From Sphyrna mokarran (Eukaryota), in the NCBI GenBank assembly GCA_024679065.1, contig JAGIQG010000021.1:41850001-41914000 (forward strand): a stretch of 64,000 nucleotides of DNA. Direction: 5' to 3'. Positions within the stretch are counted from its first letter, which is position 1; each line of letters starts with the position of its first letter. Below, piece after piece: positions 1 through 64,000 of this stretch. The notes below the pieces were generated by a model. The model was not told where the DNA came from, searched no databases, and worked only from the letters and a program-made list of their open reading frames with translations. Position numbers and translations under genes: made by a program.

Positions 1-14
1 TCTTAGAAATTTAC

Positions 15-315
15 CTTCAGCGGTTGCAGCATAGAGATGAGCCAGTAGTTTCACTGATGATTTCTGGAATAGCCCAGTTACAGTTTCATTCAGAGGGTCC
101 TTGTTCTTTTCCAGCCAGCCATTAATGTTATAGTCCACAGTGCCAGCATAATGGACCAGTGAGAAGTGAGCTTCAGGCTTTCCTTTGGCAGGCTTGGGTT
201 TCTGGAAGTTGTTTGACTTCCCAAGATGCTGATCATATAGCTTATTCTTGAAAGTGGTGTCTGAGGCCTTGGGGAACATGCACTCCTCTTCCAGGATTGA
301 GAAGATACCCATTGG
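15..315 (-). CDS. MYH: MYH exon 16 ([17 protein letters not shown]...HYAGTVDY...[11 protein letters not shown])
   Basis: 301 nt, ctccag / GTAAAT. Confidence 0.95.
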
Positions 316-395
316 CTGGAGCAATGATAAAGATAGTTAACATTGAGACACTTACCCTAATTAAATAGTGTCCACATTAATATATTTCAGTTCTA

Positions 396-611
<216 letters not shown>

Positions 612-702
612 TTAATGTTTCCTTTAAGTGTTGGATTGTGTTTTTTATTGCAGTAAAGTTTCAGTAATTTATTTTGTTGATATTTATGTTTCTAATTCTT
701 AC

Positions 703-852
703 ATCAAAAATTTCAAATCCAGCAATATCCAGCACACCAATGAAGAACTGTCTGGCCTGTTTTGTATCTAATTGCTGATTGATACGGATAACCATCCACA
801 AGAACATTTTCTCAAAAATGGATTTGGAAAGGGCACCAACTGCATTGTAGAC
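703..852 (-). CDS. MYH: MYH exon 14 ([10 protein letters not shown]...[12 protein letters not shown])
   Basis: 150 nt, tttcag / GTAAGA. Confidence 0.97.
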
Positions 853-946
853 CTGAAAGAATACATTAATCATTTTAGCAAAAACCTTAAGTAAATATAT
901 TCAAGATTTACACAGATGTCATTTTACAAAATTCTTCAAAGTTTAC

Positions 947-1065
947 CTGCTGAACAGTTTGACCTTTGGTCACAAATTCATTGCCAACCTTCACTCTTGG
1001 AAAACATAAAGCTTTTAGCAAATCAGCAGAGTTGAGTCCAGTCAGGTAAGCAACCTTGTCGGCAT
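947..1065 (-). CDS. MYH: MYH exon 13 ([40 protein letters not shown])
   Basis: 119 nt, ttattag / GTAAAC. Confidence 0.96.
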
Positions 1066-1629
1066 CTAATAAAATAGAAATGACAATCCAGTATATTTGT
1101 GTACAACATCTAATTTTATACTTGGAATGCGATAATGGAATAAACACTGAGAAGTAACATTTTCTTATGTTTAGTTCAGATGCCTTACGTTGGTGCTGGA
1201 ATGTTTTGTGATGCAGGGCTGGTGTCTCTAAGTCAAAGTCTCTAAGACTCTAAGTCAAAGCTCTGTGTTCAATCCCCACTGCAGGATTTCAAGTCTGAAA
1301 AAAGTTCATGCATAATATGAACTGACAGGTCACATATCAACCTGCATATCCTTTCAACACATGACACTGGCAGGCAGTAAGAATGGGAGAGATTCCTGGT
1401 CAACCTTATGATGGAAGGAATAATATTACTATGCAAAGCTCCTGACTGCACCATGAGTGTAAAATGCATATTGCCATAGAAACCCTGAGTGACCATAAAT
1501 CAATATATATGTATTTTCGATCACAAATTTTCAAAACAGTATTGAAGACAATACAGACGTCAGATTGACAAATGGAAAATTTTGTTCCTGTAACAAATAG
1601 GGAATGTTATGTCATCTCTTTCATTTATG

Positions 1630-1835
1630 CAACTCTAGCTCAGTTGGCTAGCTGACTAGGTTGTGATGCAGAATAATGTCTACAGCATGGGTCCAATTTT
1701 CATACTGGCTGTAATAGTTCATGGAGGCTTCTTTTCTCACCATGCCAGCTCAAGCTGTTTATAACCAACAGTCTCTCTCTCTCTCTATATATATATTGGA
1801 GAGAGAGATACCTATAGTCCGTTGTGACTATGCCC
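1630..1835 (+). mobile_element. Decayed tRNA-derived SINE in MYH intron 12
   Basis: tagctcagttgg A-box-like and gggtccaatt B-box-like motifs; (TC)n/(GA)n tract near the 3' end. Confidence 0.45.
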
Positions 1836-2292
1836 AAAATGAGAGTACTCGCACTCGTTTATATCACAGGATATCATACTTTACTTTTTAATTGCAATCA
1901 GTCACGTTTTATGTATGCAGAGTAATTATGATGTAACATTTGTTGTATTAGTTGTATCCTGAGAAGGATTCCTCTGCCATTTTTCAGGGATTGCCATCCT
2001 GATTCACCCCTGTTTTCCAGTGGAATCTATTGTTTTTTTTCTTGTTATCCAAGTATTAGGCAGAAACTTATTAAATTACCAGCTGTGAACGAAAAAAAAA
2101 GGTGTTTGCTGGCAGAAAACCTAAACCATATAGTGCTCAGTTTTCCTATACACGGAACAGATAAGTATACAAATAAATATAAGTGCAGAAACATAGACAC
2201 ACAGGTGAATGAGCACACACATGCACGTACATACACACATGAACGTGTACACACAGGTTTGAAAAAAGCGAAGTCCCAAAACCTTCAATTTG

Positions 2293-2334
2293 CAGAAACA
2301 ATAGTCTCAGAAACAATAGTCTCAGAAACAATAG
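2293..2334. repeat. 15-bp tandem repeat (CAGAAACAATAGTCT x ~2.8)
   Basis: Direct inspection. Confidence 0.85.
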
Positions 2335-3354
2335 CCAGTTGGTAATGTTCAGTATATCTGGATGAAATAGCTGATTATAGGACAGTGTTCTCCATCTCTG
2401 CAATCTAACTGACTGAAGGGATCATGATACTAACCACAAACGGAGATACTGGACTAACAAAGGAGAAGCAGATAATTTCTTCCACATTTAAGAATGGCCC
2501 AGATTTTATAGTGATAATGGCAGCAAGGCTGTTGGCGTTCACCATTATTGCCCTACTGAAACTGGCAGACACTTTAGGAGTCTACACATGCACAGAATAA
2601 TGTGGAAAACCAGAAGTTACTGTCAGTCATTCAAGATTTCCCCACAGTCTGTGACATTGAGTCCCCAATCTGCTACCAAGGGAATTGAACTAATGAGCAT
2701 TTCCTCTCTGATACTGTTAGTTTCTCTCAAAATCACTGAAAAAAAATACAGCTTGTTGGATGACATGTCACTGGGCTTTTAATTGTGTATTATATTCATA
2801 ATTACTGTTAAGTAGCCTCACTTGTCCTGGAAGATTAATTTCATACTTATTCAATGTAAGGTTTCAGATATAACAATATTCTTATTAGGAGGATAAGTAC
2901 TTCCACTTTTTACAAAAAGGCTCTTTTTACAGCATGATAACATGATACTTTAGATTCTGTCTTTATGCAATCCTAATCAATAATTTCACTATTTGGAGAT
3001 TTAAATAAAAAATTAAGAGATAAAGTTTTTCTAACTTCCTGGTTACTGTCTGGAAGAGCACTTCAGTGTATTTGGCTGATTTTCCTCCATGGTGACCTCA
3101 CTTCTACGGCACACCTTGTAATTGCCTTACTTTGGCAGCAGATTGTCAGGAAGGGGAGGGTATTGCCATAGACATCACAAGAGCTTTCTTTGAGACCAGC
3201 AGTGCAAATCTGACCCAGCATTTTTCCAAAATGTTAAAATAACACTTGTATCATACAAGATTATAAATTGAAATACACTGTGTCTCAGAATATTATTCTG
3301 AACATCTATACTTTAGTAAATACTGTAGTGATGTGAGATGTATGAAACTATTAC

Positions 3355-3493
3355 CTTCTGTGCCATCTGGCTCGGCCTGCTCCTCACGTTGTTTTTGCTT
3401 GAATTTCATGTTTCCAAAGTGCATTACTGCACCAGTGAGTTTGTAGATGCTCCATTTCTCATCACTGGTGAAGCCCAAGATATCAATGGCAGT
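3355..3493 (-). CDS. MYH: MYH exon 12 (TAIDILGF...[15 protein letters not shown])
   Basis: 139 nt, tttaaag / GTAATA. Confidence 0.95.
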
Positions 3494-3846
3494 CTTTAAA
3501 CCCAAACAATAGATTTAGAGTCCAACAAAAATTAATTATTTGTTAGAACTGGAAACAGTTTTAAACATTTAGAAACCTTTCATCTACTTAATTATGGATA
3601 AAAAGAAGTGTACTTTAAAATATCGTTCTGCTATATTTTACTCAAAATATTCTACATTTTCATCTCATTTCTGATGACATTGCTTGATTTTGTTCTGTCA
3701 GTGTATATTCCATATCATTTTCATTCTAGACATGTTTTATGCTAGTAAAAGAAGGGTTGGTGCAGACTGCCTGAATTTTTAAATACATTAGGGAGGCACA
3801 AGTCAGGATAAGAAAATACAACTGCAGATGAACGGCTGATACTCAC

Positions 3847-3950
3847 ATCAGTCGCCACCAATTCTTCTGTATCGTCAATACTACTAACGGAAACCTCACC
3901 CTGGCTGATGAAGTGATAATCATAAGGATTGGTGGTAATGAGACAACTCT
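3847..3950 (-). CDS. MYH: MYH exon 11 ([35 protein letters not shown])
   Basis: 104 nt, ctgcag / GTGAGT. Confidence 0.96.
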
Positions 3951-4292
3951 CTGCAGAAAGCAAAACAAATGTTTTATTGGAGCAATTGTGATAAAGGGAA
4001 TGAAACTTGTGTATCATTCGATTTTATAGTTAGGCTTTCCCTCTTCCACTCAGACAACCTGATTCAGTTTCAATTCGCCATTTGACTGGTATTCATTATA
4101 CTGACAAACTAATGGTTAGATTTGGAAGGTGAATGTCAGGTAAAGTTGACAAATAATATCAATCAATTAGAAGAATACACCAGATATTACTTCAAATGAC
4201 ATTAAGGTACATTTACTGTATTAAAACTAATCATTTCAACCTGGCAAAGTACAGAAATGAAGGGAGCAACTTGCCAAAACTTCCATCCTTAC

Positions 4293-4391
4293 CAACAATT
4301 TCTGGTTTGTGATTGGTCATCATCTGATAGAAAATGTGGTAACTCCTTTCTGCTTTTAGCTGGAATGTTACTCTGGATTTTTCCAATAGAT
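4293..4391 (-). CDS. MYH: MYH exon 10 ([33 protein letters not shown])
   Basis: 99 nt, ctctag / GTAAGG. Confidence 0.97.
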
Positions 4392-4482
4392 CTAGAGAGA
4401 ATGTATACATACAAATATAGATTCACTGAAGAACCTATGTGTGTTGAAAATTTGATTGGCTGATATTTATAAATAAAATTCA

Positions 4483-4575
<93 letters not shown>

Positions 4576-4738
4576 TTAAATCAGAGATTTAAAGCATAAT
4601 TTCACAACAGGTGCACAATTGAGTTTGTGTTGAATCATCCATTGTAGTACTTATTATAATCAAGTTCTAATAAGTGTCGTACACACTCCGTGTAGGGCTC
4701 CGATTGATGCAACTGTAGGAAATGTGCTGGAAACTTAC

Positions 4739-4831
4739 GAAGCGAGACGAGTTGTCATTCCTCACGGTCTTGGCGTTACCGAAGGCTTCCAGCAGCGGGT
4801 TGGCCTGGATGATTTGATCCTCCAGGGAGCC
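4739..4831 (-). CDS. MYH: MYH exon 8 ([31 protein letters not shown])
   Basis: 93 nt, tttacag / GTAAGT. Confidence 0.97.
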
Positions 4832-4928
4832 CTGTAAAAACATCAGGAGTTGGAGCATTTACCGAGTCAAAAAATGAATTACAGCCAAACAGCTAAAATG
4901 ACCAATTTTACACCACCAATGTTTTTAC

Positions 4929-5034
4929 CTTCCCGGAAGTGTCTTTCTTCTTGGCGTCCCCTGCCGCTGCAACTGATGCAAAGTACTGAATGACACGTTT
5001 CGTGTTCACAGTCTTTCCGGCACCAGATTCTCCG
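4929..5034 (-). CDS. MYH: MYH exon 7 (P-loop GESGAGKT and loop 1 [11 protein letters not shown])
   Basis: 106 nt, gtccag / GTAAAA; keeps frame. Confidence 0.95.
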
Positions 5035-5145
5035 CTGGACAGGGCAGGAGTAGAAAACAAATCGTAATTACCGGAGACGATTAAAAATACCGGAGTCAAT
5101 TCCAATTGCATTAATTTGCTGAAAAGTTGAAGCAGTAACACTTAC

Positions 5146-5173
5146 GTGATCAAAATGGACTGGTTTTCACGAT
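5146..5173 (-). CDS. MYH: MYH exon 6 (DRENQSILIT)
   Basis: 28 nt, tttgcag / GTAAGT. Confidence 0.96.
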
Positions 5174-5222
5174 CTGCAAATAAGATGAAGGTGAGATCAA
5201 AGTTTAGATCACTGAGATTTCA

Positions 5223-5459
<237 letters not shown>

Positions 5460-5519
5460 CTACGGTAAGAGAAAACGTGTCTTATAAAGGAAGGGTCGCT
5501 GATTTGTTCAATGATACGT

Positions 5520-6120
5520 TTCATTTTGGAACTGAAAAGCGGCTGCAAGACTGAGACCTGGGGATTCTCATAGACGAACACTTCGAGGTGACAGGACAAA
5601 TTAATAATGCTGTCCTCCTTGGCTTTTAGACCTCGAGAGCAAGGACGTTATGCTAACCCTTGCCTAAATCTCCGATTGCATCTCAGTTGGAGTATTGTGT
5701 GGATTCACTTTCTGGAGGACCGCATGTGAATTCAGAGGCGATTATGGATGAGTGACTTCAGGTGTGGGAATAAGATGGGATTTTTGTTCCCGTTATAGCG
5801 AAGCAACTTAAATATAGATTCAACAGAAACGTTCAGAATTACAAAAGATTTGATAAAGTTAAACCATTTCAGCTGGCAGGAGGGCGAAGGACCAGAATTA
5901 GCCATGGAATCGACCAGAGGATAGGTGGAATTTATTTTATGCACAGGGTGTTATTGGGATCTGTATTGCGCTGTATGAAACACTGATCAGATTCAATTTT
6001 TAAAAAAAAGTGCGCTCGAAATAAAAACAAATGTGTAGGTGTGCTAGAAAAGAGTGAGGAGAGTGCCACTAATTAGATTGGCCTTACACTAAGTGCACTT
6101 CCGCGCAGTATGATGCTCTT
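5520..6120 (+). mobile_element. Old CR1 LINE 3' fragment in MYH intron 4
   Basis: Decayed CR1 RT tail motifs (ctcagttggagtattgtg, atttgataaagt, ttttatgcacagggtgtt..ggatctg). Confidence 0.6.
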
Positions 6121-6143
6121 GTCTGAAGCTCCCCGGTACTTAC

Positions 6144-6287
6144 ATAGATCATCCAGGCTGCATAACGCTCTTTGAGGTTATACAGCACAGCTGCTTCATT
6201 CAAGTGGGTCAACATGGCCATATCCTCGATTTTATCGAATTTCGGAGGGTTCATTGGGAAGACTTGGTCTTCTTTAACAGTTAACGT
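6144..6287 (-). CDS. MYH: MYH exon 4 ([48 protein letters not shown])
   Basis: 144 nt, ttttcag / GTAAGT. Confidence 0.97.
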
Positions 6288-6384
6288 CTGAAAAAAAGTC
6301 CGATGTTGATTAAAGAGATTTGGGTTTTGTGAAGACAGGAAAGCATTTCAGGATGATTTACTTATTTTCAATTTTTCAACTGAC

Positions 6385-6588
6385 CCTCTTGTCCAGGAGT
6401 GTCTCCACGGTGGCTTTACCACCCTCTTTGCTCTTGATTGTACCTTTCACATACAATTCTTTACTATCGATCACATAGCAGGCCGTTTTAGCGTCGAATG
6501 GTAGGTTCTGAGCTTCCAATCGCTCCTTATCAGGTTTGCGGAGGTAAATCGCTGCCTCTCCAAACACTGCCATTTCCGCATCCGTCAT
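6385..6588 (-). CDS. MYH: MYH exon 3, first coding part ([18 protein letters not shown]...ETLLDKR)
   Basis: ATG at 6588; 204 nt; donor GTCAGT at 6384; probable acceptor tttatag giving exon start 6625. Confidence 0.96.
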
Positions 6589-7009
6589 GGTTGCGATTTA
6601 CTGTCCAAACACAAGTGGTGTATGTCTATAAATGCTATCTCCAATTGAAAAGGAACACTCAATTGTTGTTAATATGTCCTCTGGACAATTAGAATTTCCC
6701 GACATAATGACCCCGCATTCAGTCCATTTTGAGCCCGTGTGAATTCGGATTACCGCTGTTGAGTGTGAATGGAGGGCTTTCATCTCACTGCGTTCAGTTA
6801 ATTCTGCTCCTGATAGCTATTCTGCAACACTAAGTTGGCTTAATGGTCTAAGGGCTGTCAAAATCGTAGCGTGACACATCTACTAAATTGTATAAAATAC
6901 ATCTCCCCGGTTTAATTGAGCGATTGATTGTATGTCAAACCTCGTATCTTTGGCCGCGCTTATATGAACTGAACTAGGTTAAAAGAATCCGTTTGTCACG
7001 TCCCTATCC

Positions 7010-7112
7010 AACTCCTCTCTCACTCTCTCTGCTGATGCTGTCAGACCTGCTGTTTTTTTTCCCAGCATTTTTTATTTTTAATTTGGATTTCCAACATCCA
7101 GAGGATTTTGCC
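7010..7112 (+). mobile_element. Penelope-like family B terminal fragment
   Basis: gatgctgtcagacctgctg...ccagcattt...ttccaacatc, shared with 23035-23130 and 26880-26955. Confidence 0.65.
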
Positions 7113-7115
7113 TCA

Positions 7116-7373
7116 AAAGTTAATTTATTCGTGTCACAAGTAGACTTACATTAACACTGCAATGAAGTTACTGTGAAAATCATTCACACTCTGATGCCTG
7201 TTCCGGAATACTGAGGGAGAATTTAGCATGGCCAATGCACCCTAACAGCGCGTCTTTTGGACTGTAGAAGGAAACTGGAGCATCTGGAGCAAGCCCATGC
7301 AGACACGGGGAGAATGTGCAAACTTCACACAGGCAGTGACTTAAGCTGCGAATCGAACCTGGGTCCCTCGTGC
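7116..7373 (-). mobile_element. HE1-like V-SINE (tail type 2)
   Basis: V-core plus ttcacagtaacttcattgcagtgttaatgtaag tail. Confidence 0.85.
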
Positions 7374-7397
7374 AAATTTCTATCTGTGCATATATTC

Positions 7398-7613
7398 TAC
7401 AACACCAATTTTAAATCCAACTGATTTATTTGATAGTAAATTCGCGAGCTTTCGACTCTATAGCCTTCGTCAGGCAAAACGAAGGTTATTGCCTGACGAA
7501 GGCTGTAGAGTCGAAAGCTCGCGAATTTACTATCAAATAAATTGGTTGGATTTAAAATTGGTGTTGTAAACCTTTACTGAGTTTACCCCAGTCCAACGCC
7601 GGCTTCTCTACAT
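7398..7613. mobile_element. Young Penelope-like (family A) fold-back insertion with hammerhead motifs in both arms
   Basis: 80-bp inverted arms 7398-7477 / 7489-7568 (3 mismatches); TSD CATATATTCTACA at 7389-7401 and 7614-7626. Confidence 0.9.
7440..7478 (-). ncRNA. Minimal type I hammerhead ribozyme motif (Penelope-associated)
   Basis: UUUGC-CUGACGA-A-GGCU(AUAG)AGUC-GAAA-GCUC-GCGAA. Confidence 0.7.
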
Positions 7614-8114
7614 CATATATTCTACAGCCAGGATCTACCTGTATTCAGCTTATTCTCTGGAAAAAGTTCAATTTTGTGACTGATAAATTGTCTTTATAAC
7701 ATGACAATAACCTTCGTCGTCGTCCTTTCCACCCCACCCACTAGCCGCTTGCATTGTAACCACAGGTTCACCCTACCGATTCATTTTCTGCTGTTAACAC
7801 CCAATCATAGAATTGTTACAGAGGAAACGCTCTGCACCAGTTCTCCCAAATAAGCAATTGACTTTCGTGGCACTGTCCTGCCTTCTTATTCAATAACATC
7901 GTATCTCTTCACTTTACATCTGGAGTGCATTCAGGTATGTCTACCTACGTGATTGCAACCGAAACAAAATACAAAGATGTACTAATGCACCGCAGATTCA
8001 AATCTGTGTGAGTAACCCAAGTGAAATGTCAACTGCACCGAAGTGGGGGTATCATAAGTCCCTGGCAAAGTTCTACAATGTTAGTTTGAGTTTAGTGACA
8101 TTGTGTCCGCATAC

Positions 8115-8174
8115 CTTGGTTATCTCCACACACCAACAGAAGGGAAATAAAGAACGACTTCAGCAACGGCTGCA
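8115..8174 (-). other. MYH: MYH non-coding exon 2 (5' UTR)
   Basis: Acceptor ttccttttgcag and donor AAG/GTATGC; fits the two-UTR-exon layout of vertebrate MYH genes. Confidence 0.7.
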
Positions 8175-8462
8175 CTGCAAAAGGAATAATTAGAAAACAT
8201 TAGCCTGATATTTTATTCAACGCATTAATTATCTGTAACCCACTGAAATAGCTCTGCTCATCATTTTTCAACTTGTATCGCGGTTTTCTTTTTTAATACA
8301 GTCTGCACTGACATCACAGCAAGCGTTCGGCAACGTGTCTAGACTCAGGGGATAATGTATTTAACAGCATTAAGTATGTTAAACTATGGCGGAGCTGAAA
8401 AAGACTAGCGACAGCATCTTTGTTAATGAGAAAAGCAGCAGCAGCATCATTGAAATACATAC

Positions 8463-8487
8463 GGGTGAAGCTGAGAGGGTAGGTGAT
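8463..8487 (-). other. MYH: MYH non-coding exon 1 (TSS approximate)
   Basis: Starts ~25-30 nt downstream of TATAAA; donor GTATGT at 8462. Confidence 0.65.
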
Positions 8488-8509
8488 TGGTGACTTCCCC
8501 CGCTGCATC

Positions 8510-8515
8510 TTTATA
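8510..8515 (-). promoter_or_regulatory. TATA box of MYH promoter
   Basis: GTCTATAAAGATG on the minus strand, at the expected distance from candidate exon 1. Confidence 0.75.
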
Positions 8516-8654
8516 GACAACCTCATTTTGCTGGCGCAGCAGAGCAAGCCTCTATATTTGTCCTACAAAGGACTTGATTCCCACCACCGCCACCCCTCCC
8601 CCTCCCCCTGACCTGCTTACCCCATCAAAATAAAACTCGCTTTCTCGTCCGAGG

Positions 8655-8664
8655 CTATTTTTAA
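8655..8664. promoter_or_regulatory. MEF2 site in MYH proximal promoter
   Basis: CTATTTTTAA matches YTA(W)4TAR, ~140 bp upstream of the TATA box; an AT-rich CAAATATAG element lies at ~8552-8560. Confidence 0.65.
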
Positions 8665-9149
8665 GAACGGGACGTCGGTCTGCACATATGGGGGAAAAAA
8701 ATGTCCTGGCTTTCTTCCAGCCAGTAAACATCTGAAAAAGTATTAGAAAATTAAGACCGCGTTTTTAACCGAGCGCAAGAATCCTTCGGTAACCTGTTTT
8801 GAGTTCAAAGCTTAAGCAAAAGAAAAGTGGTCACATTGGCTGAATTTTCAGCGGCATTAAAGTGACCCGTTGGTCGCATGGGTTCAGATGCTTCCCCACT
8901 TCTAGTTGAGTCTCATTATTTTCCGTATCTTTCCGTTCAGGGATATTTCAATTTACAATTCAGCAGGTTCCTGAATCTGATTTTTTTAGCCATCGAAACC
9001 TTCAGATAACTGGAACATTTCGGTTAATTCACTTAACCGATAGAGTGATGGTTCCCCCTACCTCATCACTACCAGTATATATTTAAAGACTTGCGAGCAT
9101 ATTCCGTCAATTTCGCCTTTAGTTTTGATGCGCTGACTCTGGGACTGAA

Positions 9150-9375
9150 TGTGGAGATGCCGGCGTTGGACTGGGATAAACACAGTAAGAAGTCTCACAA
9201 CATCAGGTTAAAGTCCTAAAGTTCATTTGGTAGCAAAAGCCACCAGTGGGAATTACCCACTTACCTGACGAAGGAGCGGCGCTCCGAAGACTAATGGCTT
9301 TTGCTAGCAAATAAAACCTGTTGGAATTTAACCTGGTGCTGTGTTTACCTCAGTCCAACGCCGGCAAATCCACAT
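9150..9375. mobile_element. Penelope-like family A fold-back insertion upstream of MYH promoter
   Basis: Inverted ends atgtggagatgccggcgttggactg / cagtccaacgccggcaaatccacat; core ctgacgaaggagcggcgctccgaag; TSD tctggga(c/a)tgaa. Confidence 0.85.
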
Positions 9376-9679
9376 CTGGGAATGAAGCCAGGTCGCTTGT
9401 GTGAGGTAGGTTTCACAGAGGACTCACCGGCTGCAGTACAACTGCAAATTGAGGTGACATTTTGAACCTCCCGGGTGTGCTTTTTTTTGTTTTAGATAGC
9501 AGCAGCGTGTGCTGCTGAAACTGCAATTGATTGTGTGAAGTTATATCTGAATAGCTGTAAGTGCGGGAAAAATTAAAATGGTGCAAGACTGAGATGAACG
9601 GGTTGTTGTTGGACGAGGGGTATTGATCAAAGTGTTGGTATTGGAAGAACAGATCAGCCATGATCCGGTTGAATGAGGA

Positions 9680-10220
9680 ACCGGCTCCAGGTCCTTCAAC
9701 AACAACATGTATGTAAAAAAAAGTCTCAACTCGCTTTACAAGAATGTTATAAAGTAAAATTTGACAGGGTACTAAAACTTTATTAAGTCAGGCGCCCATG
9801 AGCTTGGTCAAATAGATTTTACGGACTGTCTAAAAGGACGAAAGTGAGGTAGACAGAGCAAGAAGCTTAAGGAAGGAATTTCGGAGCTTGGCAGATCGGC
9901 AGCTGAAGGCATGGAGCGATTAAATTTGGGATGTGCACGAGGTCAAAATGATACCAGTATGGACACCTTGAAGGGTTTGGGGGCTGGAGGAGAATACAGT
10001 GATAATGAGAGACCAGGGCATGGGGAGATTTGAAAACAAGTGTGAGATATTTTGATGGAAAGCCAGTGCAGGTCATTGACACAGCGGTGATGAGAGAATG
10101 GGATTTGGTGAGACTAAGGATATGGACAGCAGAGATTTGGATGACCTCAAGAATAGAAGGTAACATTTGGGAGACCAGCTAAAGTGGGAATAGTCATACT
10201 TAAAGACAACAAAAGACAAT
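9680..10220 (-). mobile_element. L2 LINE 3' fragment
   Basis: Typical L2 antisense signature (ggagatttgaaaacaag, gggctggaggag, ttttggatgacctcaag-like). Confidence 0.6.
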
Positions 10221-12374
10221 GAGCATTGTCCCATCTTTGTATCAATGAATAGGTTTGAAATGTATATGGATGTAATGGTAACACTTTGAGTAATCAGGAT
10301 TTGATTTAATTTCTGAAATGATTAGCACCATGTCTAACATGATTGTAATTTTTTTCAAATGCTGAAACAATCCAATCGATCAATGTGTAGTGTATTGTAA
10401 AGACAAAATTGAATCATTTTGATGTAATTAGAAAGTGTGTTTTTCCATTAATATTTCTGCTAACAATATAAATAGCTGTTAGAGAGAGTTCATCTGCATG
10501 AACATCAATCTCAGACCTGTAGAACTAATGATGTATAATCACTTTATATTGACATATTATTGGTGTCATTTAAGACTCAGATTAGCAGTCGGACCTCTCA
10601 CAGATTCATAGTTTACTGATATCCAGGTAGTCCACTAGACCAGCTGGAGACCTTATAAAATAAATTAGAATTATTATAGCACTATGTGAATTCTCAGAAC
10701 ATCGAATGGTCCTGACCAGGAAGCAGAGGTCATCTGTTTTCAGAAAGTTCTATTACTTGATTTGGATACAACGCACAGCAGATTATATCACCAGTCGGAG
10801 ATGAATCCAAAGTTTTAAATAGTGCTACATAGTCCAATAGTTCTCCTATGCATATTTTAAACCATATAGTGAGTCTAGTTAATGTTCCAACGAGTCCTTC
10901 ACAGGCTGTCGCCTGCTGTGTCATAACATTATAAAAGAACAGTAGAGGGCAGCAAAGCTCTCTCTGGACATTAGGTGAGCAATGTGCTGCCAGGAATGCA
11001 TCTACTCTGCACTAATAACTCTTTAGTTACTTAGCTGATTATTGTGACTGTAGCTGTTCCTACAGCATTTTAAGCTTTTGCTTTCAAAATGGAAGTAGGC
11101 TAAATGATAGTGAGCATTGAATTTTATAGTTAGTGCAAAGTTTCCAAAGAGTGAAGAACGAGAAAACCACAAATTCTGGAAATATGAAGCAGAAATCATT
11201 AATTCTAGAAATACAGTGCAAGTTCTGCAGCATTTACAAAGACAAAAGATCTGATTGATACTTTGGATATAAACTTTTTGAAGAGAACTTATCTGAAACA
11301 TTAAGGTGCCATTTGTTGATTTAATAAATTCATTTTGTATTTCCTGCAATTTCTACTTTTGTTAAAAATGCAACAGTTGACATTTGTCTGTGATTTGAAA
11401 TTTAGAAAATTACTTTAATAACCAACTAAATTAAATTTAAAATAACATTTGCAAATTTCAATCACAAAGATTAAATTCTAACAGAGGATGGAAATATAAC
11501 ATAATTAAAGTTTTATGGACCCAACAGCAGGGTTTATAAAACACGAGTTTTATAAATTATATGTGTTGTTAGCCGAATGATTTCTATCAGATATTTTCCC
11601 AAAAGGTCGGCTGTGAGAAGGCTAAGTCACAAGCAATTTGTTAATAATGACTCTGCTCAGTTCTGTTTCGAATTCTATGAATCCAATGGTCAAATTACAT
11701 CTATACAGCTTTTTTGACACAGCTTTCAATAAATTTTGTTTTTGACAAGCATGTATCCCCTTCCATCCTTGGCAACATCATCACTCTTGAGTGCATCAGC
11801 ATACCAGCTACATTATTAGAATTCTCAAAAGTCTAACACGTGCTGTGCACCCAGCAGAAAACTTTGTGAAGGAAATAATGCCAGCAAAAGAACGTGAGTT
11901 GTGAAAGTGTTACCATTTTCCTCCTGGTTGTTTAACCTTATTTTTACATAATGAAAATATATCATAATTGTGGAAACAGCTTTCTTAGGCGACTAACCTT
12001 TATTGACAGAGCAACCTCGAAGGAACACTGTCCTGACCTTCTCAAATATGAGTTGCCCCAGATCAGCTGTGCAGTTACCGTGCTACTATTTTAGACATGC
12101 TGTCTTTCGTAGTTTTTCTACTTCTTATCGTATGATGTTACAACTTCTACAGTTCTTTAAATAACTGCAGATCTAATCTAAATTGAGGGGAAAATCTTTT
12201 ATTTTACAAAAAGATAGTTAATAGATGTTGACAAGTGTTTCCTTAACCTTCTTGAACAATAAAATTGGAAAGTAAATACTAATTTTATAAGTCATTGCAA
12301 GTAATTTAATTGCAAGCCTATGAATAAAGGACTCTCCATCTACTTATAGTTGTGTCTTAGTGCAAAGGATGACT

Positions 12375-24611: not shown

Positions 24612-24908
24612 GGTGGCATGGGGGCACAGTGTTTAGTTGCTGCCTCACAGCACGGGACTGAGGTTCGATTCCTGGCGTGGGTCACTGTGTGGAATCTGCA
24701 CACTCTCTTGGTGTCTGTCTGGGTTTCCCTCAGTGCTCCAGTTTTGTCCCACAGTCCGAAAGACATGCTGGTTAAGTGCATTGACCAAGCTAAATTCTCT
24801 CAGTATATCCGAAAAGATGCGGAGTATGGTGACTACGGGATTTTCACAGTAACTTCATTGCAGTGTTAATGTAAGATACTTGTGATTAATAAATAAACTT
24901 TACTTTTT
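24612..24908 (+). mobile_element. HE1-like V-SINE (tail type 2)
   Basis: tRNA head, V-core, cagtaacttcattgcagtgttaatgtaag tail. Confidence 0.85.
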
Positions 24909-25574
24909 AACTGTCACTCAATCTGCTCAGATAATGACACTTCACGAATGTTAAAGACGAGGACAGAGATCAACTCATGCTGAATCACAAGACGAGTGTC
25001 CTTTACATAATGATTGCATGAGGCTGCCTGGTCTATTAAACCTACTCTGCATTTAGTTAGTATCTTTATCTTTTCCATTACTGTCTTCTTAATACACATA
25101 TATGAACAGGACAGGTGATCAAATCCCTTGTCTTCCTTAAATGGATGCACAAGCTTGTCAGTAGATCTCTGCAAACAAACAGACTATCTCCACAGACCTA
25201 ACAACAGCACAGATTAAATCAAAAGTCTGCAAACTGAATGACTACCCATTTAAACAGCACATGTGGGGAGTGGAGGAGTGAGGTCTCATATTCAAATGAG
25301 AATGATTTCCACATACGTATGCTGGACCTGCATGAAATCAATCACCATCAGATCTCTCCTGATACTTCCAGTGCATGCCAGGCACTTTTGTGATGGTGCC
25401 TTTCCCAACGTTTGGGTACTATACAGGCTATGGCAGAAGTGGCTGGCCAAATGGTTTGTGCTTTCTTGGCCCTGGCTCTCGTGGTGTATATTCAAGACAA
25501 CTGTTGTTTGTAGTGAATTGTCATTTCTTATTGTTTCCTAGTTTTATTACTCCAACATCAGCAGCTGACTTACA

Positions 25575-25790
25575 AAATTTTACAAACAAAAACAGGAAAA
25601 AAAGCTGGAAAATTTAATAGATCAGATGATATTAATGGTGAGAGAAACAGTTAGCATTTCAATTCGAAGACCTTTCACCAGAAATGAAGGAAGATAGAAA
25701 CTAAAGTAAAATACTGTGGATTCTGGAAACCTGAAATAAACAGAAAATGCTGGAAACATTCAGCAGGTCTGTCAGTATTGGTCAAGAGCA
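25575..25790 (-). mobile_element. Penelope-like family B terminal fragments (two)
   Basis: aaacagaaaatgctggaaacattcagcaggtctgtcag and ttcgaagacctttcaccagaa. Confidence 0.6.
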
Positions 25791-25799
25791 ACAGTCAAC

Positions 25800-27212
25800 A
25801 GGCGAAATCTTATCAAAAAAGTGGCAAGGTCTGATTGAAAACCAGCACCTTTTCCTCCAGGGAAACGGGCAGGTTTTTTTCACCGCATCTTATGGCACTT
25901 TGTTAAAAAAAAAAGGGGGGGTGGAGTGTTTCATGCTGCCATTTTGTGGGGCGGAGCCTAAGCACATTGGCAAAGCCAGCTACACTGAGATTGTTACACC
26001 CTTTAAAAAGAACTCCCCAGTCAAAGTAAGAGATAACCTCCGCCAACCTCACTACTGAGGTCTCACGGTCTCCTTCTCCTCCTTCCACAACGCTGGCATC
26101 ACTCTCTGTTCTTCCCCAATAGTCATCACTGGCATCTCCCTCTCTGCACCCCCCCCCCCCACCCCCACCACGACCACTACCAATGAGGCTCCCACTAGAG
26201 TCTGCCTCGGGCTGCCCCCAGCACAGATTGGCAGTACCAAGATGGCAGAGTGACAACCAATGCCAGGGTGTAGTGCCAGGGGCAGATCTGGCCAGGTCCC
26301 TCTCACCCAGAGGGGATATACTTACCTTTACACCCACAGGGTATTTCTCACAACAGGTTCACATCTGGGTGAGCTGGTTGAAGAAAAGCAAATTACTGCG
26401 CATGCTGGAATCTGAAACTAAAAGAGAAAATGCTAGGAAAATCTCAGAAAGACTGACAGGAGAGAAAAGAGCTGATGTTTTGAGTCCAGATGGTCCTTTG
26501 TCAAAGTTAAAAGACATAAAAAGTGGGAAATATTTATATCACAGGATGAGGGAATGAAAGATGAGTCATAGCCACAAAAATCAGAGAAAAGGCTGCTAAT
26601 GGCAGCCATAGAGAGAATAGAAAGTGTAAATGGCCAAACAGCAGAGAAGCTGAAATCAGAAGGTAAGCTCTGGGAGATGAAGGTGTGGGTGGAAAGGGAG
26701 ATGGGTGGGAGAGGGGTAAAATTAAGAAAATGAGGAAAAGGGAAGCAATGGGGGAGAAAAGATAAGGAAAGGGGGGGGATAAAATAAAGAGAAAGAGTGA
26801 GGGAAGTGAAAAGAAAAATAAAGGCAACCTACAGCATAAGTATCTCCTACTTTTAACTTTGACAAATGATCATCTGGACTCGAAATGTCAGCTCTTTACT
26901 CTCCTTACAGATGCTGCCAGACCTGCTGAGATTTTCCAGCATTTTCTCTTTTGAACCTGTTATAAACCATCGTATTGGCAGCTAGAGAGGGAAGTTATGG
27001 TGGGGAGGCCTGTTAATTACATTAATGTTACTGAAATACGTTTAAATAAGGTTCTCACCCTTTCTGGGTGTGAACCTCGCTATGCCAGTAGCAAGGAACG
27101 TTGAAAATCACGGGACATGACCTCTTTGGAGAGAATCCCGCTTCTCAATTCCAGATTTCCAGCCCGCATCACTGTTCTCTGTGACAGCAAATGTGGGCTG
27201 AAATCATCCCCG
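25800..27212. mobile_element. Non-autonomous DNA-transposon-like element interrupted by a family B Penelope fold-back (26382-26955)
   Basis: GC-rich body on both sides; insert has inverted arms gagtccagatggtcctttgtcaaag / ctttgacaaatgatcatctggactc. Confidence 0.65.
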
Positions 27213-27234
27213 TGTTTTGAGTTGGTGTGATTCT

Positions 27235-29330
27235 TCTTACTTTATAGATAGAAATATAAGAGGTTTTAAGCCAAAGGAATGGGATACGGGGTGGGGTGAC
27301 AGGTAGAAAGATGAAAGAAGAAGGTCTATGATAGGATATAGGAGTGAGGGAGGGTAGAGGTGATTAAAAATACACAAACATCTGTGATTCAACAGCCAAA
27401 GAGAATGGGAATGGATATAGTGAGGAAACAAAGACCACCTTCAAATGAGGCATGAGTGGCTACATGAGAACTATCTGAAAATCATGATGTGGAGAAGCCA
27501 GCATTGGACCGGGATAAACACAGTAAGTAGTAAACCCACAAATTTCTGACCAGAACATTCCACTCATCTGACGAAGGAACAGCGTTCCAAAAGCTTGTGG
27601 GTTTGCTATCAAATAAACTTGTTGGACTTTAACCTGGTGTTGGGAGACTTCTTACTGTGTTTACGATTTTAAAGTAGCATGAAGAGTAAAGAAAGAAATC
27701 AGGTTTGATCCAACCCAGCAAAACAAATCACAAGACTTACTGAACAAGGAGAAGGCAGAATTTATGATTTAAAATTGTTGAACTCAGTATTGAGAACAGA
27801 AATCTGTACAATGCCTATCTGAAGGGTGAAGTGCTGTTGCTGAGCTTGCATTGGGTTTCACTGGAACACTGCAGCAGGCCATGAACAGAAAGGTCAGCAC
27901 AGAAGCAAGGTGGAGAATTTTATTGAAGGAAGCTCAGGATAATGCTTGCAGATTGAATAGATGTGTTCTGCAAAGTGATTACCCAGTCCGCATTTGGTCT
28001 CCCCAGTGCAAAGAAGGCCACATCTTGAGCAGTGAATATTGTGTAGCAAGCTGAAAGAATCACAGGAGAATTTGGGGTCTTGGGCAGGAACTATTAACTC
28101 CTGTGATTGTACAGAGAGGTGCCTCATGGAAGGATCGGAATATTAGGGGTGACTGATGAGTGGACTGGGTTTTCACAGAGGCAATGGCCTCTATGAAATG
28201 CTAAAAGGGAGGACAGGGGAAGACAGGTTTGGGGGTCACATCAAGTTGGAGCAGAAAGAAATGGTTGAAGATGATCATTTAATATGGAGGCTGGTGGCAT
28301 GGAAGGTGAAGACAAGTGGAACCCAATCATAGTCCTGGAAGGAGGGAAAGAGATGATCGCAGAGTTGCATAATATGGATTGGACTCAGAGACTATCTGAC
28401 AACCATGTTGGGTGGAAAGCCTTGGTTGTTGAAAAAGGAAGACATGTGACCTGTCAAAAGTGCTGCTGTAGGAGATTGCATCAATGGAGCATATGCGATA
28501 GAGATGAAGGAGCTGCGAAAATGTAATAGGGTCTTTCCATGAAGCAGGGTGTGAGAAAATGTACCTAGGGAACTGTGGGAGTCTGTGAGTATGTGGTGAA
28601 TATTTGAACACAGCCTATCTCCAGAAATGGAGATGGAGAAATCAAAAAAAGGAAGAGTAAAAGATGAGTCAGGTGAAGATATAAGGATGGAAATTGGAAA
28701 GAGTGGTAGTTGGCACCAATTATCAACGTATTGGAAAAAGAGATGAAGGAATGAGTCTGAGTAGAAATGGAATAATAATTGTCCTACATATTCCACAAAC
28801 AGGCAGGGAACCATGTGATTATCCAAAGAAACACCTTTTATTTGGAGGAAGTAAGTAGTTGAAGGAAAGGTTGTTCAGAATGAGAACAAGTGCAGCCAGC
28901 AGGAGGAGGGTGGTGGTGGATGGGGAATTGTTGGACATTTCTTCAAGGAAGAAGCAGAAAGCTCCTAGATCATCTTGTTGGGGAATGGAGGTAAAGAAGG
29001 ATTGTGCTTCTATCATGGGCAAGTTAGCACCAGGAAACTGGAAACTGTTGCATTGACATAGGCTATTAGAAGAGCTATGGGTGTAGATTGGAAGAGACTA
29101 CTACACAAGGGTAGAAACAAATTGAGTAGAGATAAGAAGAAATAGGTTCAGTGGAACACGAACAGGCTCAAATGAGTCAAATGCAGCAGTCTTGCTGATG
29201 GATCTTGGGAAGGATGTAGAAGTGGGCTGTTCAAGGTTAGGGAACTAAGAGGTGGGAGGCAATGGAGGAAAGATCTGCAGAAGCTTTGAGGTTAGTGACA
29301 TTCCTGGACATAATGCCTTGATATTCAGTC
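27235..29330 (-). mobile_element. Decayed Penelope-like retroelement (RT + GIY-YIG endonuclease)
   Basis: SFFTSIPQQD..ALVLILNNLSFN, CLFVEYV..LFFQYVDN (RT), KDPITFSQLLHLYRICS, and NIHCSRCGLLCTGETK..FAEH (GIY-YIG with CxxC); multiple frameshifts. Confidence 0.88.
27485..27665. mobile_element. Penelope-like family A short fold-back inserted in the older Penelope 3' region
   Basis: gatgtggagaagccagcattggac...ctgacgaaggaacagcgttcc...cttcttactgtgtttac. Confidence 0.8.
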
Positions 29331-29479
29331 AGGGTGGGGGGGGGGGGGGGGGGGATATGTTCTGGTGGAGTGAAGGGGGAGTGTCAAAGTGTTGGCATTC
29401 AACCTTTGCGAGGTAGACTTCAGTATGCCAGACAATAGCAATGGCCCCCTTGTTCCAAAACCTTTTGTCAGCCAAAGAC

Positions 29480-29785
29480 AGGGGTGGCACAGTGGTTAGC
29501 ATGGCTGCCTCACAGCACCAGGCACCTGGATTCAATTCTAGCCTCAGGTTACTGTTTGCATTTTCTTCCCGTGTCTACATTGGGTTTCCTCTGTATGCTT
29601 TGATTTCCTCCCACAGTCCAAAGATGTGCGGGTTAGTTGATTGGCTATGCTGAATTGCTCCTTATTGGCAGAGGGATTAGTAGGGTAAATAAATGAGGTT
29701 GTGGGGATAGTGCCTAGGTAGGACTGTAGTCAGTGCAAACTTGATGGGACAAATGGCCTCCTTCTTCACTGTAGGGATTCTAATT
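29480..29785 (+). mobile_element. HE1-like V-SINE
   Basis: ggtggcacagtggttagc head, CR1-type tail. Confidence 0.85.
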
Positions 29786-29859
29786 GCATTCAGCAATCAT
29801 TTTTATTGATGATTCTTAAGATCTACTGATTAAGGGTAACTCTACATTAAAGGTTTGTG

Positions 29860-30205
29860 AAGCAAATCCCCCTCTAGAGACTTTAGCTCAAAATTTCCAA
29901 TGTATTATTGAGGGAGTGTGGCCTTGTTGAAAGTGCTATCTTTTGAAGGGGACATTAAACTGACATCAACTGTTCTCTCAGATGGACATAAGAAAGCCTA
30001 TGATACAATTGTCCTTTGTCCGTGGGAGGAAACCGGAGAACCTGGAGGAAACCCACACTGACATGGCATTGCTGTTTGTGGGACATGTCTGTGCATAAAT
30101 TGGCTGCTGCATTTTATATATTACAATAGTGACTACACTTCAAAAGTACTTCATTAGTTCTAAAATGCTTTGTATTGACTTGAGAGCATGAAACATGGCC
30201 TACAA
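29860..30205 (+). mobile_element. DeuSINE remnant
   Basis: ttgagggagtg..cattaaactg..ctctcagatggacataag; 3' attggctgctgc..acaatagtgactacacttcaaaag. Confidence 0.65.
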
Positions 30206-31089
30206 AGATATATTTTTCATTTTTCAATATTTTATTCATTCATAAAGTAAAAATGGAGTTCTGAATTATAAGTAATGTCAACACTGAGGGTGTGACAAGT
30301 TGCTGTTACCTAATCATTGTTGCTTGTGCCATCTTTATTTCTTGCTTTTCACATTGAGTTTGGAAGCATGTCAGTGCTTTACTTTGGTTGCTGAATTAAA
30401 TGTAGTTTGGCGGGAAACAGTATGTCACTGCATGATAAATTTCCAGCCGCAATTATGTCACTTCAAGCAGAAGGCAAGCAAGCATTTCCCACAATCACAC
30501 AGAGAGAGAAAAATCACAATTCTAGCCACCCAAGCCTTTCTCAAGTGTTTCCTAATAGATAAATCAACAGTAAATGGCTACAACAAGGTCATCTGTCCTG
30601 ACAGTTTTGAATGGCAGCTATTTGAAGCACGAGGAAGAGGAAATACAAAAACACTGAGGGATAACAAAAGAGGGAGAAAACAGTAAATTACACTGGGGCA
30701 ATAGTGTGATAAATAATGTTCTCTTTGCTGTGAATAACAATGCATAGCACAGCTTACATTTTATCACAGTCAAATTCAGATGGCTTAATAAACAAAATTT
30801 TGCTTGAGATCACGATTTTGAGAATTATCCTGAGGAAAGTTGTCGCTCCTGTGTAATTCTATGTGCTGAGATCTAAGAAACAAATTCATTATATTTTAGT
30901 CTCTTGCCACTGATCTATTTTTGCCCACTTCCTGCTCAATCTTCTATATAATAATATGGGTTTTTGATAGTTATTCCGTGTCAAAGTTTGACATTGATTT
31001 TCTCTTATTCATGCACAGGAATATTATGGGTCTATCCTGTTGATTCAGGTATATCGGCACATTTCCTGTGTTCAGCTACTTCTGTCTAT

Positions 31090-32720
31090 GCATTGTTTTG
31101 AATCATGGATTGATATAATCACAGAATAAGGCCCTTTGGCCCATCATAGTGGTGCTAGTTCTTTGGTGGAGTTACTCAATTAATCACACTGCCTCACTCT
31201 TGCCCCATAACTTTTTTTATATTTCATCCATGGGTCATGGGTGTCGCTGGCTGGCCACATTTATTGTGCATCCCGAGTTGTCTGAGGGCAATTGAGAGTC
31301 AGCCATATTTCTGTGGTCTGAAGTCACATGCATATTTCCTCCCTAAAGGACATCAGTGAACCCAATGTGTTTTTCCGACAATCAAATATGATTTCACGGT
31401 CATCAGTAGATTCTTATAATTCCAGACTTTTTTTCATTGAATTCAAATTCTATGATCTGCCGTGGTGGGATTCTCAGAACATTAGCTGAGTCTCTGGATT
31501 AATAGTTTAACGATAATACCTCTAGGCCATTGCCTCCCTTCTTGCCTTGAATTTATCCAATTCTCTTTGTATTTTGCTGTTGAGTCTGTTCTCAACATCC
31601 TTGCAAACAGTGCATTCTGAATTACAATTACTTGTGTAAAAATAATGCTATCTTATTTCACCACTGGTTCTTTTGTGAATCACCTGAATTCTGTTTTGAC
31701 CGATTAATGAAACTTCTGCCACCAGTAATAGTTTTTTCTTGCTTGTTCTTTCAAAGCTTTTTTTAATTCATTCATAGGACAAGGGTGTCGCTGGCTGGTC
31801 AGTATTTATTGCCCATCCCTTGTTACCCTTGGAGGGCACTTGAGAGTCAACCACATTGCTGTGACACATTGTGGAGTCCACATTAGGCCAGACCAGGTAA
31901 AGATGGCAGATTTCCTTCCCTAAAAGAGATTAGTGAACCAGATGGGTTTTTTCGACAATAATGGTTTCATAGTTATCAGTAGATTCTTAATTTCACAATT
32001 TTTTATTGAACTAAAATTCTATATAAAGCTGTAGCGGAATTTAAACCTTAGAATATTAGTTGAGTTTCTAGATTATAGTCTAGCAATAATACATCTAAGG
32101 CCATCACCCTCCACCTCCTCCCCCAGAGTCATTGCTGAGTTTTGAGAGTCTTCTTAGCCTTCTCTACTCTAAAGAGAACATTTCCACTTCTCTAATCTTT
32201 CCACAGAACTGAAACCGTGGTAGTATCTGAATAAACCTCTTCTGCCATTCTCTAAGGTCCTGGCTATCTTCTCTAAATATGGTGCCTAGAATTGAACATC
32301 ATTCTCCCTCCAGGTAAAGTTAAATCTATGTTTTATGATAGTATAGTATCACTTCCTTGCCTTTATACTCTACAAATAAAGCTCATGATTACATGTGCTT
32401 TTTAACAGCCTTTTCAACTTGCTGCCTTCAAAAATTTCTGTAAATACACCCCAAATCTGTTTCTGCATCTCCACTAAAATGATAGCATTTAGATGTCACT
32501 GAGATTGTCTTTCTCATACTTCTTACTAAAGTGCAACAAGTGACAATTATTTCCAGTAAACTTCATCTACCAGCTCTGCCCATTTTACCAATCCATATCC
32601 TCTTGAAATCTGTTAATATTCTCTTCATTGTTTACTATATTTCCAAGTTTATCTTTGATACAAAAAATTATGCCTTTTATATCTAAGTGTAGGTCATCAA
32701 GTGACATCAACAAGAGTAAT
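31090..32720 (-). mobile_element. CR1 3' fragment interrupted by two family-2 SINEs (31215-31535 and 31760-32110, both minus)
   Basis: CR1 tail at 31090-31210; minus ORF INRFQEDMDW; SINE signature atttccttccctaaa..attagtgaaccagatggg. Confidence 0.75.
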
Positions 32721-32739
32721 GCTCCTAATAAGGGTGAAC

Positions 32740-33055
32740 AGTGGCATGGTGGCACAGTGGCTAACACGGCTGCCTCACAGCACAGGAGTGGGTTCAGTTC
32801 GACCTCGGATCACTGTCTTTGTGGAGTTTGCATGTTTTCCCCATGTCTTTGTGGGTTTCCTCCGGGTGCTATGGTTTCCTCCCAAGCTCCAAAGGTGTGC
32901 GGATTAGATTAATTGGCCATGCTAAATTGCTTCTTAGTGTCAGGGGGATTAGCAGGATAAATTAGTTGAGTGATGGAAATGCGACCTGGATGGGATTGTG
33001 GTTGGTGCAGCTTAATGGGATGAATGGCCTCCTTCTGTACTGCAGAGATTCTATA
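32740..33055 (+). mobile_element. HE1-like V-SINE
   Basis: Head, V-core, CR1-type tail. Confidence 0.88.
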
Positions 33056-33463
33056 TCAAATCCTACAGAACATCGCTGTACACTTCCCTCTCGAATGACC
33101 ATTCACTATTACTCTTTACTTTTGGTCCTCAATCCACCTTTGTCTTTGTGATGCCACTATATCTTAATTCCACCGGGCTAAATTCTACTAACAAATCTAT
33201 TTTGCGGGACTTTATCAAACACATTGGAAAGACCATATATGCATGACACTTTGATAAAGAATTTCACCATGTTAGTCAAAAATGATTCATCCTAAAGATT
33301 GGATATTATGCAGTATGTAATTGCAACTCACAAGAGAAAAAGAAAACTTTGTTCCTGGTACTGAACACAGTTAATGCTTTATTAAATTTGGAATTATTTA
33401 TCTTGAATTTCTGTTTGAATCGGTAAACCATAGTGTAAAATCCAGGACTCAGGCAGGACACTT

Positions 33464-33790
33464 GGGCAGCATGGTGGAACAGTGGTCAGTACTGCTGACT
33501 CACAGCGCCAGAAACATGGGTTCAATTCCCAGCTTGGGTCATTGTCTGTGCGGAGTCTGCACGTTCTCCCTGTGTCTGCGGGAGTTTCCTCCAGATGCTC
33601 CAGTTTCCTCCCACAAGTCCGAATGGCATGCTGGTTAGGCGTATTGGCCATGCTAAATTCTCCCTCAGTGCATCTGAATAGGTGTCATAGTGTGGCGAGT
33701 CAGGGATTTTCATGGTAACTTCATTGCAGTGTTAGTGTAAACTTACTTGTGACACTAATAAACTTAAAAAAGTTAAACTTTAAAACTTTA
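33464..33790 (+). mobile_element. HE1-like V-SINE (tail type 2)
   Basis: Head, V-core, gtaacttcattgcagtg tail. Confidence 0.88.
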
Positions 33791-34674
33791 AAATAAACTT
33801 CATAAAAACCACCACTGTTTCCAAAGATGATTAAAAGATTGTGAACAGAGTGTCTGAATATTTCAGTTCTAGCTTCATTGGTAACTAAAGACATGTCCCA
33901 TCCAGACCAAATCACTTTCCCAAAAATAAAAGCTTTGACAAAGGGTCATCTGGACTCAAACATCAGCTCTCTTCTCTCCTTACAGATACTGCCAGGCTAT
34001 TTTCTCTTTTGGAAATGACTTTTCTACTTTGAGGACAACCAACTTTCTAAATACATCGCATTCTTCTATTTTTACTCCATCCAATATCACCTCTGTCAAT
34101 TTCACTTTGTGCTCTGAGACACACAGCAGAGAAGTGCAGCTGGGAGCAGCTGAAGCAATAAGAGATTGTTCATTAAACTGACTTTAGTCATTGCTGATTG
34201 CTCAGAATCACCACAATATTTGAGCTTGGCAGCCCTGTATGCTACAGTGGCTTCTGAAGTCCTGATACATTGTTATACTGCTGAAGCATTCAAAGATCCT
34301 CAAATAGTTAATATATACGAGTGGGGTAAAACTCAACTTCCACATATAGATATCCAGGGTCAGAATTTCAAATGCTTATGAGGGTCTAGATCTGATCACA
34401 ATCCTGACACCTCTGGGTGGTTTCAATTTTCAAAGGGACGGCAAGGGTGGAAAATGGGTGTGGAAGGAGGGAGTGCATAAGGATTCCTGCTCTTCACCTA
34501 TTACCAGGCTGTTAAGCTTCTCAAGAAGCTTGTTAAGGAGTATATACGATCAAACATCGTATGATCGTTAAGTTAAGTTTCAGTCTTTATTTTGCTAAGG
34601 AGGATGTTTGTGCCAGCTATGAGTTTCATTGCAAGAATATTTGAAATTTATTTTTTATACCCAGGTTCCATGCT

Positions 34675-35340
34675 TTGATTTGATTTGATATATTATTGTC
34701 ACATGTATTAGTTTGAGTAAAGAGTATTGTTTCTTGCATGCTGTGCAGACAAAGCATACCGTTCATAGAGGAGGAAAGGAGAGGAGGCAGAATGTATTGT
34801 TACAGTCATAGCTTGGCTGCAGAGAAAGATCAATTTAGTGTGAGATAAGTCCATTCAAAAGTCTGATGGCAGAAGAGAAGAAGTTATTCTTGAGTCAGTT
34901 GGTACATGACCTCAGACTTCTGTATCTTTTTCCAGTTGGAAGAAAGAGGAAGAGAGAATGCCCAGGGTGCGTAGGGTCTTTAATTATGCTGGCTACTTTC
35001 TGAGACAGCGGAAACTGTAGACAGTGTCAATAGATGGGAGGCTAGTTTGTGTGATGGTCTGGGCTTCATCTACCACCCTCTTTGTAGTTTCTTGTGGTCT
35101 CGGGTAGAGCAGGAGCCATACCAAGCTGTGATACAACCAGAAAAAATGCTTTTTATGGTGCGCCTGTAAAAGTTGGTGAGAGTAATAGCGGACATGCCAA
35201 ATTTCCTTAGTCTTCTGAGAAAGTAGAGGCATTGGTGGACTTGCTTAACTATAATGCCAGCATGGAGGGACCAGAACACCTATCTGGATAATCTGGACAC
35301 CTAAGAATTTGAAGTTCTCGACCCTTTCTACTTCCGTGCA
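34675..35340 (-). mobile_element. Rex/Babar-like LINE 3' fragment
   Basis: HQCLYFLRRLRKFGMSAITLTNFYRRTIKSIFSGCITAWYGSCS; (tttga)n tail at 34675-34690. Confidence 0.8.
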
Positions 35341-36139
35341 TTAAATTTGTTGAATGACCACTTTCCTCTGTTCTCCAGCTCCTGGCTTTCTGACAAGCTG
35401 ACTAATGTCATAGTCAAGGTGATGGCAATTCACAAAATGGTTGCTACCTTCCTTAGCCCCTGTCTCCTTTCACCTCTCAGTGCTGAGCTTGCCTCCTGGC
35501 CAGTTACACTATTTGTCTTTTTAAAAACTTGCCAATAGTCCTTTAAGTGTCAGGTTCCCAACCCTACTGTGCAAATCTGGCCTCGAGTCTCAACTCCTTC
35601 AGATGTTATAGTTAATGCACAGACAAAGTAATGTAGTGCATCAACTCACAACCCTGCTGTTCACAAGAGGTTGCTTTACTAAAGGTTTGCTAAGCAACAA
35701 TCGATGGAAAAATACAACTCCCCTCATACTTGCCGTTAGACGCACATTACACTAATGATGGAGCTAAACATGCAGAGAAAACAACCAGAACTTCAGCACA
35801 GCAGAGCATCAGAGGGTTGACTGACGGCATGTACCATCAGCAAGTTTCTTTTAGATGGATATATTAAGGGAGGAGGAGGAGAAGAACCAACAAAGGAGGA
35901 TCAACGAGATCAAAGGTCCTAGTACAATCAGCATTCACTATAATCCTAGACTATTGACTGAGGGGATTATGTCTCAATAAGAAAAATTTTGATTAATTCT
36001 GCTCTCTGGAATCAAACCTGCAACTAAGGTAAAGTAAGAGTGGTAATGGAACTGAACTATTTTGCCATATGATCTTCGTGGCAAGAATCTGCAAATTTGC
36101 AGTTTATCATGGCACATTTTATGCTGGTAGTAAATCTAA

Positions 36140-36368
36140 AAAGTAAAGTTTATTTATTATTGTTATAAGTAGGCTTACAGAAACACTGCAATGTAGTTAC
36201 TGTGAAAATCCCGATGCCTCTTCGGCTACACTGAGGGAGAATTTAGCATGGCCAGTGCATCTAACCAGCACATCTTTTGGGATGTGCGAGGAAACCAGAG
36301 CACCCGAAGGAAACCCATGCAGACATGGGAGAATGTGCAGACTCTGCACAGACAGTGACCCAAGTCAG
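36140..36368 (-). mobile_element. HE1-like V-SINE (tail type 2)
   Basis: Same signature as 7116-7373. Confidence 0.85.
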
Positions 36369-36419
36369 GAAATATTGTGGATCAAGCATCCATCAAAGAA
36401 ATGTCTGATTTTCTATTGA

Positions 36420-37398
36420 CTTCAATGAAAATTTCAGGAATTAAATTGAAATCAAAGAATTTAGGGGGTTGGTAGCAGGCTGGGAGACAGTACTCGGATG
36501 TTGCAATCTCTGAAGTGAATATAGGAATAGAAGGATAGAGCAGATGAATGTATGGCTGAAGAGATGGTGCAAGAGGAAAGGCTTTTATTTTCTGGATCAC
36601 TGGATCTGCTGCTGGGGAAGGTAGGACCAGTATAAGTCAGACTGATTGTACCTAAACCAGTATGGGACCAATATCCTTACTAGTGCTGTTGGTGATAGTT
36701 TAAAGTAACTTGGCAGGAGTATGGGTCACAGTATGGAGGTACAGTGGGAGTTATGACTGTCAAATATGGCAGAAAAACTAAGTCAGTATGGAAGGCAGTA
36801 AAAAGAGAGACAGATTAAGATACAAGACTGTATGGCATTATTTTAGTGCAAGGAGTCTTACAGGTAAGGCTGATGAACTAAGGGCATTGATTAATACATT
36901 GAAGCTTGATATTATTGCTATCACAGAGATATGATTGAGGGAGGGGCAGGATTGGCAACTCAATGTTCTGAGGTTTCAAGTCGTCAGAGAAGATGGGGAA
37001 TACAACAGAAGAGATGTTGTTGTAATATTGATCAAGGAGTCAATTACTGCAGTGAGGAGGAATGGTATCATAGCAGGCATCTCAACTGATGGCAAAAAGG
37101 GGGCAAGCTCATTGCTGGGCATGTACTACAGGCTCCCAAAGAGTCATGGATCAATAGAAGAGCAGATGTGTAGACAAATTCAGAGAAAAGTGTAAAAATA
37201 ACAAAGTAACAATATTAGGGGATTTAATTTGAGTTATTCAAAGTGTGAAAGGCTTAGAGGGGGTAGAATTCTTAAAGTATATTCAGGAGAGTTTTTTGAA
37301 CCAGCATGTAGAAAGACCTACAAGAGATGGGTAATACTTGATATAATTTTAGAGAATGAAGCCAGGCAGATGGTAGAGGTGTTATGGTAGGCATTTCT
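36420..37398 (+). mobile_element. CR1 LINE: end of ORF1 and ORF2 endonuclease
   Basis: FSARSLTGKADELRALI..DIIAITE..REGQDWQLN, GMYYRLP, LGD motifs. Confidence 0.82.
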
Positions 37399-39068
37399 TA
37401 AGGCTAGACTCAGTTTTCAAAGGGAACTGAGAGACTGCTGTGTGCTCTATTTCATGGAGACATGGCTCATTCTTGCTTCATCGGACTGCGCCCTACATCT
37501 AGAGGGCTTCTCAATCCACTGAATGACCATTCAGCAGCCTCAGGCAATGATAGGTCAGGTGAGGTTTGCCTTCTAATCAACATCCCTTGGTGCCTAGACG
37601 TAGTAACCCTGATAGATTTCTGTTCCCTGGACCTAGAAAATGTGTTAAAATGCCATCCTACTAGGGATGGCCAATAAATGCTGGCCAGCCAGAACAGCCT
37701 TGTCCTGTGAATGAATAAAAAAAACTACTTACACAGGAGTTCATCTGTTATCCTGACAGCAGTTTACATCCAATACCATGTGAATGTGAAGACTGCACTG
37801 GTCGAAATATATGCCACCAAATAACCTTGAGACAAAACATCCCAAGACCTTTTCATCATGGCCGGCGACTTCAGTCAGGCCAAGCTCAAGAATGTCCTAC
37901 CAAGATATCACCAACACGCCTCCTGTTGCACCAAAGGCCCAAACATTCTAGACCACTGTTACACAAATATCAAACATGTTTACCACTCTATCACTCACTC
38001 AAAGGCTGTGCTCCAGCTCCCGGCTTACAAGCAAAAGTGGAAAAAAGCATGTACTATAAAGAAGTCTCCAATTAAGTGCAGTATTGGTCTAAGGAATTGG
38101 ATGATCTCCTATGCTTCAAGTCAGTAGACTGGTCAATATTTAAGAACTCAGCGACCAGCCTAAACAAGTATGCCACTATAGCTAAAAACTTCATTAGTAA
38201 GTGTGTGCCGAAGAAATCCGTGTGTTTCCCAACTGGAAACCATGGATGAACAGGGATATTCATTGCTGCTGAAATCCAGGACTGAGGCGTTAAAGTCAGG
38301 CGACCCTGACTTATACAAGAAAGCCACTCCCACTGACTGTGGCAAGGTTTGCAAGACATAACAGGCTACAAGATGAAGGCATGTAGAATCGCTGGCATCA
38401 ATGCATCCTTCCAAATGACTTCAACATATTCTATGCCTGTTTTGAGTAAGAGGTCAGCAAGATCAATGATGAGATGGAGAAACATGTGCGACAACAATAA
38501 TCCCTTCCTCAGTGTCAACGAAACAAAGGTGATAGTCATTGACTTCAGGAACCATATTGCAGTACATGCCCCTATCTACATTAAGGGGGATGAAGTGGAA
38601 ATGGTCGAGTTTCTAGGTGCCCAGATCATCAGCAACCTGTTCTGGTCTCTCCATGTTGACACCATAATTAAGAAACTCACCAATGCCTCTACTTTCATAG
38701 GAGGCTAAGGAAATTTGGCATATTCACTACAATTCTCAACAACTTTTACAGATGCACCATAGAAAGCGTAGGTTCCAGTTATGTCACAGCTTGATATGAC
38801 TCCTGCTCTGTCCAAGATAACAAGAAATTACAAATGATCACAAATGAAGCCCAGTCCATCATTCAAACCAGCCTCCTATCCACTGAAGCTGCCTACACTG
38901 CCTGCTGCCTTGGAAAAGCAGCCAGTATGATTAAGGACACCCTGGACATACTCTCTTCCACTTTCTTTTGTTGGGAAAAACATACAAAAGTCTGAAGTCA
39001 TGTACCAACCAACTCAAGAATAGCTTCTTCCCTGCTGCCATCAAACTTTTTGAATAGACCTACCTTAT
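37399..39068 (+). mobile_element. Rex/Babar-like LINE (internally deleted) lying between CR1 segments
   Basis: VCLLINIPWCLD, AGDFSQAKLKNVLPRYHQH..LDHCYT, SVNETKVIVIDFR, FYRCTIES motifs. Confidence 0.8.
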
Positions 39069-39690
39069 ATAGGGGTACTTGCCTTTAATAGATGAGGTAT
39101 AGAATATAGGAGCAGGGGACATTTATATAGTTGTATAAAACATGTCAGGCCACAGCTGGAGTACTGTGTATGATTCTGATCATCAAAATATAGAAAGGAT
39201 ATGATTGCAGTATAAAGGGGGTGCAGAGGAGATTCACCAGGAAGTTATCTGGGCAACAATGTTCCATCTATGAAGACAGGCTGGATAGACTGGTGTTGTT
39301 TCCCACGGAGTAGAGAAGGCTGGGGAAGAATCTCATCAAGGTGTATAAAATTATGGGGGAAACCGACAGCATAGGTCAGAAGAAACTCTCCTCCCCCCCC
39401 CAACGAAACTTCATTAACCAGGGAGCCAAAATAAGAGGCAGGAGATTCAGAGGGGATTTGAGAAAAAACATTTTCACCCCAAGAGTGGTGGGAAACAGGA
39501 ATTCACTGTATGAAAGGAAGTTAGAGGCAGGAATCCTCACAAATTTAAGAAAGGTTTAGATAGGCCCTTGAAACACCACAGTACACAAGGCAATGGACTA
39601 AGTACTGTAAAATGGGATTAGATTAGTTAGGTGGTTGCTGGCCAAACGCAATAGGTTAAAGGATCTCTTTCTATACTGTGAAATTTCTAA
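39069..39690 (+). mobile_element. CR1 LINE 3' end
   Basis: ggccacagctggagtactgtg, gtgcagaggagattcaccag; RFRGDLRKNIFTPRVV. Confidence 0.85.
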
Positions 39691-40239
39691 CTCTACGACT
39701 GCCTTCTCATCCTTGAATTTTTCATCAATGGGAACAATTTTTCCCTATCTACTCTGCCCACACCCCTCATATTTCTGAATACTTTGATCAAATCTACTAA
39801 AATTAAGTTCATACCACCGATTGAACTCAACTTTTGATTCAGCCAATCCTGGCAAGGCAAACAGGCAAAGTTGAATTTAAAATGTGGCCTGTATGCAAGA
39901 ACTGTTGGTGCTGCGGATGTCAACATGTTTTGGCTCTTGGTATTTTTTTTGCCATTCTATTATTGCCTGTTGTATTCCATCTCTGTGTGTATCTGCTTAT
40001 TTAGGAAGCTTTTCTTGATATTTTTGAGAGTCAGAAATTGGTAAGTAAAGCTGCCAGTGACCTGAGAGCCATCTATCTATTCTCCTTTAATGCACAATTG
40101 CCTATCATTAGGCACTGAATTCTTTGAGCATGGTTTGCTGCAGTAATGTGCAGATCATTGGGGTCTATCTCCAAGCATGCTGACCTCTAACATTGTCTTG
40201 GGAGTGAAGATCTTAATCAAGATATTGTCATTTGGATAT

Positions 40240-40630
40240 TTACAGTTGAGAAGAGTGAGAAGTGACCTTATTGAAACATGTAAGATCCTGTGGGAGCTTG
40301 ACAGTATAAATGGTGAGATGTTTTTACCCGTGGAAGAATCTTGAACAAGGGGACATAGCTACAAGACAAAGGGCCAATCATTTAAAACTGAGGAGTATAG
40401 AAATTTCTTCTTACAGAGGATGGTGAATCTCTTTAATTCTCTGCCCCAAAAGGTGGTGGAGCTTGTTTGTTAGATATAAGTGGAACTGGATAAACATTTG
40501 ATAGATCGAGGAACAGAGGGCTATGGGGAGAGGGCACAGGAAAAGAATTGAGGCTAATGATCTTATTGAATGGCAGGGCAGGCTGAAGGGTCTGGTGGCC
40601 AACTCCTGCTTCTACTTCTTGTGTTTTTGT
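40240..40630 (+). mobile_element. CR1 LINE 3' end
   Basis: gtgaccttattgaaaca..agaaatttcttcttacagagg..actcctgcttcta. Confidence 0.85.
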
Positions 40631-42049
40631 GTCAGTCTGAGCATTCTTGGGGGATGGCTACTTCCGCACCCGGATAAAATTGTATCTAGTTTAATGTTTT
40701 TATCTTTCACAAGGGCACAAGCCCCTTAATACTTTAGCTTCGATATAAAGTCCTTGTTTCCCTTAAAAAATACATGTAATAGAAATTCCGTTTTAATTAC
40801 TTTTACCAGGAGAAGCAAAAAAGAAAGGGTTCTTGCAACAGCATTACATAACTGAACCTTTTCACTGAAATTACTAGAAATTCAGGGTATGCTTCAAATA
40901 TATTGTATAATTGTTCCAGGATTTATATTCGAGTATCTTTTCATGATAAATTATGAATTTCAGTTATGAATTAGCCGGCCTAGAAATAACACAAAAAGTT
41001 GGGGTATGCCCAAGCCCATCTTCCTTAAAGTATCATTGCAAGATTCATCCATTGGCTGTTGTTTTATTTTGGAAGAATTGAGAGCTCAATACAATATACA
41101 TTACTATACTACTTAAATGTAGAAATTTATGAGCCTGTGAGCTTGTAAATATGAATTATTCTTGCAAAACCAACAAGAACCAAACTCCATTAATCATTAT
41201 GTTACAGCTTTAGGTGTGATTTAACAATAGCGTGGCAAATGCATGTATTTAATGTATTAGAACGATAAGATCTCACCTGATCTTGATGACTTAAATTTTT
41301 GCTTACTTCAGTGAAATCACTCTTTAAGCATCTTTTTCTATTATAAAAATCTTATATTTCCACATATTTTACTCTCTTTACATTTTGGATTAGTTCTGTA
41401 ACACTCATTTGTATCCCTGACTCTTGTGACAGGTTTTCTTGTGCCATGGTTATCAGAATTCTACATCATACTTTAAGTATATTCAGACTGGCACAGTCTC
41501 ACACATAACCCCTGGTAACTTATACAGTTCTGACTACATAATCACAATTTCCTATTTCCTATTCAATTGCTTAGTTATATTTTCCAAACGTTGAAACTGG
41601 TGAGTCTCCTATCATTTTTTACTCCCTTTTAAATGTCTCATTCATACTATTGGGAGTAATAAAAACAGATAATGCTGGAATAAATCAGCAGGTCGAGTAG
41701 CTTTTGAGGAGAGAGAAAAACAGAGTTAACGTTTCAAGTCCCGTATGACTCTTTGTTACTTTGATGAAGTTCCACGCAGTCATATTGGACTCAAAACAGC
41801 AATTCTAGGCAAAATTTTACACTCTCCTCAGGTGAGAAAAGATGAATGGTGGGAGTTGGGGATGCATATAATAGTGGCCTACAAGTGTCTTTAGATCCAT
41901 AGCAATGTGGTTGACTATCAACTGCCACCTGAAATGGCCTAGTAAGCTGCTCAGTTAAGGACCAATAGAAACGGACAACAAATGTTGGCCCACATTCCAT
42001 GAATGAAAAGTAATCCGGCCTTTAAATCAGATGCCTGCTCGCAAAACAC

Positions 42050-43024
42050 TGTGGTAATATAATCAGAGCCTAGTTTTATGGTTGATTAAATTGGATATCC
42101 TAAATTAAAGAATTGGGCATGTTAAAATCAACACAGTCAAACCTTGGGCAGGCCAATTATACAAATACACAAATGTGTGGGCCTGACCCTTCAATCACCC
42201 TTCAAAGGTCATTGCACTCTACAGATACTTAGCAGGAGATCATTGCACCCCATTGAAATGCGCTGGTCTATTGTTAGAAACCCAGATCAGTCCAGACTTT
42301 CTGTCATCAAGACTTTCACCAAGACAGCAGTGTGTGTCTTCACATGCCTTTCTCTGATCAGAACTTTCCATGCACCTGGCGAAGGAACACTTTCTGAAAG
42401 CTTGTGGGATTACTATCAAATAAACTGGTTGAACTTAAACCGGTGTTTAGAAACTTCTTACTGTGTCTACTCTAGTCCATTTCTACATCATGACCGAGAC
42501 TTGCTGCAGTTACCTTATCTGATAACAAGTTACATGGAGATGAACACCTGGTGCCCAGTCAGGCAGATATCAAGAAACCCACAGGATATTGGAACGCTTT
42601 CCTGCAACCTTATCAGCCGGAAGCCAGAGAAGTTTCTGGAAAGGCAAGTAGGTAGGGGGACAAAGGTACACATCTCAGATACATAAGGAGTGAAGACCCA
42701 AAGAGGGAGGTGACCCTGACCATCTGGAAGACTGACCAGAGAAGGAAAGAAGGAAGAAACTGCCACCGAAATTCACCTTTGTGTCGACGGATCAGAGGGA
42801 ATCAGATAATCAGTTTAACAAAACCATCTTTGTAGGTTGTATACTTGAATCTAGGGTATCCTCTTATTTTATGTGGGTAATTTAAGGGTTAATAGTGTTG
42901 TTATGAATAAACTTGTTGAACCTTTCCTTATTGTCCTTTGTCCATCTTGCAAATAAGGGCGTCGGGGTAAAACTTTGGATTAAGTAAACTGGTCAAAAGT
43001 ATCTGAGAATTAACAGTTACAACA
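42050..43024 (+). mobile_element. Probable solo LTR with a Penelope family A fragment inserted (~42340-42492)
   Basis: Termini TGTGGTAA...TTACAACA (imperfect inverted, TG..CA); internal AATAAA at ~42906; flanks acac/ccac. Confidence 0.5.
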
Positions 43025-43219
43025 CCACAATGCAATCTACTACAAATATCTAAAGCAACTTTCTGAATTTGTTATTATTTACACAGCCTGCAGAAAAGAA
43101 ACATCAAAAGTAACATTTCATAGCTGATTTTATTGTTAATTTGTCTCAATATTGTTCAGCAAATAATGGTGAGGCTGACAGCATTTACAATTCCTTGTAT
43201 GCAAATTGGACAGCAGGGA

Positions 43220-43580
43220 AGATGATGGCTCAGTGGTATTATCACTAGACTATGAATCCAGAAACTTAACTAATGTTCTGGGAACTTGAGTTCAAATCTT
43301 GTCATGGCAGATGGTGGAATTCAAATTCAATTTTAAAAAACCTGGAATTAAGAATTTACTGATGACCATGAAACTATTGTTGATTGTCAGAAATCCATTT
43401 GGTTCTTTAATGTTCTTTAGAGAAGGAAATCTACCGTCTTTTACCTGGTCTGTCCTATGTGTGACTCCAGAGCCATAGCAATATGGTTAACTCTAAGCTG
43501 TTCTCCAAGAAAAACTAGGGATGGCCAATAAATGCTGGCCAGCCAGCGACGCCCATGACTAATGAATGAATAAAAATAAT
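43220..43580 (+). mobile_element. tRNA-derived SINE family 2 (CR1-type tail)
   Basis: ggctcagtggtattatcactagac head; agggatggccaataaatgctggccagccagcgacgccc tail. Confidence 0.82.
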
Positions 43581-43714
43581 TCTTGTTGAGTAGATGCATG
43601 CACTTAGTCAAGGGGATATTATAGCATAGAAGGAGGCCCTTTGGCGCATTGAGTACATGACCCATCAATTCCCTGTTGTCATTACAGCCATTTCTGAAAT
43701 AACAGAAGGCGAAC

Positions 43715-46435
43715 AGGCCCAAAAATTGGCCCACATTCTGTTCAAGTCCAATTAAGGAATGGTTTAGTCAATTAAGCAGGCAATTCGCTGAGATTTAACG
43801 CAGCCCATGTGATTTAACAGTAATCGTATAGGCCTCACAAGCAGACAGAAATCGCAGAAGGGTGTCTCAAAGTGTTGCCAAGCAGACCAACAGCCAACTC
43901 ATTTGAAAAGACTACAGGGACATAGGAAGCTGCAGCTTCCAGGAGAGGTCACATGAGTTTGTCCAGTGGTTGATTTTGGTGCTGAGGGAGTAAATGGGTC
44001 AAAAGTCAGGAACTTACTGAAAAGAGGGGAGTACAGAGCCATCTGTAGACATGAGAATAGTCCTTCTCTCCAGTGAGGAAGAGGGAAGGAAAGAAAGGAT
44101 AGTTACACAAGTGTCATCATGATGTTGAAGGCCCACTCGACCAGCAGAGGGAATGTGGGCTGGTACTTCCCAGGAGAAGGCACCTCACTGAGGTAACAGC
44201 GTACAGATAGTGCTGTAATTACCTTCAGGCAAGTGAGTGTCAATGTCACACAGCAAGTTCCAGCTATCCAATGATGTGGTGATATCCAAATGCAACATAG
44301 CTGGTAGGGAGATCAGTTTCAGTACGTAGAGGACTATACAAAGATACGGGGGTAAATAAGGTAATCATGGCCCTACATGTATATTTCTCTGGATCCTTTG
44401 AGGCATCTATAATGGATCTGGGTGGCATTTTATAAACAGCAGCCCACCATTTATTGAAGGAGAGTGAAAACCTTCAAACATTGTAACACTGATGATAAGA
44501 GCTTGTAACATGTGACACTGATGATGATGATTATGTTTTCCTAAAACATAAATGACTATTGAATGCACATGTGGCAACTAAAGTCAGGGGTCATCATTAA
44601 CTGGGAAGATTTGCATTCATCTGTGACTCCTGAAGATATGTCCATGGTATCCTGGCTATAATCATAATGCCCACATCCTTAGGCACCCGTAGGTGCCATG
44701 ACTCTCTTCAGCCCCTGATCAGCTGGATGACTGGTTGGTAAGTAACAAAGGATATGTAGTAAAGAGGTGGCTTATGACATCTATTGAACATCCATTGTGT
44801 CCCACAGAAGACTGGTACAATGCCAGCTATGCCTCTGCCAGCACGGCCATAGAGAGAATGATAGGTGTGTTCTAAACCAGGCTTTGGAGCCTTGATGTAG
44901 TGCAGTAGGCACTAGCTCATTATCTCCCTGATTGCCGCCATATGCTGGTGCTGCATATCCTGACAATACAAAAAGATGAACAGCTTCTGGAAGAGGTCAT
45001 GGAGAGTCACCCTACTTCCTCAGGTGCTGAATCCAACAATGACTTAGAGGAGGAACAAGACTTTGACCATCAGCATGGTGATCCATGTTGCAGGCAGCCA
45101 GGGTGAGAGACAATTCTAATAACCATCGTTAAGATCTCCAAACCTATAATACATAGGCACCTTCCGACCTCTGCCTCAGGGTGTGAAACACCCATTGAAG
45201 CTATCTAAAAGGCTCATCTCTGCTAATATCTCTTAGAAGGGCCTTTGACTCAATGACTTATGTCATTGAGGCTCCTATCAAAGTGCATAACAAATAAACA
45301 AATAAACACCATATAAATGTAACAGATTTAGTAAAGAGCACAACACTAACACCCAGCCAATGAACGTAGTAAGGACCCCTCTGTATCTACTCTGCACCAT
45401 GATGTTCCCCCTTTGCTGCCTGCTCTCCTAGGGCTAGGCTGTTGATCTGAATGTTGACCTGGATAATCATGGTAGGCATCCTCTGGTCACCTTAGGCAAC
45501 AAGAGTCCACCCAGGGGCAGGAACTTCCTTTGTTGCTGTTCCATTCTGGGACACTAGTGCCACTGACAGAGCAGTGCCCTGGGAGGAAGGTGGAAGTGCA
45601 GACAACCGCTGCTCATTTGTTAACACAAGGTCAAAATTTGCCTGCTTACCAGAGATGCATGAGGACCTACAGCAACCTGGTGCCTTGTCCAAATCTCATG
45701 TTTACTTGATGTTATTCAGTGTGTGGGCTTGAAGATCTGAATTATACCCAGCAAAGCAAGACTAAGCTGCTGGGCATGTCTCTCCATGAGAGTTGCCAAG
45801 TTCTCCATGGAGGGAGCCATGCCTTTAGAAGAGAGGCTGAGAGCAGCACTCAGGGCCTGACTGGACTCTGCTGCCATCTAAGTCAGGACACACCTCTGGA
45901 AACTCCACTAGATCTTCATGCACCCACCCCTGGATGTCCAATGTCTGCTGCCTCATGGACGATTCCAGAAGTTCGTCATCTATCTAATCAGCCCCTTCCT
46001 TTCGACCCACACTCCTCTGAAAGTTAGAGGCTTAACCTGTTTCTGAGAGCTTCTCTCGCAATTGTACGGCACTCAAACCAGTTGGTCTACCATTTCAACC
46101 AACGTGTGCAAACCTACCAAAAGTCCAATACCTGAGCTGCTGCTGGCAGAAATGATTGGATGATGCATTCTCTGAGGTCACCCTCTTCTCCTCGGAGGTT
46201 GAGAGTGGGCTCTAAGGGTTGAAGTCTGTTTAAACCACTGAATGATCTGCTGAAGGAATGAGATGGGTGAATGTAATCAGCAATGAGGAAGGGCACTGAG
46301 TAAATATAAATGCATGGCTCAGCTGTGGGGATCTCAAACCATTGCATTGTACACACTCATTCCAACCCCAGATTCTGCCATGTTCCCTTGAACTCATTGC
46401 TGAGAGAGGATCCCTTGGATACTAGCCCCTATATT
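43715..46435 (+). mobile_element. Decayed PIF/Harbinger DNA transposon
   Basis: ~44645-44900 reads YPG..HNAHILR and GYVVKRWLMT..P...EDWYNA......IERMIGVF*TRLWSLD, matching the Harbinger/HARBI1 DDE transposase; boundaries uncertain. Confidence 0.75.
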
Positions 46436-46459
46436 AAACTTAGATTGAGTGACAGAAAT

Positions 46460-46695
46460 TAAGTTTGAAGTTTATTTATTAGTGTCACAAGTCAATTTAC
46501 ATTAACACTGCAATGAAGTTACTGTGAAATTCCCCTCATCACTACATTCCAGTGCCTGTTCAGGTAGATTGAGGGAGAATTTAGTATGGTCAAAGCACCT
46601 AACCAGCATGTTTTTCACACTGTGGGAGGAAACCAGAGGAAACCCACATAGACACAGGGAGAACATGCAGATTCCACACAGACAGTGACCTAAGC
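46460..46695 (-). mobile_element. HE1-like V-SINE (tail type 2)
   Basis: Same signature as 7116-7373. Confidence 0.85.
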
Positions 46696-47650
46696 CTCTA
46701 TTTTTGGCCACTTTAGAGAAAAGAGCTCCAGCCTGTTCATAACCTCCTGATCCTTTTAACCTTATAAATTGTGCTTGTCTTTCTTTTAAGCATAGACAGC
46801 ATCTTTGTGTTTACAATCGGAAGGTGATGAGATGTGTCCACACAGTTGGAGAATGCAGTGACTGCCTGCATTCTCCCCTTCTCAGGCATTCCCTTCAAGC
46901 AGCTAGGCTGTGAAGATTGGTGGCCACACTCAGAGGAAACCTATATATTGGAGCCTGAAGGCCTCCCTGCACAGTGGGCTGCGTGATTGTGTTCAGCGAA
47001 TCAGCACAGTTCACACAGGTCCCTGCAGAGGGCGCTGCACCCATTGGCTGACCGGCTGACAGAATTTTGCCATGCCAAGCTGCAGAGAAAATCAGAGGGC
47101 AAAGACCACCCAAGGAATAGCAACTGCAGCCCACTTACTGCTCACCCCAAAATCCAGTCAACATACTTCAAAACACAACATGAAAACCTTGTGGAAAAAA
47201 ATGGTAAAAGAAAAGCTAAACACAGAAACAACCATGACGAGTCGTACACTAATCTCAAATGCTGACCATACCTGCAATATTGCTATGAAGAGAACCCAAC
47301 AATAAGACACTATATTTAACATACATCTCCGTCTGTACTGAATGAGACTCTGTTAACGAATAATAAGTTTTTAATTACTGATAACAATTCTCTACACTTA
47401 ATCTTAAACATTATATGTATACACAGCAAAAGAACAACACAGAATCCAGAACTTCCAACCCACCCACCTCGCCAAACACCAGAGTCTGTGGCTCCAGGAT
47501 TGGACTATTCAGCCACTGCAGGATCCACCTCCCCGGAACAGAAGCTAGTCATCCTCCATCCTGAGGGTGTACCATGAGGGAAGATATGTATTATATACAT
47601 CATGTAATATAGTACCAAGTGTCTTTGGCTATAGCAAGAAGTGAATTCAT

Positions 47651-48371
47651 TGGATCCGATTTTACCAGCACGTTGTGCCTGTTTTCAGGTGTGAGGCGAG
47701 TCTATGTCTGCCTCTGGTTCCCCTTTTGCCAAGGTCCGAAAATGGCCATGATCAGGACAGTGCCCGAAACAGTCGCAACGGCAATTTGCATGCATTTAAA
47801 TTGACTTAATGGGCTGCACGCCCAACTTTACCAGCACTTCCCCCTTTACCACCGCGTTCACCCATCCAGAATTGGTGCCAAACAGACATGCTACATCGAA
47901 GTCGAATTTGGGTGCTCCAGTTATTGAGAAGCAAGTGGCTAGCATCCAACAGCTCTCTGCTTGAGATCGGTGGGAGGAGGGAGATGCGGAGAAGGGGGGT
48001 TGCTGCTGTCACTCTGTCTAAGATCAGTGAGGGGAAGGGGGGAGGGGCTCAGTAATATTGTGGAAGTGGGGCGATGACTGTGGAGGCTGGGGGACGCATT
48101 ATCTGGCCCAGGAGGCATGTGGCAGGGGAATCACATTCTATCACTTTTTTTTCCTGTGCATGTGCAGTCAGAGGTGCCAATCAGAGCTGCAGGGTTTCAG
48201 GTACGTTAAGCCCTGCCTATAGGTTTCTGTAGTGCAGTTCAGAATTGCTAATATTTTTTCAGACAGAGTGCTTATGGGGATGTCTCAGAATGGGCCGAAA
48301 AGTCAGATCCAAAACATTCCCAGTTTCAAGTCTGCCCAATGCTTTGAATCAAAATGTTAAAATAAGGCCCA
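47651..48371. mobile_element. MITE-like element with imperfect terminal inverted repeats
   Basis: tggatccgattttacca ... tgttaaaataaggccca; GC-rich non-coding body. Confidence 0.55.
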
Positions 48372-48499
48372 ATTATGTTCAACCTCATATTGTAATTTTG
48401 TGGTGATCTGATTCATGCACAACTATTACAATATGTTTTACATTGGATTTGTAACTTAGTTGATATCTCATAAACTTCAGACATGAACGCTTGATTCTA

Positions 48500-49160
48500 A
48501 GACCATAGGATACAGGAGCAGAAATAGGCTATTTGGTCTATCAAATCTGTCCCACCATTCAATCATGGCTAAGTTTCTCAACCACATTCTCTTGCCTTTT
48601 CCCCGTAACGTTTGATCCTCTTAGCAATCAAGAACCTGTCTATCTTAGTGTTTAATACAAACAGTGACATGACCACCACAAACTCTGTGGCAATGAGTTT
48701 CATAAATTCATCACCCTCTAGCTGAAGATATTCCTCCTCATTTAGGTTCTAAAGATACATTTGATGTCTTTGGCATTGTGCATGTTTGAAATATATGTGT
48801 TGAGGATGGATACTTGCAGAGCTCCTGGATGAAGTTGAACTGTCTTTATTCTGAAGCTGTGCACCCGGATCCTAGTCTCTCCCACAAATGGAAACATCTC
48901 CCCCCCTCCACCCCCGACTCTACCCAAGTCTTTCAGTATTCTGTAAGTCTCAGTGAAATCCCCTTTATCCTTCTGAACTCCATCGAATACAGACCCAGAG
49001 TCATCAAACACTCCTTATGCATCAAGATTTTCATTTCCAAGATTATTCTCGTGAACCTCCTCTGGACCCGCGCCAAGGTCAACACATCCTTCCTTAGATT
49101 TGGGGCCCAAAAATGCTCATAATCCTCCACATGTGGCCAGAGCCTTATAAATCCTCAATC
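48500..49160 (-). mobile_element. CR1 LINE 3' end
   Basis: EHFWAPNLRKDVLTLARVQRRFTRII; ccatagga..aggagcagaa tail. Confidence 0.88.
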
Positions 49161-49734
49161 CTAATTGATGGATACGTGGTATAGATTGATCTGATATTCT
49201 TTAACATATAAACTTAGATAACATTTAAATAATACTAAATGTGATTTACTATCTGACATGTGCTTAGGCAACCAGTTTTATTTGACAACATGGGTATCCT
49301 GACCTCTTATATACTTTTATCAGACCTGCTACAGGGAAAGTCTGTCCCATTGTCCATGTGCTCTGAACCAATTCATTTTAATAGCAGTTTGACCTGCTTC
49401 AGATGGCAATGCTTTTTAATATCATTGAATTAAACTCTATCTTTACAAAATGAAGAGTTACATCCCCTTTTCACGGTGTCAGGTGGAGATGCCAGCTATG
49501 TTAACCTTAATATAAAACTGGAGCTATTCTGGCCCCGAAATGTATTACAGTTAAAAGCTGTAGCAGCAGAAATTAATCACCATTACCTAGTGTTAATATC
49601 ATTGCTGTCACTTCACCATCTCATGTTCTCCACTTGAGCACTCTACAAGTCAATCTATTTCTCTGCCTATGTGTTTGCCTTTCCCACTGTTCTACTCCTT
49701 TGTAAGTTGTGTAAGTCTTGTAATTTTCCATTTT

Positions 49735-49935
49735 TTAAAAGTTAATTCCTGGAACATGGGCATTGCTGGCTCGCCAGCATTTATTGCTCATCCCTAGTTG
49801 CTCTTGGAGGGCAGTTAAAAATCAATCCCATTGCTGTGGCGCTGGAGTCACATGTAGGCCAGATTTCCTTCCCTGAAGGATATTAGCAAACCAGATTGGT
49901 TTTTCCAACAATCAACAATGGTTTTATAGTCAAGT
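49735..49935 (-). mobile_element. SINE family 2 fragment
   Basis: gccagcatttattgctcatcccta..atttccttccctgaagga. Confidence 0.75.
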
Positions 49936-50179
49936 CGATTTTCTTTTCAGAAATGAGATGAGAATCAAAGGGACTAATATTTATTTAAATATGCAATGAT
50001 AAGCTTTAGTGGGACTATTTTTTAAAAGGTAAAATGACAATGGAAGGAAATTACTTTCAATATACTGCAACCCTTCAGAAATAGTTCATCTTTGTCAATT
50101 GAATGCTCTGCAGATCAATGCAGATAAAAGTAAATAGCTACTTTTATATAGCAATGACCTGCATATGTGTGAACCTTTG

Positions 50180-50690
50180 TAAGACCGTAAGACCATAAAA
50201 CATAGGAGCAGAATTAGGCCACTTGGCCCATCAAGTCTGTTCCACCCCATTCAATCATGGCCGATATTTTTCTCATCCCCATTCTCCAGCCTTTTCCCCA
50301 TAACCCCTGATCGCCTTATTAATCAAGTCTGTCTCTGTCTTAAAGGCACTCAATGACCTGGCCTCCACAGCCTTCTGTGGCAAAGAGTTCCACAGATTCA
50401 TCACTCTCTGGCTGAAGAAATTTCTCCTCATCTCTGTTCAAAAGGATTATCCCTTTAGCTTGAAGTTGTGCTCTCTGGTTCTAATTTTTCCTACCAGTGG
50501 AAATATTTTTTCCATGTCCACTGTATCCAGGCCTTGCAGTATCCTGTAAATTTCAATAAGATATCCCCACATCTTTCTAAGTTTCAACAAGTACAGACTC
50601 AGCGTCCTTAACCATCACACATACAACAAGCTCTTCATTCCAGGATCATTCTTATGAACCCCCTCTGGAACCTTTCCAAGGTCAGCACTG
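50180..50690 (-). mobile_element. CR1 LINE 3' end
   Basis: taagacc repeats then cataggagcagaattaggcc; gaagaaatttctcctcatctc. Confidence 0.88.
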
Positions 50691-50739
50691 TATCTGAATG
50701 ACCACCTGATAGAGCTTTTAGCATGTTTTATCTGGGAAC

Positions 50740-51400
50740 ACAGAGACCAAAGGTGAGCTTCACCTGTATTTTTAAAAAGACTAGCTAGCATTTGTTTTTG
50801 AATAGAAAATAAAAGGGTCTGGAGTGAGTTAGGATGTGTTAGAAAGCGTATACAAAGGTCTGGTAGGGAGCATCCTAACATTCAACGTGACAATCTGGTT
50901 TGGTAACCTAAGTGTGAAATGCAAAAGTAAGCTGGCCAGAATTGTCAATTCTGCAAGTAAAATGATTGATAGACAGAAGGCACAGCTTGATAACTTATTT
51001 AACAACTCAGTTAAGAAGAAAACTCAGGCCCTCATCAGTGATCTCTCTCATTATTTATATCCTCAATTTGAAAAGCTCCCTTTGGGCCGCTGCTTTAGAA
51101 TCCTATTGCCGGGAAATATTTGTTGGAGAGGTCTTTTGTTCTCAGTGCCATATGCTTACTAAGTAAAAATGTAAACTCAACCCACTGTTTTTATTTATTC
51201 AATTTCAGTAAGTGCTTTAATGGCTGTGTTGTGTTTGTATAGTATGGATGTATGTTAAATATACAAATATGTATGAACATAGGTGTAAATGAAATATTCA
51301 CTCAGTTTAAACTAATGGCCATATGATTATGAGTTATACTGAAGGTGAAGCCAAAGACAAATTCTACTTTTGCCTGGACGATAAAGTTCTATTTTATTCA
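50740..51400 (+). mobile_element. Rex/Babar-like LINE 3' fragment
   Basis: YKGLVGSILTFNVTIWFGNLS..KLARIVNSASKMI..SHYLYPQFEKLPLGRCFR. Confidence 0.7.
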
Positions 51401-51429
51401 ACATCATACATTTTTGATGAATGTTTTAA

Positions 51430-51740
51430 TGGCACAATGGCACAGTGATTGGCACTGCTGTCTCACAACACCAGGTACCTGTGTTCAATTCCTGCCTTGG
51501 GTGACCAAATGAAGTTTGCATATTCTCTCTATGTTTGTGTGGGTTTCCTCCAGGTGCTCCAGTTTCCTCTCACAACCAAAGATGTGCAGGTTAGATGGAT
51601 TGTTAATGATAATGGTTCCTTAGTGTCAGGGAGATTACAAGGTAAATGAGTGGGATTTTGCAGATAGGGCCAGGGTGGGAATGTTACCAATGCAGGTTTG
51701 ATGGGCCAAATGGCCTCCTTCTGCACTGCAGGGATTCTAA
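51430..51740 (+). mobile_element. HE1-like V-SINE
   Basis: Head, V-core, CR1-type tail. Confidence 0.85.
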
Positions 51741-52529
51741 GAAAAGCATTAACTCAAATGTCTTCTCCACTGACTTGTGGAATCTTTCCAGCATTTCCTG
51801 TAATGTTACTTTATCACTTTTTGGCTTTGTACTAAGTTTGAGTTAACTCCCAGCTGTTGTAAAGTCAAAATTTAAAGTTTGGCTGCCTGGGACCACCAAA
51901 ACACTTTTGAAAATTATTTTTTTCTAGTGAATGTCGGCCTGAACAAAATTAATTGATGTCAACTCAAATGAAGCTTTGGAGACCATCAATAGGCCTTAGC
52001 AGCATTGGATCGGGAAAGGGAAAATAAGCCATGGCTTTTAATCCTGAATTCTATCCAGTATGTAAATTAAGTCGTACTTGAATCTGATACCCTTTAAAAT
52101 CAGATTGCCTTCTAATTTTAATTCTTCAGGTAACAAAGGCAAACTAGTACCTACTCCAGTATGATCCAATATTTTCTGGAGAGGATTGAAAACTTCGTAT
52201 TTTCAAATATTTATAAAATAAAATCTTCTTTCAGTTTTTCAGACATATCATTTGACATAATAAAAAGTGTAAATCTGTCTTTCTCCACTCCTTTCCCTTC
52301 TCAAATGTTACTTTTGAGGACAGTGTGCTTTTAAAGGCTGGTTTGATTGTCAGATTCACTTCCGGGTTATTTGGCTACAGCATGGCTTTGTAGTGTTGGG
52401 AGAATATTTAAGATATACTAGTAGAAGCTCCTTTTGAATAACTCATGGTGAGTCAGAGGAATTTGTCTATCGTAAATGAAAAGATTTGAAAAGAAGTTTG
52501 TTAGCAGTCTTTGTATAGAATGTTGTTAA

Positions 52530-52930
52530 CATAGAATTATATAGAACTAACAGCACAGAAACAGGCCATTCAACCCAGCTGGTCTGTGCCAGCATTTATG
52601 TTCTGCACCAGCCTGCTCCCACCCTATTTATCTTTCCTTATCAATTAAATTTTCTACTCCTTTTCCCCTTATGTATTGATTTAGTGTTGCCTGAAAAGTG
52701 CCTGGGCTATTTGCCTCAAACACTCAACGTGGTAGCAAGGTCCACATTCTGACTCGATGGACAAAGGAACCAATCATTTTTTATTGAATTATCAGTGACT
52801 ATAACATCTCTATCCTTTCTACTCTTATCAAACCCCTTCATTGTTTAATGGCATCTGTTAGCTCACTTCTCGCTCTTTTCTTTACTAGAAGATTCAACTC
52901 CAGTTTTTCCTGATAATTACAACATTCTTT
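52530..52930 (-). mobile_element. Old CR1 3' end
   Basis: catagaattatatagaa..cagcacagaaacaggccattcaaccc. Confidence 0.65.
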
Positions 52931-54011
52931 TTGCATTTAATGTTACATTAATATATTTCTGTGACTCTCACATGAGATTGGTTAGCTTTTGACTTAGATA
53001 TTAACTTGGCACTTTTCCCTACACCTTCGTGGTGAGGGCTAGTAAAATACCTTATGGAAATTCTGAACTAATTTGAATCCTGTATCATTTACTAAGTAGG
53101 TCTCCAGCACTAGCTAATGTTATTAGCAACTTCTGTTTAAATGGACATTTAAGACTTCTATTCATAAACTTGAATAATGGTATAGTCCTTGCAGAATTTT
53201 CTTGTCTAAATCAAAGATGCTTTGCATTGCCTTTCAAATAATAGACTGTCTTAACCAGCTACTGTATATGATAAAATATAAACAAAACAATGCCAAATTG
53301 CAAAGTATGAAGTTCCATTTATCACACTTGAAGCATGTTGTATCTATTAGATAAATAACCCTGCAGTATAGCTGATCAAATCACTTGTTAAGTAAAATTA
53401 CCTCAGCAAATATTGGAAAATTTAGAGAGATTTCATCGGTTGTGCTTTTGGTGTCAGCTCTTATGCATTATTTTTCTCCTGAATTCTCAAGTTTGTTCAA
53501 AATATTTTACCTCTCTCTCAGTCCCTGCTTTGTCTATATTTCACTCATTCTTTCTACAACAACCCTTGATTCCCGAGAGTTATTTTGTACTGAACAACAA
53601 ATAGAATCTCAAAGTCAAGCAAACATAATATTAGATTCTGCTTGAGACATAGAATCATCATCAGATAAGACAGCATTACTTATGCTCCAATGTAATGATT
53701 AATTTTGTTCTGTGAATAATGATGAACCAATGAATAATTTAATGCTGGCAAAATATATTTTCATTAACCCTATTATTTAATTCTTTTCTATTCAGAACGT
53801 TAAATAAGTTCAAAAAATGAACTCTAACATTTTACACCAAATATATTATAAGCTATTGCATTAGGGAATTATAGAATTCAACAGTCTGAGTGGGAACTGG
53901 AGACACCACATATGGTTAAGATAAAGGAGCAGATAGTAACGCATCATAGTGTACAAGTGTACTGCTTTGTTCACTCTGGAATATCAACATGAGCAAAGGC
54001 AACAGAGCAAG

Positions 54012-54570
54012 AGGGTGGTACAGTGGTTAGCACTGCTGCTTCACAGCTCCAAGAACTCGGGTTCAATTTCAGCCTGGGGTGACTGCCTATGTGGAGTTCG
54101 CTCTTTCTCCCCTACTTTGCATGAATTTGTTCCTGGTTTCCTCACACAGTCCAAATATGTGCAAGTTAGGCTGTTTGGCCATGTTAAATTGCCAAATGTG
54201 TTGGGGGGCATGGGTGGGGATTGTTGTCAGTGCAGCCTTGATGGGCCAAATAGTCTCTTCCTGCAGTGTAGCGATTCTATGAAGTTTATAAATTTTATTC
54301 ATTAGTGTCACAGGTAGGCTTACATTAATGCTGCAATGAAATTACTGTGACAATCCTCTAGTTGCCACACTCCAGCACCTGTTCGGGTACACTGAGGGAG
54401 AATTTAGCATGGCCAATGCACCTAACCAGTGCATCTTCTGGGAAGAAATGCACACTGACACGGGAGAATGTGCAAACACTGTGCAGATAAGGGCCCAAAC
54501 TGGGAATCGAACCCGAGTTCCTGGTGCTATGAGGCAGCAGTGCTAACCACTGTGCTACTGTGCCACCACA
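54012..54570. mobile_element. Tail-to-tail V-SINE pair (54012-54283 plus, CR1 tail; 54285-54570 minus, tail type 2)
   Basis: Heads at both outer ends, tails abut at ~54284. Confidence 0.85.
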
Positions 54571-55087
54571 TTCCATGATTCTATGAAATGTAAGAGCTTA
54601 AGACAGAAATAGAGAGGAAAAATGAGGAACTTGAGATTGCTTCTTGTACAGCTAATACTGTGACAGAATTTTCCTTGCAACCGATACCAAATTTGCTGCT
54701 GCTGCTTTTTGCATCTTCTGCTTTACAAAAGACCAAGTTGTGATCTCCCATTGTGTATGCCTTGCTGACAATCACTGTATAAATATGCCCATTTTTCATT
54801 CACATTTATTTTGAACACCACTATGATATATTGTATAGTTGATTGGTATTTCAATTATTTTCAGAAAGAAACACTGTTCACTAATAAATTGTACTCAATA
54901 CCTTTTCAGACCTCCCAGCTCACTTCTCTACCTTTTGGAAAAAGTGCATCCACGTGTGTACGTCATTCACCATCTTCTAAATGACGTGGAATAATGCGAA
55001 TGGTAGAAGGTAAGTGAAATTATCAGTAAGTGAGAAAAGAAATTTGTTGCCTTTGAACACAGAGGTATGAAGTACAAGCACTCTTAT

Positions 55088-55433
55088 CGTAGAATCATAG
55101 AACTCCTGCAGCAGGAGATCATTTGGCTCACTGAATCTGCATCGATTTTCTGACAGAGCATCTTACTCAGGCCCTGTCCCCATAACCTCTCGCACTCATC
55201 CCATTGATCCACCTAATTACATATCCTGGGACACTGAGGGACAATTTAACAAGGCTAATCCCCTAACCTGCATATCTTTGTATTTGGGAGGAAACCAGAG
55301 CATCTGGAGGAAAGCAAAGTAGACACAAGAGAACATGCAAACTTCACACAGTTAGTCACCCAAGGCCGGAATTGAATCTGGGATGCCTGACACTGTGAGG
55401 CTGCAGTGCTAACCTCTGTGCCACCATTGCCAC
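55088..55433 (-). mobile_element. HE1-like V-SINE
   Basis: tagaatcatagaa tail; gtgctaacctctgtgccacc head. Confidence 0.85.
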
Positions 55434-55461
55434 ATTCATTGTCCATGCCTCTATATTAGTG

Positions 55462-56132
55462 AAGTTTTACAACACCAATTTTAAATCCAACCAATTTATT
55501 TGATAGTAAATTCGCGAGCTTTCGACTCTATAGCCTTTGTCAGGCAAATGCAGTGTTCTGGTCTGCAATAGCACTCATATCAACACAAACAGTCACAGAT
55601 TGCTGATTAGAATGCGAATCCTTACATCTAACCTGCTATTCAAGTGTTAAAGTGGCTAACAATGTGTGTGAAGGAAATCCTGAGCATTGGTTAGAGAATT
55701 GTGTATTTTCTCCAGACAGCACAGTAAGTGAGATTTTTTGCTAACCCAGGCAAGTTACGGGGGTTACAGATAGTGTGTCATGAAGCCAAGATCCCGATTA
55801 AGACCGTCCTCATGTGTGAGGAACTTGGCTATCAGTCTCTGCTCAGCAACTCTGCACTGTCGTGTGTCACGAAGGCCCCCTTGTTCTTCATTGTTAGCCA
55901 CTTTAACACTTGAATAGCAGGTTAAATGTAAGGATTCGTATTCTAATCAGCAATCTGTAACTGTCTGTGTTGATATGAGTGCTATTGCAGACCAGAACAC
56001 TGCATTTGCCTGACGAAGGCTATAGAGTCGAAAGCTCGCGAATTTACTATCAAATAAATTGGTTGGATTTAAAATTGGTGTTGTAAAACTTTACTGAGTT
56101 TACCCCAGTCCAACGCCGGCATCTCTACATCA
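55462..56132. mobile_element. Young Penelope-like family A insertion with inverted pLTR arms, endonuclease C-terminus and hammerhead
   Basis: Arms ~55464-55664 / ~55889-56091; minus-strand 55775-55883 reads QGGLRDTRQCRVAEQRLIAKFLTHEDGLNRDLGFMTHYL*; TSD TCTATATTAGTG at 55450-55461 and 56133-56144. Confidence 0.92.
56004..56043 (+). ncRNA. Minimal type I hammerhead ribozyme motif
   Basis: Stem I AUUUGC/GCGAAU, core CUGACGA(+A), stem II GGCU/AGUC, GAAA, palindromic AGCU stem III, predicted cleavage after C56037. Confidence 0.72.
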
Positions 56133-56519
56133 TCTATATTAGTGGACAGGCAAGAAAATAAGAGAAGCAAGATGTTGAAAGACAACAAAATGGAAAAAAA
56201 AGAAAAATGTTAACTTCCTTTAAAGCAAAAGACAAACACACAGGACACTGAAACACTGCATCAGGATCAATCATCAACTGTACATACACACATACGGTCA
56301 GCATACGCTGGCTGAAAGGGAAACATTCTGGTGGCTGGGATGAAGAAATTTTCCATTACTGACCAACAATGAAGAACACATGATAGTGGTTACTAATGCT
56401 TCTTAGCAAAAGTGAAACCCTTCTGTAAGCCTTTTCTTTTTTGCATACCTCCAAAAATGTCACTGATACAAGTTTTAGGAAGCTCATAATTTATGAGTGG
56501 AGGAACAGTTGAAGCTCAA

Positions 56520-57860
56520 CTCAAACTAATTGCAACATCAACAACTTGTACCGCATTGAATGTAACAAAGCATCTCAAAGTGCTTCACGGGAGCATTATA
56601 AAACAAAGATAAATTGAGCCACACGTGGATAGACAGAGCGAAAAAGAGGTAAAGTGATTTAAAAAGGGTATTGCAGCGGTTGGGGCTGAGGAAACTGAAG
56701 TTATGGCCACTAATAGCAGTCTAATGGTAAACCACGAGAAGACAGAATTAAAAGGAACACAGTTATCTAACAGGGCTGGAGGAGGTAGGGAGGGGCGAGA
56801 CTATGGATGGATTTGAAAACAAGGATGCGAATTTTAAAATCAAGACATTCCTTGACTTGAAGCTGAATTTATTGAGCTGAAGAGTGATAGGGGAATGGGA
56901 TATGTTGTGAGTTAAATGTGGGCAGTAGAATTTTGGATTATCTCAATGTTGCCTGGGTTAGAATGTGAGGGAGCAGTCCAGGGTGTGTTGTATTAAAGTG
57001 CAGAGGGTGAATGAGAGTTTCAGTAGCAGAAGAACCAATACATGGGGGCAATGCTACTTGAGATGAAAATAGGTATTTTTCGTGCTGGTATGAATATGAG
57101 TTCAGAAGCTCACCTTGAGATCAAATGAGACATCAAAACTAGGAGAGATATACAGCTGAAAAATAAGACAGACTGAATAGACTGGCATGATCCTAGAATT
57201 TAGAAGAATGAGGGAGGAATCTTATAGTAATATATAAAATTATAAAGGGAACAGATAAGATAGAAGCATAGGTTGTTTCCACTAGTGGGTGAAATTAGAA
57301 CTAGGGGGCATAGCCTCAAAATAAGGGGGAGCAGATTTAGAACTGAGTTGAGGAGGAATTTCTTCACCCAAAGAGTTATGAATCTGTAAAATTCCCTGCC
57401 TACTGAAGGACTTTAGATGACCTTGTTGAAAGTTTTTAAAGCAAAAATAAATTTTTGAACAGTAAAGGAATTAAGGGTTATGGTGAGTGGGTGGGTGAAT
57501 AGAACTGAATCCATGAAAAGGTCAGCCATGATCTTATTGAATTGTGGAGCAGGCTCAAGAGGCAAAATGGCTTGCTCTTACTCCTAGTTCTTATATTCTT
57601 AAATTATGTTCTAAGATTAGATCCTTGGAGGACACTCGAGGTAGTAGCGAGAGATCCATTGCGTGCGATTCCCTTACTATGATTAGTCAGAGAATCAAAC
57701 ATAGGAGCTAGGTAAAAGCAGTTGCATCCAGCTACATGACCGTGGAAAAATGTTAAAGGAGCATGGTGTGATTAACTGTGTAGAGAGCTATGGACAGTTG
57801 AGAAGGAGAAGGAAAAGTTTACCTCTGTCATATTCACAAAGAATGTGACTTTGATAAGAG
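56520..57860. mobile_element. L2 3' fragment (minus) interrupted by a CR1 3' end (57180-57610, plus)
   Basis: ggatttgaaaacaaggatgcgaattttaaaatcaag (L2); gagttgaggaggaatttcttcacccaaagagtt (CR1). Confidence 0.75.
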
Positions 57861-58839
57861 CTTTTGTAAACAGCCAGAGAGGAAAGCCAAGTGCTGTGTA
57901 ATTTGGTGAAATAGTACACCTAAAATCCAACAATTTTATTGGTATAATTGAGTATATTTGACTTTATAAATGAATGTATTTGTCTTGTGTAGGAAGATGA
58001 GACTTTACTGAGTTATGGCAAGATTATAGAATGAATTCTGACTATGCTGAATTGAATCCTCAGATACAAAGACGGAAACTGGATTCGTATTGCCGCAACA
58101 TAGAATTCAGAACAGTTGGCACTGAATCACATCAGTGAGTAATATTATAAATAGGCTGGACTTCCCCTTCAATGCAATTTCATCATTATGTATAAAAATT
58201 AAGGAAGTCACATTCGAAATGAAATTAATGATGACATCATTGGGTGTGTAGATTGCATTAAGATAATTGTATTACAATGAGATATATTTAAATATGTTTC
58301 TCAAGGAACATTGTCATTGTATTTAGTAAACTTTATAGCAACTGAGTCTTCGATTAATATAGTGCTTCCCATGTATTGATATAGAATTGATATAGCGACT
58401 ATTATTGATACAGTGTACTAACATGCAGTTTTTCATGCAAATGAAAATCTAGGTTGAAATAAGTTTTGTGGCAGTTTACAGAGGTGAGAGAGTGGTATAC
58501 CAAATGTAAGAGGATAGGAATTGTGCTTGGAAAAGAGTCTGTAGCGACAGAAGACAAACGTTGGAAAGAAGACGTAAACTACAGATGGAACAATGCAATG
58601 TGTGTAATGGGAGAGCTCTGGTGAAAACTGCACAGAGTATAGCAGCATCACAAAAGGAGTTGATGGTGAGAAAAGGGATCTTGAATAGTCTGCTAGACCA
58701 CAGGGAGTCTGTATAGTTTGGAGTGGGTGTGAGTGATGAGTGTGTGGAAACATCCTTAGTAGAGGACTAGGTGATATTTCTGAGGACAGTGAAAAGAACA
58801 TTCCAATAATCAATAAGAATATTTAGAAAGCCCTCCTAT

Positions 58840-59965
58840 TTCTCCAGATATTTTTGCTGCTTTTTAAGTGGCATCATCTGAAAACACATCAAGTTCCACA
58901 TCTACACTGACAATACCTAGCTGTACTCACCTCGCTCTGCCAATTCACTGGCTCTGATGAGACACATGACATCTTTGATACCAAGCACTGGCTGAGTGAA
59001 AACTTACTGCAGATTACTGTTTGGTTCCTGTTAAAAATGTGTTTCCTGTCCACCAAGTCCTACCTCCCCCCAGCAACTGTCTGAGGCTGAACTCGACCAT
59101 TAACAATCTTGGTGTTGTGTTTGACCACACATTGACTCCCTTATCAAGACTGCCTATATCCATCTTCATAACATCGACTTTCTCTGCTACTGTGTCAGCT
59201 TATCAACAGCTGAAATCTTTATCATGTGTTTGCTATAAGGTTGACTATTCCAATTGTCTTCTGGCTGACTTTCTGTCTTGCTCTCAAAGGAAATTTGAGG
59301 CAAAATGCTGCTCCCAGTAACTTGCACCAAGTCCCGTTCACCAAGACCTACATTTCTTACCACCTCCCTGACCACTCACCCCCCTTCCCCAATCTAACAA
59401 CGTCTCAAATTTAAAACTCTTGTTCTTGTTTTCAAATCCCTCTGTGACCTTAGCCTTTATACTGGGGAAGGAAATCTGTCATTTATACCCAGTCTGACCT
59501 ACATATGACTCCAGACCAATAGAGAAATGATTAACTCTTTAAAAATGCTCTCTGAAATCACCTAGCAAGCCACACAATTCTAGGGAATTTAAGAAAGAAG
59601 AATAAGTTCTGGGCCAGCCAGCAAAGCCCATATCCCATGAAAGAAAAAAAATTGTAACTTCCTCCTAAAGTACAAGCCTTTGTGAACTCTGGGCTCCTCC
59701 AAATTCTGGCCTCTTGTGCAGTCCCACTTTTAAATGGTCCAACATTGTTGGCCTAGGGTATAAGCTCTGGAATTTCACCTCCAAATCTCTCCCCACCCTA
59801 CCCCTTTCTCCTCCTCCAAGGTACTAACATTTTGACTAAGCTTTTTGTCATCTGTCATATCTCTTTGTGTGATTTGGTGTCAAGCTTAATTTGATATTAC
59901 TCGTGTGATATGCCAAAGAATGTTTTGCTATGTTGAAGGTATAATAAAATGCAAATCAATGTTGA
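58840..59965 (+). mobile_element. L2 3' fragment with a nested family-2 SINE tail (59460-59650)
   Basis: NLGVVFD, VDYSNCLLA; tttaaaactcttgttcttgttttcaaatccct. Confidence 0.75.
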
Positions 59966-60509
59966 TGTTAATGTTATTTATACACAAATAGCACAATGTT
60001 GATTATTCATTATGTTATTAAAAGTGGGGTTGACAATCAAACTATTATAAAAATTGGTTTGAAGAAATCATCATCTTTACAATATAATGAATGAGAAATG
60101 ACTAAAATTTGCAGCTATAGTTTCAAAGCAAGATGTACCTAAAAATATATTGACCCGTGTTGTGTAATGGATGTGATTTCAAGGCTAGGTGCATGTGAAA
60201 ATATATTGACCTCAGTTGTGTAATGTGGGATGTAAGGTTAGATAGAGATATTTTAGCATTTACTTGATTTGTCTTATTCTTAGCTTTGGAGAAGGGGCCA
60301 GAATTTTTGCTTTGAAAAATCAAGTGGCTTGGAGAAAGTCCATCATTTATACATATTCCTATAGAAAAAAAGGCTTGATATATTATCATTTTTCCTTCTT
60401 CCAAACATTTAAAAAAAAGCACCGTGATACCATTCATTAAAATTTACACAGATGGCATGCTTGGTTTATTGGTAACTGATAGGAGATTGAGGGTTCAAGC
60501 TCTATTTAA

Positions 60510-60930
60510 TGACAAACATACAAATTAGGAGCAGGAGTAGGCTATTTGGCTCCTTAAACCTTCTCCGTCATTCAATAAGGTCAAGACTGATCCATTTGTG
60601 ACCTCAACTCTACATTCCGCCTAGCCCCGATATCATTTGACTCTGTTTGTTAATCACATTTATCTATCTCCACCTTTGAAATGTTGCCTTTCTTCCATCA
60701 CTCTCTGGGGAAGACAGTTCCAAAGATTAAGGACTCTGTGAGAGAAAAGATTTCTTCTCACCTTCGTTTCAAAAGGGAGATCCCTTAATTTTAAATTGTG
60801 TCTCTTAGTTCTGGTCTCTCCCACAAAGGGAAACATCTTTTCAGCACCACACTGTTAAGTCCACTTGGGATCTTGTTACGTTTCAATAAAATCACCACTT
60901 AATATCTTAATTTGAGCAGATACCTAGGCT
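60510..60930 (-). mobile_element. CR1 3' end
   Basis: aattaggagcaggagtaggctatt..gagaaaagatttcttctca. Confidence 0.8.
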
Positions 60931-61084
60931 CGCACTGACACTATCAGGAAGAGAAATTTTACCTATTTTGCTTTCATCACAAGGAGGACTGAAGTCAATT
61001 ATTCTGTACTCATTCCTGCTCCAGCCGAGATTTTCTTACTTATTGCATAAATTAAACTTGGGGTCATCTTTGATTTGTGCTTCA

Positions 61085-61368
61085 CTGACCCAAAACACAG
61101 AATGTATGGAGTTTGCACATTCTCCCAATGTCTGTGGGTTTTTTCCAGAGGTGCTCCAGTTTCCTTCCAGTGTCCAAAGTTTGCACATTAGATGCATTGG
61201 CCATACTAAATTTCCCCTTCATGTCCAAATATATGTAAATTAGGTGGATTAGCTATGGTAAGTGCATGGGATTACAGGGATAGGATGGTGTGGGGCTGAG
61301 AAAAGGTACTCCTTTAGAGAGACTTAATGGGCAGAATGGCTTCCTTCTGCACTGTAGGGATTCTATGG
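61085..61368 (+). mobile_element. 5'-truncated V-SINE
   Basis: ggagtttgcacattctccc..ctgcactgtagggattctatg. Confidence 0.8.
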
Positions 61369-62799
61369 TTCCATCAGCAATATATTTCTCTCTGTACAAA
61401 AGTTGTCTAGCAGATGATTTATAAGATCTACCATTATCATCCAACACAAGAGACAACTTGCACTTATAAAATACCTCTTGTTGTCCTCAGGATGTCACAG
61501 TGCATGGTAGGGATATGCTACGTTGCCAGAGAAGTTGTCTTTTGGGTGAGATGTCAGATCAAAGCCCGGTTCAGATATTTCTCCAAATACAAACTGGGAT
61601 CAGAACCTTGTGCTGAGAGAGAAATAACCATTTGGTTTTCTGCAGAGTGGTCAGTTAGCAGACAGACAACTGAGTCACTCTGATTAAGGATGCTGAGTGG
61701 GCTCCTAAAGCTGGAGGGTTCAGCTTGAAAGCAGCAGAAGAATGTCACAGTGAAGACAGCCCAAAATGAAGGTGCTCTTCTTCCAACATTTTCAAAACCA
61801 AATCCGCTGTCACTGGATCAAAATCTCTTCCTAACACCAAGGATATTCCTTCAACACATGGACTTCAGTTGTTCAAGAAGGCAGCACACACCACCATATC
61901 AAAAGTAATGAGGGATAAGCAATAAACGTCCAGTCAGCAATGCTCACATTCCACAAATAGCAGCCTGGCCATCATTGTGAGTGGTAAGAGAGGGAGGTTA
62001 GTGATGGTAATGGCCCTCTGCAGTGAAGTTTGTGGCTGCTGTTGAACCTATATTGGCAAGGTGGGTCTGTAATGGTGCTGCTTTCGATCTGCCAAAGATT
62101 ATATATCAGAATTTCCTGACTGTTTACCCATTTTCCAATTTTTTGGGGGACAGGGAGAGAGAAATAATGATTCCAACCTTAGTGTCCAATCTTGATTCCA
62201 ATCGCAAACCATTCCTCTCAACTCATTAAACTTTGCTGAAATTTCCCTTGGCCAGCCACAGAACACATCTGAGTATTGCCTCTGGGCCCCATCACCTGTG
62301 GGAACCTAGAGGCTGAGCAGAAAATTCCAAATTGGCCTCTGTTCATATTGTTCACAGGCCTTAATGGGCCTTTAAATGAGTCAATTAGCTAGTTTGCTCC
62401 CCCTCTCCACAAGCACCACCCTGCAATTTTGGGAAAACAGCCTGAAGGCATTCAAAGCTCCCTGTCAATCAGCCCTTGTTCCCACTTCTGTTGGGGACTA
62501 ATCTATGATTCCTAACATAACGATGTCCATGAAACAATTGCTAATTGTAAAAACAGAGAGGGAGAGAATATATACGAGGGAGCGTAAGCCAGTGTCCTGA
62601 ACTCATAACAGAGATGCCTGGAATTCAGAAGAAGGAACTTAATTTCCAAATGCCACCCAGGGACGCTTGCCATCTCCACATAAGAAAAGTAAAAATCCTG
62701 TTTATCAGACACTGTACATTAGGGGAGGAGGGAAGCTGATCCCAGTTTGCAGGTGATAACGTAGGCAGCACCCCTTCATCAGGAAAGAGGGGTACAAGA

Positions 62800-63665
62800 A
62801 AGTGAGTGGCGCAAACCTGGTGCGACTTTTAACAGGGAATCTGACTCATTCGGTGTTCCCTGTGAAACGACATTCCCATTTGTTGCAACAGCCGGTTTTA
62901 CGTGAGGATTGAGGAAGGAAAGGAATCTGCAACCCGTCAACAGAAGCAGTATTGCCACAGCCGAGAGAGCACGATTTCAATTGTTTAAAGACTAGGATCT
63001 GAAGAACTAGGATGGGTTAGGGATGTGTTGTCTTATTTCTCTTAAAGTCCCCATTTCTGTGTAAGGGGGAGGGTCTGAATGGGTTTACTGAAGAAGCAAA
63101 AAAAATAATGGTTATCAGATATGAGAATCATGATTACCAAGAAAAAACATATGGAGCTCGAAGGACGAGCTGTTTTTTTTAAAAAAAATGCGTGGACCTT
63201 GTGGAGCCTGATATACAATGCAACTGTTACTTCTGGTGAATGTTATTTTGTTTATTTATTCAAAACACTAGGGAACTCCGATCCTCATCACTGCACGCAT
63301 TCAAATGATTTACAATGGGAGAGTTATCAGTTGGGTTTCCTTCCCGTCAAAGCGCCACCATTCAGAATTGCAACAGCAGCTCCACCGCTGAAAACATAGA
63401 GGGAGGAAATCATCGGAACGGTTACACTTTTCTCTCTCTTCCCCCTTCTCTTGTCAGTCCTACCCAATTCGGCATGACCTCAGCCCTGAGTCATATGGTG
63501 AGGTTGAGACAAACAATGAGGGAGTTCTAAGTGTAACATCTAGATCGAGAAAGGGGAGGAAGAGGAGAGGTGGTAGAGGAAAAGAAAGAGCAGAGAGAGA
63601 GAGAGGAAAACACACATTTTTGGATCTTTCGCCAGCCCAGCTCGTAGAACAGCGAGGAATCCGCT
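62800..63665 (+). promoter_or_regulatory. GAS7 promoter/5' UTR region
   Basis: CpG-retaining, repeat-free stretch with a GA-rich tract (63548-63610) directly upstream of the SH3 exon. Confidence 0.55.
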
Positions 63666-63845
63666 ATGGCCGGAGTTCTGTGCAAAACTTTGTACGCCTT
63701 CAGCGGGGACCAGCATCAGCAGGGACTGAAGTTCGAGGCTGGGGAGATCATCAAGGTTTTACAGGTGCTGAATGGTGGCTGGTGGGAAGGAGAGAAGGAT
63801 GGGGTCAGGGGATGGTTCCCTGCAAGTTATGTGGAGATTCTAGAG
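63666..63845 (+). CDS. GAS7: GAS7 first coding exon, N-terminal SH3 domain (MAGVLCKTLYAFSGDQHQQGLKFEAGEIIKVLQVLNGGWWEGEKDGVRGWFPASYVEILE)
   Basis: Closely resembles the human GAS7 long-isoform N-terminus as recalled (MSGARCRTLYPFSGERHGQGLRF...GGWWEGEK...GWFPASYV); donor GAG/GTGAGC at 63846; GAS7 flanks the MYH cluster in vertebrates. Confidence 0.93.
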
Positions 63846-64000
63846 GTGAGCTGCTCGCGAAAGAAAAAAAAATAACTGGCATTCTCGTCGACTCGATCAA
63901 ATCGTGCAGAATTTGATTGCCGTAGTTGTCTGTGCTGTTATTATTGTGTTGTTGACTGTCTATGCACTGAAAGTTCAACCTCGGTTACACGTTGCAAAGC

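Follow-up and report, generated by a model that had tools for sequence, protein, structure and literature searches.

A recent head-to-head insertion of Penelope-like end copies as the probable source of a hammerhead-bearing hairpin in a myosin heavy chain intron of Sphyrna mokarran

Main finding

In a 64,000-nt stretch of Sphyrna mokarran DNA (the window; positions below refer to it), a long hairpin carrying a hammerhead ribozyme motif on each strand lies in an intron of a sarcomeric myosin heavy chain (MYH) gene. Our analysis makes it highly probable that positions 7389-7626 represent a single, evolutionarily recent insertion of two 5'-truncated, Neptune-type Penelope-like element (PLE) end copies arranged head to head, with the hairpin most likely a by-product of insertion and the ribozyme likely idle with or without it.

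Host gene and position of the hairpin

The host gene, on the minus strand, was identified as a sarcomeric MYH by a Pfam Myosin_N domain and matches to myosins in the PDB. Sequence inspection placed its predicted promoter and exon 1 at 8463-8560 (minus strand), including motifs that we take to be, by name, a MEF2-like site (~8560) and a TATA box (TATAAA, 8515-8510), with exon 1 ending at 8463 and a donor at 8462; the order of promoter motifs was the same in two MYH paralogues. Non-coding exon 2 (8115-8174, minus strand) is defined by splice signals and an exact contig match, and the first coding exon, exon 3 (6379-6600, minus strand), has its ATG at 6588, leaving an intron 2 of 8114-6601 as read from the splice signals. 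The contig in question (404 nt; run X23, run type not on record) is identical over 8115-8174 and ends at both predicted splice sites, which puts the MYH start site upstream of the hairpin and not downstream of 7398, the position that would have spoken against an earlier, preliminary description of this DNA. The exon positions and the X23 match thus bear out that description's placement of the hairpin inside intron 2, a 5' UTR intron, in which ~490 nt separate it from the donor and ~790 nt from the acceptor.

The host gene is the outermost of eight MYH paralogues on the same contig. These compact genes, five on the minus and three on the plus strand, occupy G000:C783:41.34-41.86 Mb (L091-L130), and the seven of them that were mapped have coding spans of 17-25 kb. 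The promoter and 5' exons of the host gene differ from those of the two neighbouring MYH genes checked. At 63543-63872 on the plus strand, divergent from the MYH gene, lies an SH3-domain exon that we presume to resemble the first exon of GAS7; in human, GAS7 and MYH lie on the same strand.

The hairpin and its two hammerhead motifs

The inverted repeat consists of two 80-nt arms, 7398-7477 and 7489-7568, which are 96% complementary and separated by an 11-nt spacer. Its three mismatches (7461/7505, 7423/7543 and 7422/7544) are all A-C pairs on the MYH strand. The minus-strand fold of 7380-7630 reached -145.7 kcal/mol (z -22.3), and 0 of 200 shuffles were equally stable. Arm coordinates and fold statistics therefore confirm the fold-back as first described, an 80-bp stem with an 11-nt loop and three mismatches. 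That description covered 7398-7568; the extent of the hairpin stands, but the element runs on to a tail and a 13-bp target site duplication (TSD), so that the unit is 7389-7626.

The minus copy contains a minimal type I hammerhead (7441-7478, minus strand), sense in the MYH pre-mRNA, with a 5-bp stem I (7478-7474 with 7445-7441), CUGACGA at 7473-7467, then one unpaired A, a stem II of 4 bp and GAAA-GC-UC, the GAAA being at 7453-7450. C17 falls at 7446, and from the sequence the cut is predicted 3' of 7446. The plus copy has its hammerhead at 7489-7524 (CUGACGA at 7493, stem I of 4 bp), antisense in the pre-mRNA. Both arms share CUGACGA, the unpaired A, the 4-bp stem II and GAAA-GC-UC, that is, the core and stems I and II, and the stem III region A15.1-G-C-U16.1 is self-complementary, a palindrome permitting a dimer. 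The claim of a full motif on both strands, with an intact CUGACGA/GAAA/UC core in the sense copy, thus holds on the sequence itself. It is also true that the antisense arm is transcribed first, which is uninformative, since either strand of every head-to-head pair shows that order. An Rfam scan of 5000-10000 matched no hammerhead family and returned only miRNA-like hairpin scores of 18-40 bits, against cut-offs of 70-92.

Structure and age of the insertion

The unit is bounded by an exact 13-bp TSD at 7389-7401 and 7614-7626 (plus strand). The last 4 nt of the left TSD copy are common to the end of the minus copy, and the first 3 nt of the right one to the end of the tail. The minus-strand copy (7398-7478) is 5'-truncated, lacks a tail, lies sense in the MYH pre-mRNA and agrees with a long copy of the family (L012) at 76 of 81 positions; its tail-less end falls ~10 nt short of the usual family position. 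The plus-strand copy (7489-7616), likewise 5'-truncated and antisense in the pre-mRNA, matches L012 at 124 of 128 positions and extends beyond the hairpin with a tail of ~35 nt that ends at 7613-7616. Both arms are thus ~94-97% identical to the end of L012, and no ORF is left in 7389-7626.

The two copies meet in a patch that forms the loop (7479-7491, plus strand) and is the exact reverse complement of 7705-7717. This stretch, read on the minus strand, belongs to the host intron and lies 80 nt past the insertion; it is the likely donor of the patch and is covered by an orthologous contig of a related organism, D. Matches of this kind to the flanks arose by chance in 84 of 20,000 random 20-mers.

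Over 7614-8700, the D contig (1,414 nt, run X8) aligns with 73 differing letters and 29 gaps. The match begins exactly at the right TSD copy, and the alignment placed none of the 76 nt upstream of it on the element. The insertion site therefore appears empty in D, as judged from the aligned part of one contig. Conservation at the orthologous site, as in domestication of the RECK type, was not seen in this one contig, which stops short of the element. As to polymorphism within the species, the one run of the same organism, X1, possibly the assembly's own sample, carries the tail-flank junction.

The element family

Exact matches to the ribozyme core numbered 194 in the genome and those to a 41-nt word downstream of it at least 3,391, compared with 0 for the reversed control of each. 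Long copies contain a single ORF encoding a reverse transcriptase (RT) followed by a GIY-YIG-like domain; in one of them, L149, RVT_1 scored above its cut-off (E 1e-9) and GIY-YIG just below the Pfam cut-off (E 3e-4). The translation of L012 has a C-x4-C-xx-C linker ahead of GIY-YIG, and a CX2-5CxxC linker in this position is described as the mark of Neptune and Nematis PLEs (PMC8557442). The element is accordingly an endonuclease-bearing (EN+) PLE, and its linker fits Nematis as well as Neptune. Family domains, the pLTR layout and the TSD together bear out the preliminary identification of a PLE with a minimal type I hammerhead. L149 is near full-length and the first Met of its ORF lies at the tail end, so that the start codon and one of the RT start sites fall together.

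The family was sampled through the 100 first-listed matches of the 41-nt word, 99 of which aligned to the long copy used as reference. Their 3' ends fell into two groups, 48/99 at reference positions 1588-1601 and 50/99 at 1624-1629, with one between; the ~35 nt separating these groups are the tail. Among the matches listed we counted 79 insertion loci, after dropping two duplicate views, and 40 of these had the head-to-head layout. Among 55 intact hammerheads sampled, 24 had no covering partner in view, while a partner lay within 100 nt in 5, at 101-1,000 nt in 14 and further away in 12. Inspection by eye of the 100 of 194 core matches listed showed at least three further tight hairpins, nearly identical to this one and each with two exact copies of the core. 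The head-to-head layout is routine in this family and not special to the MYH hairpin.

The window holds further Penelope sequences. A second young insertion of the same family at 55458-56112 combines a 430-nt minus copy, which carries the last ORF codons, with a tailed 224-nt plus copy, head to head between 11-bp TSDs, and has an intact core in the plus copy only. An older-subfamily head-to-head pair with a changed GAAA box lies at 9162-9362, ~700 bp ahead of the TATA box of the MYH gene. Decayed Penelope ends, several of them nested inverted repeats, occur at 22133-23033, 27526-27664 and 42396-42479, and a hammerhead-like core at 22375 is from a different family. Elsewhere, a fold-back Penelope insertion at G000:C783:41702500-41702900 (L096), internally duplicated and with four hammerhead-like copies, lies upstream of the promoter of another MYH gene, at a distance of 600-700 bp.

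Formation of the insertion

In the mechanism that we propose, the element endonuclease would have nicked both target strands 13 bp apart, and each nick would have primed reverse transcription through 3-4 nt of homology at either of two RNA sites ~35 nt apart, which would explain why only one side has a tail. Synthesis of both cDNAs would have stopped a little beyond the hammerhead, probably where the RNA has its capped 5' end; their ends would then have been trimmed by 3-4 nt and joined via a short patch templated by DNA close by. Within the MYH pre-mRNA, pairing of the arms would give a duplex of 80 bp, to be removed with intron 2 by splicing and degraded; the insertion itself is probably neutral. 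The 3-4 nt that each element end has in common with the TSD fit priming on both strands, and the junction patch appears to be templated, made during the joining of the two cDNA ends. Such a templated patch resembles polymerase-theta end joining. Cutting and extension of both target strands from two tail-defining RNA sites has been described for a Penelope protein (PMC11167929).

The same neutral element could also have arisen by another route, in which a single cDNA snapped back and self-primed its second arm in place of two separately primed cDNAs being joined. Palindromic junctions do recur in the family, and PMC3846280 interprets such junctions in this way; we nevertheless regard this route as unlikely. 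Ends without a tail are found in solo copies as well, confined to the same narrow position, and therefore look like priming sites; moreover, both ends of the MYH-intron insertion share 3-4 nt with the target, and the loop derives from the flank and not from the element.

5' ends of the family copies

The 5' ends of family copies pile up at reference position 1497, which lies 8 nt ahead of the core and 2 nt ahead of stem I: 7/99 copies start there, against an expectation of ~0.33 for each position (P 6e-6 after correction), or 4/99 when fold-back joints are excluded (P 0.04). The ribozyme cut site was considered as another starting point and rejected, since no pile-up was seen there, with 0/99 copies beginning at reference 1533 and 3/99 within 1533-1544. 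The MYH-intron arms start 3-4 nt inside the 1497 hot spot (3 nt for the minus copy).

Copies beginning at 1497 are often preceded by an extra G. In 30 of the 347 matches for a 1497 start, 25 begin there, and the preceding base is G in 18, A in 5 and C in 2 (G vs A, P 0.0004; without fold-back joints 11 vs 5, P 0.03). A by-eye tally of the 100 of 347 matches listed gave G 49, A 17 and C 7, including 24 G unexplained by a partner arm (P 0.02). Genome-wide start totals were 201 at reference 1495, 373 at 1496 and 347 at 1497, each mixed with point mutants; many of the 1496 matches are palindromic joints, compatible also with two 1497 ends, and the 1498 control, with 1,036 matches, was dominated by copies of a sister subfamily and could not be used.

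The pile-up and its extra G suggest run-off at a capped RNA start, and RT stalling or micro-homology at the joints could also contribute to the peak. The stubs could then correspond, for Penelope elements, to the strong-stop DNA of retroviruses: RT from 5'-proximal start sites would run off the capped end, copying the cap as G, and the products would be integrated singly or as head-to-head pairs. We advance this interpretation tentatively, as a serious possibility that falls a little short of being favoured. A literature search, with most subscription papers outside its reach, found nothing relevant on a cap or strong-stop signal in PLEs.

Masking of the ribozyme and tolerance by the host

Structure prediction supports the earlier proposal that the hairpin masks the ribozyme, with a predicted cost of 63 kcal/mol for the hammerhead fold inside the hairpin and a mean hammerhead-pair probability of 7e-14. 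The further step, that masking explains tolerance of the motif in a muscle gene, was not borne out. The isolated arm is also predicted to misfold, by 3.5 kcal/mol (8.6 with the loop), and the layout is the normal one of the family (40/79). No second same-strand hammerhead copy for a cis dimer was found in the host MYH transcript, the other copy being on the opposite strand; with one sense copy, the pre-mRNA can form no cis dimer. In published tests, monomers of the minimal type I hammerhead gave no detectable cleavage (PMC4209133) and the anole (PAc) monomer did not cleave without element protein (PMC11167929). Masking is thus probably unneeded, since there is one sense copy only and such monomers were inactive in these tests.

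Selection for masking would nonetheless predict a pattern across genes: a sense copy left unmasked would cleave the pre-mRNA and be removed by selection, and only zipped or mutated ribozymes would persist in strongly transcribed muscle introns. We compared copies in the introns of titin, seven MYH genes and the greater part of nebulin, a small set of low power, leaving out copies near two other MYH genes as these lie upstream of the promoters; partners in titin were detected with a young-family query only, and those from older subfamilies may be missed. In this small sample, 3/3 intact sense cores had an adjacent inverted partner and 0/6 solo sense copies were intact, as masking predicts. A titin intron also contains a solo sense stub of the young family with one change in its GAAA box (G000:C113:39696022, L239), which begins at the 5'-end hot spot and is preceded by an extra G. 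However, solo antisense copies were nearly as decayed (1/6 intact, a difference that is not significant at this low power; on a first tally of 0/5 vs 1/7 intact, Fisher's test gave P = 1), titin solo copies were evenly divided between 4 sense and 4 antisense, and half of all sampled insertions show the layout without selection. A preprint (10.64898/2026.07.22.740005) points both ways, reporting that Xenopus introns are depleted of hammerhead-bearing tandem retrozymes and that 8/9 Xenopus hammerhead dimers showed no cleavage. Taken with the inactivity of monomers in the published tests and the single sense copy, these data make selection for masking improbable, despite the energetic cost that the hairpin imposes on the hammerhead fold. 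Within the 464-kb MYH cluster, 1/31 family matches fell inside the ~142 kb of MYH coding spans, so that MYH genes may resist insertions.

A duplex of this kind might instead act on the host. ADAR favours A-C mismatches, and Microprocessor prefers stems of roughly 35 bp. An effect through ADAR editing, small RNAs or altered splicing of intron 2, influencing MYH expression or silencing the family, is very unlikely in spite of the near-perfect 80-bp duplex in a pre-mRNA and the A-C pairs at all three mismatches of the MYH strand, given that the insertion is recent and apparently absent in organism D, the hairpin is well inside the intron (~490 nt on the donor side, ~790 nt on the acceptor side), its length exceeds twice that which Microprocessor prefers, and similar hairpins are common in the genome, so that this locus is not special. 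Incidental editing of the duplex, which would not be a function, is plausible.

Comparison with known systems

Complex insertions of endonuclease-bearing PLEs combine a 5'-truncated copy, an adjacent inverted pLTR, a tail of 30-40 bp and a short TSD (PMC8557442), and Pen2a_Av is an example (PMC3846280). The MYH unit resembles these in its head-to-head arrangement, the tail on one side, the short TSD and the hammerhead inside the pLTR, and long family copies share the CX2-5CxxC linker of the Neptune/Nematis type; it differs in that its copies are only 81 and 128 nt long, contain no ORF and are joined by a patch copied from the flank.

Minimal hammerheads of metazoan PLEs have a CUGANGA/GAAA/UH core, an unpaired base before stem II, G10.1-C11.1, a short stem I, a palindrome at positions 15.2-16.2 and a stem III that is not stable (PMC4209133). 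The MYH-intron motif shares the core, the unpaired base, G10.1-C11.1, the short stem I and the palindrome without a stable stem III, whereas its stem II has 4 bp, compared with 7-8 bp in schistosomes (PMC4209133). Opposite-strand pairs of minimal hammerheads have been described at distances of 100-700 bp (Cervera and de la Pena 2014, PMC4209133), and the two motifs in the MYH intron are only 20 nt apart.

In PAc, a Poseidon element of Anolis carolinensis, two RT start sites ~80-120 nt downstream of the hammerhead define the tail (Frangieh et al. 2024, PMC11167929). The present family likewise appears to have two tail-defining RT start sites, and both target strands would be cut and extended. 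PAc is a member of the Penelope/Poseidon clade with an ORF that begins in stem II, whereas here the first Met is at the tail end and the linker is of the Neptune type. The amniote intronic hammerheads of RECK, CTCL/C10orf118 and DTNB are canonical and deeply conserved (PMC6155905); the MYH-intron hammerhead is similarly of type I, sense and intronic, but it is minimal, recent, multi-copy and sequestered.

Implications

The MYH-intron unit is ordinary transposon debris with a layout already described in PMC8557442, PMC3846280 and PMC4209133, and the locus in itself carries little weight, being one among many similar stubs. Its value lies in its record, a clean fossil, 240 bp in length, of Penelope-type insertion, the mechanism of which is so far poorly understood. 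It preserves in readable form the two priming sites and their micro-homologies, the TSD, a junction templated from the flank and an apparent empty site in a relative.

Selected masking, if it were shown, would provide population evidence for minimal PLE hammerheads cutting host RNA in vivo, and we know of no earlier evidence of this kind, from a non-exhaustive survey. If the 5'-end pile-up marks the capped start, it would allow a test of the point at which the elements start and of whether hammerhead cleavage precedes copying. Should the stubs indeed be strong-stop products, the start site of the element would lie at the edge of stem I, the template in vivo would be uncut RNA, and the abundance of solitary and fold-back minimal hammerheads in genomes would be accounted for.
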